Part shown: piece after piece, positions 1 to 64,000 of the stretch
Layout: each line of letters starts with the position of its first letter
Numbering within the stretch: position 1 is the stretch's first letter
Assembly: GCA_045598385.1 (NCBI GenBank)
Contig: JAZLLY010000016.1
Span: forward strand, 68,064 to 132,063
Reading direction: 5' to 3'
Source of the DNA: Eubacteriales bacterium
GTDB taxonomy: Bacteria; Bacillota; Clostridia; Oscillospirales; CAG-272
DNA: 64,000 nt
Position numbers and translations under genes: made by a program
Notes under the pieces: model-generated
Told to the model about the DNA's origin: nothing
Databases searched by the model: none
The model's input: only the letters and a program-made list of their open reading frames with translations

Positions 1-379
1 TTATGGCAAAGAAGATATAAGTCGCAGTCGTAGGCACGAGTGTCTGTCTTGACAGTCCGAGAACGGCATAAGCGGAAAGAGCAGCCGGCGTAAGGGAATC
101 CGAAGAAAACGTCACGCCGAAAAGATTCTGAAACAAATCACTCATCGGCAAAAACTGATCGATCTGCGTGAACCCGGAAAGCGCCGCTATCGCAAAGAGA
201 GCGGGAAAGTTGCCGAGAACCATGAACATATTGATAGAAACGAGCTTGCTGAAATTGTCTTTATACAGGACAAAAAAACGTTTTAAGCCCGTCGGTTCAA
301 GCGAATCCGTTTTGCTGACTCCCTTTCCGTCTTTGTTCCAATCAAAAAGACGGAAACGCGGGGATTTCTTGTCTTCCAT
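1..379 (-). CDS. YesL/DUF624-like integral membrane protein; the C-terminal part runs off the window start
   Basis: My own reverse translation from the ATG at 379 (GGAGG 7 nt upstream) gives MEDKKSPRFRLFDWNKDGKGVSK...FFVLYKDNFSKLVSINMFMVLGNFPALFAIAALSG. It stays open to position 1 and has a hydrophobic YesL-like layout. It is absent from the ORF track because it is open-ended. Confidence 0.5.
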   Translation of the reverse strand, partial: MEDKKSPRFRLFDWNKDGKGVSKTDSLEPTGLKRFFVLYKDNFSKLVSINMFMVLGNFPALFAIAALSGFTQIDQFLPMSDLFQNLFGVTFSSDSLTPAALSAYAVLGLSRQTLVPTTATYIFFAI

Positions 380-528
380 GATATAACCTCCGATTCCACA
401 GTATGATACCATAATTCAAGCAAAAAAACAAGGGCGAAAAGAAAAACTTTTTATATTCAAAGGAGGTCGAAACATATCGGAAACTTCCGATTCATAAGAT
501 AAAGCAAAAATATGAAGCGGAGGAAATC

Positions 529-1743
529 ATGAAAAAAACGATCTGTTTATGTTTGGCTATCCTTTTAATAATGTCATTAACCGTCCCTGTATTCGCAGAA
601 ACCGAGTTAAATAATGCGGCAGAAAACGACTTGACGGTAACGAGTGATGACACGACAACGATAGGAAACGAAGCGCTTACCATAACGGCCAAAGCCGCCG
701 TTCTGATGGAAATGACGACTGGGAATGTTCTCTATGAAAAGGACTCGGAAGTCCCGCTTTCACCTGCATCGGTTACGAAAATTATGACGTTGCTCCTGGT
801 TATGGAGGCGTTGGAAAACGGCAAAATATCCTGGGAAGACAACGTCAGCATCAGCGCAAATGCCGCTTCTATGGGCGGCAGTCAGGTCTTTCTCGAAGAA
901 GGGGAAACCTTTTCGGTCGAAGAGCTTGTCAAATGTACCGTCATCGCCAGCGCGAACGATGCTGCCGTAGCACTCGCCGAGTATCTTTGCGGCAGCGAAG
1001 AGGCGTTTGTTTCCGACATGAACGAGCGCGCCGTCTCACTCGGGCTGACGGGATCGCATTTTGAAAACGTTTCCGGCCTCGACGATACCGTGGAAAATCA
1101 CGTTATGTCCGCAAAAGACGTCGCCGTCATATCGAGAGAACTGCTGAAATATCCGAAACTGTTTACATACAGCTCGATATGGCAGGATACGATCCGGGAG
1201 GGCGCGTTTACGCTAACGAATACGAACAGACTTGTGCGTTTCTATGACGGTTGTACAGGATTGAAAACCGGATCTACCGATGCCGCCGGTTACTGCGTGA
1301 CAGTAACCGCTGAAAGAAACGGAATGACACTTATCGCGGTCATTATGGGTGCGTCAACGCGTGACGAAAGAAACAAAGAAGCCAGAACGCTTCTGGACTA
1401 CGGATTCTCGAATTACGAACTCTTCACAGTCGGAAGAGAACGACTGGAACAAGTCAGCGTTTTCGGGGGAGTGGAAGAAAAGGCGGACCTTTTCAGCAGT
1501 GAATTTTCGACGCTTGTTCCGAAAGGTAAAGCAAAGCAGGTGGAAATCATCTACGATCTGCCTCAAAATATCAAGGCGCCTCTTACAGCAGGCGCAACCG
1601 TAGGAACCATGAAATACCTTCTTGACGGAGAAGAAATCGGCGTCGGAAACGTAACCGTTGACAAAGAAATCAAAAAAGCGTCGTTCCTTCATATCCTCGA
1701 AAAAATACTGACAGACGTCTTCCTGAAAAAAGAAATGAAATAA
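529..1743 (+). CDS. Serine-type D-alanyl-D-alanine carboxypeptidase (peptidase S11, PBP5/DacB/DacF-like)
   Basis: Has a signal peptide, an SxxK active-site motif (SPASVTKIMT), an SGN-like motif (NVSGL), KTG (LKTGST) and a C-terminal PBP5_C-like domain. Confidence 0.9.
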   Translation: MKKTICLCLAILLIMSLTVPVFAETELNNAAENDLTVTSDDTTTIGNEALTITAKAAVLMEMTTGNVLYEKDSEVPLSPASVTKIMTLLLVMEALENGKISWEDNVSISANAASMGGSQVFLEEGETFSVEELVKCTVIASANDAAVALAEYLCGSEEAFVSDMNERAVSLGLTGSHFENVSGLDDTVENHVMSAKDVAVISRELLKYPKLFTYSSIWQDTIREGAFTLTNTNRLVRFYDGCTGLKTGSTDAAGYCVTVTAERNGMTLIAVIMGASTRDERNKEARTLLDYGFSNYELFTVGRERLEQVSVFGGVEEKADLFSSEFSTLVPKGKAKQVEIIYDLPQNIKAPLTAGATVGTMKYLLDGEEIGVGNVTVDKEIKKASFLHILEKILTDVFLKKEMK

Positions 1744-1828
1744 ACGAAAATTATAAGCAAAAACCCTTGAAAAAACGACCGATATGGACTATAATGGGAG
1801 TGTTATTTTTCCATTGAGGAGCAAAACC

Positions 1829-3172
1829 ATGTCAATTCGTATCCAAGAAAATTTCGTCCGCAATTTCATATCGGAAAACGATCTTTGCGCCGTTAAAAAA
1901 TCGTCCGAGTCTGCTTTTGAAACATTGATGAAAAGAAGCGGAGAAGGGGCTGACTTTCTCGGCTGGATCGACCTTCCCGTCAACTATGACAAAGAAGAGT
2001 TTTCGCGCATTGAAAAAGCCGCTCTGAAAATCAAAAATGAAGCCGACATTCTCGTTGTGATCGGAATCGGCGGATCCTATCTCGGCGCCCGCGCCGCGAT
2101 CGAATTCATCAAGAGCCCGCTTTATAACGCTCTGAAAAAGGATACCCCCGATATTTTCTTTGCCGGAAACAATATTTCCCCGACCGCACTTTCCGAATTG
2201 CTCTCCATCTGCGATGGGAAAGATATCGCCGTGAACGTCATTTCCAAATCCGGAACAACGACCGAGCCCGCCGTAGCTTTTCGCGTGTTCAAATCCCTGT
2301 TGATCGAAAAATACGGGGAAGAGGGCGCCCGCGAGCGTATATTCGTCACAACCGACAAATGCCGCGGAACACTCAAGGCATTTTCCGACAAAGCCGGGTA
2401 TGAGACTTTCGTGGTTCCCGACGACGTGGGCGGAAGATATTCCGTCCTGACCGCCGTAGGTCTTCTCCCCATCGCCGTTGCCGGCATAGATATCAAAAGT
2501 CTCATGGCAGGGGCTGCGCAGGCAAGAAACGAACTGACAAATTACGACTTTGAAAAGAACCCTGCCGTTCGTTACGCGGCTCTGCGTAACGTGCTTCTCT
2601 CCAAAGGAAAAAATGTAGAGATCCTCGTCGGATACGAGCCGTATCTCCTTTTGTTGAATGAATGGTGGAAGCAGCTTTACGGAGAAAGCGAAGGAAAGAA
2701 TAACAAAGGCATTCTCCCCGACTCCGTTATTTTTTCCACCGATCTTCATTCTCTCGGTCAATATATCCAGCAAGGGCAGAGAAACCTGTTTGAAACCGTT
2801 CTCAGCATCAAGGATCCCGGCACCGAATATTTGATTCCTACGGACGAGAGTAACGTTGACGGGCTGAACTTTATCGCCGGAAAATCTCTCGATGAAGTCA
2901 ATAAAACCGCTATGCTTGCCACTCTGATGGCGCACAATGACGGCGGTGTGCCGAATATTCTTCTCGAGCTGGAAGACAGAACGCCTTATTCTTTCGGTTA
3001 TCTCGTATATTTCTTTGAGATCGCCTGCGGTATTTCGGGCTATATGCTCGGTGTCAATCCTTTCGATCAACCCGGCGTTGAAGCGTACAAAAAGAATATG
3101 TTTGCGCTTCTCGGAAAGCCCGGATACGAAAGTATGAAAGCCGCGCTTGACGAAAGAATGAAAAATTTGTGA
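1829..3172 (+). CDS. pgi: Glucose-6-phosphate isomerase
   Basis: Firmicute-type PGI of about 447 aa ([35 protein letters not shown]). I moved the start to the ATG at 1829, which is preceded by GAGGAG. The track ORF starts at 1784. Confidence 0.93.
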
Positions 3173-3270
3173 TTTCCCGTTAAAATACTTGTGAATTTCA
3201 AAAAATCATCTTGCATTTTTTCGACAGATAGTGTAAGATAAAAGTAGAAAACTACCAAGGAGGAATAGCA

Positions 3271-3672
3271 ATGATCAAACTTTACATTGGCGGCAAAGGT
3301 TCCGGAAAAACAAAAAATCTGATCGAACTGACCAATAAAGCGGCAGAGACCTCGAACGGTGCCGTTATCTGCATTGAAAAAGGTGACAAACTCCGTCTCG
3401 ATATCTCCTATAAAGCACGCTTGATTGATACCGATAATTACGCGATCAGCGACGCAGATGCGCTGTATGGCTTTATCGCCGGTATTCTCGCATCCAACAG
3501 CGATATCACCGATATTTTTGTGGATTCCGCTCTCAAGATCTGCGGAAACGATATTTCGTCGTTTGAGATCCTGCTCAATAAACTTTATGCGATCTCCGGC
3601 GCAATCAATCTCATCATGACGTCTTCGATTCCGATCGAAACCTGCCCGGCTACCATTAAGAAATTTGTCTGA
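3271..3672 (+). CDS. Small uncharacterized P-loop NTPase (133 aa)
   Basis: N-terminal Walker A (GGKGSGKT) and a possible Walker B (ITDIFVDS). Strong RBS AAGGAGG. I recognise no further family. Confidence 0.6.
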   Translation: MIKLYIGGKGSGKTKNLIELTNKAAETSNGAVICIEKGDKLRLDISYKARLIDTDNYAISDADALYGFIAGILASNSDITDIFVDSALKICGNDISSFEILLNKLYAISGAINLIMTSSIPIETCPATIKKFV

Positions 3673-3686
3673 TCATTTCCGATCAT

Positions 3687-3725
3687 GGCGCTGAAAAACG
3701 TTTATCGTTTTTCAGCGCCTCTTTA
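3687..3725 (+). terminator. Rho-independent terminator after the P-loop gene
   Basis: A 14-bp stem (GGCGCTGAAAAACG / CGTTTTTCAGCGCC) followed by a T-rich tail. Confidence 0.6.
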
Positions 3726-3868
3726 TGATCCCCTTAGTAATATAAACTGTTTTTTTGAGAAAACGAAACATGAAATGAGTGCCCGTAAACAATTCAACAG
3801 CGGTACATAAAATAATAACGAGCGAGATACTCGCCCAAAAAGCTTTGAATTACTCCGGGAGAATTACT

Positions 3869-4705
3869 ATGCCTGAAAACAGAAATACAGGGAACGGGTT
3901 ATCTTTCGATAACCGCGGTACGGTATGTATCGATACTTACCGTGTTCTCGACTGTTGCCGTGACCGCGACTGTTTTGAAGACACTCGTGTCTATCTTACA
4001 GCGAGCGGAGAAGATATCGTCGCCAACGCGACAAACGTCAAGACGCGAAACGCGCAGATCCTGTGGGCTTACGTCGGCGTGGAAAAAGTACCTTTTAACG
4101 ACGGATTTTATCAGATCACCGTACGCTATTATATTGAAGTCGAATGCGAGGCCTGTTGCGGCATCAACCGCAGTCAGATCGTTCGCGGTCTCGCCGTGCT
4201 CGAAAAGAAAGTCGTTCTTTTCGGCGGTGAAGGCAGCGTAACGACGTTTTCTTCGTCTCCGGCAAATCAGTTCTGTAACATCCGCGACTTTGACACGGTG
4301 GGGAATAATGAACCTACCGCAATCGTGGAAACAGTCGAGCCCGTCGTTCTCAGTACAAAAGTACTGTGCAAGGAAGATCCTTGCGCCGGCAGCATCGAAC
4401 TGCCGGAATTGATCCGCGGGAAATTGAACAGTGAACTGATCTTCATTTCAGAAAGACCGCATCTGTACGTTTCATTCGGTTTGTTCTCGGTGATCCGAAT
4501 GCAGCGTCCGACGCAGATACTCGTATCCGCAACGGATTACAGCGTGCCCGATAAAGAATGCCCCTCGACCGGCGGCGACGAAAATCCGTGTATGCTGTTT
4601 CGTTCCATCGCGTTTCCGACAAGCCAATTTCAGGGAACGAAGGGCGAAACGAAAAAACAAAATGATCACGGCATCTGCGGATGCTCCGGCGGAAAAATCA
4701 ACTGA
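3869..4705 (+). CDS. Cysteine-rich uncharacterized protein; a spore-associated role is speculative
   Basis: ATG at 3869 preceded by GGGAGA; the track ORF starts at an upstream GTG. Cys clusters include CIDTYRVLDCCRDRDC, ECEACCG and ICGCSGG. No enzyme motif recognised. Confidence 0.6.
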   Translation: MPENRNTGNGLSFDNRGTVCIDTYRVLDCCRDRDCFEDTRVYLTASGEDIVANATNVKTRNAQILWAYVGVEKVPFNDGFYQITVRYYIEVECEACCGINRSQIVRGLAVLEKKVVLFGGEGSVTTFSSSPANQFCNIRDFDTVGNNEPTAIVETVEPVVLSTKVLCKEDPCAGSIELPELIRGKLNSELIFISERPHLYVSFGLFSVIRMQRPTQILVSATDYSVPDKECPSTGGDENPCMLFRSIAFPTSQFQGTKGETKKQNDHGICGCSGGKIN

Positions 4706-4715
4706 ATATAAAAAA

Positions 4716-4739
4716 GCGGTACGAAAGTACCGCTTTTTT
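4716..4739. terminator. Bidirectional terminator between convergent genes
   Basis: GCGGTAC-GAAA-GTACCGC hairpin flanked by an A-run on the left and a T-run on the right. Confidence 0.7.
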
Positions 4740-4752
4740 CTGCTATATTTTA

Positions 4753-5538
4753 TCAGTTGTTTATTTCATTTTGACGCGCAATTTCATAAGCAAACATTGT
4801 GGCTGCGGATGCGGCAGAAAGGGAAGCGCGGAAGTTTCTGGCATACGGAATCCGCACTTTCAGATCGGCAGAATCGACGACGGCTTTCGTCATCCCGCGT
4901 TTTTCGCCTCCCACAATCAAAAGCAAAGGAAGAGATAATGAGACTTTTCCCAAAATGTTATCGGATTTTTCTTCGGCGCATACGACTTGATAACCTTTTG
5001 ACCGGAAGATTTTGACTGCATTTTGTGTCTCATCGACCGTATAAAGCGGCAACATTTCCGAAGCACCGGCGGAACTGCGGCACACAACACCGGCCGCGCT
5101 CATCCAGTTTCTTTTCGGCAGCACGATCCCGTCAACGCCGCAGGCGTAAAGAGAACGCAAAGAATAGCCGAAATTATAAGGATCTTCAATGCCTTCCGGC
5201 ATCACGAAAAAACCTTTTTGAGGGAAGTCGGACAGGGAAGATAAAGAGGGAAGAGTACGTTCCGTGCATTGTGCGACGATCCCTCCGTGAGAATTGCCTG
5301 TCGTTAAGGAATTGAGAAAATCTTCGTCAACTTCCCTGATTTCATAACCGAATTGATCCTGAACCGCTTTGAAATATCCGATTTCTTTTCGATTTTTCGC
5401 AATTTTTGACGAATCGAGATAGATCGTTTTGATCTTTCTGTCGCTGATACCGTGCTCGAGACCGTATATAACGGCTCGCAACGATGTCATGCCCTCAAAA
5501 ACGGCAGAATCTATGAATTTTGTCTCTTCTTTTATCAT
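4753..5538 (-). CDS. TrmH/SpoU-family RNA 2'-O-methyltransferase (RlmB-like)
   Basis: Has a SpoU_methylase C-terminal domain (LLLIVGGEKRGMTKAV...RIPY...SLSAASAATMFAYE) and an N-terminal substrate-binding-like domain. Confidence 0.8.
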   Translation of the reverse strand: MIKEETKFIDSAVFEGMTSLRAVIYGLEHGISDRKIKTIYLDSSKIAKNRKEIGYFKAVQDQFGYEIREVDEDFLNSLTTGNSHGGIVAQCTERTLPSLSSLSDFPQKGFFVMPEGIEDPYNFGYSLRSLYACGVDGIVLPKRNWMSAAGVVCRSSAGASEMLPLYTVDETQNAVKIFRSKGYQVVCAEEKSDNILGKVSLSLPLLLIVGGEKRGMTKAVVDSADLKVRIPYARNFRASLSAASAATMFAYEIARQNEINN

Positions 5539-5594
5539 GATTGCGGTATTTCCCTCATATTTTGAAATAGAATACTATGAAATCTGGTGAAAAA

Positions 5595-5858
5595 ATGGAA
5601 TTATTCGGAAAAGATCGTTGTGAAGAACTTGCGGAATATGTGATAGAAACCGGATGTACGGTACGTTCTGCGGCAAAGCATTTCGGAATCAGTAAAAGCA
5701 CGGTACATAAGGATCTGACGGAAAAACTCAAAAACTACGGTTCGACCCTTTATGAAGAAACCCAAAGAGTTCTGAAGAAAAATAAGTCCGAGCGCCATTT
5801 GCGCGGAGGCGAAGCCACAAGACAAAAATATCTGAAAACAAAAATTTCGACTCGCTAA
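5595..5858 (+). CDS. spoIIID: Sporulation transcriptional regulator SpoIIID
   Basis: From MELFG the protein aligns residue-for-residue with B. subtilis SpoIIID (YVIETGCTVRSAAKHFGISKSTVHKDLTE...RHLRGGEATRQKY). Start set at the second ATG, which has GGTGA upstream. Confidence 0.92.
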   Translation: MELFGKDRCEELAEYVIETGCTVRSAAKHFGISKSTVHKDLTEKLKNYGSTLYEETQRVLKKNKSERHLRGGEATRQKYLKTKISTR

Positions 5859-6260
5859 TGTCATTATATCATAACTTGAGATTTTTTCAAGAATAAATCA
5901 TTCTATGACTATCTTGATCTCGTCATATAAAATAAAGAAAAAGACAGAGCGCTCGAGCGCAAAAACACGCTTAATAGCATTATTGGCTTATTTTCAGCAT
6001 TTTCAGGCCATTTTTCCGCTTCTCCGTTATACAAAACATTTATTTTGTATAATTACTTGTTATGAATAATGGGTCGGTACGGTCTGCCCTCTAAACTGAA
6101 ACGCCTGTGCTTGTTTAGGAATGTGCAGCCCCTTTACTCATAAAAATCTATCGGAATTGGTTAAAATGATGACCAGTGGTTACGGTTGTTTGTAATTATC
6201 AATTTACTTTCATTGCTCTTCTCTGCCATTCTAATTTCATCTTCAAATGAACTAATCCAC

Positions 6261-6337
6261 CAAGGGTTGTGTACGAAGAACACCGCGGAAATACTTTTCC
6301 GAGCGAATCCCACTCTCTTACAACAAAAAAGCACCAC
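6261..6337. repeat. Repeat A, distal copy (77 bp)
   Basis: Matches 6909-6985 at 72 of 77 positions. It contains small hairpins (GTGT..ACAC, CGGAAA-TACT-TTTCCG). At all 5 differences this copy carries A. Confidence 0.85.
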
Positions 6338-6379
6338 AAAAGGGTGTCTACCATAGGGATTTTTCCACAAGCTTATAAA

Positions 6380-6415
6380 ACAAGGGCAGAAAGTCGATTG
6401 ACTTTCTGCCCTTGT
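6380..6415. repeat. Perfect 16-bp-stem hairpin
   Basis: ACAAGGGCAGAAAGTC-GATT-GACTTTCTGCCCTTGT. It is followed by TTGTGGCAA x2 in direct orientation (6413-6420, 6432-6440) and x1 inverted (6451-6459). Confidence 0.8.
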
Positions 6416-6480
6416 GGCAATGATTGCGTTTTTGTGGCAAGTTAAGAGAATTGCCACAACCGGGATACCCGGATTTCGGA

Positions 6481-6559
6481 AGTGATGTTGTGCCTGCGGC
6501 ACAGTGATGTTATGGCTATGCCATAGTGATGTTTTGCGGCTTTGCCGCAAAGTGATGAG
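6481..6559. repeat. Array of 4 direct AGTGATG(TT) repeats, each followed by a different mini-hairpin
   Basis: Repeat units start at 6481, 6503, 6525 and 6551 (spacing 22, 22 and 26 bp). The hairpins between them are GTGCC-TGC-GGCAC, ATGGC-TAT-GCCAT and TTGCGGC-TTT-GCCGCAA. Confidence 0.85.
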
Positions 6560-6575
6560 ATGCGTTCCGCTCTAA

Positions 6576-6662
6576 CTATCACGCGCGAAGCGCACATCAC
6601 TCGCCTCAGGCGAACATCACGCTCGCAGCGTACATATCGTTCCGTGCGAGCGGAACACATCG
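6576..6662. repeat. Mirror array of inverted heptads (CTATCAC, ACATCAC x2, ACATATC, ACATCG) alternating with mini-hairpins
   Basis: The heptads lie at 6576, 6594, 6614, 6632 and 6657. The hairpins are GCGC-GAA-GCGC, TCGCC-TCA-GGCGA, CGCT-CGC-AGCG and TTCCG-TGCGAG-CGGAA. In addition, 6648-6661 is the inverted repeat of 6557-6572 with 13 of 14 positions matching. Confidence 0.8.
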
Positions 6663-6692
6663 TTTGGCGGCATTCCCTGTGGAACGCCGCCA

Positions 6693-6730
6693 TTTGTGGG
6701 ACTTTTTTGTGGCGAAGAGAAAGGGATTCG
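6693..6730 (-). repeat. Repeat B, distal copy: a degenerate duplicate of the tRNA-Ser 3' end plus its terminator half
   Basis: Matches 6987-7024 at 36 of 38 positions (TTTGTGGGACTTTTTTGTGGCG[A/G]AGAG[A/G]AAGGGATTCG). The proximal copy includes 21 nt of the tRNA acceptor/T-arm. Confidence 0.85.
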
Positions 6731-6908
6731 TAAGGAGCGTAGCGACGGAAAAGGGAGCGTATTTTCGCGCGCCTGGTAGGCGAAGAAGCGAAAAGGAGCG
6801 AGTGGCAGCGACTTAGCAAAGGTAAACGCCGCTCAAGGCGTGTAACCTTTGCTTAGGAGCAACAGTAAAAACGAGCGAACTTGTTCGCAAAAGTGAAGCG
6901 TCAGCCAT

Positions 6909-6985
6909 CAAGGGTTGTGTACGTAGTACACCGCGGAAATACTTTTCCGCGCGAATCCCGCTCTCTTACAACAAAAAAGCCCCAC
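6909..6985. repeat. Repeat A, tRNA-proximal copy (77 bp)
   Basis: See 6261-6337. This copy carries a perfect 8-bp hairpin (CGCGGAAA-TACT-TTTCCGCG) and abuts the tRNA terminator. Confidence 0.85.
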
Positions 6986-7002
6986 TTTTGTGGGACTTTT
7001 TT
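6973..7002. terminator. Bidirectional terminator downstream of tRNA-Ser
   Basis: CCCAC-TTTT-GTGGG hairpin flanked by A6 on the left and T6 on the right. Confidence 0.6.
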
Positions 7003-7003
7003 G

Positions 7004-7095
7004 TGGCGGAGAGGAAGGGATTCGAACCCTTGAAACCGTATTAGGGTTTACACGATTTCCAGTCGTGCGCCTTAGACCAACTCGGCCATCTCTCC
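7004..7095 (-). tRNA. tRNA-Ser (anticodon GGA), with encoded CCA
   Basis: The reverse complement folds as a class II cloverleaf. It has acceptor GGAGAGA, anticodon arm CACGA-CTGGAAA-TCGTG, a long variable arm (AAACC..GGTTT), T-arm AAGGG-TTCGAAT-CCCTT, discriminator G and CCA. There is one A-C mismatch at pair 7-66. Confidence 0.9.
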
Positions 7096-7107
7096 ACGGA
7101 CTTCCCC

Positions 7108-7136
7108 ATTATAGCAAGAGTTTTCGGAATTGTCAA
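7108..7136 (-). promoter_or_regulatory. Consensus sigma-A promoter for tRNA-Ser
   Basis: On the minus strand, TTGACA, 17 nt, TATAAT, ending about 12 nt upstream of the tRNA 5' end. Confidence 0.65.
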
Positions 7137-7218
7137 GGGATTTTCAAAACTTTTCGGCAAATACGACGAAAATATGGTATAATAGTACAAAAAGCCGAGG
7201 AAGGAACGGAACACGAAC

Positions 7219-8157
7219 ATGAAAAAACCGATCACCCTTTTTCTTGCCGTATTATCTATTTTCACGCTTTTCTCCCTCCCGGGTTGCAAAGAAAACCAAG
7301 GAAGCGATGCCGATTTTTTGATGAATCTGCAAACGGAGTTTACCGTCAACGATACCCTACCGGCTGTCACTGACAAAACGGCACACATCGTACTGCTCTA
7401 CGGGCAGTCCAACGCCACCGGGGTTTCCTCTGCCGAAATATACCGGAATAATCATCCGACCGACTATGCGGAAACGGAAAGCGCAATCGGGAACGTCTAT
7501 ATCAATTTCCTCACCGAAAACGGAAATAACACTTCGAACAATACTTTCGTTCCCTGCTCTTTCTCTTGCGGCGCCGCCGCCAATTATTACGGTCCGGAAG
7601 TCGGAATTGCCGCCTGTTACGCCGAAAATTGCCCGGAAGAAGACGTATTTATCATCAAATATTCTTTCGGCGGAACAACGCTTGACGATCAATGGTTGGA
7701 CGGCAACGGAAAACGCGGAAGACTGTACGATGCCGCCGTTTCCTTTACTCTCTCTTCTCTTTCCTATCTTCAGAATATCGGATATTCCGTCCAAATCGAC
7801 GGAATATGTTGGATGCAGGGAGAAAGCGACGCCTGCTCACTGAATACCGCACAGATGTATAAAGAAAACACAAAAAAACTGATCTCTTTTTTCCGTCAGG
7901 ATCTCTCCGAGTACGGAGATACCGTTCCTTTTATCGACGCGCAAATATCCGAAGTGTGGACCTACGAGAACATAGTCAATAACGCAAAAGAAAAGACAGC
8001 TGATGCAATGAATAACGTCTATTATCTCAAAACGCAACCATTGGGACTTTCCACCGGAAAAGAACCGTCAGAAAACCCTGATATCGCCCATTACGATTCC
8101 GAAAGTATGATCACGCTCGGCAAAGCATTTGGCGAAGAATTATTGAAACACCGATAA
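7219..8157 (+). CDS. Lipoprotein, sialate O-acetylesterase-like carbohydrate esterase (SASA/DUF303, SGNH-like)
   Basis: Lipobox LPGC after the signal peptide. Motifs GQSNATG, WMQGESD and a distal D..H (DIAHYD). Confidence 0.7.
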   Translation: MKKPITLFLAVLSIFTLFSLPGCKENQGSDADFLMNLQTEFTVNDTLPAVTDKTAHIVLLYGQSNATGVSSAEIYRNNHPTDYAETESAIGNVYINFLTENGNNTSNNTFVPCSFSCGAAANYYGPEVGIAACYAENCPEEDVFIIKYSFGGTTLDDQWLDGNGKRGRLYDAAVSFTLSSLSYLQNIGYSVQIDGICWMQGESDACSLNTAQMYKENTKKLISFFRQDLSEYGDTVPFIDAQISEVWTYENIVNNAKEKTADAMNNVYYLKTQPLGLSTGKEPSENPDIAHYDSESMITLGKAFGEELLKHR

Positions 8158-8221
8158 ATATTTCATTTTTACTCATATTTGCTCCTGTTCTTTGCATGAT
8201 ATGTAAAGAAAGGAGTTAGTT

Positions 8222-8698
8222 ATGAAAAACAAAACAAAAGTTTATATCCTGTCAATTCTGATTCCCCTTGCCGTCGGAGGTGTGGCAACCCTCTGGACGA
8301 TGAAAAACATGGACCTGTTCGATACTATACGTCCGCCGATCGGACTGCCGCCGAAAATCCTCTTCCCTATCGTATGGACGATTTTATACGTTCTTATGGG
8401 TATCGCTTCCGCAAGGATCTATCTAAAAAAAGACGAAAATCCCGACGCGGTTGTTTCCGCTTTGACCGTTTACGCCATCAGTCTTGTCCTCAATTTGTTC
8501 TGGAATCCGATATTCTTTAATTTACGTGCGTTTTGGCTCGCGTTTGTCTGGCTTTTGATTTTGCTCGGAAGCATCATTATCACGTTTTTCAAATATAAGA
8601 GGATCGACAAAACCGCCGCGTATCTTTTGATTCCCTATTTGCTTTGGGTCACTTACGCAGGATATCTCACATTTGCCATCGCCGTTTTGAACACCTGA
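8222..8698 (+). CDS. tspO: TspO/MBR family tryptophan-rich sensory protein
   Basis: Five-TM, 158-aa protein with the typical W/P-rich motifs (PPxxLFPIVWTILYxLMG, WNPIFF). Confidence 0.85.
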   Translation: MKNKTKVYILSILIPLAVGGVATLWTMKNMDLFDTIRPPIGLPPKILFPIVWTILYVLMGIASARIYLKKDENPDAVVSALTVYAISLVLNLFWNPIFFNLRAFWLAFVWLLILLGSIIITFFKYKRIDKTAAYLLIPYLLWVTYAGYLTFAIAVLNT

Positions 8699-8716
8699 TT
8701 TCCGAAAGGATACGCT

Positions 8717-9484
8717 ATGAAGAAATTTGACGGACTGCTTCTCTGCTCCGACTGGGACGGAACGTTCTGTTCCGGCTCCTTGATACCCAAAGTCAACATC
8801 GACGCCGTGCGTTACTTTCAAGAAAACGGCGGACGCTTTACGATCGCGAGCGGAAGATTTCCGTCTTATCTTGACCCTTTTTTGAGCGACTTTCGTTTGA
8901 ATGCACCGCTGATCGCACTCAACGGCGCTCTGATCTACGATATGGAGACAAAAAAGCCGCTTTTTGAGGGTTTTCTGACGCCGGACGCATTTCTTCTTGC
9001 CGAAAAAATTATAAAAAAGCGTATTCCCTACAATGACGTCACGGTATATCATTCTCTTGCCGAGGGCGGTCAGACACAAACGTTTCTCCCGGATGATTTT
9101 CTGAATGAAATCCCCATGTTGTCAAAAGAAAAAATCTATAAAATCCTTTTGAAAACCGACACGGAAGAAAAGGCGGTCATCGGCCGAAAATATGCCGAAT
9201 CTCTCGGTTTTTCCGAATACGATACCGTCAGAAGTTGGAATATCAGTCTTGAGATCCTGAAAAAATCAAACAATAAATCTGCCGCAACATTATTTCTCAA
9301 AAAGCATCTGCAAGCCGATACGCTGATCTGTATCGGCGACTACGAGAACGACGTTTCCATGCTGAGAACCGCCGACGTTTCTTACGCCGTAAAAAACGCT
9401 GTCAATTCCGTGAAATGTGCTTGCACCCATACGACAGTTGACGTTGCCGACGGTGCTGTCGCAGACGTTATTTTTCATTTGTAA
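8717..9484 (+). CDS. Cof-type HAD-IIB family hydrolase (sugar-phosphatase-like)
   Basis: HAD motif I (SDWDGTF), motif III/IV (GDYENDVSML) and a Cof-like cap region. Confidence 0.8.
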   Translation: MKKFDGLLLCSDWDGTFCSGSLIPKVNIDAVRYFQENGGRFTIASGRFPSYLDPFLSDFRLNAPLIALNGALIYDMETKKPLFEGFLTPDAFLLAEKIIKKRIPYNDVTVYHSLAEGGQTQTFLPDDFLNEIPMLSKEKIYKILLKTDTEEKAVIGRKYAESLGFSEYDTVRSWNISLEILKKSNNKSAATLFLKKHLQADTLICIGDYENDVSMLRTADVSYAVKNAVNSVKCACTHTTVDVADGAVADVIFHL

Positions 9485-9504
9485 TCATGTCTTACAAAAG
9501 AAAA

Positions 9505-9530
9505 GCCGACTTTTTCAGTCGGCATTTTTC
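9505..9530. terminator. Terminator between convergent genes
   Basis: GCCGACT-TTTTC-AGTCGGC hairpin followed by ATTTTT, with an A-run upstream. Confidence 0.6.
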
Positions 9531-9534
9531 TTTA

Positions 9535-10464
9535 TCAATCTATATCCTCGACGACTTCCGTACGGACTTCATCGAGAAGTTTCGGATTCAAGAGATATCT
9601 CTTAATACGGCGGAACGCGGAAGCAAAATAATAGCCGTCACAAATACGTTCATCCGTCGTCACTTTAAGCGTAATAAAGTGATGGCGCTGACGGGAACCG
9701 TCGCGGGAAAGATACTCGCCGGAAAAGATATTTCCGAGAGCGATAAAGACCGGAACGTTTCCGAAATTGTAAAGATGATGATGGATAGCGGGAATACCGA
9801 TTGAACCGAGATGGGTGATAAACATTGATCCGTGGAACGGGCTGACTTTCAGAAGTGACTGAGGAATCAATCCGAGGTAATCCATACCATACAGGAATTT
9901 GATCGCGAACCGGAAAAGCGGTCGCGGCAATCTCTTCAGAAATCCGGCGGTATTGTCAAAACTCGTCGTTTCGCTTATGGCATTTTTCGCAACGAGCTGA
10001 AACTTTTTATAGACGTTTTCGACATTATCGCGGGGATCGAGTTCCACCTTGATGCAGGTTCCCTCCGATTCCAATGTCATTTCTTTTTTGATATCCATAC
10101 AGCACTCAATATTATTGCGCGCATAGATCCTCTGACCGGAAATAAAACGGTTGACACCGGGACGCTCTGCCACGACGCGGACGTAAGCGGCAAGAACGAC
10201 GTGTAAAAGCGTCATATCGGTATAACCCGCCTTGTGCTTTTCATCGAGATAATTTTCAATGGCGGTGATATCGAGGACATCTTCAAAATGGTTCTGAGAA
10301 TCGGAACGTTCCCGCATAATAAATGGAATGACATAGTTCATCGAAGGCAACGTGCGGATTCGTCTTCCGTCTTTTCTGTCACCGATTTTTCTTTTGCGCT
10401 TTTTATATGCGGGTGTATCGTATGTAACGATATTATCGTATCTATTGTCAATAATGGTATCCAT
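9535..10464 (-). CDS. Stand-alone 2-oxoacid dehydrogenase E2 / CAT-like acyltransferase-fold protein
   Basis: The C-terminal motif ITLKVTTDERICDGYYFASAF aligns with the DHRxxDG / HHAVCDG signature of E2 and CAT, but the His is replaced by Glu. The N-terminus is basic (KKRKRKIGDRKDGRR). Confidence 0.65.
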   Translation of the reverse strand: MDTIIDNRYDNIVTYDTPAYKKRKRKIGDRKDGRRIRTLPSMNYVIPFIMRERSDSQNHFEDVLDITAIENYLDEKHKAGYTDMTLLHVVLAAYVRVVAERPGVNRFISGQRIYARNNIECCMDIKKEMTLESEGTCIKVELDPRDNVENVYKKFQLVAKNAISETTSFDNTAGFLKRLPRPLFRFAIKFLYGMDYLGLIPQSLLKVSPFHGSMFITHLGSIGIPAIHHHLYNFGNVPVFIALGNIFSGEYLSRDGSRQRHHFITLKVTTDERICDGYYFASAFRRIKRYLLNPKLLDEVRTEVVEDID

Positions 10465-10526
10465 TATTCTATCCCCTTATTTAGGTTTGCAGTGCCATTT
10501 TACCACATTCCAAACAATTTGTCAAG

Positions 10527-10556
10527 AAAAAAACGGGAACCGCCAAGGCGGTTCCC
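10527..10556 (-). terminator. Terminator after the EF-G paralog
   Basis: Perfect 10-bp stem (GGGAACCGCC-AA-GGCGGTTCCC) followed by T7 on the minus strand. Confidence 0.75.
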
Positions 10557-10580
10557 TATTTATAATAAATATTTAGGGTG

Positions 10581-12656
10581 TTAAGCGTTCTGCGAAGCTT
10601 CCTGAATGATTTTTTCCGCGACGGAAGAGGGGACTTCTTCGTATCGGACGAAATTATAATCAAAGGATCCTCTTCCCTGTGTAGCCGCTCTGAGAACGAT
10701 GACGTAATCCATCATTTCCGCAGCGGGTACTTCGGCGGTGATACACTGATAACCGTCCGGCTTTTCGCACGCTTCGATACCCATAACGCGTCCGCGGCGC
10801 TTGTTCAGATCGCCCATGACGTCGCCGACGTAGGAATCGGGTACGTAAACTTTCAGTTCGCCCACCGGCTCGAGAAGAATGGGATTTGCTCTCGGAAGAC
10901 CGTCTTTATATGCAAGAGCGGCTGCGAGTTTGAACGATATTTCATTGGAATCCACGTCGTGATAAGAACCGTCGTAAAGATCTGCCGCAAGGTGTACCAT
11001 CGGGAATCCCGCAAGAATACCTTTTGCCATACAATCCTTGAGTCCCTGTTCAACTGCCGGGAAGAAGTTTCTCGGAACCGCACCGCCGAAGACGCTTTCC
11101 GTAAAGCTCAGTCCCTCGTCTTCTCCGGGCGCAAAATGAATTTTAACATGACCGTACTGACCGGAACCGCCCGACTGTTTCTTATGTTTACCTTCGGCGT
11201 CGGCTTTTCCTTTGATGGTTTCACGGTAAGCGATCTTCGGTTTTGTAAGATCAACACCCGCACCGAAACGGCTCTTCAGCTTGCTGACGATGATGTCGAG
11301 ATGGATATCGCCGAGACCGGAGATGGTAAGCTGCTTCGTCTCACTGTTATTCAGATAAGCAAGCGTAAGGTCTTCTTCGAGCAGTCTCGCGATGCCGCCG
11401 GAGATCTTATCTTCATCGCCTTTGGCTTTTGGCGTGATCGCCATGGTCAGATAAGGTTTCGGGAAATCAATAGTTTTATACCGATAATTCTCGGCAGAAT
11501 TCGTCAAAGTATCGTTTGTGTTCGTGTTGACAAGTTTCGACGTAACACCGATATCACCGCAGGCGAGCTCGTCAATTTCAATCTGTTTCTTTCCGATCAT
11601 GGTAAAGAGCTTATTGATCTTTTCGTTCGATCCCGTGGTGGTGTTGCGAAGAACGTCATCTTTTTTGAGATTGCCGTTCATGACCTTGAAGAAGGACATT
11701 TTTCCGACGAAAGGATCGGCAACCGTCTTGAAAACAAACAGCGAAGTCGTGGAACTCTCTCTGTCGATCGGAAGTTCTGCGAAAGATCCGTCGGCTTTCA
11801 CGATGGTCTCATTCTTTCTTGCCGTAGGACGCGGGAAAGAATCGGCGATCGTATCAAGAAGGGTTTTGATACCCCAGTTCTTAATGGCGGAACCGCAGAA
11901 GACGGGGACGATATCGCCGTGAATAATACCCTCATGGAGTGCCTCGAGAGATTCTTCCTTCGTAATCGTCTCTCCGTTGAAATATTTATCAAGAAGCTCG
12001 TCTGAGGTCTGTGCGATGGCTTCAATGAACATATCATGGAATTCCGTGAAAACGTCGTTGAATTTTTCGGGAATATCGCTGCGCTTGTAATCGCCGTTTT
12101 CATACATGAACATACACATTTCGACGAGATTGGCAAAACCGGCAACTTCCGACCCGTCGATGATAGGAATCTGTACCGGGCAGACAGTTACACCGTATTT
12201 TTCGCGAAGTGCGTCGAATACTTTGCGGAAACGCGCTTCTCCGTCGTCAAAACGGTTGATAAAGAACGCTTTGGGAATACCCGCTTCCGTCGCAAGACGC
12301 CAGCCGAGCTCGGTACCGACCTGGATGCCGGACTTTCCGTCCACGACGATGATGGCGGCATCGGACGCACGCACACATTGACGTACCTCACCCTCAAAAT
12401 CAAAGAAACCGGGTGCGTCAAGAAGATTGATCTTGGCATCTTTCCATTCTACAGGAGCCAGCGAAGCCGAAATGGAATATCCGCGCTTGATCTCTTCGGG
12501 ATCAAAATCGGAAACGGTATTTCCGTTCGTGACGTTTCCCAAACGATCGGTTGCTTTCGATATATATAACATGGACTCGGCAAGAGACGTCTTTCCTCCT
12601 CCGCTATGTCCGAGAAGCGCGACGTTTCTGATTTGTTTCGTGCCGTATTTTTGCAT
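10581..12656 (-). CDS. Elongation factor G paralog (EF-G2-like) with a non-canonical GTPase centre
   Basis: Full five-domain EF-G architecture (691 aa). P-loop GHSGGGKT and domain IV SGGSGQYGHV are present, but G3 reads DAPGFFDF and G4 reads NRFD. Confidence 0.85.
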   Translation of the reverse strand: MQKYGTKQIRNVALLGHSGGGKTSLAESMLYISKATDRLGNVTNGNTVSDFDPEEIKRGYSISASLAPVEWKDAKINLLDAPGFFDFEGEVRQCVRASDAAIIVVDGKSGIQVGTELGWRLATEAGIPKAFFINRFDDGEARFRKVFDALREKYGVTVCPVQIPIIDGSEVAGFANLVEMCMFMYENGDYKRSDIPEKFNDVFTEFHDMFIEAIAQTSDELLDKYFNGETITKEESLEALHEGIIHGDIVPVFCGSAIKNWGIKTLLDTIADSFPRPTARKNETIVKADGSFAELPIDRESSTTSLFVFKTVADPFVGKMSFFKVMNGNLKKDDVLRNTTTGSNEKINKLFTMIGKKQIEIDELACGDIGVTSKLVNTNTNDTLTNSAENYRYKTIDFPKPYLTMAITPKAKGDEDKISGGIARLLEEDLTLAYLNNSETKQLTISGLGDIHLDIIVSKLKSRFGAGVDLTKPKIAYRETIKGKADAEGKHKKQSGGSGQYGHVKIHFAPGEDEGLSFTESVFGGAVPRNFFPAVEQGLKDCMAKGILAGFPMVHLAADLYDGSYHDVDSNEISFKLAAALAYKDGLPRANPILLEPVGELKVYVPDSYVGDVMGDLNKRRGRVMGIEACEKPDGYQCITAEVPAAEMMDYVIVLRAATQGRGSFDYNFVRYEEVPSSVAEKIIQEASQNA

Positions 12657-12808
12657 AAGAAAAACCTCCGATATCTATTGTCTCTGATTTATGGGGAATG
12701 CCCATATATTGATTATAATAGATATCGAAGGTGATTGCAATTATTCTTTTATAATAAATATTGTATTCATGTAGAACTTTCGAGACGATCTTTGTAAAAT
12801 ATGCACAA

Positions 12809-14170
12809 TTATTTGTGGGATATCAGAAGAAGCGCCTCGTAAATATTGGATATTCCGCAAAGTTTGACGCCGTCGGGCACGGAAAGTTTGCCGTTAAGAT
12901 TCTTTTTCGGCACGACGATGGTGGTAAAGCCGAGACGCACCGCCTCTTTCAGACGGTATACAAAATGAGAGACGGAACGGACTTCTCCGGAGAGACCGAT
13001 CTCGCCGAAAGCGATCAGATCATCCGGAACGATAAAATCGGAAATCCCTGAAATCAGAGCCATGGCAATCGAAAGATCCGCGCTCGGTTCGGAAAGGGTG
13101 ATGCCTCCTGCGACATTCAGATAGACGTCGTTTTCGTAAAACTTCAGCCCCATTCGCTTTTCAAGCACGGCGATGATCAATCCCATTCGGCTGTAATCAA
13201 AACCGACGGCAGTCCTCTTTGCGGATGGATAAGTGGTTTTGGCGACCAGCGCCTGGATCTCGGTGATGATGGGACGAGTTCCCTGCATAACGCAGCCGGC
13301 ACAGGAACCGCTCGTATTTTTCGGTCTTTCCGCCATCACGACTTCGCTCGGGTTCGGGATCTCGACCAGACCTTCGTCACCCATCTCAAAAACGCCGATT
13401 TCGTTCGTAGAGCCGAATCGGTTTTTTATCGCGCGGATGATGCGATAGGAATTGGTTCTTTCACCTTCAAAGTACAGAACGGCATCGACCATGTGTTCAA
13501 GCATTTTCGGACCGGAAATGCCGCCCTCTTTGTTCACGTGACCGACAAGAAAGACAGCGGCACCGTTTGTTTTGGCGTAAGAAATGAGCGCGGCCGCGCC
13601 TTCCCTTACCTGCGTCATACTGCCGGGTGCCGACGGGAATCGGTCGGAAGAAAGCGTCTGAACAGAATCCATGACGATTACGTCGGGTTTTTGTTCGTTA
13701 CATTCACCGATAATGCTTTCAAGATCGTTCTCGGTGAAAAGAAAAATGTTTTCACCGAGGATATGCAGTCTTTCGGCTCGAAGTTTCAATTGTCCTTTCG
13801 ATTCCTCTCCGGAAACATAAAGAACCTTGCGCGTCTTTGATAATTCCGCACAGATCTGCAAAAGCAAAGTGGATTTTCCGATTCCCGGCTCACCGGAAAG
13901 CAAAACGACGGAACTGTCAACGAGACCTCCGCCGAGCACACGGTCAAGCTCTTCCATGCCCGTTTTTGTTCTCATATATTCCGGAAGCGTCAAATTTGAA
14001 AAGGATTCGGCGTGAGAAGTCGAAATCACCGCGCGTTTCACCGCTTTTTCTTCCGGGATTTCCACTTCGTCAAAAGAGTTCCAGGACCCGCAGTCCGGGC
14101 ATTTTCCGAGCCAGCGGATACTTGTCGCGCCGCATTCACGGCATACAAAGGAGATTTTCGGTGCTTTCAT
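12809..14170 (-). CDS. radA: DNA repair protein RadA/Sms
   Basis: N-terminal zinc ribbon (CxxC..CxxC), RecA-like Walker A (GEPGIGKST), KNRFG motif and a Lon-like C-terminal domain. Confidence 0.95.
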   Translation of the reverse strand: MKAPKISFVCRECGATSIRWLGKCPDCGSWNSFDEVEIPEEKAVKRAVISTSHAESFSNLTLPEYMRTKTGMEELDRVLGGGLVDSSVVLLSGEPGIGKSTLLLQICAELSKTRKVLYVSGEESKGQLKLRAERLHILGENIFLFTENDLESIIGECNEQKPDVIVMDSVQTLSSDRFPSAPGSMTQVREGAAALISYAKTNGAAVFLVGHVNKEGGISGPKMLEHMVDAVLYFEGERTNSYRIIRAIKNRFGSTNEIGVFEMGDEGLVEIPNPSEVVMAERPKNTSGSCAGCVMQGTRPIITEIQALVAKTTYPSAKRTAVGFDYSRMGLIIAVLEKRMGLKFYENDVYLNVAGGITLSEPSADLSIAMALISGISDFIVPDDLIAFGEIGLSGEVRSVSHFVYRLKEAVRLGFTTIVVPKKNLNGKLSVPDGVKLCGISNIYEALLLISHK

Positions 14171-14182
14171 GTATTTTTCCTA

Positions 14183-14917
14183 TCATTTTCCATTGATATA
14201 TTCTACTATACCACACACGATCGCAAAACTCAACTTTTTTTGGTAATCTTCATCTTTCAACTTCTGACATTCCGATTCATTTGACAGAAATCCGCATTCG
14301 ATCAGCACGGCTTCGTTAAGCGCGTTTTCGAGTACATAAATATCATTTCCCGACTTTACCTGCCTTTTATTATCATTTTGCAGATCGCGGACGACGGCGC
14401 TTTGAATCGAAGAAGCAAGCATTTGTGATTTTTCATTTTTCATTCCGTAATAAACCTGCAATCCCTCGCATTTTGACGAAGAAAACGAATTCATATGAAC
14501 GCTGACAAAAAGCCCATCCGGATACTCATCTGCGATCTTTACCCGATTTTTCAGATCCGATATTTTTCGTAATCCTTTCACATTTTCTTCTTCTCCGTAC
14601 AATAACGTGTCTGTCGTTCGCGTATAAACGACCGTAAACCCCTGATCCGAAAGCATCTGCCCGATCTTTACCGTCATTTGCAGATTCAGATCTTTTTCAT
14701 ACGTTCCGTCGGCTGCGACGGTCCCGGAATCCTCTCCGCCGTGTCCGGCATCCAGAACGATCACCCCAGCGCTTTTCGATTCAGCGTTTGCCGGCAAAAA
14801 CACATTGTTTTCATAAGTTAGAATATACGATCCGAAATAGAATACGAAAACAAGGATACTTAATACGGTAAGTAAAAAGAATGCTGATTTCTTGAATTTG
14901 AATGAATAGACGAACAT
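14183..14917 (-). CDS. cwlD: N-acetylmuramoyl-L-alanine amidase, CwlD-like (germination-specific)
   Basis: N-terminal TM segment plus an Amidase_3 domain (LDAGHGGEDSG ... SVHMNS ... ECGFLSN). Confidence 0.8.
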   Translation of the reverse strand: MFVYSFKFKKSAFFLLTVLSILVFVFYFGSYILTYENNVFLPANAESKSAGVIVLDAGHGGEDSGTVAADGTYEKDLNLQMTVKIGQMLSDQGFTVVYTRTTDTLLYGEEENVKGLRKISDLKNRVKIADEYPDGLFVSVHMNSFSSSKCEGLQVYYGMKNEKSQMLASSIQSAVVRDLQNDNKRQVKSGNDIYVLENALNEAVLIECGFLSNESECQKLKDEDYQKKLSFAIVCGIVEYINGK

Positions 14918-14970
14918 AAAAAACCTCCATACAGATAAATACTGTACGGAGGCAAAAAATATTTGTATTT

Positions 14971-15600
14971 TCAGGATTTTTTCGTAAATAGCCGGGCAAT
15001 TTTCACGTCGCGGAAACCGAATGCGTAACCGAGAACCGTGATCCCGACAGGATAAGCCGATAAAATTACATAACCGATCGAGGAGAAAAAGAAATAGAGC
15101 GGATCTTTATTATTAAGGAAAGAGAAGATCGCCTGTAATACTCCGGCATATTGAGAGGACGCGAGACGCAAAACAATATTGAAAAAGGATCCCCAATATT
15201 GCAAGGCGTCAATTTTGCTCAAAAGATAAATACCGTACAGCAAAAAGCAAATGAACGACAATACGATCTGCGGAAGTGTGGCAAAAACAGCGAGAAGGAT
15301 ACCTCTCTTCATCGTCTTTTTATTGGTACCGTTTATATTCACAGTCACGAACGGAATGAGTTTTCCGCTATCTGCTCTCACCTTATCTTTAGATCCCATT
15401 TCCCAAGCGGCAAGGTAAAGTAAAACGCCGAAAAAAGCAAGGGAAAACAACGATATAAAGAAATAGATCCGCAATCTTGAATGATCTGTCAGATCAAGTG
15501 CTTGAACGGCAAAGGAAAGGGATAAAGCAAAGATCGAGATACCGATCTGATTGACGAACAGTTTAGATATTTCATAGGAGTTTTCTTTAACAAACTTCAT
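14971..15600 (-). CDS. Hypothetical polytopic membrane protein
   Basis: A 209-aa ORF with about 5-6 hydrophobic segments. No motif recognised. Confidence 0.55.
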   Translation of the reverse strand: MKFVKENSYEISKLFVNQIGISIFALSLSFAVQALDLTDHSRLRIYFFISLFSLAFFGVLLYLAAWEMGSKDKVRADSGKLIPFVTVNINGTNKKTMKRGILLAVFATLPQIVLSFICFLLYGIYLLSKIDALQYWGSFFNIVLRLASSQYAGVLQAIFSFLNNKDPLYFFFSSIGYVILSAYPVGITVLGYAFGFRDVKIARLFTKKS

Positions 15601-15728
15601 ATACCGTCCTCCTGCCCTTTCATTTTACCATAAATATAGTTAAAAACAAGATGATTTTGAATTGTTTACAGTTTGTACAACATTTTCATTTTGGATTTTG
15701 TATAATGAACGTGAAAGAGGTGGTCAAG

Positions 15729-16742
15729 ATGTCCGTATTGACTTTCCAAAGCGAAGAATACAGGTGTTTTCCGAAAATACTGCAGGATTACGCTTCTTAC
15801 ATGACCGCTATACGCGGAAACGCAGAAAAAACGGTATGTGAATATCTTTTGGATCTTCGCACGTTTTTCCGTTATCTCAAAAGCGGAGGGATGCAGTCTT
15901 CCCTTTCTCCGCAGGACATGGAAAAGATCCCGATCGACGACGTTACACTCGATACTGTCAGCGCAGTTTCTCCGCAGACAATCATCGAATTTCTCATGTA
16001 TACGGCAACAGGACGCAAAAACGTTTCCACGACGAGAATGCGAAAACTCAGCGCGCTTCGCTCTTTTTTCGGATACTTGTTCAGCAAGAAACATCTGATC
16101 CCGAGTGATCCTACTGCGGATATCGAAGGCCCGAAGCCGAAAAAAGCGCTCCCGAAATACCTGAATTATGAAGAATGTATTCGTCTTCTCGACACCATAC
16201 GAGAAGATACGACGTCGAAAAACGCCGTTCGGGATTACGCGATCGTAACGCTTTTTCTGAATACCGGGATGCGTGTATCCGAACTCGTAGGGCTTGATAT
16301 CAGGCATTTCGATCAAGATTTTTCCAAAGTCAAAGTGCTCGGAAAAGGTAACAAGGAAAGAATGATATACCTCAACGACGCAGCCAAAGCGGCGATCCTT
16401 GAATATCTCCCCGAGAGGTTCACTCCGCCACTCGATAAAGCAAAGACCGACGCTCTGTTTCTGAGCGGACGCGAAGAGCGTATTTCCGTGAAGACTGTCC
16501 AATGGATGGTGTATAAATATCTTGATCTTTCAGGTCTCGGAAACCGTGGGCTTTCCGTTCACAAACTCCGTCATACTGCCGCAACTCTGATGTACCAGAG
16601 CGGAAAAGTTGACGTTCGTGTTCTGAAAGATATTCTCGGGCACGAGCAACTGAATACGACGCAGATCTATACGCACGTCGTAAACCGTAACATCGAAGAA
16701 GCCGTCGCGAACAATCCTCTCGCCGATTTTAACAAAAAATAA
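15729..16742 (+). CDS. Tyrosine recombinase, XerC/XerD family
   Basis: SAM-like N-terminal domain and the catalytic R..HxxR..Y set (GMRVSE, HKLRHTAAT, GHEQLNTTQIYTHV). Start moved to the ATG at 15729, which follows AGAGGTGG. Confidence 0.85.
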   Translation: MSVLTFQSEEYRCFPKILQDYASYMTAIRGNAEKTVCEYLLDLRTFFRYLKSGGMQSSLSPQDMEKIPIDDVTLDTVSAVSPQTIIEFLMYTATGRKNVSTTRMRKLSALRSFFGYLFSKKHLIPSDPTADIEGPKPKKALPKYLNYEECIRLLDTIREDTTSKNAVRDYAIVTLFLNTGMRVSELVGLDIRHFDQDFSKVKVLGKGNKERMIYLNDAAKAAILEYLPERFTPPLDKAKTDALFLSGREERISVKTVQWMVYKYLDLSGLGNRGLSVHKLRHTAATLMYQSGKVDVRVLKDILGHEQLNTTQIYTHVVNRNIEEAVANNPLADFNKK

Positions 16743-16752
16743 TAAACGAAAA

Positions 16753-16778
16753 GCTGCCGCAAAACGCGGCAGTTTTTT
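16753..16778 (+). terminator. Terminator after the recombinase gene
   Basis: CTGCCGC-AAAAC-GCGGCAG hairpin followed by T6. Confidence 0.7.
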
Positions 16779-16828
16779 ATTGAAAGAGATGAAACTTCAA
16801 GGAAACTTTTTATATTCACGATTACATA

Positions 16829-16857
16829 TTGACATATACAATATAATGTGTTATAGT
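16829..16857 (+). promoter_or_regulatory. Sigma-A promoter of the decarboxylase operon
   Basis: TTGACA, 17 nt, then TATAGT with a TGn extended -10. Confidence 0.5.
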
Positions 16858-16922
16858 GTATTTGGTGAAAGTTGGACTAAAATCAAAAAGTACCTTTTAC
16901 AAAAGAAACCGAAAGGAGAGAT

Positions 16923-18353
16923 TTGCTGTTTGCAAATCGGTGTCTGACATTGAATAAACACGCAAAAGCCGCGATTATTCCTATTCCCTCGGCAGATGAT
17001 CTCCGCGCTCAACTCGCCGCCGGCGAGAATGCGGAAATCAGAAATCAGATTTTCGCTCTGCTGGACGAAAATACTTTTATCGAAACAGGTGCCTTTACGA
17101 AAGTCGGTTTTTCCGAATTTCTCGCAACCGATAAAAGCAACGCACTCGAAAGCGTTATCACGGGTTACGGCGCCATGGGCGGAAAACTCGTCTTTGTCTT
17201 CGCGGAAGATATTTCGAGAAACGGAGGCGTGATCGACGAACGTCACGCGAAAAAGATCGCCGATCTTTACCGTCTTGCGTTGAAGAGCGGTTCGCCTGTT
17301 ATCGGCATTTTCAATTCAAAAGGAACTGACATTTACGGCGGTGCCGCTTCCCTTTCCGCTTACGGAAAAATAATGAAGACAGTCGCACAAGCCGGCGGCG
17401 TTATCCCGCAGATCGCTTATATTCCCGGCAATTGTTTCGGCTCGGCTGCCACGATCGGTGCAATGTTTGATTTTGTAATCAAGAATGAGAAAGCCGCGTT
17501 TTACGTGACCTCTCCCGCGCTCAACGACAACAAGATCACAGCGGATCATAACCTTTCTTTCTGCGGGTCTGAAGACAAATGCTACGATTATATCCGCCGA
17601 CTTATTGATTTTCTTCCCTCAAACAGCGCAGAATACAAGGAAATTCAAAACAACGGCGACAGTCTTAACCGCCCCATCGGCGATCTGAAATATCAAGACA
17701 ATCCGTCCGTACTTCTTTCCGCTATCGCCGACAACGGACAGTATTTACCTGTCTGTGAAAAAGAAAACGACGCCGTTATGACTTGCTTTACGGTAATCGG
17801 CGGTGTCCGCTGCGGTGTCGTGATCTCCGATCATAAGAAGAATCAGGGAAAAATCAAAGATTCCGACGCGAAAAAAATAGCAAATTTTGTTGGCTTCTGT
17901 GACAATTTTTCTTTCCCTGTCGTTACTCTCGTTGATTCCGAGGGTGTAGCGAACGATTCGACTGCCGGTACCCTTTCGGAGTTGGCATTCTCTTACGCCA
18001 CGTCCGACATTCCGAAGATCTCGGTCATTACCGGTCACGCTTACGGTGCCGCTTTCGTTCTTCTCGGTTCAAAGGCAATCGGCGCCGACGTTGTCTATGC
18101 TATGGACAATGCGGAAATCGGTGTGCTCAATCCCGAAGCCGGTGTAGCGTTCGCGTGGGAGAAATATATCGAAGATGACGTCACCCGCGATAAACTCGTC
18201 GAGGAATGGAAAGAGAACATCTCTTCCCCCGTTGCGGCGGCTTCCACCGGAGACGTTGACGATATTATCGGCATCAACGAACTTCGCGCAAGACTCTGTT
18301 CCGCTCTTCTGATGCTTACCGCGAACGACGCTGCTTTCGGAGGTCGGTTCTGA
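16923..18353 (+). CDS. Acyl-CoA carboxyltransferase (12S / methylmalonyl-CoA decarboxylase alpha-like), divergent
   Basis: Two crotonase-like halves homologous to PccB/MmdA (VITGYGAMGGKLVFVFAEDIS..., VIGGVRCGVVISDHKK...). TTG start after AAGGAGAG. Several family signature positions are substituted (see findings). Confidence 0.8.
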   Translation: MLFANRCLTLNKHAKAAIIPIPSADDLRAQLAAGENAEIRNQIFALLDENTFIETGAFTKVGFSEFLATDKSNALESVITGYGAMGGKLVFVFAEDISRNGGVIDERHAKKIADLYRLALKSGSPVIGIFNSKGTDIYGGAASLSAYGKIMKTVAQAGGVIPQIAYIPGNCFGSAATIGAMFDFVIKNEKAAFYVTSPALNDNKITADHNLSFCGSEDKCYDYIRRLIDFLPSNSAEYKEIQNNGDSLNRPIGDLKYQDNPSVLLSAIADNGQYLPVCEKENDAVMTCFTVIGGVRCGVVISDHKKNQGKIKDSDAKKIANFVGFCDNFSFPVVTLVDSEGVANDSTAGTLSELAFSYATSDIPKISVITGHAYGAAFVLLGSKAIGADVVYAMDNAEIGVLNPEAGVAFAWEKYIEDDVTRDKLVEEWKENISSPVAAASTGDVDDIIGINELRARLCSALLMLTANDAAFGGRF

Positions 18354-18706
18354 TGTTATCATTCCTTATAATCGACGCCGGCTCATACTCCGATAAAATC
18401 ATCAAGACCGAGGGCTTTCTTCCTACGCTCGAATTCGGTCTGCAAATGCTTTTGATCGGAATGGGTACCGTCTTTGCGTCGCTTGCGCTTCTCTGGGGTT
18501 GTCTTTCGATTTTCAAGATCGTCTTTTACGATATGAAAAACAAAAAGGCAAAACCGGACGCAATCCCCGCACCTATTGCCGAAACGATCCAATCCGATTC
18601 ATCGGATGACGAAGAGATCGTTGCTGTCATCGCCGCCGCTATTGCCGCCGCGCAAAGTGAAAATCCCACGCTGAAATTCCGCGTCGTAGCGTTCAACAGA
18701 AAATAA
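18353..18706 (+). CDS. OadG-family small membrane subunit of a Na+-translocating decarboxylase
   Basis: Single TM (LLIGMGTVFASLALLW) plus an acidic/Ala-rich tail (DDEEIVAVIAAAIAAA). The start overlaps the upstream stop (ATGA-type). Confidence 0.8.
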   Translation: MLSFLIIDAGSYSDKIIKTEGFLPTLEFGLQMLLIGMGTVFASLALLWGCLSIFKIVFYDMKNKKAKPDAIPAPIAETIQSDSSDDEEIVAVIAAAIAAAQSENPTLKFRVVAFNRK

Positions 18707-18727
18707 ACCATAGAAAGAGGTTTTATC

Positions 18728-19078
18728 ATGAAAAAATACAACATCACCGTCAACGGAAATACGTATGAAGTCGAAGTGGAAGAAGTCAGCGCGGAAAGTT
18801 CCGCTCCCGCAGCTGCTCCTACGGAAAAGAAAGAAGCGCCCAAAAAATCCGCGGCAAAAGTCAGCGGTACTCCCATCACCGCTCCTATGCCCGGAACGAT
18901 CCTGAACGTTAAAGCCGCCGTCGGTCAGAAAGTGAAAAAAGGCGACGTTCTCTGCGTTCTTGAAGCTATGAAAATGGAAAACGATATTCCCGCCCTCTGT
19001 GACGGTACCGTTACTTCCGTGAATGCCGCAAAAGGTGCATCCGTGGCTTCCGGTGACGTTCTCTTTACCATCGGCTGA
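18728..19078 (+). CDS. Biotin carboxyl carrier subunit (1.3S-like)
   Basis: Biotinyl-lysine motif (EAMKMEN), an Ala/Pro-rich linker and a length of 116 aa. Confidence 0.9.
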   Translation: MKKYNITVNGNTYEVEVEEVSAESSAPAAAPTEKKEAPKKSAAKVSGTPITAPMPGTILNVKAAVGQKVKKGDVLCVLEAMKMENDIPALCDGTVTSVNAAKGASVASGDVLFTIG

Positions 19079-19092
19079 TAAGGAATTACACG

Positions 19093-20334
19093 ATGGATGC
19101 CATAATAAACTTTTTACAATCAACGGGAATATATCAACTGTTCTCGCAGAGCAACTGGTGGCAATATCTCGTGATGTACGTCATCATCGGACTGTTGTTC
19201 TACCTTGCTATCGTCAAAAAATTCGAGCCATTGCTCCTCCTGCCGATCGCTTTCGGTATGCTGCTGACGAATCTTCCCGGTGCTGAACTGATGCACACGG
19301 AATACTTCTTTGACCAGTACTATAAAGACACATACGCAGAACTTTGGGCTGCCGGAACGATTCAGCATAACGGTCACGTCCTTCTCGGCACGGTCGTTTC
19401 CGAAGTATTCAGCAATGGAGGTCTTCTCGATATTCTGTATCTGGGTGTTAAACTCGGCATCTATCCCTCGCTGATTTTCCTCGGCGTAGGTGCCATGACG
19501 GATTTTTCGCCCCTGATCTCCAACCCTAAATCCCTCCTTATGGGTGCCGGCGCACAGTTCGGTGTATTTGCCGCGTTCTTCTTCGCTCTGTTTCTCGGTT
19601 TTACCCCCATGCAGGCGGGCGCGATCGGCATCATCGGCGGTGCTGACGGTCCTACCGCCATACTCGTCACCAAGACGCTGGCGCCTGAACTTCTCGGTGC
19701 CATTGCCATTGCCGCTTATTCCTATATGGCGCTGATTCCGATCATTCAACCGCCTTTCATGAAACTTTTAACGACGGAAAAAGAACGCGCGATCCGTATG
19801 ACGAATCTGCGTCCCGTTTCGCAAACTGAAAAAGTCCTTTTCCCGATCGTCGTTACCGTTCTTGTCGTGATGATCGTTCCCGACGCCGCGCCGCTCGTCG
19901 GATTCCTGATGCTCGGTAATCTCTTCAATGTCTGCGGTGTCACCGACAGACTCTCGAAGACGTCTCAAAACGAACTCATCAATATCGTCACGATCTTTCT
20001 CGGCATCTCCGTTGGAGCTACCGCAAACGCGGAGAATTTTCTGTCAACGCAGACGCTCTTCATCATCGGTCTCGGACTTGCGGCATTCTGTCTCTCCACC
20101 GTCGGCGGTCTGCTCGTCGGTAAACTTATGTGTAAACTGACCGGCGGAAAGATCAATCCTCTGATCGGTTCCGCAGGTGTTTCCGCCGTTCCCATGGCTG
20201 CGAGAGTATCGCAGGATGTCGGAAGAAAGACGGACCCCACAAACTTCCTCTTGATGCACGCCATGGGTCCGAACGTCGCCGGGGTTATCGGGTCAGCCGT
20301 CGCCGCCGGAGTATTTTTAAGTTTCTTTGCTTAA
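19093..20334 (+). CDS. Sodium ion-translocating decarboxylase beta subunit (OadB/MmdB/GcdB family)
   Basis: A 413-aa polytopic membrane protein with the family-typical segments (GADGPTAI, GSAGVSAVPMAARV). Confidence 0.9.
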   Translation: MDAIINFLQSTGIYQLFSQSNWWQYLVMYVIIGLLFYLAIVKKFEPLLLLPIAFGMLLTNLPGAELMHTEYFFDQYYKDTYAELWAAGTIQHNGHVLLGTVVSEVFSNGGLLDILYLGVKLGIYPSLIFLGVGAMTDFSPLISNPKSLLMGAGAQFGVFAAFFFALFLGFTPMQAGAIGIIGGADGPTAILVTKTLAPELLGAIAIAAYSYMALIPIIQPPFMKLLTTEKERAIRMTNLRPVSQTEKVLFPIVVTVLVVMIVPDAAPLVGFLMLGNLFNVCGVTDRLSKTSQNELINIVTIFLGISVGATANAENFLSTQTLFIIGLGLAAFCLSTVGGLLVGKLMCKLTGGKINPLIGSAGVSAVPMAARVSQDVGRKTDPTNFLLMHAMGPNVAGVIGSAVAAGVFLSFFA

Positions 20335-20349
20335 CAGAAAGGACAAATC

Positions 20350-21750
20350 ATGTCAAAATTGCTTATTACCGAAACCGTACTGCGTGACGCGCATCAGTCT
20401 CTTGCCGCGACACGTATGACAACGGAAGAGATGATTCCGATCCTGGAAGATATGGATAAGGTCGGGTATTATTCCCTTGAAGCATGGGGCGGTGCAACCT
20501 TTGATTCCTGCCTGCGTTTTCTTCATGAAGATCCCTGGGACCGACTTCGTACCATCAGAGACCACGTCAAAAATACGAAACTCCAAATGCTCTTCCGCGG
20601 ACAGAATATCCTCGGCTACCGCCATTATGCCGACGACGTCGTCCAATACTTCGTACAAAAATCCATTGCGAACGGCATTGATATCATCCGTATTTTCGAC
20701 GCGCTGAACGATCCGCGCAACCTTGAAACGGCGATCAAAGCCACGATCAAAGAGGGCGGACACGTACAGGCGGCCATCTCCTACACGACTTCTCCTTTTC
20801 ACACCAACGAGGGTTTTGCCGCATACGCAAAGCAACTCGAAGAAATGGGTGCGAATTCCATCTGCATCAAGGATATGTCAGGTCTTCTGAAACCTTACGA
20901 AGCATATCAGCTCGTCAAAGCGATCAAGAGTGAAGTCAAGATTCCCGTTCAATTACATACGCACTACACCGCCGGTCTCGCATCCATGACGCTTCTCAAA
21001 GCGATCGAAGCCGGAGTGGACGGTGTGGATACCGCCATTTCGCCTCTTGCCATGGGTACTTCCCATACGCCGACGGAATCTCTCGTTGCCGTTCTTCAGG
21101 GTACTCCCTACGACACCGGTCTTTCTCTCGAAAAGCTCGACGTCGTCGCAAAATACTTTACCACGATCCGCGAAAAATATCTCGCAAGCGGTCTGATCGA
21201 TCCTAAAGTCCTGAAAGTTGACGTCAACGCCCTCCGGTATCAGGTCCCGGGCGGTATGCTTTCCAACCTCATTTCGCAGTTGAAGCTCGCGGGAAAATCC
21301 GACAAGCTCGGCGAAGTGCTCGAAGAAGTCGCAAACGTACGTGCCGATGCCGGTTTTCCTCCCCTCGTAACGCCTTCTTCACAGATCGTCGGTACCCAGG
21401 CGGTCAACAACGTCCTTTTCGCCTCCGAGGGAAGATATTCCCACGTTACCAAAGAATTCAAAGGACTTATTCGCGGTGAGTACGGCAAAACACCCGCACC
21501 CGTCGCCGAAGATTTCCGCAAAAAGATCATCGGTGACGATCCCGTCATTGACTACCGTCCCGCTGACAAGATCGCCCCGGAACTGGAATCCCTCAAGAAG
21601 CGCGTCGCTCCTTACGAAGAGCAGGAAGAAGATCTCCTTTCCCTTGCTCTCTTCGAAACCGTCGCCGTTAAATTCTTTGAGTGGAGAAAACAGCAAAAAT
21701 ACGGCCTTGACGCCAATGCCGATCCCGAAAATGGCGTTCATCCCGCATAA
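20350..21750 (+). CDS. Oxaloacetate decarboxylase alpha / transcarboxylase 5S-type carboxyltransferase, with no fused biotin domain
   Basis: TIM-barrel HMGL-like domain (ITETVLRDAHQS, IKDMSGLL, HTHYTAGLA) plus a PYC_OADA C-terminal domain. The protein ends without an AMKM domain. Confidence 0.9.
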   Translation: MSKLLITETVLRDAHQSLAATRMTTEEMIPILEDMDKVGYYSLEAWGGATFDSCLRFLHEDPWDRLRTIRDHVKNTKLQMLFRGQNILGYRHYADDVVQYFVQKSIANGIDIIRIFDALNDPRNLETAIKATIKEGGHVQAAISYTTSPFHTNEGFAAYAKQLEEMGANSICIKDMSGLLKPYEAYQLVKAIKSEVKIPVQLHTHYTAGLASMTLLKAIEAGVDGVDTAISPLAMGTSHTPTESLVAVLQGTPYDTGLSLEKLDVVAKYFTTIREKYLASGLIDPKVLKVDVNALRYQVPGGMLSNLISQLKLAGKSDKLGEVLEEVANVRADAGFPPLVTPSSQIVGTQAVNNVLFASEGRYSHVTKEFKGLIRGEYGKTPAPVAEDFRKKIIGDDPVIDYRPADKIAPELESLKKRVAPYEEQEEDLLSLALFETVAVKFFEWRKQQKYGLDANADPENGVHPA

Positions 21751-21829
21751 CATCCGCTTCATAACAGGTCAATAACGAGCATATCAGATACACTTGTGTG
21801 CCGGTAAAGATCTCGCTCATAACAAAAAA

Positions 21830-21859
21830 GACAAGAGCAAAACGCTCTTGTCTTTTTTT
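21830..21859. terminator. Bidirectional terminator between the decarboxylase operon and ftsH
   Basis: GACAAGAGC-AAAAC-GCTCTTGTC hairpin with an A-run upstream and T7 downstream. Confidence 0.7.
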
Positions 21860-21872
21860 ACACTTGGATTCA

Positions 21873-23918
21873 TCAGGAATTGTTACGGAAGAAGTCGTTC
21901 AAAAAATCGCCGTTATTTCCGAAAGGATCATTTTGATCGTTACGGTTTTCTTTTTCCGCCTCTTCCCTGGCTTTTGCTTCGGCCTCGGCTTTTGCGTTGT
22001 TTTCATGCGCGACTTTGTTTTCGTCATCGCTGTTTTTCTTCTTGTTATCGGCGATGGCTTCAATCTCTTCCATCGTCGGATTTTCACTTGCCATAGCCGC
22101 CTCAAACTGTTCGCCGTCCATGGATTCGTGTTTCAGAAGAAATTCGGCGACAAAATGAAGTTTATCGACGTGTTGTGACAACAGTTCCTTACCTTTTTCG
22201 TAACAACAGGTAATCAGATCGTGGATCTCTTCGTCGATCAGCGCCGCCGTCTTTTCGGAATAATTCTGCCCGGAAGAGAAATCACGTCCGAGGAAGACTT
22301 CGTCATCGGAATGTTCCGATCCGTAAAGAATGGTTCCGAGCTTCTCGCTCATACCGTATCTCGTGATCATATTTCTCGCGGTGGAGGTTGCTTTCTGAAT
22401 ATCGCTGGAAGCACCGGTTGACATATCCCCGATGATCATTTCTTCCGCGATCCTGCCGCCGAGGCACATGGTGATCTCGTCGATCATCTGATTTTTGGAG
22501 ATAACGACGTGATCCTTTACGGGGGGATTTACGGTCACGCCGCCGGCGTTTCCGGCGGGAACGATCGTTATATGCTTGACGGGATCAGCGTGAGGCAGGC
22601 AGAACGCGAGAACGGCGTGACCTGCCTCATGGTACGCGACAAGTCTGTTGTCCTCATTGGTTCTGTGATTGACTTTCTTCTGCGGTCCGAGGAGCATTTT
22701 GAGATACGATTCGTCGATTTCATCCATACCGATAAGGGCTTTTCCCTTTTTTGCGGCACGGATGGCTGCTTCATTGAGAAGATTGGCAAGATCGGCACCG
22801 GTGAAACCGATCGTGGATTGTGCGATACGCTTGAAATCCACCGTGGCTTCGAGCGGTTTATTTCTCGAATGGACGCGGAGGATATCCTCACGTCCCTGGA
22901 TATCGGGATAACCGACCGTAACGCGACGGTCAAAACGACCGGGGCGCAAAAGTGCGGGATCGAGAATATCGGGGCGGTTCGTCGCCGCAAGAACGATAAC
23001 ACCGGACTGCGTTCCGAATCCGTCCATCTCGACGAGCAACTGGTTCAGCGTCTGTTCTCTCTCGTCATGACCACCGCCGAGACCGGCACCTCTGTGACGG
23101 CCGACCGCATCAATCTCATCAATGAAAATGATACTTGCGGGAACACGTCTGGCGCTGTCAAAAAGATCTCTGACACGCGATGCGCCGACACCGACATACA
23201 TCTCAACAAAATCCGAACCGGAAATGGAAAAGAACGGAACTCCCGCTTCCCCCGCAACCGCCTTGGCAAGCAGAGTTTTACCGGTACCCGGAGGGCCTAC
23301 GAGAAGAACGCCGCGCGGGATCCTGGCGCCGAGCTTTGTGAATTTCGTGGGATCCTTCAGAAATTCAACAACTTCCTCGAGCTCCGCTTTTTCCTCATCC
23401 GCACCGGCAACGTCGGCGAATTTGACGGGATTTTTATCATTGTAGATAACTTTTGCCTTGGATTTGGAGAAACTGCCGATCTTGCCGACGCCGCCGTTCG
23501 AGGAACGAACGACGAAGAACCAAAGACCGACAAACGCCAAAAACATCAGGATATAAGGAAGATACAGCTGTACCCACGAAGACTGCGCCGCTTTGTAATT
23601 GTACGTTTCGATTTTGGAATCTTTTTTTTGCGCATATTCATTGATTTGTTCCAACTGGAAAGAATAGCTGAGCTGATAAGAATCCAATACGGTTTTCGTA
23701 TCATCGTAACCGTTATCGTTACGAGCGTAATGCTTGACGGTAAGTTTGAGATTGTCGTCGATATTGAACTCTGTTACGACGTTGTCGTCAAAATAGGAAA
23801 TCAGTTCGCTATAGGAAATCTCTGCTTTTTTCGTGCTGTTATTCAATAATGAGACGGCACCTATCACAAGAAAAACGATGAGAACAAGTGACAGAATACC
23901 TCTTAAATTTACCTTCAT
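21873..23918 (-). CDS. ftsH: ATP-dependent zinc metalloprotease FtsH
   Basis: Two TM segments, an AAA module ([18 protein letters not shown]), an HEAGH zinc site and a charged C-terminal tail. Confidence 0.97.
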
Positions 23919-23925
23919 GGATACA

Positions 23926-25377
23926 TTATGCCTTTCTGATTAGCGTTTCGATATCGGGATTGCGAAAACCGAAAAATAAATACGGTCCACTCCCCGCCAT
24001 TTCCCCGTCGTCCCGCACGCCGAAGCCGGGAAGCCAGAGAACACCGTTCCCGTCCGAAAGAACGGGGAGAACACGGCGCAAAGGGAGAGAAACTTTTTTA
24101 TCATTCAGTAACTTTTTGACTTTATGTGTCATGCCGCCGTAACGGTAAGCGTCACCGTCACACCGGGAACGGACAGTCAGTTTATCATTAAGTATAGCAG
24201 ATGAGAGGTCTTTTTTTGTTGCATATTTGTAAACATTGGATGAAAGGAGGACGTCCACGGCATTTTCGTCATAAGAAAGAAAGAAACCGTAACCGTACTC
24301 TTCGATTTTTAACCAGGAATCCGGTTTAATAGAATAAGCAAAATCCGTAGGTTCTACGGTGTCATTGCTTCGGCAAAAAGCGTAACGTCCGTCGAAAACA
24401 AACAGGATATTTCCCGGTAAAGATTGAGAAAACGGCTCTTTTTTTTCGGCAGAAAAAGTGATTGCCGATAAGTGATCATACTCGGGAACTGTCACTGTCA
24501 ATGCGTTTGCCATCCGAAGAACGACACGCGTCATCACCGCAGGATGAAGGGATAAAAATACGTCTTTCGGTATGCGAAGATCCGAATAACGATCCGTGAT
24601 CTTCTGTGCTTCGAGATCAAGATATTCCGCATCGAGCGCGAGATTGCGCGACATACGCAAAACGGCTCTTTCGGGATCGGGCGTGATTTCCCGCAGAGCG
24701 GGAACGACGTGACGTCGGATATAGTTTCTCGAATAAAGGTCGGATTCATTCGTAGAGTCAAAAACAAATGGAATCTCGTGCGAAAGACAAAAACGCGTGA
24801 TTTCGTCTTTGGAAAAAGGCAATAAAGGATGCAGACGGTTTCCCGATATCGGCAAAATACCGCAAAGACCGCGCGTTCCGGTCCCGCGCATTAAGTGGAA
24901 AACGACAGTCTCAAGATGATCACTGCCATGATGAGCGGTGACAACGTATGAAAAACCGTTATTTTCGGCGATGACCTCGTCGAAGACGCGGTATCTTTCG
25001 TTTCTCGCCGTTTCTTCCAGTCCTTTTTTCGCTTTTTTCGCAAGAGCGGGAACGTCTGTCTTTTTCAGAACGAAAGGAACCTGTAAAGATTCACAGAGAT
25101 CACGGCAAAATGCGGCGTCTGCATCGGCTTCCCCGCCTCGGATACCGTGATGTACGTGAACGGCGATCAAAGGAAAATCCGCACGGTATTTCCGACGGTA
25201 GGAAAGTAGCATCAAAAGAAGAAATACCGAATCGGCTCCGCCGGATAAAGCGACGACTGTACCGTCAGAAAAACGGTCCGCGATCCCGGTTTCCCATGCG
25301 AAGGAAGAAAATCTGTCGAGAAAGACGGACGCTTCCCCGTTTCCGGAAAACGCATCAAGCGTGGTCGTCAAATCCAT
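23926..25377 (-). CDS. tilS: tRNA(Ile)-lysidine synthase TilS
   Basis: PP-loop (SGGADS), TilS substrate-binding domains and a C-terminal domain. I prefer the start at MDLTTT (25377), which overlaps the dnaB 3' end by 23 nt. The track ORF starts at 25464. Confidence 0.85.
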   Translation of the reverse strand: MDLTTTLDAFSGNGEASVFLDRFSSFAWETGIADRFSDGTVVALSGGADSVFLLLMLLSYRRKYRADFPLIAVHVHHGIRGGEADADAAFCRDLCESLQVPFVLKKTDVPALAKKAKKGLEETARNERYRVFDEVIAENNGFSYVVTAHHGSDHLETVVFHLMRGTGTRGLCGILPISGNRLHPLLPFSKDEITRFCLSHEIPFVFDSTNESDLYSRNYIRRHVVPALREITPDPERAVLRMSRNLALDAEYLDLEAQKITDRYSDLRIPKDVFLSLHPAVMTRVVLRMANALTVTVPEYDHLSAITFSAEKKEPFSQSLPGNILFVFDGRYAFCRSNDTVEPTDFAYSIKPDSWLKIEEYGYGFFLSYDENAVDVLLSSNVYKYATKKDLSSAILNDKLTVRSRCDGDAYRYGGMTHKVKKLLNDKKVSLPLRRVLPVLSDGNGVLWLPGFGVRDDGEMAGSGPYLFFGFRNPDIETLIRKA

Positions 25378-26749
25378 GATTATCCTCGATGGTGCGGAAT
25401 TTCGTATATTGTCCGATCCACGCCATGTCGATATCTTTGAGCATACCGTGTCGGTTCTTGGCAATGATGACCTTCGCTTTATTGAGAGCGTCGGTAGCGG
25501 CTGGTTTTTCTGCCTCTGTCTCGTTCTGGTTCTTGCCTTTCATTTTATCGTAATACTCATCCCGGTAAAGGAACATAACGATATCCGCGTCCTGCTCGAT
25601 AGAACCGGAATCACGAAGATCCGCGAGGTTCGGACGCCTGTCGGAGGCGGTCCTGGATTCGGTCGCACGGTTCAACTGTGCGCAGACAATGAAAGGAACG
25701 CCGAGTTCTTTCGCGATGATTTTCAGATTTCTGGAGATCTCGCCGACCTGTACGGCACGGTTATCGGATTTTGCGGTCGATTCCATCAGACCGAGATAAT
25801 CGACGATAACGAGTCCGAGGTTATTCAGGCGGCGGAGTTTGGATTTCATCTGCACCGTCGTCATAGCGGACGTGTCGTCAATATAAATATTACATCCTGA
25901 CAATTCGGTAATACGGCTCGCGATGTTTTCCCAATGTTCGGGCTTCAGCTGACCGGTCCTGAGAATATTGGAATCAATCATCGCTTCGCTCGAAAGAATA
26001 CGTGTAACGAGTTGTTCGCATGACATTTCAAGCGAAAAGATTGCCACGGATTTTCCCGAAGATTTTGCGATATTTGTTCCTATATTCAAAGCGAATGCGG
26101 TTTTTCCCATACCGGGACGGGCACCGACAATCACGAGATCACCGGGGGAAAGTTCGACGAGAACACGGTCGATCTCGGAAAAACCGGTCTTGACCGTCTT
26201 GGGATTTCTGCCCTTTTGTTCGTACTTCTCTTCGAGTTGTGCGTAAACGCTGTGTAAAATCTCGCGGATATGTTTGAAGTCCCGGGACTCTTTGTTTCTC
26301 GAAAGATTGTAAATACGCTGTTCGGCGTTATCGAGAATCACGGAAGCCGGTTCGGACTCATTATACGCTTCTTTGTTGATATCGTCACAAATCCCGATCA
26401 GATGCCGCAACGTTGACTTTTCTTTTACGATAGTCGCATAATCCTTGATATTCGCCGCAGACGGAACGGACTGCGAGATAAGGGATATATACTGGATGCC
26501 CGCCGCTTCGTCTTTATCGCCCTGCTCGACAAGCGCGTTGACGAGAGTTACGGGATCGATCGCCTTGTCGCTCGCGTACATAGAGACGAGCGCCGTATAG
26601 ATATGCTTGTGTTCGGGAAGATAAAAATCGTCAGCCGAAAGCATAGCACCGACCTTTTCGTATGAATCGGGGCGAATAATGAGAGAACCGAGCACCGCCT
26701 GCTCCGCTTCAATGGAGACGGGCATTTGTTTAAGGATCGTATCGTCCAT
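25355..26749 (-). CDS. dnaB: Replicative DNA helicase DnaB (DnaC in B. subtilis nomenclature)
   Basis: DnaB N-terminal domain and a RecA-like C-terminal domain (GARPGMGKTAF, IVDYLGLM, QLNR). Confidence 0.97.
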   Translation of the reverse strand: MDDTILKQMPVSIEAEQAVLGSLIIRPDSYEKVGAMLSADDFYLPEHKHIYTALVSMYASDKAIDPVTLVNALVEQGDKDEAAGIQYISLISQSVPSAANIKDYATIVKEKSTLRHLIGICDDINKEAYNESEPASVILDNAEQRIYNLSRNKESRDFKHIREILHSVYAQLEEKYEQKGRNPKTVKTGFSEIDRVLVELSPGDLVIVGARPGMGKTAFALNIGTNIAKSSGKSVAIFSLEMSCEQLVTRILSSEAMIDSNILRTGQLKPEHWENIASRITELSGCNIYIDDTSAMTTVQMKSKLRRLNNLGLVIVDYLGLMESTAKSDNRAVQVGEISRNLKIIAKELGVPFIVCAQLNRATESRTASDRRPNLADLRDSGSIEQDADIVMFLYRDEYYDKMKGKNQNETEAEKPAATDALNKAKVIIAKNRHGMLKDIDMAWIGQYTKFRTIEDNHGFDDHA

Positions 26750-26760
26750 CTTGACTCCTT

Positions 26761-27204
26761 TTATTCCTGTACCGTGACGAAAAACTTCGCAATGATGTCG
26801 GTCTGAAGTTTATACTCCGTTTCAAACTTTCCGTAAGCGCGGATGGATTCGTCGAGAAGGATCTTTCTTTTGTCAATCACATCACCGATGGCTTTCTGCA
26901 ATTCTTCGGCGATATCTTTGGTGGTTACGGAGCCGTAAAGTCTTCCGTCTGCGCCGTGTCCCATGTGGATCACGATTTCACGACCGTTGATTTTGGAAGC
27001 CAGCGCCAACGCTGCCTTTCTCTCCTCTTCGATCCTGTATTGTCTGGCTTCCTCGCGGCTTTTGAGTTCGCTTTGTGCCTTTGCGTCAGCGAGAACGGCT
27101 TTTTTCTGAGGTAACAGGAAATTTCTCGCGTATCCGTCGGATACGTCGATCACCTGGTCTTTTTTCCCCTGTCCTTTAACGTCACAAATCAGAATTACTT
27201 TCAT
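26761..27204 (-). CDS. rplI: 50S ribosomal protein L9
   Basis: MKVILICDVKGQGKKDQVIDVSDGYARNFLLPQKKA is the typical L9 N-terminus. Length 147 aa. Confidence 0.97.
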   Translation of the reverse strand: MKVILICDVKGQGKKDQVIDVSDGYARNFLLPQKKAVLADAKAQSELKSREEARQYRIEEERKAALALASKINGREIVIHMGHGADGRLYGSVTTKDIAEELQKAIGDVIDKRKILLDESIRAYGKFETEYKLQTDIIAKFFVTVQE

Positions 27205-27215
27205 ATTTGCCTCAC

Positions 27216-29222
27216 TTATTGATTTTCAAAATAATGGTCGATTGCATTTTTCAGAGTTTCCATAACGGCAAGCGCAGATTCGGAAACGACCTGTGCGCCG
27301 GCAACTTCAAAGCGGCCGCCGCCGTTGAGTTCCTCAAGGATCAACTGCACGTTCACAGAACCGTTGGAACGCCCGGAAATGTGGATATGATCGCCGATGC
27401 GAACGAGAGAAAATGCGGCGTCGATCCCCTTAAGCGTCAGTAACTTATCCGCCACTTTTGACGCGATGATACGGTAGGATTCATCGGTATTGCCGTCGCA
27501 GGAAGACAAAGCTATATTATCGTGATAAACGGTAATCGAAGTCATGAATCTGGCTTCTTTGCTGAGATCCTCGACGCTGGAACGGAAAAGGTCGAACACG
27601 TCACTCGGGTTAGCACCGGCGCTTCGCAGATACTGCGCGGACGCAAACGTCCTCGTTCCGGTATTTCGGGTGAACTGTTTGGAATCCAAGAGGATGCCGG
27701 CGAGAAGAAGATTGGATTCGATCTTCAGAAGATTGTTTGCCGGAGTCACGCACTCGAGCATCTCCGCCACAAGTTCGCAGGAGCTGGAAGCCGACGGCTC
27801 TATATAACAGAGTAAAAGATTCGGAACGGTCTCTTCTCCCTTTCTGTGGTGGTCAACGAGCGCGATTTTTTTCGCTTGCTGTGCCACGTCGGCAAACTGT
27901 GTTCTTGGAAGAGAGTTGACGTCTGTGATGATCAGAAGCGTCTCGGGACCCATAAGGTCAAAAGCTTCCGCGCTGTCAACGAATACCTGTTGATAATCTT
28001 CCCATTCCTTGAGAAGTGCGACGCAACCTGCCAGGTTATCGTCACGGGGATCGAGCGCGATATTGACTTTCGCGCCGCACATCATCGCAAGTCTCGCAAG
28101 ACCGACCGACGCGCCGATGGAGTCAAAATCACCGTAACGGTGTCCCATGATGACAACATTATCGGAACGACTGATCAGTGAGCACAACTGCCCCGTAACG
28201 GTACGGCTGCGGACGTTCGTCTTTTTATAAACACTCTGCGTTCTGCCGCCGTAATAGACGATACCGTCTTTGGTCTTGACGACCGCCTGGTCGCCGCCGC
28301 GGGAGATCGCAAGGTCCAACGCTTCCGCCGCGTTCTTCTCTCTTTCGGCAAGAGTGTCGCCAAGATCGGAAATACCGATCGAAACGGTCAAAGAAACGTC
28401 GTCGCCGATGCGATTGTTACGAATCGTTTCAAGCAAGGAAAAACGGTCGTTGATACATTCATTCAGATGCTTTCTGTCCATCAGCAGAATATATTTTTCA
28501 TGGTCGTAGGACTTAAGAAAAGCACCCATTTCATCCGCCCATGCTTTGAGCGTTTCATCAATAGCTGCTGTTGCTTCAATAGAGTTGACGTGCACGAAAC
28601 GGATGGCATCTTCGACATTATCGAGGACGAGATATCCGACCGCGTTCCACTCGTTGTCATACTTCAGAGCCAGTTCGTGCTCTTCGGAATAATCCGTCAG
28701 AGTAACGACGTAAATCGTCGCGCTTTCATCCTTGATCGCGGTGGACTGCAAACGGTATTCTTTATCATTTATCCTGGTGACGCGTCCGGAAAGGTCAACG
28801 GGATTTCCATAGATAGGCCCGAGAATTTTCGATAACGTCGAATGAATATCTATCGGCTCCTCGAATACGGATCTGGCGACGTCGTTACACCAAAGGACAA
28901 AGCCGTTCGCGTCGGTAAACAGTGTGGGGAAAATGGCGTTGGCGAAATAATCGGACGATTTTTCACCGATCATCTTTTCAACGGTCAGTTCATCCTGTTT
29001 GGTCAGAGGCGTGGGTATAAAAGTCGTAAATATCGCGCTGATGACGAGATAGGCAACGACTGCGACGGCGACCGAAAGCCCGAGAGATAACAGTTGATCG
29101 TCAAGAAGAAAATACGAAGAAAAACCGAGGATCAAAAGGAAGACGCACCCCGATATCGCATATACGGACGCATAGCGAAAGGAAAGCGGCATGGATTGAC
29201 GGAATGATTTTTTGTTCTTCAT
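27216..29222 (-). CDS. gdpP: GdpP-type cyclic-di-AMP phosphodiesterase (DHH/DHHA1)
   Basis: Two N-terminal TM segments, a PAS-like region, a degenerate GGDEF region and DHH motifs (GHRYGDFDSIGA, VDHH). The yybS-gdpP-rplI-dnaB gene context is conserved. Confidence 0.88.
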   Translation of the reverse strand: MKNKKSFRQSMPLSFRYASVYAISGCVFLLILGFSSYFLLDDQLLSLGLSVAVAVVAYLVISAIFTTFIPTPLTKQDELTVEKMIGEKSSDYFANAIFPTLFTDANGFVLWCNDVARSVFEEPIDIHSTLSKILGPIYGNPVDLSGRVTRINDKEYRLQSTAIKDESATIYVVTLTDYSEEHELALKYDNEWNAVGYLVLDNVEDAIRFVHVNSIEATAAIDETLKAWADEMGAFLKSYDHEKYILLMDRKHLNECINDRFSLLETIRNNRIGDDVSLTVSIGISDLGDTLAEREKNAAEALDLAISRGGDQAVVKTKDGIVYYGGRTQSVYKKTNVRSRTVTGQLCSLISRSDNVVIMGHRYGDFDSIGASVGLARLAMMCGAKVNIALDPRDDNLAGCVALLKEWEDYQQVFVDSAEAFDLMGPETLLIITDVNSLPRTQFADVAQQAKKIALVDHHRKGEETVPNLLLCYIEPSASSSCELVAEMLECVTPANNLLKIESNLLLAGILLDSKQFTRNTGTRTFASAQYLRSAGANPSDVFDLFRSSVEDLSKEARFMTSITVYHDNIALSSCDGNTDESYRIIASKVADKLLTLKGIDAAFSLVRIGDHIHISGRSNGSVNVQLILEELNGGGRFEVAGAQVVSESALAVMETLKNAIDHYFENQ

Positions 29223-29241
29223 GAGTGTCCTTTCCCGGTAT

Positions 29242-30234
29242 TCACATATCTCCGGTATAGTGATCCGAAAGTCTGTTGGCTACAATGACGGCGAGAACGC
29301 CGTTCAAAGCAATGATCCTGATGGCAATAGAACTGAAAAAGAGGACAGAAGCGAAAAGCAGAAGATAGAAAAGTCCTTTTCTGTTCTTTCTTCTTTGAAT
29401 GGTGAACAGTAAAAAGCGGAATCCGATATAAGCGAACACAACGAGGAAAATCAGATAAAGATTCATGAGAACAACGCTGAAAGTTGACTCAAGATCGACA
29501 ATGAATAATTGAACGAAAAAGAGCAAACAGAAAAAATAAGCAAAGGAAGGCGGGACGGTAAATCGCCAGATCTGAATATACTCATCTTCTTTGCATACCC
29601 TTTTGCGGATAAAGGCAAATAATTTCAGCGTGATGCCGCAAATGAAAAACGCGAGAATAACGACACCGGCAATGGACAAACGGAAAAGAGTATCAATGAT
29701 CGACGATACGAAATCGTCACCGTAATATTCATGGATCGAGGCATATTCCGGTTGATTGAAAGACGCTTCAAACGCGTTTTCAAGGTTCCCAATAAATAAA
29801 GACAGCGTTTCGCCTACGGCTTCTTTTGCAAAAGATCCGGCTATACTGCCGATCCAGGCATAACCGATCCCGACGAGGCAGAAAGACAGAGCAAGTGTCA
29901 CAAATAGTACGACGTCCGGTTTTATCATCCGGAACGAATACCCGTAACCGATAAGTGCGCTGACAAGGATCAGAGAAACGGCGCATGACAGATAAGAAAG
30001 TCCGAAAAATACGGAAGGAAGAAGCAAAAGCGCAGATAGTAAAGCAAAGAGCAACGCGTGCATTTTCCGATCGTTAACGGAAGCGAGAAGGCAGGAAAAA
30101 CAAGCCGCCGAAACGGCAAAACTGATAACGACGCTTCCAGTATAAGCCGAAAGCCATCCGAAACAGAGCGCAAGGGTGAAAAGCCAGCCGATCGCCTTGT
30201 TATCTATATTGTATTTATCTCTGTTTTCTTGCAT
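29242..30234 (-). CDS. YybS-family (DUF2232) membrane protein
   Basis: A polytopic membrane protein directly upstream of gdpP, as in other Firmicutes. Start set at MQENRDKY, which follows GGGAGTGG. Confidence 0.7.
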   Translation of the reverse strand: MQENRDKYNIDNKAIGWLFTLALCFGWLSAYTGSVVISFAVSAACFSCLLASVNDRKMHALLFALLSALLLLPSVFFGLSYLSCAVSLILVSALIGYGYSFRMIKPDVVLFVTLALSFCLVGIGYAWIGSIAGSFAKEAVGETLSLFIGNLENAFEASFNQPEYASIHEYYGDDFVSSIIDTLFRLSIAGVVILAFFICGITLKLFAFIRKRVCKEDEYIQIWRFTVPPSFAYFFCLLFFVQLFIVDLESTFSVVLMNLYLIFLVVFAYIGFRFLLFTIQRRKNRKGLFYLLLFASVLFFSSIAIRIIALNGVLAVIVANRLSDHYTGDM

Positions 30235-30339
30235 GAAATCCACTCCCGACAATATTTCAATATATTATATCATAAAAATTTAATAAAGTAAAGATAAAAT
30301 AAAAATAATCCGTTAACAGAGGGGAAACAAAAATATTCC

Positions 30340-30368
30340 TTGCAAAGATGTGACCTTTGTTGTACAAT
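30340..30368 (+). promoter_or_regulatory. Putative sigma-A promoter of recG
   Basis: TTGCAA, 17 nt, TACAAT. Confidence 0.45.
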
Positions 30369-30390
30369 ATTAGAATAAGGGGGTGAAAGG

Positions 30391-32517
30391 ATGGAACTGT
30401 CAGCATCAGTCACAAAAATATCCGGTGTCGGTGAAGAACGTGCAAAAAAGATGCAAAAGCTCGGCATCGAAACCGTCCGGGATCTCCTTTTCTTTTTCCC
30501 GAGAACTTACGAAGTTCGCGGAGACGTGACCGCCGTCGCAAACGCACCTGTCGGCTCAACGGTTTCTCTCGTTATGAAAGTCGGCACCGACGTCACTTTT
30601 TCCAAAACGAAAAACGGCCGTGTCATGTATTCTTTCAGAGCATACGACGAAAGCGGCTCGATTTTCGTCATTTTCTTTCAGTCTCCTTACGTCAAGCAGA
30701 TATTCAGGCAGGGGATGACTTTCCGTTTTTACGGTAAATTATCCTGGTTCGGCAAAACGCTCGCCATGACCTCGCCGAAATATGAACCTTTGATCCCCGG
30801 AATACCTCTTCCCTATTATCATCCCGTTTATCCGCTGACGGCGGGCTTGAACTCCAAAACCATTTCTTCCATCGTTCATAACGCCCTTGATACCGTTCAG
30901 AATCAGATAACCGATCCGCTTCCGGAGGACATTCGCCTGTCTTACCGTCTTCCGACACTCGCATACGCCGTCAAAAACGCGCATTTTCCTCTTGATCGCG
31001 ACGCACTGTCCATGGCAGTCCGGCGGCTGGCTTTTGACGAATTGTTTGCATTTGCGCTACTGATCGCAAAAGTGTCCGAAATGCAGAGGCAAAAAGCAGG
31101 GGTCAGAATCGAAAAGCCGGATTTCGCACCGCTTGACGCAGCGCTCCCCTTTTCCCTGACCGATGGACAAAAAAACGCGATAAACGAGATCCTTTCCGAC
31201 ATGACGGAACAAAAGAACGGGGCGATGAGCAGAATTCTCATCGGTGACGTCGGCTCAGGAAAAACCGTCTGCGCGCTTTACGCCGCTTACGCCGCTATAC
31301 GTTCCGGAACGCAAGTTGCTTTTATGGCTCCGACCGAGATCCTCGCGTCACAGCATTTCGCAGCCGTTCAAAAGATTTTCAAAGACCTCAAAATTAACGC
31401 AGCGCTTTTGCTCGGCAGTACCAAAAAATCCGAAAGAACAAAGATTTTATCCGGCGTAAAATCCGGAGATATCCATATTCTGATCGGCACCCACGCTCTT
31501 CTGAACGATGAAGTGGAGTTTCAAAAATTAGGTCTGCTCATTACGGACGAACAGCACAGATTCGGCATCAAGCAAAGGGCTAACCTGAAATCCAAAAACG
31601 AATCCGCGCACGTCCTCGTCATGAGCGCAACGCCGATCCCCCGCTCCCTCGCTCTCGCACTTTACGGGGATCTGAACGTTTCGAGGATCTTTGAAATGCC
31701 GAAAGGAAGACAAAGAGTCGATACCTATGTCATTGACGAATCCTACCGGGAAAGACTGTTCGGATTTATCGACAAGCAGATCAAACTCGGCGGACAATGT
31801 TACGTCGTTTGTCCCGGTATCATAGACGAAGAAAACGAGGAAGAAGAATCCCGTTCCTTCGACGATATCCTGTCACAAAGAACCGATGCCATCGCGACAA
31901 AAACGAAGTCGGTGACATCACAATCCGAAGAATTAAAAACCGTATTTCCGAATTATAAAATCGGCATCCTGCACGGAAAAATGAAACCGGCAGAAAAGGA
32001 AGCGGTGATGGAAGAGTTCCGAAACGGAAGCATCAAGATTCTCGTTTCCACGACAGTCGTGGAGGTAGGTGTTGACAATCCGAACGCCACTCTTATGATC
32101 GTCGAAAACGCCGACCGATTCGGTCTTTCACAGCTTCATCAGCTTCGCGGACGGGTCGGAAGAGACGATAAAAAATCTTATTGCATCCTTATTTCCGACG
32201 CAAAAACCGAAAACGGAACGGAACGTCTGAATATCATGAAATCCGTCTATGACGGATTTATGATAGCGGAAAAAGATCTCATCATGCGTGGACCGGGAGA
32301 CTTTTTTTCATCAAATCAAGAAGATAGTTTTAAGCAGAGTGGCGAGTTTCATTTTCGCTTCGCTTCTGCAGAGCGGGATGAAAAATTCATGGAAAGCGTC
32401 TTTGCCACAGCCAAATCGCTGATCGCCGCCGATCCCCAACTTAAGGAACCATCCCATTTGGCTCTTCAATCTTACATACTCCCGTACGTGGATACAAACA
32501 TAACGACTATCTCGTAA
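30391..32517 (+). CDS. recG: ATP-dependent DNA helicase RecG
   Basis: Wedge/OB N-terminal domain and SF2 helicase motifs (GDVGSGKT, DEQHRFG, SATPIPRS, QLHQLRGRVGR). Confidence 0.95.
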   Translation: MELSASVTKISGVGEERAKKMQKLGIETVRDLLFFFPRTYEVRGDVTAVANAPVGSTVSLVMKVGTDVTFSKTKNGRVMYSFRAYDESGSIFVIFFQSPYVKQIFRQGMTFRFYGKLSWFGKTLAMTSPKYEPLIPGIPLPYYHPVYPLTAGLNSKTISSIVHNALDTVQNQITDPLPEDIRLSYRLPTLAYAVKNAHFPLDRDALSMAVRRLAFDELFAFALLIAKVSEMQRQKAGVRIEKPDFAPLDAALPFSLTDGQKNAINEILSDMTEQKNGAMSRILIGDVGSGKTVCALYAAYAAIRSGTQVAFMAPTEILASQHFAAVQKIFKDLKINAALLLGSTKKSERTKILSGVKSGDIHILIGTHALLNDEVEFQKLGLLITDEQHRFGIKQRANLKSKNESAHVLVMSATPIPRSLALALYGDLNVSRIFEMPKGRQRVDTYVIDESYRERLFGFIDKQIKLGGQCYVVCPGIIDEENEEEESRSFDDILSQRTDAIATKTKSVTSQSEELKTVFPNYKIGILHGKMKPAEKEAVMEEFRNGSIKILVSTTVVEVGVDNPNATLMIVENADRFGLSQLHQLRGRVGRDDKKSYCILISDAKTENGTERLNIMKSVYDGFMIAEKDLIMRGPGDFFSSNQEDSFKQSGEFHFRFASAERDEKFMESVFATAKSLIAADPQLKEPSHLALQSYILPYVDTNITTIS

Positions 32518-32528
32518 AGGAACATTCT

Positions 32529-33761
32529 ATGAATCAATCACCGTTAACGGAAAGGATCCGTCCTGACACATTGGACGAAGTCGTCGGTCAGACGCATCTC
32601 GTCAGTAAAAACGGCATTCTGCGCAAGATCGTGGAATCCGGCAGAATATCCAACATGATCTTCTTCGGACCTCCCGGCGTGGGAAAAACGACCGTTGCGA
32701 ACATTATCGCCAAAACATCCGGGAAGCAACTCTATAAGCTGAATGCGACGACCGCTTCCCTGTCTGACATCAAAGACGTGATCGCTGCCTCATCCGATAT
32801 TTTCTCGGAGGGAGGCATCCTTCTGTATCTCGACGAAATCCAGTATTTTAACCGCAAGCAACAACAGTCGCTTCTTGAATTCATGGAAAACGGAAAGATC
32901 ACTCTGATCGCATCAACGACGGAAAATCCTTACTATTACATTTACGGCGCATTGCTCTCCAGGGCATCCGTCTTTGAATTCAAGCCTGTCAAACCTATCG
33001 AAGTTTTGCCTGAGATGAAACGGGCGTTAGCCGTTCTTAACGAAGAGTTTTCCGTCGAAAAAACCGTATCGGATGATCTGCTCCTCACCATTGCTTCCAA
33101 GACAGGCGGCGATGTCAGAATGAGCATCGGCATCCTCGAAAACGCTTTCTACGTCACCGAAAAAGATATGACGATGGAAAACGTCGAACCTCTCCTCCCG
33201 AAATTGGCGGGAACGTTCGACCGCGAAGGAGACGTTCACTACGATCTTCTTTCCTGCCTGCAAAAATCCATACGCGGTTCCGATCCGAACGCCGCCGTCT
33301 TCTATCTGGCAAGGATCCTTGCGGGAGGAGACCTGATCTCTGCTTGCCGCCGTCTTCAGGTGATAGCGTCGGAAGACATCGGCTGTGCCTATCCGCAAGC
33401 CGCCGCCATTACCCGCGCCTGTACCGAAAGCGCAAAAGAACTCGGTCTGCCGGAAGGGGCGATACCGCTCGCAAACGCCGCCGTCATCCTCGCCACCGCA
33501 CCGAAATCCAACACGGCGCATGACGCTTACTACGCCGCGCTCGCCGATCTTGAAAGCGGAAAAGGCCTTACGGTACCGAAGCATCTGAAAAGTCCGGATT
33601 TTGAGGGCTACGTATATCCGCATCTCTACCCCAATCACTACGTAAAACAGCAATATCTGCCCGATGACATCAAAGACCGGGAGTATTATCACTTCGGAGA
33701 CAACAAAACCGAACAAGCCGCAAAAGCGTACTTTGAGTTTATCAAAAAATCGATTTCATAA
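32529..33761 (+). CDS. rarA: Replication-associated recombination protein A (RarA/MgsA AAA+ ATPase)
   Basis: GPPGVGKTT, LYLDEIQYFN, a MgsA_C-like region (IRGSDPNAAVFYLARIL) and VPKHLK. Confidence 0.93.
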   Translation: MNQSPLTERIRPDTLDEVVGQTHLVSKNGILRKIVESGRISNMIFFGPPGVGKTTVANIIAKTSGKQLYKLNATTASLSDIKDVIAASSDIFSEGGILLYLDEIQYFNRKQQQSLLEFMENGKITLIASTTENPYYYIYGALLSRASVFEFKPVKPIEVLPEMKRALAVLNEEFSVEKTVSDDLLLTIASKTGGDVRMSIGILENAFYVTEKDMTMENVEPLLPKLAGTFDREGDVHYDLLSCLQKSIRGSDPNAAVFYLARILAGGDLISACRRLQVIASEDIGCAYPQAAAITRACTESAKELGLPEGAIPLANAAVILATAPKSNTAHDAYYAALADLESGKGLTVPKHLKSPDFEGYVYPHLYPNHYVKQQYLPDDIKDREYYHFGDNKTEQAAKAYFEFIKKSIS

Positions 33762-33767
33762 CAACTG

Positions 33768-33796
33768 TTGACAAAAAAGTGCTATTATGTTATAAT
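33768..33796 (+). promoter_or_regulatory. Consensus sigma-A promoter of the lipid kinase gene
   Basis: TTGACA, 17 nt, TATAAT. Confidence 0.55.
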
Positions 33797-33841
33797 TTTC
33801 GTATAAAAAAGTTTTTGCCTTCTTAAACGGAGATAAAATAT

Positions 33842-34789
33842 ATGATATATCATTTCATTCTTAATCCGAAATCGGGAAAGAAACGGAAAGATAAGCACTA
33901 CGAAAAAGAAATTGTCAACGCTTGCGAATTGCGGCAACTTGACTACCGGATATATTACACCGAGAGCAAAGGCGACGCCACCACTTACGTCAAAGATATG
34001 ATCAAACTCTCCCCCGAGCGTCAGCGTTTCATCTGTGTCGGCGGAGACGGAACGATCAATGAGATCGTGAACAGCGCACCTGCGAATCCGAACGTGGAAT
34101 TCGGCGTCATTCCCGGCGGTTCGGGAAATGATTTCGTGCGCAATTTTACTTGCCGTAAACTTTTCCAGAACATTTCGGCACAACTCGACGGTGAGCCGAT
34201 GTCCCTGGATCTGATCCGTTGCAACGACACCTATTGCGTCAATATGGTCAACATCGGATTCGATTGTGCTGTGGATAAAGAAGCAATACGTCTGAAAAAG
34301 ACGAAACTCGTATCCCCCGGTATGTCCTACATTTTTGGCGTCATCGTCGTTCTTTTCCGTCACTTCGGCACGAAAATGAAAGTCATTTTTGACGACGGCG
34401 AAGTCATTGACAACGAACTGTTGCTTACCGCGATCGGAAACGGGCAGTATTGCGGCGGCGGTTTTGACTGTGCGCCTCACGCCCTGCTTCAGGACGGTCT
34501 TATGGATGTTTGCGTCGTCAATAAGATCACAAGAATGAAGTTTATCTCGATGGTCTCCAAATATAAAAAAGGAACGTTCCTGCGTGACGAAAAGATCATG
34601 CAGTGCATTCGCTACAGACAAGTACCGCATTTCCGCATGGAGTTCGACGAATCCATTCCCGTTTGTATCGACGGCGAGATCAAAACCTCGCAAGCGATTG
34701 ATTTTTCCGTGGTCAAGGACGGGGTTCAGTTCGTCATTCCCAAGGGATGCAGCTTAAAATATGCCAAAGTTTCCGACTTGCCCAACTAA
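33842..34789 (+). CDS. Diacylglycerol/lipid kinase family protein (YegS/DagK-like)
   Basis: DAGK_cat motifs (GGDGTINE, PGGSGNDF) and a C-terminal YegS_C-like region. Confidence 0.85.
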   Translation: MIYHFILNPKSGKKRKDKHYEKEIVNACELRQLDYRIYYTESKGDATTYVKDMIKLSPERQRFICVGGDGTINEIVNSAPANPNVEFGVIPGGSGNDFVRNFTCRKLFQNISAQLDGEPMSLDLIRCNDTYCVNMVNIGFDCAVDKEAIRLKKTKLVSPGMSYIFGVIVVLFRHFGTKMKVIFDDGEVIDNELLLTAIGNGQYCGGGFDCAPHALLQDGLMDVCVVNKITRMKFISMVSKYKKGTFLRDEKIMQCIRYRQVPHFRMEFDESIPVCIDGEIKTSQAIDFSVVKDGVQFVIPKGCSLKYAKVSDLPN

Positions 34790-34811
34790 TTGACCGACCG
34801 GGAGTTTCCCC

Positions 34812-37025
34812 ATGAATATATTGGACAAAAGACCGCTCAGTATCGTTTTGACAGGGATACTGAGCGCTTTTGTCCTTTTTTGTCGTTTTGGCACGACGGT
34901 CAAAATAATTTTTCTTATTGTGAACGCAGTTTTGCTGTTTCTATCGTTTCTTCCGAAACTGGGGGTAAAACGGCTCTTCCGCACCCTGCTTTGCGCGACA
35001 CTTCTCTTTGCTCTTCTTTCCGACTTTTATTTCAACGGCTTCTATTTCGCAGAAAAAAGATTTGAAGGCGAAATCGAGGCAACAGGCATCATCACCGAGA
35101 TATCTTATGCGGAAGAAAGCGTTGCACACTTTACGTTACGCACCGACAACATGAATGAAAAAGCGTTTTCTCACTATTCACTTCGCGTCACTATTGAAAA
35201 CGTCAATGGCTCCGACTTAAACGTCGGTGACAAGATACGATTGAAAGGCACACTACAACCTCTCGACGACGCTTACGACTACGGAATCGGTATTTCAGCG
35301 ATTGCCGTTTCGGATCAACCCTATGAAAAAATATCCGAAGACAACAGGACTCTGCGTTTAATGTTCTCCGATATACGGAGAAAGGCGTCCGCTCTCATCA
35401 TGAGCACCTCCGAATCGGAAGAAGTGGGCGGACTATTATCAGCTCTTCTGCTCGGTGACAGGAGCGCCCTTTCACCTCAGCTCGCACTTGACTTCAAACG
35501 TATCGGCGTATCTCATATTCTCGCTTTGAGCGGTATGCACCTCGCGATCATTTCTCTTTTCCTTTCTGCTATTTTATCCGTTTTCGGCGTGGGAAAGAAA
35601 GGAACGAAAATCGTACTTCTGATTTTCGTTCCCATTTACATCATCCTCACCGGTGCTTCCCCCTCTATCCTGAGGGCGGGCATTATGCTGATATTCTATT
35701 CGATCCTATTTCTTCTTTGGGAAAGTAACGATTCTCTGACAACCTTACTTCTTTCGGTCTTCCTCATCCTCGTTTTTGAACCTTACGCCGCCTTTTCTTC
35801 CTCGCTCTGGCTCTCGGCTCTTGCGACATTCGGCGTCATTTCTTTTCCGGTAGTGTTAGAAAAGAAACCGAAGACCAAACTTTTCTGCTACATATTTTCA
35901 TCCGTAATCTTCTCTTTTTCCGCTCTGTTTCCGACGTTGCCGATCACGGCATATCTCTACGGTTCTTTCTCTATCCTATCGCCGTTATCCACGCTTTTAT
36001 TAGCGTTTTTAACACAGGCTTTTATCTTTCTCGGGATATTTCTGTTCCTGTTCGGAAAGATCATCCCTGCCTCTTTTCTTCTTGATAAACTCTATCAATG
36101 CATCGGGAAAACAGCAGAATCGTTATCGGACATTTCTTTTTGCACGATCGACGTCTCTTTCGTTTTTACGAAAATACTGATCGGTATTTTTCTGATTTGT
36201 GCCGTTCTCTTTTTGATCCGCAAGGTCCGTCGCAAAGGCCTGTGTTTTATGTCCCTTGTTCTGTTTTTGTTTGTGATAGGCGGTTGCGGTGCTTTGCTTC
36301 AGATACGTGCAACAGAAAATGAAAGTATGTATTATCTGCCGAAAGTCAAGGACGAATATATCGTCGCCTTTTCCGGAGGAAAAACAATACTCTTTGACTA
36401 TTCGACCAACACGCCGTCAAAAACCTACGACCTGCAAGAGGATCTTTCATCCTTACATATTTCAACGCTCGATACCCTCGTGATCACGCAGTACGCCGCG
36501 TCGCTGCCATCTTCTCTGTCCGCCTATCTCTCACGTATTCCCGTACGTGAGATCTATCTGCCGGTCGCACAGAACGCGGAAGAAACGGATATTCTTTCAG
36601 CCGTGCGGGATGAACTGCAACCGTTCCGCACATCCGTAAGCTTTTACGAGGCAGACGAACATATCGGCTTTGAGAACATCGCCTGGCATCCAATCTATAT
36701 ATCTCGTTACGGTTACGATTCCGGGTGTGTCATGGTCGTCACCCGCGATGCCGATTCTTTCTATACGTATTTCGGAAAAGGCACATATTTCGATCTGAAA
36801 AAAGAAACGGCAGCCGATCTGACGGCAAACAGTCTCGCCGTCATATTCGGTTGCCATGGAAATAAGGCGAAAAACGCATCGGTGATAAACTTACATAACG
36901 ACCATCTGACCGTTGCCGTCTTTGCCGATGAGGACGTAAAAATCAACAGGGAAAGCGACCTTTCTTCAACAGAAATATACGCCGCAAGTTACCTGCCGAC
37001 AATCATTCCTTTATACGTTGAATAG
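34812..37025 (+). CDS. comEC: ComEC/Rec2-family DNA internalization protein with a degenerate C-terminal metallo-beta-lactamase-like domain
   Basis: Has an N-terminal DUF4131/OB region and the Competence domain (GVSHILALSGMHLAII). The C-terminal ~235 aa are colinear with the MBL domain but lack the HxHxDH signature. Confidence 0.8.
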   Translation: MNILDKRPLSIVLTGILSAFVLFCRFGTTVKIIFLIVNAVLLFLSFLPKLGVKRLFRTLLCATLLFALLSDFYFNGFYFAEKRFEGEIEATGIITEISYAEESVAHFTLRTDNMNEKAFSHYSLRVTIENVNGSDLNVGDKIRLKGTLQPLDDAYDYGIGISAIAVSDQPYEKISEDNRTLRLMFSDIRRKASALIMSTSESEEVGGLLSALLLGDRSALSPQLALDFKRIGVSHILALSGMHLAIISLFLSAILSVFGVGKKGTKIVLLIFVPIYIILTGASPSILRAGIMLIFYSILFLLWESNDSLTTLLLSVFLILVFEPYAAFSSSLWLSALATFGVISFPVVLEKKPKTKLFCYIFSSVIFSFSALFPTLPITAYLYGSFSILSPLSTLLLAFLTQAFIFLGIFLFLFGKIIPASFLLDKLYQCIGKTAESLSDISFCTIDVSFVFTKILIGIFLICAVLFLIRKVRRKGLCFMSLVLFLFVIGGCGALLQIRATENESMYYLPKVKDEYIVAFSGGKTILFDYSTNTPSKTYDLQEDLSSLHISTLDTLVITQYAASLPSSLSAYLSRIPVREIYLPVAQNAEETDILSAVRDELQPFRTSVSFYEADEHIGFENIAWHPIYISRYGYDSGCVMVVTRDADSFYTYFGKGTYFDLKKETAADLTANSLAVIFGCHGNKAKNASVINLHNDHLTVAVFADEDVKINRESDLSSTEIYAASYLPTIIPLYVE

Positions 37026-38105
37026 GAATTCGACGACGTCGCCGTCGCGCATAACATATTCTTTACCCTCACTGCGCAAAAGTCCGAGTTCTTTGACTTT
37101 GACTTTACTACCCTCGCGGGAGAGATCGTCAAAGGAAACAACTTCGGCGCGGATAAAGCCGCGCTCGAAATCAGAATGGATCTTTCCGGCGGCGCCGGGT
37201 GCTTTCGTGCCCTTTGTGATCGTCCAAGCTCTGACTTCTTTCGGTCCTGCTGTCAGAAAACTGATGAGACCGAGAAGCGAATAACTCGATTGGATCAATT
37301 TTTCCAGACCGCTCTTTTCGATTCCCAGATCATCGAGAAACGCGGTCTTTTCTTCTTTCGGCAGTTCGGCGAGTTCGGCTTCTATCTGCGCGCTCACCGC
37401 GATGATCTCGCTCCCCTCGGATCGTGAGTGTTCTGCGAGTTTTTTATATCCCTCGTTATTCTTATAATCGCCGGAGACCTCGTCTTCCGAAACGTTAGCG
37501 ACGTAAACGATCGGTTTCAGCGTCAGAAGACGTGACTCATCGATCAACAGTTTTTCGTCGTCGGACAGATCAAGCGTTCTCGCGCATTTACCGTTTTCGA
37601 GACAGTCTTTCACTTTATTGAGTACGTCAACTTTTTCCATAAGTTTTTTATCGCTCTTTGCCGCTTTAACGGTGCGATCAATAGCGCGTTCGACGATTTC
37701 AAGATCGGAGAGAATCAACTCATCATTGATGATCCCAACGTCACGTAAAGGATCGACCGTTCCCTCCACGTGAATGATATCTTTGTTTTCAAAGCAGCGA
37801 ACGACGTGAACGATGGCGTCAACTTCTCGGATATGGGACAAAAACTTATTTCCGAGACCTTCTCCGTTGGAAGCCCCTTTGACAAGTCCGGCGATATCCA
37901 CGAACTCTATCACGGCGGGGGTATATTTTTCCGCGTGATATATTTCATTCAGACGGTCCAGTCTTCCATCTGGAACGGCAACGACACCGACGTTCGGATC
38001 AATCGTGCAAAAAGGATAATTGGCGGACTCTGCCCCCGCATTGGTAAGCGCGTTGAACAGAGTGCTTTTTCCGACGTTAGGAAGTCCGACGATTCCGAGT
38101 TTCAT
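37011..38105 (-). CDS. ychF: Redox-regulated ATPase YchF
   Basis: [21 protein letters not shown], a TGS-like C-terminus ([30 protein letters not shown]). Start moved to 38105. Confidence 0.95.
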
Positions 38106-38181
38106 AGTGATCCCCCAAGGTTTAACATTCATGACGAAGTATATCACAAATCGGCGTATTTTGCAAGATGTTTTCATGATT

Positions 38182-38225
38182 TCACAGTTTTATCACAGTT
38201 TATCCGTTGACATTTCACATTTCAT
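38182..38225 (+). promoter_or_regulatory. Phased TCACA direct repeats (11-bp register) overlapping the response-regulator promoter
   Basis: TCACAGTTTTA (38182), TCACAGTTTAT (38193) and TCACATTTCAT (38215). The offsets are 11 and 22 bp, and the repeats flank or overlap the -35 element. Confidence 0.4.
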
Positions 38226-38235
38226 TTGGTATAAT
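38207..38235 (+). promoter_or_regulatory. Consensus sigma-A promoter of the response regulator gene
   Basis: TTGACA, 17 nt, then TATAAT with a TGG extended -10. Confidence 0.55.
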
Positions 38236-38286
38236 AATTGTGAAGATGTGCATTTTTTGAACGAAGTTTACAATTATGGAGGCAAT

Positions 38287-38976
38287 ATGGATACGAAACT
38301 TCTGGTCGTTGACGACGACGTCAATATCTGCGATATGCTCAAACTATATTTTGAAAACGAGGGATATCAGGTGCGAACCGCGAACGACGGCTTTGCCGGT
38401 ATCGAAGCATTCAAGCAGTATGATCCCGATCTTTTGCTCCTCGATATCATGATGCCCCGGAAAGACGGCTGGCAGGTATGCCGTGAGATCCGTGAATTTT
38501 CCGGGAAGCCGGTCATCATGATCTCTGCAAAAACCGAAGTATTCGACAAGGTCTTAGGACTTGAACTCGGCGCGGACGATTATATCGTCAAACCCTTTGA
38601 TATGAAAGAACTTTCCGCACGTATCAAGACAGTCCTCCGCCGTTATAACGCCCACTCCAAGGATCCCGACGACGAAGTCGTCAGATTTGAAAACATCGAG
38701 ATCAGTCTGCAAAAATACGAACTGAAAATCAACGGGAAAGCCATTGATATTCCCCCGAAAGAACTTGAACTTCTCTACTTCCTTGCGTCGAACTGCAACC
38801 GTGTTTTCACGCGCGATCAGCTGCTCGACAAGGTTTGGGGATTTGATTATCTCGGCGATTCGAGAACGGTGGACGTTCACGTCAAGCGCCTGCGCGAAAA
38901 ACTTGAGGGCGTGTCCGACAAATGGATCCTCAAAACCGTCTGGGGCGTTGGCTATAAATTTGAAACGCTCGTTTGA
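38287..38976 (+). CDS. OmpR/PhoB-family response regulator (orphan; no kinase gene adjacent)
   Basis: Receiver domain (LLVVDDD, DLLLLDIMMP, PVIMISAK) and a winged-helix Trans_reg_C domain (RTVDVHVKRLREKL, VWGVGYKF). ATG at 38287 after GGAGG. The track ORF is extended upstream. Confidence 0.9.
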   Translation: MDTKLLVVDDDVNICDMLKLYFENEGYQVRTANDGFAGIEAFKQYDPDLLLLDIMMPRKDGWQVCREIREFSGKPVIMISAKTEVFDKVLGLELGADDYIVKPFDMKELSARIKTVLRRYNAHSKDPDDEVVRFENIEISLQKYELKINGKAIDIPPKELELLYFLASNCNRVFTRDQLLDKVWGFDYLGDSRTVDVHVKRLREKLEGVSDKWILKTVWGVGYKFETLV

Positions 38977-39056
38977 CAAATCGGTTTAGCAAATCGGATA
39001 AAATATATCCTGAATAATGTACGTTCTTTCGCGATAAATCGTCGCGAAAAAGGGAA

Positions 39057-39084
39057 AGCGGGAGCGATTGCTCCCGCTTTTTTG
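39057..39084. terminator. Bidirectional terminator between the response regulator gene and parC
   Basis: AGCGGGAGC-GATT-GCTCCCGCT hairpin with T-runs on both strands. Confidence 0.7.
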
Positions 39085-39161
39085 ATGAAAAAAAGATACT
39101 TTTGATGAAAATCGGCGTTGCGCAGCGGATAATATTTCTCCGCTTTCCGTCTGCCGGTTTT

Positions 39162-41387
39162 TCAGAATTTGAGATTCATTCTGCCGGTCGGAACGCCGGT
39201 GGAGGGAACGACGATCTTCCTGCACTTCTGCGCGTCGGGGCCGAGTCTTTCCACCATGACGGTAGCAAAATTCAATTTTGCGTTTTTCGGTAGCTGCATC
39301 ACGGTATTTCCGCCCGCCGTCCTCGTCGATTTTTCAACGACGAGCGAGCTTTTGATCAGCATGGCTTTTCCCTGTGTGGAACGCAAAAACAGCGATATCG
39401 GTTCTTTTCCTTCATAAAAGGCGGCAACAGGTCTTGAAACCGTGGAGAAAGCACCGCTGAGTTTTTTACGCTTACTCTTCGTCTCGTAAGTTGACATCGG
39501 GACTTTGACGCCTTTTCCGTTCTCGAAGAAGTAGATCATCCGTCCTTCGGGCAACGTATCGTAAACGACGTGACAGCCGATGACGTGCTCATCGTCCTCC
39601 ATACCGAGTTTTGCCGGCACGTATTCGCCGATTTGAGAAGACTTGCACAGATCAAAAGAACTGGTTTTGGCACGGTAAATCTGTCCTTTATCGGTAAAGA
39701 ACAAAACGTCGCCGCGGTTGTCGGTATCCATCTCGAACGCAACGAAGTCGCCCTCTTTTGTTTTTTGCTCGTCGTTGCTCTTCATCGCCTGTGCTGACAG
39801 TTTTTTGAAGTAACCGCTTCCCGTCAGTACCAGACGGCAATCGTAGTTTTCAAAGAAGAGTTCCTCCGCCGAGATCTTTTCCTCATCCAGGTGGGAAAGA
39901 ACGATCTCGGTCTTTCTCGGTTTTCCGTATTTTTTCTTGATTTCCTGGAGTTGGGAAATGATAAGACCTTTGAGTTTGAGATTGTCTCGGAGAATACCGT
40001 CGATCTCTTCGATCTCTTTTGTCAGAGAGTCAATCTCTTCAATGCGCCTCAATATATACTGCCGGTTGAGATTACGCAATTTGATCTCGGCAATATACTC
40101 TGCCTGCACGTCGGAAAGGCGGAATCCCGCAGCCAGGTTGGGGACGACGTCTTCCTCTTTTTCGGTGTTACGGATAATGCGGATCGCTTTATCAATGTCG
40201 AGAAGAATGGCGGCAAGACCTTTGAGAAGATGCAGTTTATCCTGCTTTTTCTTGAGGTCGAACCGAAGCTCGCGGGACAGACAGGTCTCACGGTAGCGGA
40301 TCCATTCGAGAAGAATGTCTTTCACGCCGAGTTGTTTCGGCGAGCCGTTGACAAGCAAAATGAAACGGCAGTCAAAGTTACATTCAAGATCCGTTGCCGA
40401 GAAGAGTTTTTTCATCACGATCTCGGGATCGGCGTCACGCTTCAGGTCGATGGTCAGTTTGAAGCCGTTAAGGTCGATCGCGTCACGGACGTCGGAGATC
40501 TCGCGGAGTTTGCCTGCTTTTACGAGATCGGCGATTTTCTGCATGATCGGCTCTATCGTCGCGCTGTAAGGAATCTCGAGAATGTCAATAGCGTGTTCTT
40601 TCGGGAGAATATTGTACTTTGCACGCATACGGATGGAGCCCGTGCCGGTTTCATAGATACGCTTCATCGTTTCTCTGTCGTACAAAATCTGAGCTCCGCC
40701 TGCGAAATCGGGGGCGTGGATCAGATCGAGCAGACGTTCGGTCGAAGTGTTCGGATTTTTCAAAAGCGCGATCGTTCCGTCGCAGACTTCGGCGAGATTG
40801 AACGACGGGATGGAACACTGCATACCGACGGCAATACCGAGATTCGCGGAAACGAGAATATTCGGGAACGTCGTCGGAAGCAAGGTCGGTTCTTCGGTCG
40901 TATTGTCGTAATTGGGAACAAAATCGACGGCATCCTTTTCGATACCGGCGAAAAGTTCATGACAAAAAGGATCCAGTTTGGCTTCGGTATATCGGGATGC
41001 CGCACAAGCCATATCACGCGAATAGTGTTTACCGAACGATCCTTTGGAATCCACAAAAGGATGCAAAAGGGTCTCGTGTGCCCGCGTCAGACGCATCATC
41101 GTATCGTATATCGAAGAATCGCCGTGAGGGTTCAGATGCATCGTTTGACCGACGATATTCGCGCTTTTGGTTTTCGCTCCCGACAACAGACCCATCTCGT
41201 ACATGGTATAAAGCAGTTTCCTGTGCGATGGCTTGAAACCGTCAATGTCCGGAATGGCGCGCGAAATGATGACCGTCATCGCATACGGCATATAGTTTTT
41301 TTCAAGCGTCTCGGTGATCGGTTGTTCGGTCGGAACCGCCTGATTATTTTTGAATTCTTCAATGTCGTCTGTTTTTTTCTTAGCCAT
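39162..41387 (-). CDS. parC: Type IIA topoisomerase subunit A (ParC/GyrA family; topoisomerase IV subunit A-like)
   Basis: FKPSHRKLLYTM, HPHGD-like NPHGDSSIYD, an active-site region (AAASRYTEAKL) and a C-terminal beta-pinwheel. No B subunit gene is adjacent. Confidence 0.8.
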   Translation of the reverse strand: MAKKKTDDIEEFKNNQAVPTEQPITETLEKNYMPYAMTVIISRAIPDIDGFKPSHRKLLYTMYEMGLLSGAKTKSANIVGQTMHLNPHGDSSIYDTMMRLTRAHETLLHPFVDSKGSFGKHYSRDMACAASRYTEAKLDPFCHELFAGIEKDAVDFVPNYDNTTEEPTLLPTTFPNILVSANLGIAVGMQCSIPSFNLAEVCDGTIALLKNPNTSTERLLDLIHAPDFAGGAQILYDRETMKRIYETGTGSIRMRAKYNILPKEHAIDILEIPYSATIEPIMQKIADLVKAGKLREISDVRDAIDLNGFKLTIDLKRDADPEIVMKKLFSATDLECNFDCRFILLVNGSPKQLGVKDILLEWIRYRETCLSRELRFDLKKKQDKLHLLKGLAAILLDIDKAIRIIRNTEKEEDVVPNLAAGFRLSDVQAEYIAEIKLRNLNRQYILRRIEEIDSLTKEIEEIDGILRDNLKLKGLIISQLQEIKKKYGKPRKTEIVLSHLDEEKISAEELFFENYDCRLVLTGSGYFKKLSAQAMKSNDEQKTKEGDFVAFEMDTDNRGDVLFFTDKGQIYRAKTSSFDLCKSSQIGEYVPAKLGMEDDEHVIGCHVVYDTLPEGRMIYFFENGKGVKVPMSTYETKSKRKKLSGAFSTVSRPVAAFYEGKEPISLFLRSTQGKAMLIKSSLVVEKSTRTAGGNTVMQLPKNAKLNFATVMVERLGPDAQKCRKIVVPSTGVPTGRMNLKF

Positions 41388-41407
41388 GAAAACACTCCGC
41401 TGTAGAT

Positions 41408-42457
41408 TTATAGTTTGATGATCTGATACGCCGCGGCACGGATCATACGGTTATAAAGTGCGAGCCCGACGCCCTCCGTTGAGGGTAAAGGCGCATATAT
41501 CGCGTCGTATGATTCCTTATCCGCTTCGCGCAACAGGTAGAACAATCTTTTGGACTGCTCGATTTTATCATTTGATTTTCCGAAATTATAGGTTGTAATT
41601 GCAGATATTTCCTTTTGCGCAAAATCCAAATATTCGTCAAAACACAGAAAGGCATATTTCCCTGCCGGAAGAGACTTCAGATAAGCAAACGCCTTTTCCA
41701 TATCGGCGTCCAGAAGAAAGACCGGGGCTTTCGGCGCATAATGACGGTATTTCATACCGGGAGAAAGTGCGACCTCGCCGGGCTTCAGCGCGCCCGTAAC
41801 GGCGTCGGCGACCGCCACCTGTCCGACGACGGCGATCAGATCCTCAAGGGTGATCTTACCGGGTCTGAGCAAAGTCAAAGCACCGTTTTCGTCAACAGAT
41901 ACAATGGTGGATTCCAGACCGAAGTCGGAAGCACCGCCGTCGATGATCATATCCACTCTGCCGTTCATATCGTCATATACGTGCTTCGCGGAAGTGGGAG
42001 ACGGACTGCCGGAACGGTTTGCCGACGGCGCCGCGATGGGAACACCGGTCGCTCGGATAAGCGCATGAGCAACGGGATGAACGGGGCAACGAACGGCAAC
42101 GGTAGAAAGACCGCCCCTTGTCGTTAAGGGAACGGAATCCTTCGCCGGCAAAACCACGGTCAAGGGACCGGGCATGAACGCATCGGCGAGTTTTTGATAA
42201 GTATCGTTCAGAAAAGCGTATTTTTCTGCGTCCCGCGGCTCTGCAATATGAATGATGAGGGGATTATCCGACGGACGACCTTTTGCGGCGTAGATTTTCG
42301 CCGCCGCCTCTTCATTCGTGGCGATCGCGCCGAGTCCGTAAACGGTCTCCGTCGGAAAAACCACAAGACCGTTATGCAAAAGAATATCCGCGGCACGAAG
42401 TATCGCCCTGACGCCTTCTTCATTCAGTTCATCTATTTTTACTACTTCGGTCGTCAT
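41408..42457 (-). CDS. L-threonylcarbamoyladenylate synthase (Sua5/YwlC/TsaC, long form)
   Basis: YrdC domain (VVFPTETVYGLGA, KGRPSDNPLIIH, SANRSG) plus a Sua5 C-terminal domain. Confidence 0.92.
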   Translation of the reverse strand: MTTEVVKIDELNEEGVRAILRAADILLHNGLVVFPTETVYGLGAIATNEEAAAKIYAAKGRPSDNPLIIHIAEPRDAEKYAFLNDTYQKLADAFMPGPLTVVLPAKDSVPLTTRGGLSTVAVRCPVHPVAHALIRATGVPIAAPSANRSGSPSPTSAKHVYDDMNGRVDMIIDGGASDFGLESTIVSVDENGALTLLRPGKITLEDLIAVVGQVAVADAVTGALKPGEVALSPGMKYRHYAPKAPVFLLDADMEKAFAYLKSLPAGKYAFLCFDEYLDFAQKEISAITTYNFGKSNDKIEQSKRLFYLLREADKESYDAIYAPLPSTEGVGLALYNRMIRAAAYQIIKL

Positions 42458-43524
42458 AGCGTCTCGCCTTTTAGTTTTTCCGCCGTTTCCGCGTTTGTGA
42501 GGGCGAGGATCATATCGTCCATATCACCGTTCATGAAACTCTCAAGACTGTATATCGTCTTGTTGATCCTGTGATCGGTCACGCGAGATTGCGGATAATT
42601 GTACGTTCTGATTTTTTCACTGCGATCGCCGCTTCCGATCTGGCTTTTTCTCTCGGAAGCGATTTTTTCGTCCCGCTCACGGATTTTGATATCGTAAAGT
42701 TTTGTACGCAAAATCCGCATCGCGGTTTCTTTATTCTGTAACTGACTTCTCTCCGTATCACATTCGACAACGATCCCCGACGGGACGTGTGTCAGTCGGA
42801 CGGCGGATTCCGTCTTATTGATATGCTGACCGCCGGCACCGCTCGATTTACAGGATTCAAAACGGATATCCGAAGGACTTACGGCGATTTCCACGTCTTC
42901 CGCCTCCGGCAAAACCGCGACGGAAACGGCGGAAGTCTGGATCCTGCCGTTGGATTCGGTCACGGGAATACGCTGAACGCGGTGGACGCCGCTTTCGTAC
43001 TTCATTTTTGCGTACGCTCCGACACCTTTTACAAGGAAAGTGACGTTCTTGAAACCGCCGAGTTCCGTCTCGTTTGCTTCCGTCACGGTGAGGGAAAAAC
43101 CGAGGCGGGAAAGATACATGGAGTACATGCGAAACAGATCGTAAGCAAACAGCGCCGCTTCTTCTCCGCCCGTTCCCTGCCGGATCTCCACGATGGTATT
43201 GCGATCGTCGTCGGGATCTTTCGGGATCAAGAGTATTTTGATTTGTTCTTCCGTGCTTTCTTTTTTCTCGGAAAGAGAAACGATCTCGTCACGGATCATC
43301 TGCCGCATTTCGGGATCCTGTGTCTCTTCCAGCATCTTTGCCAGTCCGTCCAGTTCATCCTCGGCAGACCGAAGTGCAAAGCACGCCTCCGCGAGGGGTG
43401 TCAGGGACTTGTATTCTTTCATCAGAGCGGAATATCTGCCGTTATCGGAAATCACATCCGGCAGGGTGATATTTCTCTCTATTTCTCGGTATTTATCGAG
43501 AATACCGGAAAGTTTTTCATTCAT
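42454..43524 (-). CDS. prfA: Peptide chain release factor 1
   Basis: GGQ motif (SGAGGQHINKTESAVR) and the RF1-type PxT tripeptide (PVT). Start set at MNEKLS after TGGAG. The stop overlaps the sua5 start. Confidence 0.95.
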   Translation of the reverse strand: MNEKLSGILDKYREIERNITLPDVISDNGRYSALMKEYKSLTPLAEACFALRSAEDELDGLAKMLEETQDPEMRQMIRDEIVSLSEKKESTEEQIKILLIPKDPDDDRNTIVEIRQGTGGEEAALFAYDLFRMYSMYLSRLGFSLTVTEANETELGGFKNVTFLVKGVGAYAKMKYESGVHRVQRIPVTESNGRIQTSAVSVAVLPEAEDVEIAVSPSDIRFESCKSSGAGGQHINKTESAVRLTHVPSGIVVECDTERSQLQNKETAMRILRTKLYDIKIRERDEKIASERKSQIGSGDRSEKIRTYNYPQSRVTDHRINKTIYSLESFMNGDMDDMILALTNAETAEKLKGETL

Positions 43525-43539
43525 AGGGTACTCCAAATA

Positions 43540-44940
43540 TCAACGGATAAAGGCACAGAACGCAAGATAAGTCGCGAAGAGATCGGCTTTGGAGATCACT
43601 TCATAAGGCGCGTGCATGGAAATGACGGGAACGCCGATATCGAGCGTTTCGATACAATGATTGGCAATATAATTGGCAACCGTTCCGCCGCCTCCGAGAT
43701 CGGTTTTCCCGAGTTCTGCCATCTGAAAAGGCACATCGTTTTCCTCAAACAGTTTGCGGACGAAACCTACGAATTCGGCAGACGCGTCGCTGGAACCGGA
43801 CTTTCCTCTCGAACCGTTGTATTTACTGAGTGCCGTCCCGCAGGAGATCATGGCACTGTTCATCTTTTCATATACTTCCGCAAAATTAGGATCAAAAGCG
43901 GCGGTCACGTCCGCACTCAGACATTTAGACGCCGTCTTGACGATCCTCGGATTCTTGTGCTGTGAGATCGCGATTTCGGTCAGAAGATCGGTGAGCAGAT
44001 CCGACTGCATACCCGAAACACCGATGGAACCGATCTCTTCTTTGTCGGCGAGAACGACCATCACGGTTCGCTTTTTATCAGTTGCGGAAAGCAACGAGGT
44101 GACGGCAGGATAGGAACATACGCGGTCATCATGGCCGTAGGCACCGATGAAAGCACGGTCAATGCCCACGTCGCGCGCCTTGAATGCTGGAACAAGCGAA
44201 AGTTCAGCACTCAGAAAATCGCTTTCCGTCACGCCGTATTTTTCATGCAAAAGCGAAAGAACATTCAGTTTGATCGCTTCTTTAACGTTCTCATCAGCAT
44301 AAGGAATGCCGCCGATGAGGATATTGAGATTTTCGGCGGGGATCGCTTTTCCGAGAGGTTCTTCAACCTGCCTTTGCGCAAGGTGCGGCAAAAGGTCGTT
44401 GATATAGAAAACAGGATCCTTCTCGTCCTCGCCGATCTTTACGTTGACGGTAGTACCGTCCTTTTTCACCATCACACCGTGAAGTGCAAGCGGAATCGTG
44501 GTCCACTGATATTTTTTGATCCCGCCGTAATAATGCGTTTTCAGAAAACTCATTCCGCTGTCTTCATAAAGAGGAACCGGCTTGAGATCGAGGCGGGGAT
44601 TGTCAATATGGGAAGCAAGGATCCTGATGCCGTCTTTTTCAAGGTCGTTTTCTCCGATGCGGAAAAGAACGAGACATTTCCCGAAGACGTTATAGTACCG
44701 TTTATCACCGACTGATAACGCATCGCCGAAGCGGTACGGGGTATATCCGTTTTCCTTCGCCATGCACGTCACGGTATCTACCGATTCTCTCTCCGTCTTT
44801 GCTTCGTCCAGAAAAGCACGGTAAGAGTCGGCGTAATCGAAAATCTCTTTCATTCTTTCCGGCGTGGCGTCGGCGTAACGGTTTTTCTTCTGATAACCAA
44901 GATCGTCAAGGAGCAGCTGCCCCTGTGTTTTTTTGTTCAT
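43540..44940 (-). CDS. M18-family aminopeptidase
   Basis: SHIDNPRLDLKP, GAYGHDDRVC, EEIGS and SMHAPYE match peptidase M18 signatures. The ATG at 44940 overlaps the coaE stop (ATGA). Confidence 0.85.
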   Translation of the reverse strand: MNKKTQGQLLLDDLGYQKKNRYADATPERMKEIFDYADSYRAFLDEAKTERESVDTVTCMAKENGYTPYRFGDALSVGDKRYYNVFGKCLVLFRIGENDLEKDGIRILASHIDNPRLDLKPVPLYEDSGMSFLKTHYYGGIKKYQWTTIPLALHGVMVKKDGTTVNVKIGEDEKDPVFYINDLLPHLAQRQVEEPLGKAIPAENLNILIGGIPYADENVKEAIKLNVLSLLHEKYGVTESDFLSAELSLVPAFKARDVGIDRAFIGAYGHDDRVCSYPAVTSLLSATDKKRTVMVVLADKEEIGSIGVSGMQSDLLTDLLTEIAISQHKNPRIVKTASKCLSADVTAAFDPNFAEVYEKMNSAMISCGTALSKYNGSRGKSGSSDASAEFVGFVRKLFEENDVPFQMAELGKTDLGGGGTVANYIANHCIETLDIGVPVISMHAPYEVISKADLFATYLAFCAFIR

Positions 44941-45551
44941 ACACAATCTCCCGAATTAATTTTTTTGAGGATCTCATCCGCCCGACGGCAGAGGGAATCC
45001 GTGGTGCTGTTATTCTCGATCACGTAATCGCAATGCGCGGTCAGATATTCGTCTGTCAACTGTGAACGGAATCGGGCGCGGATCTCGTCTTCTTTGATGC
45101 CGTCGCGTTCAGAGATTCTCGCAATGCGACGGTCTTCGTCGGCGACGACGCAAATCACGGCATCGCATAAACGGTCAAAACCGGATTCAAACAGTAAAGG
45201 GACATCTACAAAGACAACACGGGCATCCTGCTTTTTCTGTGCGGAAAGGATCTCTTTCACACGGGACAGCACGTGCCTGTGAGTGATGGCATTCAAGCGT
45301 GCCTGTCTCTCTTTTGGTTCATCCGAAAGAAAAACGGCAGTTGCAAGCGCCCGACGGTTAACGCTGCCGTCTTCCTTAAGGATTTCCGTTCCGAATGCTT
45401 CGACGAGTTCCCTCACACATTCTCCTTTTTCCAAAAGAATCTTGTGATAAAGATCGTCGGTATCGATAACCGGAATCCCTTTTGATCGGAAATAAGAGGC
45501 AACCGTGCTTTTTCCGCTTCCGCTTCTGCCGCACATTCCAATGGTTATCAT
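44937..45551 (-). CDS. coaE: Dephospho-CoA kinase
   Basis: MITIGMCGRSGSGKSTV P-loop and a CoaE fold of about 200 aa. Start moved to 45551 after AAGGAGG. The track ORF is extended upstream. Confidence 0.9.
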   Translation of the reverse strand: MITIGMCGRSGSGKSTVASYFRSKGIPVIDTDDLYHKILLEKGECVRELVEAFGTEILKEDGSVNRRALATAVFLSDEPKERQARLNAITHRHVLSRVKEILSAQKKQDARVVFVDVPLLFESGFDRLCDAVICVVADEDRRIARISERDGIKEDEIRARFRSQLTDEYLTAHCDYVIENNSTTDSLCRRADEILKKINSGDCV

Positions 45552-45644
45552 AGCTGCCTCCTTATTTTTTATACAATTATATAACATAAATGACTGCCTG
45601 TCAAGGCAAAGCGTTCCCTTTTCTTCCCGCGTTATCCTTTCCCG

Positions 45645-45673
45645 TTGACAACGGCAGAAAGATATGGTAAAAT
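45645..45673 (+). promoter_or_regulatory. Sigma-A promoter upstream of DUF951-ruvAB
   Basis: TTGACA, 17 nt, then TAAAAT with a TGG extended -10. Confidence 0.5.
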
Positions 45674-45692
45674 GACTGTGAAATGAGGTGGT

Positions 45693-45872
45693 ATTACGGA
45701 GATACCGGTCATCCGCCAGGACGACGTTCTGACTTTGAAGAAAAAACATCCCTGCGGTAACGATTCTTTCACCGTTCTGCGCGTCGGAACGGACATCCGC
45801 GTTCGGTGTCTCGGATGCGGAAGAGAGGTCGTACTGCCACGCATAAAATTAGAAAAAATGATAAAAAGGTAA
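45693..45872 (+). CDS. DUF951-family small protein; the start codon is uncertain or non-canonical
   Basis: My own translation gives ITEIPVIRQDDVLTLKKKHPCGNDSFTVLRVGTDIRVRCLGCGREVVLPRIKLEKMIKR*, with the HPCG and CxxC hallmarks of DUF951. It is not in the ORF track because the frame has no ATG/GTG/TTG after the upstream in-frame TGA (45684-45686). Confidence 0.6.
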   Translation: MTEIPVIRQDDVLTLKKKHPCGNDSFTVLRVGTDIRVRCLGCGREVVLPRIKLEKMIKR

Positions 45873-45876
45873 CGAT

Positions 45877-46488
45877 ATGTTCTATTATCTTCAAGGTACT
45901 CTATCGGAAATTGCCGAAAATACCGCCGTCGTTGACTGCGGCGGTGTCGGATACGCTCTGACCGTCGGGGCTATCACGCTTTCCAAATTCGCAGGAAAGA
46001 TCGGCGAAGCCGTCCGGCTTTACACCTATCTTGCCGTGCGTGAGGACGGCGTTGAGTTATTCGGTTTTGAGACGGTCGAAGAAAAAAATATGTTTCTTCT
46101 TCTGACTTCCGTCAGCGGAGTCGGACCGAAAGCGGCGATCAGTATTCTTTCGATCTTTTCTCCTGCCGCATTGACGGTCGCGATCGCGGAAAAAGACGAA
46201 AAAGCCATCGCGCGAGCCAACGGTATCGGCGCAAAAACCGCAGCGAGAATCGCATTGGATCTGAAAGACAAAGTCGATCTGTCTTTAGTCAATCCCGACG
46301 TAATGATCACGGATGTGAAAACGGCAAAAAAAGACCTGTCAAAAGGAAATTTCAAAGAAGCCGCAGAAGCCCTCAGCGCTCTCGGTTACGACAAAACCAC
46401 AGTCACGAAAGCGCTCTCTGATTTCCCTGCCGATATGCCGGCGGTCGATATGATACGCGGTGCTCTGAAGCATATAGCGTCAAGATAA
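45877..46488 (+). CDS. ruvA: Holliday junction branch migration complex subunit RuvA
   Basis: MFYYLQGTL, HhH motifs ([16 protein letters not shown]) and a C-terminal domain III. Confidence 0.95.
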
Positions 46489-46504
46489 CTTTAGAGGTTT
46501 CATT

Positions 46505-47551
46505 ATGGTTGAAGAATGTAACGATTTTGATTTTGAAAACCGCATCGTAACGCAGGAATACACGCCTGCAGAGGATTACGAAGTCGAAAACTCCCTCCGC
46601 CCGAAAAAACTCGAGGATTACGTCGGACAGGAAAAGGCAAAATCCAATCTCAATATTTATATTCAAAGTGCAAAAAAACGCGGTGACGTACTCGATCACG
46701 TTCTCCTTTACGGCCCTCCCGGTCTCGGAAAAACGACGCTGTCCGGCATCATCGCGAACGAACTCGGTGTCCGCCTGCATACGACGTCCGGCCCGGCGAT
46801 CGAAAAGCAGGGCGACCTTGCGGCAATTCTTACGAATCTGTCCGAAGGAGACGTTCTTTTCATCGACGAGATCCACCGTCTACCCCGCCCCGTCGAGGAG
46901 ATCCTGTATCCGGCGATGGAGGATTACGCCATTGACATCGTTCTCGGAAAAGGACCGAGCGCAAAATCTCTGCGTCTCCCGATCCAGAAATTTACGCTCA
47001 TCGGTGCGGCGACCCGTGCGGGACAATTGACGTCTCCTCTGCGCGACCGTTTCGGCGTTCTGCTGAAACTTGAACTCTATACCAATGAAGAATTGTCAAG
47101 AATTGTTGACAGATCCGCCGGTATTCTCGGTATTTCCATCACGAAAGACGGGGCTGACGCGATCGCTTCCCGCTCCAGGGGAACGCCGAGAATCGCCAAC
47201 CGTTTTCTCAAACGTGTCCGGGATTTTGCCATGGTGGACGGTGACGGAACGATCACTTCAAAGATCGCCAAAAAAGCGCTCGAAGCACTTGAAGTCGATG
47301 ATCTCGGACTTGACAGTGTGGATCGCAGGATGCTTACTTCCATTATCCGGTATTACGGAGGCGGTCCCGTCGGTCTTGAAACCATCGCCGCCACGATCGG
47401 TGAAGAATCCGTCACGATCGAAGACGTATATGAACCTTACCTGCTTCAGATCGGTTTTCTCGCGAGGACACCGCGAGGACGAGTCGCCACCAAGCTCGCC
47501 TATGACCATCTCGGGATCCCCTACACGCAGGAAACGCCCAATCATTCATAA
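46505..47551 (+). CDS. ruvB: Holliday junction branch migration DNA helicase RuvB
   Basis: [29 protein letters not shown] and a winged-helix C-terminus. Confidence 0.97.
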
Positions 47552-47569
47552 CGATTGCATAAAAGAAAA

Positions 47570-47600
47570 ATCTGTATGTCAAACGGCATACAGATTTTTT
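47570..47600. terminator. Bidirectional terminator between ruvB and the Mrp-like gene
   Basis: ATCTGTATG ... CATACAGAT hairpin with an A-run upstream and T5 downstream. Confidence 0.65.
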
Positions 47601-47607
47601 ATATGGA

Positions 47608-48426
47608 TCAGAATGCGGCTTCGATCGCGTCAGCACACGGCTCGAGCGCATCTGTCTCGAAGAGTTCCACGGCGCCTTTGTCGCAGAGGTTGGGAAGCGA
47701 CGGATCAAGCGGAATCTTCGAAAGGACCGGGATCCCGTGCTTTTGTGCCAGTTCTTCAACGTGGCTCTCACCGAAAACAGAGATCTTCTTTCCGCAATCC
47801 GGGCACTTGAGATAACTGTAATTTTCAATGAGACCGAGAATCGGAATATCCATGAGATTCGCCATATTGACGGCTTTATCAACGATCATGGAAACAAGTT
47901 CCTGCGGAGAGGTCACTATGATGATTCCGTCAACGGGAATGCTCTGAAAAACCGTCAGCGGAACGTCGCCGGTTCCGGGAGGCATATCGACGTACATATA
48001 GTCAACGTCATTCCAGACGACGTCGCTCCAGAACTGCTTGACGGTTCCTGCGATCACGGGACCGCGCCATACCACGGGCTTGGTTTCTTCGTCCATAAGA
48101 AGATTGATGCTCATGACTTCAATACCCGTCTTCGTCTGTGCCGGGAACATTCCGAGATCGGATCCCGTCACACAACCGACAGGAAGCCCGAACGATTTCG
48201 GGATGGAAGGACCCGTGATATCCGCGTCAAGTATCGCGGTTTTATAACCCCTTCTCTTCATCGTGACGGCGAGCATGGAGGTTACGAGGGATTTTCCGAC
48301 GCCGCCTTTTCCGCTGACAACAGCGATAACGTGCTTGATTTTACTGGCTTTGTTCATCGGTGCCAAGAGAGATTCTTTGTCACACTTTGATGAACAGTTA
48401 CTGCAATCATGATTACATTCTGACAT
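47608..48426 (-). CDS. Mrp/NBP35/ApbC-family Fe-S cluster carrier ATPase
   Basis: Deviant Walker A (SGKGGVGKS), a CxxC motif (CPDCG) and a Cys-rich N-terminus (CNHDCSNCSSKC). Confidence 0.88.
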   Translation of the reverse strand: MSECNHDCSNCSSKCDKESLLAPMNKASKIKHVIAVVSGKGGVGKSLVTSMLAVTMKRRGYKTAILDADITGPSIPKSFGLPVGCVTGSDLGMFPAQTKTGIEVMSINLLMDEETKPVVWRGPVIAGTVKQFWSDVVWNDVDYMYVDMPPGTGDVPLTVFQSIPVDGIIIVTSPQELVSMIVDKAVNMANLMDIPILGLIENYSYLKCPDCGKKISVFGESHVEELAQKHGIPVLSKIPLDPSLPNLCDKGAVELFETDALEPCADAIEAAF

Positions 48427-48445
48427 ATTTCACACTTCCTGAAAA

Positions 48446-50734
48446 TTATTGACATATTAGCGAAAGATCGCCGTTGTTGAGAACAAATCCTGCTTTTTTC
48501 ATCTTTACTCCGTCGAAATGGATAATCGCTTCCGCGAGTTTGTCCTCGACGTTCTTTTCGATGAAACGGCGCATATTGCGGGCACCGTATTTTTCGGAGA
48601 AAGACTGATCCGCGATCCATTGAAGCACGTCGGGTTCGCATTCCAGTTCAATGGATTTCTGCTCTTTCATATAGTCCGCAAGTTTTGAGAACATCAGAGC
48701 GGCGATCCGGCAGAAATCCTGACGGTCGAGACGACGGAACGTGATGATCTCGTCGATACGGTTGATGAACTCCGGTCGAAGAAAAGCGGAAAGCGCTCTT
48801 GCGGTTCTGTCGGCATCCGTTTTTTCCGGAGAAGACGAAAAACCGGAAATAGCAGAAGAAGTCTCGCTGCCCGCATTCGTCGTCATGATCATAATCGTAT
48901 TTTCAAAGTTTACTTTTCTGCCCTGCGCGTCGGTAATAATACCGTCGTCAAGAACCTGAAGCAGAATATTGAGTACGTCGGGATGCGCTTTCACAATCTC
49001 ATCAAAAAGAATGACGGAATAAGGATGACGTCTGACTTTTTCGGTAAGCTGTCCCGCTTCGTCATAACCAACGTATCCGGGAGGCGCACCGATGATTTTG
49101 GAAACGGAATGCTTCTCCATAAACTCCGACATATCGAGTCGGATCAGGGCGTCGGGCTGGCGGAAAAGTTCTTGTGCAAGGACCTTGACAAGTTCCGTTT
49201 TTCCGACGCCGGTCGGTCCCGCGAAGATAAAGGAAACAGGGTTCTTACGATAGGATACACCCGCTCTCTTCCGTTTGACCGCACGAACGACGGCAGAAAC
49301 CGCCTCATCCTGTCCGATGATATTTCCACGGATACGGTCTTCCAACTCCAAAAGTTCCGTGAGTTCGCTTTTTTTGATCTCCGTCGCAGGGATTCCCGTC
49401 CAGATCTCGACAACGCGGGCAAGATCGTCAACGGTAACGGAAAGCGATTTTACGACCGGTTCAAGGACATCCTGCCGCTCGGAAAGACGGATCTTTTCGA
49501 CTTTCAAATCGGCAATGGCTTTATAATCGGATTCGCTCTTGTTTTCTTCTGCCTCGATTTTTCCTTCAAGTTCTTCGATCTTGTTGGATATTCTTGCAAT
49601 TTCTTTTTCATTTTTCCGCCACTCGTTCAGTTCAGCGCTGTCAAGCGACAACCGAGAAGCCGCCTCGTCAATGAGGTCGATCGCTTTGTCCGGAAGAAAA
49701 CGATCGGTGATATAGCGTTCCGAAAATGCGACGGCATATCTCGCGATATCCTCGGAGATCGAAACGCCGTGAAAATCTTCGTAATACTTCTTGATTCCTT
49801 TGATGATATCGGCAGCATCCACGAGCGTCGGCTCCTCCACCATAACGGGCTGAAATCTGCGCTCGAGCGCGCTGTCTTTTTCAATATACTTTCTGTACTC
49901 TTTAAGAGTCGTTGCGCCGATGACCTGGATCTCCCCGCGGGAGAGAGCGGGTTTCAGAATATTGGCGGCGCTCATGCTTCCCTCGGAATCTCCGGCACCG
50001 ACGATATTATGCACTTCGTCAATCATGAGAATGATATTTCCGGCGTGCTTGACTTCTTTGATCAAACCGAGTATTCTCTGCTCAAACTGACCGCGGAACT
50101 GTGTTCCCGCCACGAGTGCCGTGAGATCCAGAAGCCATATTTCGCACTCGCGAAGACGCTCGGGGACGTTTCCGGCGACGATCCTCTGTGCCAATGCTTC
50201 GGCGATCGCCGTCTTTCCGACGCCGGGCTCACCGATCAGGCAGGGATTGTTCTTCTGCCGTCTGCAAAGGATCTGAATCACCCTTTCGATTTCCCGATCT
50301 CTGCCGATCATACGGTCCAGTTTCCCGGAAAGGGCACGTTCGGTAAGATTCGTGGCGTACATACGCAGGAACTTTCGCCCCTGGTCCTTATCCGGCTCGG
50401 CGGCTTTCGCACCTTTCGGCGGTTTCGGCTTTTTAGGAACGGCGCCGAACGGCATACCGATATCGCCGAAAATCTTCGGAAAATCAATGGCGGGAGCGCC
50501 CCCGTCGTTATCTTCTCCAACCTGCTCGAGGAAAGTATCCACTTCTCCCGACATATTTTCGAGATCTTCCTCGCTGACGCCCATTTTCTTGAGCATATCG
50601 TCGATCGGTTTTATGCCGAGTTGACTGGCGCAAACGAGGCACAGTCCTTCGTTGACGGATTTTCCGTTCTCCAACCTTGTGATGAAAACGACGGCGGGGC
50701 GTGTTTTACATCTTGCACATTTCTGAATATTCAT
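48446..50734 (-). CDS. Two-ring Clp/Hsp100 AAA+ ATPase (ClpA/ClpC-like) with an N-terminal C4 zinc ribbon instead of a Clp_N domain
   Basis: D1 has GEPGVGKTA and D2 has GPTGVGKTE. There is a short coiled-coil linker. The N-terminus reads CARC..(22 aa)..CLVC, followed by a low-complexity linker. Confidence 0.85.
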   Translation of the reverse strand: MNIQKCARCKTRPAVVFITRLENGKSVNEGLCLVCASQLGIKPIDDMLKKMGVSEEDLENMSGEVDTFLEQVGEDNDGGAPAIDFPKIFGDIGMPFGAVPKKPKPPKGAKAAEPDKDQGRKFLRMYATNLTERALSGKLDRMIGRDREIERVIQILCRRQKNNPCLIGEPGVGKTAIAEALAQRIVAGNVPERLRECEIWLLDLTALVAGTQFRGQFEQRILGLIKEVKHAGNIILMIDEVHNIVGAGDSEGSMSAANILKPALSRGEIQVIGATTLKEYRKYIEKDSALERRFQPVMVEEPTLVDAADIIKGIKKYYEDFHGVSISEDIARYAVAFSERYITDRFLPDKAIDLIDEAASRLSLDSAELNEWRKNEKEIARISNKIEELEGKIEAEENKSESDYKAIADLKVEKIRLSERQDVLEPVVKSLSVTVDDLARVVEIWTGIPATEIKKSELTELLELEDRIRGNIIGQDEAVSAVVRAVKRKRAGVSYRKNPVSFIFAGPTGVGKTELVKVLAQELFRQPDALIRLDMSEFMEKHSVSKIIGAPPGYVGYDEAGQLTEKVRRHPYSVILFDEIVKAHPDVLNILLQVLDDGIITDAQGRKVNFENTIMIMTTNAGSETSSAISGFSSSPEKTDADRTARALSAFLRPEFINRIDEIITFRRLDRQDFCRIAALMFSKLADYMKEQKSIELECEPDVLQWIADQSFSEKYGARNMRRFIEKNVEDKLAEAIIHFDGVKMKKAGFVLNNGDLSLICQ

Positions 50735-50736
50735 TC

Positions 50737-51375
50737 TTATATCTTTCGTATTGTATTTTGGAGAAACTCCAATAGATTGAACTTTTGTAAAAAGGGATAA
50801 ATGATGCCGGTTTGCGCATTGTCGGCAATGACGTCACCGAAGAGACCGGAATCGAGGATGCGGACGAAACCGAGGAACAGCAGAAATACGACCACGCCGC
50901 CGAGAACAAGTCCGAGTGAGTGGTCGATAAGACCGATGGCTCCTTTTTTCGTTCCGCTTTTGAACAGTGCGAAGAAAAACGATATCACGATAGAGCTGAC
51001 AACGAACAGTAAAACGAGTGAAACAAAAAACGAGATCTTATCCGTCAGAATCGAGGAAACGGCAGCGATGAAATCCGAAGAGTTGTCATTGGCAACGGAA
51101 ACCGTTGTGTCGGAAATCACGTTTTCACAAAGTTTTGTGAAGAAATACCCGGTATCGCTTCCCCGGAAAGCGTCCGCCACTTTATCGCTGACGACGGGCT
51201 CCAGCCGGTTGCGCAAAAAGGATTCGGAAAACGTTCGCCCGTAAACCGACGCGACAATAAATGAACCGATCAGTCGTAAAGGTTTGATAAAAAAAGATAT
51301 AAAACCTTTCGTCCATCCGGCAAGCAGACCGATCGCGATTATCACGACGAAGGACAAATCAAAAACGAGATTCAT
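50737..51375 (-). CDS. cvpA: CvpA-family membrane protein
   Basis: Four hydrophobic segments in a CvpA-like layout. Start moved to MNLVFD (51375). Confidence 0.65.
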   Translation of the reverse strand: MNLVFDLSFVVIIAIGLLAGWTKGFISFFIKPLRLIGSFIVASVYGRTFSESFLRNRLEPVVSDKVADAFRGSDTGYFFTKLCENVISDTTVSVANDNSSDFIAAVSSILTDKISFFVSLVLLFVVSSIVISFFFALFKSGTKKGAIGLIDHSLGLVLGGVVVFLLFLGFVRILDSGLFGDVIADNAQTGIIYPFLQKFNLLEFLQNTIRKI

Positions 51376-51413
51376 AAGCACTCCGTTTTCTTTCATTATG
51401 CGGATCCGCACCG

Positions 51414-54400
51414 TCAGCGAATGACGACGTTCTCATCCCCGAAATTTCGTTTGAGGGACGACAAGACGCTTTCCGAGGGATCCAGTTCACAATTTTTCTT
51501 CAATACGTACTTTTTCGCGTTGCTGTCAAAAAGGACAACGGCGTAAGGTCCGGGATGCAGAATCGAAAGGCGGTCAAGGACGCAAAGTCGCTTATCGTTA
51601 AGATCATTGACTTTCACGTAAATGACGTTTTTTCTCGTATCTTGCGATGCGTTCGACGTACTTTCTGTTTTCTGAAAATCGGAATCCGAGATCAACGGCA
51701 GGATTTCTTTCGCGATCACGCGGACACCGTCGGTATCTTCTACTGACAGCGTTCCTTTTACGCATACGGCATTATCGTCAAAAATCTCGGATGAAAACTT
51801 CATATAAGATTTTGCAAAAACGATCACTTCCACCTCGCCGAAACGGTCGTCGAGCGTCAGAAAAGCCATCGTATCTCCGCTTTTCACCGTTTTTTTGCGG
51901 ATACCGGAAACGATCCCGCAGAGGGTAACTTCCGAACGATCGCGGTATCGGTGCGAAACCTCCGTTTCGTCCTTCAAGTCGGCAAGAATATCGGACGTCT
52001 TATCCGGACGCAGACTTTCAATATGCTTTTCATAATCTTCCGTCAGGTGACCGGAAAAATACATCCCGGAACTCTCTTTTTCAAGAAGCAGAAGTTCTTT
52101 TACGGAATACTCCTTCACGTCGGGATAGGGGTATGAACCCGTTTCATTCTGCGTATCCGCCGCAAAAGAAAACATATCGATCTGACCGGATATATTATTT
52201 CGTTTCTTATCCTGCTCCGAGGAAAGGATCATTTCATAAGACGAAAGCAGCGCTTTTCTCGTAACACCGAGAGAATCGAATACACCGCTTTTAATAAGCG
52301 ATTCGAGCGTTCTTTTATTCATTTCGGAAATGTTGATCAAACGCCTTGTAAAATCGTCGAAAGAAGCAAATTTTCCGTGTTTCCGTTCGGATACGACAGC
52401 ATCTCCAAAGGATTTTCCGACCCCTTTGATAGCGAGAAGACCGTAGCGAATATTACCGTCGGCAGTCACGGAAAACTGTGAAGAACTTTCATTGATATCG
52501 GGCCGCAGTATCTGAACACCGCATTTTTGCGCGTCCATACTGTATTTTCGCACCTCGCCGGTGTCGGAAAGAACGCTCGTGATCAACGCCGCAAAGAATT
52601 CTGCGGGATAATTGGCTTTCAGGTAAGCCGTGCGGTACGCGAGGATCGCGTATGCCGTCGCATGGGATTTATTGAACGCATAGCTGGCAAAACTCTGCAT
52701 ATCGTCAAAGATCTTTTTGACGGCACCTTCGGGATAGCCGTTTGCCCTCGCGCCCTCGAGAAACGCGGCTTCCTCCGCCGCCATCGCTTCTTTGTTTTTC
52801 TTTGCCATCGCGCGTCTGACGATATCGGCTTTCGCGTAGGAATACCCTGCGAGGGTACGGAAGATCTGCATGACCTGTTCCTGATACACGATACAGCCGT
52901 AGGTAACGTCCAGAATCGGTTTCAATTGCTCGATCTCGTAAACGATCGGAAGTTTTCCGTGCTTTCGGTCGATAAAGGTTTCAATGGAACTCATAGGTCC
53001 CGGACGAAACAGCGCGACGCAGGCGGTGATATCCTCAATATTTGAGGGCTGAAGTTTGAGTAGCACCTGTTTCATTCCGCCGGATTCCAGCTGAAAGACG
53101 CCGTCGGTTTTTCCCCGGCACAGAAGATCGAATGTCTTTTGATCGTCGTGCGGTATTTTCGTGATATCGAAATCGGGGATGGATTTCTTTATCATTTTTT
53201 CTGCATCGTCAATGACCGTGAGATAACGTATGCCGAGAAAATCAAACTTGACAAGCCCGAGTTTTGCATCCGTTGTCATATCGAACTGCGTCACGACGCC
53301 GGTTCCGCTGTAGGAGAGCGGAACGTATGTGTGAGTCGGATTCTCGGTGATCACGACGCCCGCCGCGTGAGTGGAAGCGTGCCTGGGCATTCCCTCCAGT
53401 TTCATACTGACGTCCACGAGCTTTTTTACCGACGGATCACGGTCGTAAAGTTCCTTGAACTCTTTGATTTTCAAGGCATCGTCAAGCGTTACGTTTACAC
53501 CGGACGGGACAAGTTTCGCGACGGCGTCAACCGAGGCGTAGGGCATATCGAGTGCCCGTCCGACGTCCCGGATCGCGGCACGCGCCGCCATAGTGCCGAA
53601 AGTTACGATCTGCGCGACCTTATCCTCTCCGTAACGGTGCTTTACATAGTCGATGACTTCTTCTCTGCGGGTATCCGAAAAATCAATATCGAAATCCGGC
53701 ATCGAAACCCGCTCCGGATTCAGGAATCGCTCAAAGAGCAAATCGTAAGCAACGGGATCGATATCCGTGATGCCGACGCAGTAGGCAACGAGACTCCCCG
53801 CCCCGGAACCTCTCCCGGGTCCGACGGGTATTCCCATGGACTTTGCTTGTCCGACGAAATCGCTGACCATCAGAAAATAAGCGTTGAAGCCCATTTTATC
53901 AATCACGGAGAGTTCATAACGGATTCTATCTTCGTACTCCTCTTTCGTATGATCCGAAAAACGAATGAACCCTTCTTTGATTCTCTTATTAAAACCGATA
54001 GCGGTATCTTCTCTTAATTTATCCCTGTGCGTCTGTCCTTGCGGAAGTATGAAAGTCGGCAGATGAAGTTCGCCGAATGTAAAGTTATAGTTGCATTTAT
54101 CGGCGATGATCTGCGTATTCTCTATTGAACCCGGAAAATTGCCGAACAGGGCTTTCATCTCTTCGGTAGAGCGGAAATAATACTCGTCGGTCGTAAAACC
54201 AAAGGGAGTTCCGCCAGATACCGTATTTCCGGTCTGGATGCACATGAGGATGGACTGTATATCGGCGTCTTCTTTTTCGAGGTAATGCACGTCGTTTGTT
54301 GCCACGAGAGGAATATCGTATTTCTCCCCGATCGTCCGGAGAGCGAAAGCCACTTTTCTCTCGTCGTCAAGGTGGTGATTCTGTATCTCAAGATAGAAAT

Positions 54401-54905
54401 CATCCCCGAACAGACGTTTCATTTCCAGGGCGGATTTTTCCGCCTCGTCCATCAGCCCGGATAAAATCAGCGACGGGATCTTTCCACCAAGACAGCCGGA
54501 AAGGGCAACGAGACCCTCGGCGTGCTCCGAAAGGATATCCATGTCGATTCTCGGTCTTTGATAAAAACCGTGAATGAAGCTCTCGGAAACGAGGTAGCAA
54601 AGGTTTTTATAACCGATCTCGTTTTTTACGAGCAGAATCAGATGATATCCGGAGGAATCGGCTTTTCCCTCTTTGAGAAGCCTGCTTCTCGGCGCGACGT
54701 AAACTTCGCAACCGATAATGGGCTTTATGCCGTTTTTGGTCAGTGCGTCGTAAAACTCCACAGCACCGTACATCACGCCATGATCGGTGATCGCAACGGC
54801 ATTCTGCCCTTCTTTTATCGCTTTTTCGGCGATATCGGCAATGCGGGTCGCGCCGTCAAGCAGACTGTATTCGGTATGAAGATGCAGATGAACAAACCCA
54901 CTCAT
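51414..54905 (-). CDS. dnaE: DNA polymerase III alpha subunit, DnaE type
   Basis: PHP domain (HLHLHTEYSLLDG), the polymerase core (PDFDIDF), HhH and OB domains; 1163 aa. Confidence 0.97.
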   Translation of the reverse strand: MSGFVHLHLHTEYSLLDGATRIADIAEKAIKEGQNAVAITDHGVMYGAVEFYDALTKNGIKPIIGCEVYVAPRSRLLKEGKADSSGYHLILLVKNEIGYKNLCYLVSESFIHGFYQRPRIDMDILSEHAEGLVALSGCLGGKIPSLILSGLMDEAEKSALEMKRLFGDDFYLEIQNHHLDDERKVAFALRTIGEKYDIPLVATNDVHYLEKEDADIQSILMCIQTGNTVSGGTPFGFTTDEYYFRSTEEMKALFGNFPGSIENTQIIADKCNYNFTFGELHLPTFILPQGQTHRDKLREDTAIGFNKRIKEGFIRFSDHTKEEYEDRIRYELSVIDKMGFNAYFLMVSDFVGQAKSMGIPVGPGRGSGAGSLVAYCVGITDIDPVAYDLLFERFLNPERVSMPDFDIDFSDTRREEVIDYVKHRYGEDKVAQIVTFGTMAARAAIRDVGRALDMPYASVDAVAKLVPSGVNVTLDDALKIKEFKELYDRDPSVKKLVDVSMKLEGMPRHASTHAAGVVITENPTHTYVPLSYSGTGVVTQFDMTTDAKLGLVKFDFLGIRYLTVIDDAEKMIKKSIPDFDITKIPHDDQKTFDLLCRGKTDGVFQLESGGMKQVLLKLQPSNIEDITACVALFRPGPMSSIETFIDRKHGKLPIVYEIEQLKPILDVTYGCIVYQEQVMQIFRTLAGYSYAKADIVRRAMAKKNKEAMAAEEAAFLEGARANGYPEGAVKKIFDDMQSFASYAFNKSHATAYAILAYRTAYLKANYPAEFFAALITSVLSDTGEVRKYSMDAQKCGVQILRPDINESSSQFSVTADGNIRYGLLAIKGVGKSFGDAVVSERKHGKFASFDDFTRRLINISEMNKRTLESLIKSGVFDSLGVTRKALLSSYEMILSSEQDKKRNNISGQIDMFSFAADTQNETGSYPYPDVKEYSVKELLLLEKESSGMYFSGHLTEDYEKHIESLRPDKTSDILADLKDETEVSHRYRDRSEVTLCGIVSGIRKKTVKSGDTMAFLTLDDRFGEVEVIVFAKSYMKFSSEIFDDNAVCVKGTLSVEDTDGVRVIAKEILPLISDSDFQKTESTSNASQDTRKNVIYVKVNDLNDKRLCVLDRLSILHPGPYAVVLFDSNAKKYVLKKNCELDPSESVLSSLKRNFGDENVVIR

Positions 54906-54937
54906 TGCCGTTTCCTCCTTGTGTGATAATTTCGGAA

Positions 54938-55822
54938 TTATCCGTGACGTTTCAACATTTCTTTTCCCATGATTTCTATTTTTACCATGCGATGGGAGAT
55001 TCCGGATTTGGTAATCGGCGGTGCCGAGAGATCCGCAAGCTGGGAAAGCGAATAATCCGGATACAAAAGCCGAAGTTTTGCGGTTTTTTCAAGTTCTTCC
55101 GGCAGATTGGAAAGCAATCCGAGACGATCCAGTTTCCGGATAAGATCAACTTGTCCGTGAGAAGCGGCAACGGCTTTTTCGATATTGCTTGTCTCGCAAT
55201 TCGCGATGCGATTGGCTTCGTTACGGAAATTATTTTCGATCTTGGAATTCATAATATCGAACGCCGTCTGATTCATTCCCGCAGTTGCGAAAAAATCTTC
55301 GACGGATTCGCTTTTTTTGATATACAAAAGCGTCTCGGAACGTCTTTTCGTCATTTTGAAAAATAATCCGAACGATTCCAGGATCTGCAATATCAGTTCT
55401 GCGCGGTCTCCGACGGATAGTTCAAGAAGATACTGCTTCGAGGGATCGGAAATACGCCCGGAAACAAAGAATATGCCCCGGATAAAAGCGCTCTTACAGT
55501 TCGGGCAGGTTAAAGGAACAGGACAATCTGCGCCGGATAGAAGATCGGTCAGGAGAAGTTCGCAGGAGCGACTGCGAAAAGAAAACAAGACGCGCCTGCC
55601 TCCTTTATTCGGCGAGGCAACGAGTCCTTTTCTTCCGAAGAGTTCTTCCGTGATCGTTGATAAAAAATCCGCCATTTCCGCGTTTTCAAGCGAAAAGACG
55701 ATTGATCCGTCGGAAAGATGACCTTTCGCGAGAAGTGCGCCTAAAAAGAAAGAACGGCGGCAACAAAGAGAGCGCATCTGTATTTTCATGATTTCCGACT
55801 TTTGCAAAGACGAATACGACAT
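54938..55822 (-). CDS. whiA: DNA-binding protein WhiA
   Basis: Degenerate LAGLIDADG halves and a C-terminal HTH (SLSQLADL...ISKSGISHRM). Confidence 0.9.
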   Translation of the reverse strand: MSYSSLQKSEIMKIQMRSLCCRRSFFLGALLAKGHLSDGSIVFSLENAEMADFLSTITEELFGRKGLVASPNKGGRRVLFSFRSRSCELLLTDLLSGADCPVPLTCPNCKSAFIRGIFFVSGRISDPSKQYLLELSVGDRAELILQILESFGLFFKMTKRRSETLLYIKKSESVEDFFATAGMNQTAFDIMNSKIENNFRNEANRIANCETSNIEKAVAASHGQVDLIRKLDRLGLLSNLPEELEKTAKLRLLYPDYSLSQLADLSAPPITKSGISHRMVKIEIMGKEMLKRHG

Positions 55823-55831
55823 AACACCCTC

Positions 55832-56716
55832 CTATAAAAACTCGATCTCACACCTCGCTGTGAAACCGTATTTGTTTTTCAGTTCCCGACGGATAAAATA
55901 GACAAGTGATTTGTAGTCCTCGGACGTTCCGCCGCCGCAATTGATCAGAAACCCGGCGTGTTTTTCACTCACGGAGATACCGCCGACGCGAAAACCTTTC
56001 AGTCCGGCATGATCAATGTAGTAAGAAACGGCTTCCCCGTTTTCGTTTTTCAGAAATGCGGAACCGAGGGACGGTTCCCCGTGCGGTTGCGTCGCTTTCC
56101 GCTTTTGCAGATCACCCGTTATTTGATCACGAATAATTTCCGGCGATTCTATTTTCGTTTCAAACGTCGCGTTGACAAGAACGTACGGGCGCTCTTTCAA
56201 CATACTGTTCCGATAGGAAAAATCCATTTCCCGTTTTCCGACGGAAAACACCGAAGCCGTCGTCGGATCGTAAAGCGTGGCCGAAAGAAAAGAATCGGCA
56301 AATGTCGCGCCGAAAGCCCCGGCGTTTCCCCGGACTCCGGCACCGATGGTCCCCGGCACGGTCGAAAGACCGGAAAGCGCAAGAACTCCGATCCGGATCC
56401 CTTCTTTCGCTACGGAAAGCGGCCGAGCACCGGCAGCGACTGTCACGCGATCTTCCGAAAACCTGACGGAACGCATTTTTTTCGTTGAGATCAAAACGGT
56501 TTTGTATTCATCATCCGTCGGAAGCGTGTTGGAAAGGCATCCTATTACGCGGTACGCTTTATGCCTTTTATCCAGGTAAGACAAAAGCGAAATCAAAGCG
56601 TTTTCGTTTTTCGGATAAGCCAACATCCGGCAATTTCCGCCGATTTTTATCGTAGAAACAGAGGAAAGCGGAACATCCCGGCAGAATACGACATCCGAAG
56701 CGCTGAAACCCAACAT
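55832..56716 (-). CDS. murB: UDP-N-acetylenolpyruvoylglucosamine reductase
   Basis: FAD-binding domain (TIKIGGN, VIGCLSN), GSAFLKN and a MurB C-terminal domain. Confidence 0.9.
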   Translation of the reverse strand: MLGFSASDVVFCRDVPLSSVSTIKIGGNCRMLAYPKNENALISLLSYLDKRHKAYRVIGCLSNTLPTDDEYKTVLISTKKMRSVRFSEDRVTVAAGARPLSVAKEGIRIGVLALSGLSTVPGTIGAGVRGNAGAFGATFADSFLSATLYDPTTASVFSVGKREMDFSYRNSMLKERPYVLVNATFETKIESPEIIRDQITGDLQKRKATQPHGEPSLGSAFLKNENGEAVSYYIDHAGLKGFRVGGISVSEKHAGFLINCGGGTSEDYKSLVYFIRRELKNKYGFTARCEIEFL

Positions 56717-56755
56717 AAAAGACTCACAAAAATCAGTATCCGTTGCGTTTTCCTT

Positions 56756-58450
56756 TTATGAGATGATCTCCCGCTCACGGAGCATATCAAGGGCGGCGGC
56801 CTTTTGCGCCTCCGTTACTTCAATTCCTCCGAGGATTCTTGATACTTCCGCGATACGCCCGTTTTCATCGAGCAGATCGACTCTTGTTTGTGTCTTCCCG
56901 TTCACTTCGTTTTTCGAAATGCGAAAATGGCTGTCACCGAGCGAAGCGATCTGTGCGCTGTGTGTCACGCAGAAAACCTGCATATTCTTTGCAAGACTTT
57001 GCATTTTCAAACCGATTTTTCGCGCGGTTTTGCCGGAAACGCCGGCGTCTATCTCATCAAAAATAACTGTACCGACGGGATCGGCGTCTGAAAGCGCGCT
57101 TTTGATGGAAAGCATGATCCTGGCAAGTTCTCCGCCGGACGCGATCTTCTCAATCGGCATGGGATCCAAACCCATATTTGCACTGATAAAAAACTCGACT
57201 TTATCAATACCGCTCGGGAGAAGGACCGTTTTGCCGTTTTCCTCTTCCGAAGTAAACACCGTTTTGAAGACGACTTTCGGCATATCAAGAAAAGTCAGAG
57301 TATCCCGGATCTTTTCCTCAAGTTTTTTCGCCGCGAGAAGTCTCTTTTCGTGAATATTCAATGCTGAAGCGAGCGCCTCTTTATACGCTTCTTTTTCCTG
57401 CTCCCGCAAAAGCGCCATACGGTCTTCAAACGATTCGAGCTTATCCTTTTCTTCTCCGATTTTTTCTCTGTAAGAAAGGATTTCCGATATCGTGAGCCCG
57501 TATTTACGTTTGGCTTTGGAAATAGCATCCAGCCGCTCTTCTATGACGTTGATATCTCCGTCATTGCCGTCGCTCATTTCTTCGTAAACGGCCAATATTT
57601 CTTCCCCGATATCTTTGACACGGTAAAGCATATCCCGTAAATTTTCGCTGTATTCCAGACAATCGGGAAGAACGTCGGATATCTGGGAAAGCGCCGTTGC
57701 GCTGCGATCGAGAAGAAAAGCGGCGCTCCCTTTTTCGCTGCCTTTGAGGGCGCGATAAACGAATTCGGTATTTTTCAGTATTTTTTCACGGCTTTTGAGT
57801 TTCATCTTTCGGTCAACGAGTTCTTCTTCCTCACCGTCGTGAAGAGCAAGTCCGTCGATCTCCGCGATCTCATACTCGAGCATAGCGAGACGTCTGTTGC
57901 GCTCCGTCAGATCAGAGTCGAGAGAATCAATTTCTTTTTCGACGGCGATGAAACGATCGTATAAAGCGCGATAGCGTCCAACTTCTTCGCCGAGCCCGGA
58001 AAAAGTATCAAGAAGTTCCCTCTGAACTTTCGGATCGGCGAGCGAATGGGTATCGTTCTGCCCGTGAATGGACAAAAGTTTCGGCATCAAGGATTTCAGA
58101 ACGGATACGGACACCGATCTGCCGTTGATCTTCGACTGTGAGCGTCCGTCGGCGGTCATGGTACGCTGTACCATTATATTGCCCTCTTCGTCGGGATATA
58201 CGCCGTCCTCCGAGAGACGTTCGGTAATTTCCCGCGAGAGTGCGGAAAACATTCCGCTTGCCATCGCCATCGGCTCGCCGAGACGGATCATATCTTTATC
58301 AATCCGCTCGCCGAACAAAAACGCCATACTGTCAATGATGATACTTTTACCTGCGCCGGTCTCTCCTGTGAGTACGGAAAAACCGCGGTCAAAATCCATA
58401 TCGAGGGTACGGATGACTGCCATATTCTCAATATGCAGAGATGAGAGCAT
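56756..58450 (-). CDS. recN: DNA repair protein RecN
   Basis: SMC-like protein with Walker A (GETGAGKS), a long coiled coil, the signature motif (SGGELARIML) and Walker B (VIFDEIDAG). Confidence 0.96.
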   Translation of the reverse strand: MLSSLHIENMAVIRTLDMDFDRGFSVLTGETGAGKSIIIDSMAFLFGERIDKDMIRLGEPMAMASGMFSALSREITERLSEDGVYPDEEGNIMVQRTMTADGRSQSKINGRSVSVSVLKSLMPKLLSIHGQNDTHSLADPKVQRELLDTFSGLGEEVGRYRALYDRFIAVEKEIDSLDSDLTERNRRLAMLEYEIAEIDGLALHDGEEEELVDRKMKLKSREKILKNTEFVYRALKGSEKGSAAFLLDRSATALSQISDVLPDCLEYSENLRDMLYRVKDIGEEILAVYEEMSDGNDGDINVIEERLDAISKAKRKYGLTISEILSYREKIGEEKDKLESFEDRMALLREQEKEAYKEALASALNIHEKRLLAAKKLEEKIRDTLTFLDMPKVVFKTVFTSEEENGKTVLLPSGIDKVEFFISANMGLDPMPIEKIASGGELARIMLSIKSALSDADPVGTVIFDEIDAGVSGKTARKIGLKMQSLAKNMQVFCVTHSAQIASLGDSHFRISKNEVNGKTQTRVDLLDENGRIAEVSRILGGIEVTEAQKAAALDMLREREIIS

Positions 58451-58468
58451 AAACTGCCTCCGGAATTG

Positions 58469-58921
58469 TCAGATTTTCAGAGATTCATGGATCACGCCGA
58501 TCACGCGATCGGTCGCTGCGGCATCGGAGATGACCATGAGAATGGTGTCATCACCCGCCACGGAACCGAGTATTTCGGGAATACGCAAAGAATCAATCAG
58601 AACAGCGACGGCATTCGCCATTCCGGCATGCGTTTTTACGACGACCATATTGCCTGCTCCCTGCATACGGACGACCGCCGCTGAAACGCCGGAGCCAAGC
58701 ATGGGTTTATGAACGACGCCGACGTCGGTGGAAACGACGTAATGATAATTGCCGTCGGCTTTCGGAACCTTGAGAAGATTAAGATCGCGGATATCGCGGC
58801 TGATCGTCGTTTGCGTGACTTCGATCCCCATTTCCCGAAGCTTATCCGTCAGCATTTCCTGCGTGTCAATATCGTTCTGACGAATCAGTTCGAGTATGAT
58901 TCTCTGTCTGTCGGATTTCAT
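58469..58921 (-). CDS. argR: Arginine repressor ArgR/AhrC
   Basis: Winged-helix N-terminus (RQRIILELIRQNDIDTQEML) and a C-terminal oligomerisation domain (GDDTILMV). Start set after GGAGGT. Confidence 0.9.
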   Translation of the reverse strand: MKSDRQRIILELIRQNDIDTQEMLTDKLREMGIEVTQTTISRDIRDLNLLKVPKADGNYHYVVSTDVGVVHKPMLGSGVSAAVVRMQGAGNMVVVKTHAGMANAVAVLIDSLRIPEILGSVAGDDTILMVISDAAATDRVIGVIHESLKI

Positions 58922-58931
58922 CTTTACCTCC

Positions 58932-59777
58932 TCATTCATCCAGCAACCGCATCTTGGTAAAGAGCGTGCGGAACATCGTATTTTCCGAAAGGGTTATCAT
59001 TTTCAATTTTTTATCTGACTTAAATACACGGCAGATTTCTCCGCTGAACAGATCTGCGACGGGACGACCGTCCACACAGATCTCCATACGGTCTTCTCCG
59101 AGATTTTTGATGGACAGAACATCGTTTTCGTCGAAAAGGATCGAACGGTTGAAGAAGGAATGCGGAGAAAGCGGCGTCACAAGCATCGAATGGACACCCG
59201 GCGCGACGATAGGTCCGCCTGCCGAAAGCGAATAAGCGGTAGATCCGGCGGGCGTGGAAACGAGCACGCCGTCGGCGTGATACGTCACGGTATCTTCTGC
59301 GGCATCGGAAAGGGAAAAAACAGACATTCCCATACCGCTCTTATGCGAAACGCCGATATCGTTGAGCGCCAGTCGGGAAATCTCCGTTTTTCCGTTTGCG
59401 CCGACGACCTCTGTCGAAAGAAGCATACAATCCCGGATAAGAAAATCATCTGAAATCAGTCTTTTCAGGTCATCGGTGTTAGCGGGCTCAAGCTCGCTGA
59501 GATATCCCATTTTCCCGAGATTGATACCGATAAGCGGAACATCGTATTCGCAACAAAATTGCGAAGCGTCGAGAATGGAACCGTCACCGCCGATGACAAT
59601 GATACATTCCGCGTCTTCCGGAAATGCACTGTAAAGCGAAACGTCGTCCCGGCGCAAGCCGATCTTTTCACTCACGTAAACCGTCCCGCCGAGTTCTTTC
59701 AGTTTTTCGACGACAGAGGCGGAAAGGGCAAATCCCATATCTTTTTTCGGATTGGGGATCAGGACAAACTTTTTCAT
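58932..59777 (-). CDS. nadK: NAD+ kinase
   Basis: GGDGS motif, NLGKMGYL and STPAGSTAYSLSAGGP. Confidence 0.95.
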   Translation of the reverse strand: MKKFVLIPNPKKDMGFALSASVVEKLKELGGTVYVSEKIGLRRDDVSLYSAFPEDAECIIVIGGDGSILDASQFCCEYDVPLIGINLGKMGYLSELEPANTDDLKRLISDDFLIRDCMLLSTEVVGANGKTEISRLALNDIGVSHKSGMGMSVFSLSDAAEDTVTYHADGVLVSTPAGSTAYSLSAGGPIVAPGVHSMLVTPLSPHSFFNRSILFDENDVLSIKNLGEDRMEICVDGRPVADLFSGEICRVFKSDKKLKMITLSENTMFRTLFTKMRLLDE

Positions 59778-60511
59778 GGCTTTTCCTTTCTGAAATGTAC
59801 GAGATACTCGAGATTTCCGTCACCTCCGAGTATAGGAGAGATCATGGTATTGCAATGACAAAAACCCAAACGGACAGCACATCCGATAACATTTTGAAGC
59901 GCGGTTTCACGCGCCTTTTCATCTTTGACGATCCCGCCTTTTCCTATATGTTCTCTCCCGACTTCAAACTGCGGTTTGACGAGCAGAATAAAATCGGAGC
60001 CCTCGGCTAAAACCGAATAGAGAGACGGAAGTATCAGCGTGGAAGAAATAAACGAAACGTCCATTACGGCAAGATCCGGGCGGTAAGGGAAATCGGCGAT
60101 TTCCATATAGCGGGCATTGAACTTCTCCATGGAAGTCACCCGATCATCCGAACGGAGGATCTGCACGAGTTGGCCTTCCCCGGAATCAACGGCAATGACG
60201 TGCGCGGCTCCGTGCTTGAGAAGACAATCCGTAAAACCGCCGCTTGAAGCGCCGATATCGAGAGCCGATTTTCCCTCTGCCGATACCCCGAACGCACAGA
60301 GCGCACCGTCGAGCTTGAGCCCTCCGCGGCTCACGTATTTTTTTACCGATCGGTCGAGAATGACTTTCTCTTCCATGCCGGTAACGTCGAAAGCGGGCTT
60401 TTTCACAACTTTCCCGTCAACGAGGACGGCGCCGGATACCACGGCGTTTCTCCCCTCCGTGCGACTGCCGACAAAACCCGACTCAAAGAGAAAAACGTCA
60501 AGTCTCATCAC
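59774..60511 (-). CDS. tlyA: TlyA-family 16S/23S rRNA (cytidine-2'-O)-methyltransferase
   Basis: S4 domain (RLDVFL...SR) and an FtsJ-like SAM domain (LDIGASSGGFTD). Confidence 0.9.
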   Translation of the reverse strand: MMRLDVFLFESGFVGSRTEGRNAVVSGAVLVDGKVVKKPAFDVTGMEEKVILDRSVKKYVSRGGLKLDGALCAFGVSAEGKSALDIGASSGGFTDCLLKHGAAHVIAVDSGEGQLVQILRSDDRVTSMEKFNARYMEIADFPYRPDLAVMDVSFISSTLILPSLYSVLAEGSDFILLVKPQFEVGREHIGKGGIVKDEKARETALQNVIGCAVRLGFCHCNTMISPILGGDGNLEYLVHFRKEKP

Positions 60512-60734
60512 ATTCGGTAAACGGCGCGTCCGTCACGGTACCGTCCGCGTTTTCCGTAAGGATATTCACTTTTTGTTTGGCATTTTCAAGGGATTCGTTG
60601 CAAAAACGGATAAGCGAGACCGCATTTTCAAATGCGGAGAGAGACGCGTCAAGAGTCAATTCCCCGTTTTGCAACTGCGAGACGATAGAGGAAAGTTCGT
60701 TCATCGCACTTTCGAAAGTTCTGTTTTCTTTCAT
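60498..60734 (-). CDS. xseB: Exodeoxyribonuclease VII small subunit
   Basis: 78 aa, FESAMNELSSIVSQLQNGELTLDASLSAFENA. Overlaps both xseA and tlyA. Confidence 0.9.
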   Translation of the reverse strand: MKENRTFESAMNELSSIVSQLQNGELTLDASLSAFENAVSLIRFCNESLENAKQKVNILTENADGTVTDAPFTECDET

Positions 60735-61981
60735 TTGGATTCTCCTGTCGAATGATCTGTATAGACGGTTCGGACACCGATTTTTCCGTCAGAGAAACGA
60801 AGGTCGAAGGTGTCGTCGATTTTCAGTTGCGCGGAAGAACGAATGATCCCGTTTTCGTTTTCCGCCAGAGCGTAACCTCTCGATAATACCGATAGCGGGC
60901 TGAGTGCCTGCACTTTTTCGGACAACACGGAAAGCGCGTAGGCCTTTTTGTCAAGAAAAGGCGTCATCGCGGATTTCAGAAGATTCTCGGTGATGTCCAG
61001 TTCGCGCTTACGGTCGGAAACGACCTTCTCCGCCTGGAAGAGAAAAGCGTCGGAAAGCGAGGTGAACATTTTTTCTTTTCTTTCCGTGCAGGACAGCAAA
61101 AGATCGCAAAGACGGGCACGAACGCCGTCGAGCCACTGCAAAAGTTCCCGAGAATCCGGAACCGAGATTTCCGCCGCCGCGGACGGTGTCGGCGCGCGAA
61201 GATCGGCAACGAAATCGCAGATCGTAAAGTCCGTTTCGTGACCGACGGCGGAAATGACGGGCGTTGTCATCCCGCTGATTTTTCTCGCAAGGCGTTCCCC
61301 GTTGAACGCCCAAAGGTCCTCGATCGAACCGCCGCCTCTGCCGATGATGACGACATCGCAAAGTCCCGTAGTTTCAAAATAATCAAGACCGCGGATCAGA
61401 GACTCTTCGGCGCTGTCCCCCTGAACGAGAGACGGATAAAGATAAATCGTTGCAAGAGGAAAACGCCTCCCCGTGATATCAATAATATCGCGAACGGCGG
61501 CACCGGTCGGTGACGTAATGACACCGATGCGGGACGGCATCCTCGGAATGGGCTTTTTCCGGCTTTCATCAAAAAGCCCTTCAAGATATAATTTGTTTTT
61601 CAACTGTTCAAACGCTTTATAAAGAGCGCCGACGCCGTCCGGCTGCATATCGCGGACGTAAAGCTGATACTGCCCGGTTTTGGTATAGACCGAAACCGAC
61701 GCGGACACGACGACTTTCATGCCGTCTTCGGGAGAAAAACGAAGCGCAGAAGCCGCCATGCGGAACATCACCACCCTGACCTGCCCTTCTTCGTCTTTCA
61801 GCGTGAAATAAAGATGCCCGCTCGTGTGACGTTTGAAGTTCGAGATCTCGCCTTTCACGCTGACGTTCTTCAGCGAAGCGGTATTCTCGATAATGGACTT
61901 GATATTTTCATTCAGTTCTCCGACTGTCATGGTTTGACGGTCGGGACCTCTGTCCCTGAGAGCGGAAATATCCATAATCAC
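60731..61981 (-). CDS. xseA: Exodeoxyribonuclease VII large subunit
   Basis: OB-fold N-terminus (VSVKGEISNFKRHTSGHLYFTLKDE) and a catalytic core (IGVITSPTGAAVRD, RGGGSIEDLW). Confidence 0.95.
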   Translation of the reverse strand: MIMDISALRDRGPDRQTMTVGELNENIKSIIENTASLKNVSVKGEISNFKRHTSGHLYFTLKDEEGQVRVVMFRMAASALRFSPEDGMKVVVSASVSVYTKTGQYQLYVRDMQPDGVGALYKAFEQLKNKLYLEGLFDESRKKPIPRMPSRIGVITSPTGAAVRDIIDITGRRFPLATIYLYPSLVQGDSAEESLIRGLDYFETTGLCDVVIIGRGGGSIEDLWAFNGERLARKISGMTTPVISAVGHETDFTICDFVADLRAPTPSAAAEISVPDSRELLQWLDGVRARLCDLLLSCTERKEKMFTSLSDAFLFQAEKVVSDRKRELDITENLLKSAMTPFLDKKAYALSVLSEKVQALSPLSVLSRGYALAENENGIIRSSAQLKIDDTFDLRFSDGKIGVRTVYTDHSTGESK

Positions 61982-62928
61982 CGTTTTGACTCGTATGCCC
62001 GTTTTGCGAGAAGCGCGATTCCGACGGCGTTGTCGGCGGAAAGCGCCGGCTCGGCAAAGGCACAGTCAAATTCCTTATCAAGATTCTTTTTGATGATCCC
62101 GTTACTCATGACGCCTCCCGCGTACAGGATCGGCGTTTCGCCGTAAGCGTCAAGGTATGCACGGGAAAGCGAAGCAAGGATATCATAGATGCCGGCAAAA
62201 ACGAACGCCGAAGTCTCCGCCGCGTCCGATGTTTCGTCGTAAAGTTTTTTTGCGAGATTTTCAAGTCCCGACAGATTGGCGTAAAACCCGTCGATCGACG
62301 GTTTCTTTCTTCTGATCTTTCCATGGAAAGAGAGCGCAAGCGTTTCCATCGCCGGACCGCAGGGGAACGGGATTCCCATATAAACCCCGACTCTGTCGAT
62401 CAACTGACCGGCGTGAAGATCTTTGGTCCCGCCGATACATTCGGCACGAAAACCGGTTCCGTCGGAAGTCACACGGAGCATTTCGGTCGTCCCGCCGGAA
62501 ACGTGAAAAGCGGGAAATGTTTTTTCGGCGAGATCTTTTCGCCCGGATGAATACAATGCCGCCATCAGATGTCCGCACTGATGAGAAAACCGGAACAGCG
62601 GCGAAAAAGAAGTTGCCGCAATGCTTTCGGCGGCAGCGACACCGGGCAGAAAGCACGGCATATAAGACCCTTCGACACGTCGCGGCTTTTCGCTGACACC
62701 GATCGCCGCCGGCGTCCTCCCGTGAAGAATGGCACCGGCTTCCCGCATAATATCCGGAAGATTTCTGACGTGAGAAAAAACGGCGTCCGACTGACGCAAG
62801 CCGCGCACACCGTTTTCCACGTGAAGAGGCCTCTTGAGATTGGCAACGACTGATTCATTGCCGTTTATCAGGGCAACCGACGTCGTATAATTGCTCGTGT
62901 CGATCCCCATAAATATCGGTTCAGCCAT
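61978..62928 (-). CDS. TsaD/Kae1 (peptidase M22)-like ASKHA-fold protein, a divergent paralog
   Basis: GIDTSNYTTS, an HxxxH pair (HQCGH), VSGGTTE and AGGVMSN resemble TsaD motifs but are divergent. Start set at MAEPIF (62928), overlapping the nusB stop. Confidence 0.65.
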   Translation of the reverse strand: MAEPIFMGIDTSNYTTSVALINGNESVVANLKRPLHVENGVRGLRQSDAVFSHVRNLPDIMREAGAILHGRTPAAIGVSEKPRRVEGSYMPCFLPGVAAAESIAATSFSPLFRFSHQCGHLMAALYSSGRKDLAEKTFPAFHVSGGTTEMLRVTSDGTGFRAECIGGTKDLHAGQLIDRVGVYMGIPFPCGPAMETLALSFHGKIRRKKPSIDGFYANLSGLENLAKKLYDETSDAAETSAFVFAGIYDILASLSRAYLDAYGETPILYAGGVMSNGIIKKNLDKEFDCAFAEPALSADNAVGIALLAKRAYESKR

Positions 62929-63331
62929 TTTTCTTTCCCGTCTTTTCGGCAAGAGCATTCAGCACGCCGTTGACAAACGTGTATGACTTTTCATCGTCGT
63001 ATTTTTTGGAAAGTTCGATTCCCTCATTGATGGATACTTTTGCCGGGATATCCGGGCAATACAGCATTTCAAAAGCGGCAAGACGCAAAATCGCCATAGA
63101 TGAATACGAAACGCGATTTTTCGACCACCCGATCAGAGAAGATTCGATCAGCGGCTCGATCGTTTCTGCGTGTTCATAAACACCGAAAAAGACGGTTTTC
63201 ACATAATCGTCGGTTTCAAGTCCCCGCTCCCCGATGGCTTTTTCGGCGATTTCCTCCGGTGTTTCATCCGGCTTTGCGGCTCCTTCAAACAAAAGCAAAA
63301 AGGCATTTTCTCTTGCTTCTTTTCTCTTCAT
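62921..63331 (-). CDS. nusB: Transcription antitermination factor NusB
   Basis: MKRKEARENAFLLLFE..., ILRLAAFEML and FVNGVLN. Confidence 0.95.
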   Translation of the reverse strand: MKRKEARENAFLLLFEGAAKPDETPEEIAEKAIGERGLETDDYVKTVFFGVYEHAETIEPLIESSLIGWSKNRVSYSSMAILRLAAFEMLYCPDIPAKVSINEGIELSKKYDDEKSYTFVNGVLNALAEKTGKKNG

Positions 63332-63436
63332 AAAAAAGTCCGTCCTGATATAATAAAAGTTTTGCAGTATTATTATACATTATGCACACGCGAATGTCAA
63401 CCGTATTTCGGCGAAACAAAAAGCCAACACAAAAAA

Positions 63437-63474
63437 CTGCCTGAAAACCTTTTTTTGGGTTTTCAGGCAGTTTT
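63437..63474 (-). terminator. Terminator after ispE
   Basis: A 13-bp stem (CTGCCTGAAAACC / GGTTTTCAGGCAG) with T-runs on both strands. Confidence 0.7.
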
Positions 63475-63494
63475 CAAAACAGGATCGCTATCAG

Positions 63495-64000
63495 TCAAGG
63501 AAATTTACACGGTCTGTCAATCAAACCGGCAGAATAACAGACGTAAGCGGAGTATCCGAGCGAAATAAGATGCGATTGACAAGCCAGAGCGGATTCACTT
63601 TCCGGGAATATCCCGAAAACGGCGGGACCGCTCCCGCTCAGAAGCGATGCAAGCGCGCCGTCTGTCAGCATGATCTCTTTCATGGCGGCGGCTCCCTGAC
63701 AAACGGGAAAAACGGCACTCTCAAATACGTTGAACAATGCGGGAAATTCGTCTTTTCCGTTGAAAAAGGAAAGCAGCGATTCCAGATTCTCGCGGTGTCC
63801 GAACAGTACGGAGCCGTCAAAGCCCGCATATAATTTGTCCAGATTTCCGTATGCCTCGGGTGTCTGCATCCGTTCTTTGGCGATGCCGATCACACATACG
63901 AGAGATCCGGAAAAAGGAATGGGAGAAATACAATCTCCACGGCCGGTACATAACGCCGTCTTCCCGCAAACGCAAAAAGGGACGTCGCTTCCGATACCGG
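63495..64000 (-). CDS. ispE: 4-diphosphocytidyl-2-C-methyl-D-erythritol kinase; the N-terminal part lies beyond the window end
   Basis: GHMP kinase C-terminal region (LSGSGPAVFGIF). The frame stays open upstream of the track start through position 64000 (GIGSDVPFCVCGKTALCTGRG). Confidence 0.8.
   Translation of the reverse strand, partial: GIGSDVPFCVCGKTALCTGRGDCISPIPFSGSLVCVIGIAKERMQTPEAYGNLDKLYAGFDGSVLFGHRENLESLLSFFNGKDEFPALFNVFESAVFPVCQGAAAMKEIMLTDGALASLLSGSGPAVFGIFPESESALACQSHLISLGYSAYVCYSAGLIDRPCKFP

Follow-up and report, generated by a model that had tools for sequence, protein, structure and literature searches.

The 355-bp segment at 6338-6692 of the 64,000-nt stretch of DNA analysed here (the window) is, on sequence comparison, a copy of a widespread repeat family of gut Clostridia and a divergent relative of the orphan Rfam motif Gut-1. 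It is probably a complete copy of a non-coding repeat that is lineage-specific and dispersed among gut and rumen Oscillospirales, and its best reading, held with some confidence, is that of a non-autonomous, self-folding mobile repeat targeting terminators. A small non-autonomous element of this kind was one of three suggestions in the earlier note and has become the best supported of them: nesting in split terminators recurs in 15 of the 55 other copies that could be tested, the family is present in many dispersed copies, and the corresponding locus of the closest relative is without the insert.

Insertion site and anatomy of the element

The segment sits exactly in the loop of one of two paralogous tRNA-Ser terminator copies. 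The intact paralogue at 6973-7002, AAAAAAGCCCCAC-TTTT-GTGGGACTTTTTT (with AAAAAAGCCCCAC at 6973-6985), provides the empty-site reference. In the split copy, which is bidirectional, the 5' half in + coordinates (A-run and GCACCAC) lies at 6325-6337 and reads AAAAAAGCACCAC, matching AAAAAAGCCCCAC of the intact copy, and the leftover loop TTT with the 3' half (GTGGGAC and T-run) lies at 6693-6708 and reads TTT-GTGGGACTTTTTT. The interruption of the distal terminator loop by 355 bp was thus correctly described from the outset. The repeats flanking the insert are 93% identical between 6257-6337 and 6905-6985, and 95% identical between 6693-6730 and 6987-7024. A 21-nt tRNA-Ser 3'-end fragment (6710-6730, - strand), recognised by comparison with the tRNA at 7004-7095, adjoins the filled terminator. 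The complete tRNA-Ser(gga) (7004-7095, - strand; ARAGORN and Rfam) is oriented toward the R-arm side of the element, like tRNAs at other copies.

Intact and split terminators within one window amount to an insertion polymorphism, and the family profile finds a single copy of the element in the 64 kb. The syntenic locus in the nearest usable relative (82% SpoIIID identity) has a simple tRNA-Ser terminator without the array; exact-protein look-ups for the window genes returned no record. The history may alternatively have been one of precise loss of the insert from the proximal terminator copy. At the window junction there is no direct repeat that could be a target-site duplication (TSD), the empty site reading CCCAC-TTTT-GTGGG and the filled one CCAC/AAAAGGG...GCCGCCA/TTTGTGGG; 2-3-nt repeats that could be TSDs occur in only two other copies. 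The terminal inverted repeat (TIR), 6323-6359 against 6674-6710, spans 37 nt with 76% complementarity, host stem counted in. In other nested copies the terminal hairpin and the tail match at 17/20 to about 19/26 positions, by inspection and with an ungapped TIR test that is weak.

The features described for the insert are all present, at most displaced by 1-2 nt. The left tail (6338-6379) is a TIR-like imperfect inverted copy of the opposite end, without a homolog among the fetched loci, and other nested copies likewise have a tail that repeats the terminal hairpin in inverted form. It is followed by H_L (6380-6415, - strand), a terminator-like internal hairpin with a perfect 16-bp stem (100% complementary) and TTTTAT behind it on the - strand, in the position held by internal bidirectional terminators in composite copies. 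A copy-specific hairpin region without homolog among the other loci occupies 6412-6472 and includes the TTGTGGCAA/TTGCCACAA hairpin (6432-6459), with a third TTGTGGCAA copy at 6412-6420, and the CCGGG-ATA-CCCGG hairpin (6460-6472). The same region holds degenerate copies of the junction between a T-run and the tRNA-Ser 3' end. As the left part contains such tRNA-Ser-end remnants, the 355 bp may have arisen through recombination at the tRNA locus and not in one transposition. For the flank modules as a whole (6338-6480 and 6665-6692) no homolog was found in the fetched loci.

The core (6481-6664, 184 nt) consists of two convergent arms of units, each a 9-mer plus a mini-hairpin. The L arm (6481-6557, + strand) has four AGTGATG(TT) units at 6481, 6503, 6525 and 6551 and mini-hairpins at 6490-6502, 6512-6524 and 6534-6550, and is 80.6% identical to metagenomic copies. 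The earlier note gave the fourth AGTGATG a mini-hairpin of its own; it is followed instead by a centre segment (6559-6572), which is complementary to 6648-6661 (14 nt, 93%) and forms with it a long-range helix that competes with the local hairpin at 6639-6656. The R arm (6576-6664, - strand) has reverse-complement units at 6576 (CTATCAC), 6594, 6614, 6632 and 6657 and hairpins at 6583-6593, 6602-6612, 6619-6631 and 6639-6656, and has the form of a Gut-1-type array when read on the - strand. The first of these hairpins includes GCGAAGC (6585-6591, +), an instance of the mini-hairpin DNA motif GCGNAGC / GCGNNAGC. The element ends in H_R (6665-6692), a 12-bp hairpin placed like the conserved terminal hairpins of other copies. 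The long terminal hairpin proposed here exists, with only 11/12 positions paired on the + strand (A.C mismatch) and 12/12, including one G.U, on the - strand. Open reading frames overlapping the 355 bp have no support as coding.

Family, folding and covariation

Homologs of the insert were found at at least 120 loci, nearly all in metagenome-assembled genomes (MAGs) of Oscillospiraceae, Acutalibacteraceae or Ruminococcus among the matches listed, and the family belongs to gut and rumen Oscillospirales. Several MAGs have two or more copy-bearing contigs, several 8-kb loci hold two or three copies, and many copies lie at contig ends. These copies were collected with a pattern of A-anchored 9-mer units; a three-unit pattern without the leading A was flooded by coding G-D-V/I tandem repeats, and its sole real match was a copy inside a phage structural module (L013). 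The plasmid collection gave no match and the phage collection one weak match. The element is short, non-coding, multi-copy and dispersed, as miniature inverted-repeat transposable elements (MITEs) are.

The insert matches a profile of 54 copies with nhmmer E = 2.7e-9 and, with the L arm included, a subfamily profile built without the window copy with E = 1.2e-36. Gut-1 (RF01706) matches at 6571-6642 on the - strand with 31.4 bits (E = 2e-4), below the gathering score of 50, whereas sampled canonical relatives score 50-73 bits and reach it. The subfamily with GTGATGT, to which the window copy belongs, stays below the Gut-1 threshold and is essentially invisible to the model. Both arms have the Gut-1 layout of at least three tandem hairpins with a conserved GUGAxxU linker, here in the variant GUGAUGU, and they are homologous to sequences that pass the model. 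The suggestion of a large ornate non-coding RNA held in so far as the arms are divergent Gut-1-type arrays. The likeness to ROOL, GOLLD, HEARO or raiA did not: the Rfam search of 5800-7200 returned none of them to E = 10, nor does any of these families occur in the window at gathering level.

Folding of the insert is far beyond chance on both strands (z-scores of -11.1 on the + and -11.5 on the - strand, equalled by 0/100 shuffles), and in the minimum free energy structure of either strand the split terminator halves pair up again. The spacing AGTGATG-N12-22-AGTGATG occurs three times in the window, each time inside the insert, and in none of 100 shuffles. The conserved module of the family is the 9-mer AGTGAT[A/G]TT plus a short hairpin of free sequence. 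The 9-mers, three of which were fixed by the search pattern, are invariant while the hairpin stems covary strongly: across the family 96.9% of stem cells are paired (82.5% in shuffles; 31-56% in a control with partners slid), and compensatory changes, expected if the proposed stems are real, fill 281 cells against 75 in shuffles. The long-range helix is preserved through five different sequences across subfamilies. Hairpin covariation in DNA palindromes can also come from template-switch correction without selection. A rod formed by strict pairing between the arms was rejected as the main constraint, as single-arm arrays exist besides two-arm elements and the outer units, AGTTATATT and AATATCACT, mismatch. 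Arm-arm pairing is possible, but it is not what fixes the 9-mers.

The hairpin loops differ strongly between the strands. On the ATCAC strand, C-GNA-G accounts for 51/106 triloops and GNRA for 30/91 tetraloops, against 1 and 0 on the other, a total of 81 vs 1, and the preference is dyad-symmetric across both arms. The strand with stable loops is opposite to the Rfam Gut-1 orientation. Canonical R-arm hairpins on the ATCAC strand are exactly GCGAAGC, GCGTTAGC and CCGAAGG, mini-hairpins that are extraordinarily stable as DNA and far less so as RNA, and that are found at single-stranded DNA (ssDNA) priming sites and N4 hairpin promoters (2026 review, PMC13037366).

Targeting, polarity and alternative readings

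The split terminators are bidirectional, with an A-run and stem on one side of the copy and a stem and T-run on the other. The 15 nested copies compare with a mean of 1.4 for permuted flanks, and the outer stems differ in all 15. A tRNA T-loop lies 56-61 nt from the R-arm end in 12/75 copies (16%; 0.7 expected), and complete tRNAs are oriented into the R arm in 11/11 cases. Most copies are away from tRNAs, and chromosomal positions 3' of unrelated genes are occupied. On the R-arm side the neighbouring gene is directed at the element in 45/57 cases, at a median distance of 65 nt. Single-arm arrays begin 0-60 nt past stop codons, in the GUGAU sense. The orientation bias is the same for either sign of GC skew, which rules out that replication sets it.

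When open reading frames within 2.5 kb of about 80 copies were clustered among themselves, independently of annotation, no recurrent transposase, integrase, Y1/HUH, rep, par or repressor family was found. The sole recurrent neighbours are an AraC-like cluster at four loci and a PF05635 (Avd-like) gene that abuts the L-arm end, pointing away from it, at nine loci (about 8%), in one of them only about 20 nt from that end. Many copies are flanked by a conserved outward promoter with its -35 within 0-8 nt of the last 9-mer and an extended -10 TGcTATAAT; the window copy has no promoter of this type. An internal promoter (TTGAAA-17-TGaTATTAT) at the L3/L4 units of canonical copies, driving the R arm in the stable-loop sense, was rejected as a core feature because by inspection the GTGATGT subfamily, window included, is without it.

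A mobile repeat of this family would be a core joined to copy-specific end modules, namely the terminal hairpin, an internal bidirectional terminator and a tail mirroring the terminal hairpin. Its landing site would be the loop of an intrinsic terminator or the DNA immediately following the terminator that ends a tRNA or protein gene, and its polarity would be fixed relative to the upstream gene. As the element folds on itself the two host half-stems would be rejoined, so that, with the internal terminator added, transcription of the flanking genes should still terminate after an insertion. The invariant 9-mers and strand-specific stable loops might offer repeated docking sites to a putative trans-acting factor that binds single strands. 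The recurrent neighbours of the copies include no parent element with a transposase.

An RNA function under selection would agree equally well with the strong conservation and with a polarity tied to genes. An extended Gut-1 RNA in 3' untranslated or intergenic regions, co-transcribed with the upstream gene or tRNA and dispersed only secondarily, is the alternative that deserves most weight, unlikely as it is. An oligomeric RNA-binding protein, for which the PF05635/Avd-like four-helix bundle is a candidate, would bind the 9-mers left single-stranded between the hairpins, or these 9-mers would form a conformational switch by zipping up with the second arm. Polarity that tracks the upstream gene and not GC skew, and the position and sense of single-arm arrays behind stop codons, agree with such an RNA, as does the placement of internal terminators, by which arrays are transcribed from the R-arm side only. 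The G.U in the terminal hairpin and the long-range helix is confined to the - (gene-sense) strand, and the first 5' segment has two alternative partners with both pairings conserved, as in a switch. Gut-1 was moreover graded likely RNA when first described (Weinberg et al., 2010; PMC2864571). Against this stand the stable loops of the gene-proximal arm, which lie on the strand that is not gene-sense, and the mini-hairpin wobbles (7 vs 2), which point in the same direction. The internal promoters vary across subfamilies, and the PF05635 association, favourable where it occurs, is confined to a small share of loci. A rather improbable variant of mobility is an as yet unrecognised structure-guided mobile DNA that would use terminator loops and tRNA 3' flanks as targets and, as signals, arrays of modules joining a 9-mer to an ultra-stable mini-hairpin, read dyad-symmetrically on single strands, possibly with an ssDNA or cDNA intermediate and an Avd-like PF05635 partner. 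If so, Gut-1 would not be a conventional small RNA, and its Rfam model would lie on the less constrained strand.

Strand-specific loops are also what ssDNA modules of a REP/BIME-like or ssi-like kind would show, in which an HUH-type nuclease/transposase, like those of REP-RAYT or IS200/IS605, or a primase would recognise a stable mini-hairpin together with its flanking 9-mer. With two arms, either strand would present the signal, and the target would be terminator hairpin loops in ssDNA form. This reading is doubtful. It gains from the confinement of stable loops to the ATCAC strand in dyad-symmetric fashion and from the identity of the canonical R-arm hairpins with known ultra-stable DNA mini-hairpins (PMC13037366), one of which, GCGAAGC, is in the window. 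It is weakened by GNRA/GNA loops being ordinary in RNA too, by hairpin sequences that vary freely where REP stems are conserved within a genome, and by the lack of a Y1/HUH gene among recurrent neighbours. HUH 'peel and paste' transposition fits junctions without TSDs and precise excision, and the window junction, with excision a possibility, would suit it. The orientation of IS200/IS605 and REP tracks replication, whereas the polarity seen here follows transcription. Binding of a protein to duplex DNA, at an operator, iteron or centromere with 9-mers about two helical turns apart that would control the outward promoter beside the L arm, is very unlikely, and the plasmid or phage iteron or centromere of the earlier note is not supported. 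The 22-26 bp unit spacing, the direct and inverted repeats, the outward promoter of many copies and an ATCAC core resembling omega heptads speak for it; the omega repressor of pSM19035 binds WATCACW heptads. Those heptads are contiguous, however, and duplex binding leaves unexplained why the units here are spaced by hairpins whose loops are strand-specific and whose stems show massive compensatory change. The recurrent neighbours include no rep, par or repressor gene, no plasmid matches, the sites are chromosomal and 3' of genes, and the window copy is devoid of the outward promoter. An attachment-site remnant of an integrative element, with the 9-mers as arm-type integrase sites beside a tRNA core, has hardly any likelihood and is largely refuted by the distribution of copies. 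At the window locus tRNA-Ser 3' ends are duplicated and tRNA-end repeats occur in degenerate form, and two phage/prophage contigs (L001, L380) have the array beside a tRNA 3' fragment. In such tRNA-fragment cases, however, it is the host side, with the displaced original tRNA end, that carries the array; the majority of copies are away from tRNAs, the recurrent neighbours include no integrase, and copies lie also in terminator loops and in the phage structural module of L013.

The mobile-repeat reading, if correct, would make the family a rare case of insertion targeted by structure and not by sequence. In abundant gut bacteria the element would then generate variation in terminators and promoters and cause assemblies to break. 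Should it be an RNA or ssDNA signal, this would indicate a putative new binding factor. The family offers testable biology in its terminator-loop insertion, its fixed geometry behind tRNA genes, its transcription-tied polarity and its strand-specific loop code.

Comparison with known systems

REP/BIME/REPIN sequences with their RAYT share with the window family extragenic palindromes with a short conserved flanking motif, inverted clusters, location behind genes near terminators and multi-copy occurrence, and their palindromes are presumed to act as ssDNA hairpins. REP palindromes are conserved within a genome, whereas here stems differ within an element and between copies and only the 9-mer is fixed. 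The units are moreover direct within an arm, a RAYT gene, which REP repeats typically flank, is not among the recurrent neighbours within 2.5 kb of about 80 copies, and polarity follows transcription. The MITEs Correia/CREE, ERIC/IRU and RUP are likewise small, non-coding and dispersed, with long stem-loops in transcribed intergenic sites, and can carry outward promoters or terminators. The window family differs from them in the lack of a clear TSD, in imperfect TIRs, in internal 9-mer arrays and in nesting in terminator loops; we know of no parent IS.

Single-strand initiation signals are a further parallel. In RSF1010 two signals of this type lie on opposite strands beside iterons. The G4/St-1 origins, RSF1010 ssiA/ssiB and N4 vRNAP promoters have the same mini-hairpins (GCGAAGC, GCGTTAGC, CCGAAGG) on a defined strand (PMC13037366). 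Unlike ssi signals, the window family has 3-5 units per arm, occupies at least 120 chromosomal loci, with several copies in some MAGs, and is not linked to replication or primase genes.

Gut-1, an orphan family since 2010 described only from the human gut metagenome and from no sequenced organism (PMC2864571), resembles the window element in its tandem short hairpins, its conserved purine-rich linker (GUGAAAU/GUGAUAU there, GUGAUGU here) and its gut-associated bacteria. Literature searches by sequence, RF01706 and PF05635 returned only the 2010 paper and Avd/DGR reviews. The published seed flanks already show tRNA, terminator, array, centre and reverse array, with one array in a split hairpin. 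The Rfam model covers three hairpins of one arm, and the motif can now be seen as one arm of a larger two-arm element and be assigned to named Oscillospirales lineages; the GTGATGT subfamily, missed by the model, has come to light. Absent from the published description are the two-arm core, end modules, terminator nesting, tRNA linkage, named Oscillospirales genomes and strand-specific loops.

The choice of a site defined by a stem-loop rather than by sequence is shared with the hairpin-homing elements IS1397/ISKpn1, group IIC introns and the intervening sequences (IVS) of 23S rRNA. IS1397/ISKpn1 insert into the loops of REP palindromes and group IIC introns just after terminators; IVS occupy hairpin loops and form an extended stem, and some of them encode a PF05635 protein, of the same family as the neighbour of nine copies here. 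Such elements either code for a transposase or reverse transcriptase or are located in rRNA, whereas the window element encodes nothing and, unlike them, targets terminators and tRNA 3' regions.

The divided terminator at the tRNA-Ser locus

The insert (window 6338–6692, 355 bp) lies in a 1.36-kb intergenic space (5859–7218) with a spoIIID-like gene at one end and a gene of the SASA family at the other; the space also contains tRNA-Ser(gga) on the minus strand (7004–7095). It is bracketed by direct repeats at 6257–6337 and 6905–6985 (93% identity); a second pair, 6693–6730 and 6987–7024, has 95% identity, and 21 of its nucleotides belong to the 3′ end of the tRNA. The repeats are contiguous in the proximal copy and form a clean bidirectional terminator, AAAAAAGCCCCAC-TTTT-GTGGGACTTTTTT, at 6973–7002; in the distal copy 355 bp divide the terminator, with CCAC up to 6337 on one side and TTTGTGGG from 6693 on the other. 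On the simplest account, the window has an occupied site next to an unoccupied one. No target-site duplication was found at the insert junction of the window. The left part of the insert contains degenerate junctions of a T-run with a tRNA-Ser end (repeat families D7 and D19), and therefore part of the 355 bp may derive from recombination at the rearranged tRNA-Ser locus.

All features listed in the earlier note were recovered, two of them in amended form: the fourth AGTGATG, said to have its own hairpin, is followed instead by a segment (6559–6572) pairing with 6648–6661, and the terminal hairpin has one non-Watson–Crick position. Folding is far more stable than that of shuffled sequence for either strand (z = -11.1 and -11.5), the terminator halves pair again in both minimum-energy folds, and no shuffle reproduced the phased heptad pattern.

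The repeats at 6257–6337 and 6905–6985 are plus-strand remnants of the T-arm and acceptor of tRNA-Ser (CAAGGGTT ... CGAATCCCGCTCTCT), and thus convergent tRNA 3′ ends lie on both sides of the terminator. Their T-loop is broken by about 35 nt made of two hairpins, GTGTAC-GTA-GTACAC and CGCGGAAA-TACT-TTTCCGCG, which is a second case of hairpin-loop insertion. The promoter-tRNA-Ser-terminator unit (7004–7150), with a perfect TTGACA-17-TATAAT promoter at 7136–7108 (minus strand), is inverted relative to the syntenic locus of the closest relative (L123, 4640–4800), where tRNA-Ser is on the plus strand, followed by a plain terminator, and where no array was found. A purine-rich spacer at 6731–6904 carries degenerate 30–40-nt repeats similar to the tRNA-Ser 3′ end (GTGGCGAAGAGAAAGGGA and similar), which suggests repeated recombination at this gene. 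Downstream of spoIIID, a block conserved between the window (~6005–6100) and L123 (~4395–4480) has an inverted repeat over a -10-like TATAAT (TATACAAAA..TTTTGTATAAT); the block had no Rfam match and may represent a promoter/operator or a small RNA.

Kinship with Gut-1 and architecture of the core

At gathering score, no Rfam family other than tRNA was found in the window, and the element is not a ROOL, GOLLD or HEARO RNA, none of these models matching 5800–7200 up to E = 10. Relaxed thresholds gave one relevant match, Gut-1 (RF01706), on the minus strand at 6571–6642, with a score of 31.4 bits (threshold 50; E = 2e-4). Gut-1 is a hairpin series with GUGAAAU/GUGAUAU between the hairpins, described from human-gut metagenomes alone and with no function given (Weinberg et al., 2010, PMC2864571). 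The flanks of its seed alignment already have a window-like layout: one seed shows tRNA 3′ end, terminator, array, centre and reverse array in order, and a second lies inside a split hairpin. One metagenomic contig (seed BAAZ01000130.1) has four Gut-1 matches at intervals of about 240 nt, which are tandem copies of the element.

A pattern scan with one genome per species found at least 120 loci. Among the matches listed, nearly all carriers were Oscillospiraceae, Acutalibacteraceae, Ruminococcus or 'Clostridia bacterium' MAGs from the guts of animals or humans. In each of several MAGs, two contigs bore a copy; two or three copies occurred together at several 8-kb loci, and many matches were at contig ends. 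Sampled canonical copies scored 50–73 bits with Gut-1, the arms matching in their respective senses, and a profile of 54 canonical copies matched the window (E = 2.7e-9). A metagenome scan with the GTGATGTT variant gave nearer relatives of the window copy: L288, L308, L371 and L377 (80.6% identity), and also L315, L341 and L335. The profile of this GTGATGT subfamily (L308, L315, L209, L270, L247 and L335, from both scans, window left out) matched 6481–6664 with E = 1.2e-36; the Rfam model barely detects the subfamily. Profile homology ties the window element, which scores below the Rfam threshold, to the Gut-1 lineage as a divergent member. Across the fetched loci homology is limited to this 184-nt core, present once in the 64 kb by profile search; 6338–6480 and 6665–6692 are copy-specific end modules.

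In all cores forward units precede reverse units, never the opposite. In the 54-copy alignment the 9-mers, AGTGAT(A/G)TT, are nearly invariant and hairpin stems are free in sequence but still paired (96.9% of cells versus 82.5% in shuffles, with 281 versus 75 compensatory cells); pairing falls to 31–56% of cells when partners are slid. A long-range helix between the first unit of the gene-proximal arm and the centre, competing with a local hairpin, is kept across subfamilies by five unrelated sequences, the window's among them (GAUGUGUUCCGCUC / GAGCGGAACGCAUC). Because single-arm arrays also exist, inter-arm pairing cannot be what fixes the 9-mer.

Location of copies and neighbouring genes

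Nesting in a split bidirectional terminator (A-run and GC-rich half-stem on one side, its complement and a T-run on the other) was seen in 15 of 55 testable copies (permuted flanks, mean 1.4, maximum 6), with a different outer stem in every locus. Nested elements measure 316–418 nt and are built like the window insert: a terminal hairpin, the two-arm core, an internal bidirectional terminator and, as tail, an inverted copy of that hairpin. A tRNA T-loop lies 56–61 nt from the end of the gene-proximal arm in 12 of 75 copies (0.7 expected); the complete tRNAs, 11 with ten anticodon types, are all aimed into that arm, and a tRNA also adjoins four or five of the eight copies of GTGATGT type. The gene on this side is aimed at the element in 45/57 cases (median gap 65 nt), with equal bias at positive and negative local GC skew.

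Individual positions vary. One canonical copy (L155, 2046–2853) is at the extreme end of an rRNA operon (23S, tRNA, tRNA, 5S, tRNA-Asn, terminator, element), and a single-arm array (L159, ~5124–5255) precedes an rbfA-like gene, directly 5′ of its ribosome-binding site, a 5′ UTR rather than 3′ position. A few copies are on phage or prophage contigs, e.g., on a viral contig where the copy separates a head-tail-connector-like gene from the one that follows (L013, 1377–1570, minus strand). Arrays adjoining a tRNA 3′ fragment (L001, 190–300, and L380) are probably host flank at a prophage end.

Among ORFs within 2.5 kb of about 80 copies, clustered among themselves, the only recurrent protein family was PF05635 (23S rRNA intervening-sequence, weakly bAvd-like). 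At nine loci of both 9-mer subfamilies (L143, L149, L176, L178, L239, L315, L341, L308, L371) its gene begins 20–50 nt from the distal arm and is directed away from it; in L308 and L371 the gene appears frameshifted. The distal end often adjoins a conserved outward promoter and ribosome-binding site (TTGCAC/TTTACA-17-TGcTATAMT, then GGCGGTGA/GCGAGGTG) ahead of unrelated genes (left flanks of L147, L155, L158, L166, L225 and L252; also L288, L308, L371 and L377), a module that appears to travel with the element. No parent element was found.

Working strand and nature of the element

The element may work as RNA in gene sense or as single-stranded DNA. Gene-sense RNA is favoured by the polarity relative to the upstream gene, by the position between stop codon and terminator, and by pairs confined to that strand, namely the G.U pairs of the terminal hairpin and long-range helix and three extra pairs (A-U, U.G, U-A) joining neighbouring 9-mer ends. 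However, the loops of the mini-hairpins show a strong strand preference the other way: the AATATCACT strand has GNA in 51 of 106 triloops, nearly all closed by C-G, and GNRA in 30 of 91 tetraloops, versus 1 and 0 on the other strand. Mini-hairpin wobble pairs (7 versus 2) point the same way, and the preference holds in both arms, being thus dyad-symmetric. Furthermore, the canonical hairpins on this strand are exactly GCGAAGC, GCGTTAGC and CCGAAGG, mini-hairpins that are extraordinarily stable as DNA and far less so as RNA, and that occur at single-stranded DNA priming sites and N4 hairpin promoters (2026 review, PMC13037366).

The iteron or centromere array also considered in the earlier note is not supported, with no plasmid match and no rep, par or repressor gene recurring within 2.5 kb of about 80 copies; nor is a reading as att-site arms, with no integrase recurring there. 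Most simply, the element is read as a non-autonomous repeat, self-folding and mobile (or recombining), that targets intrinsic terminators and tRNA genes at their 3′ flank. Its rod-like fold and internal terminator would make insertion into a terminator harmless, and the fixed 9-mers would be docking sites for a putative factor. In working, MITE and REPIN-type structured repeats come nearest, but the element differs from them in its unusual structure-directed target. With lower probability, it could stand for a class of its own, homing to terminators and read on single strands.
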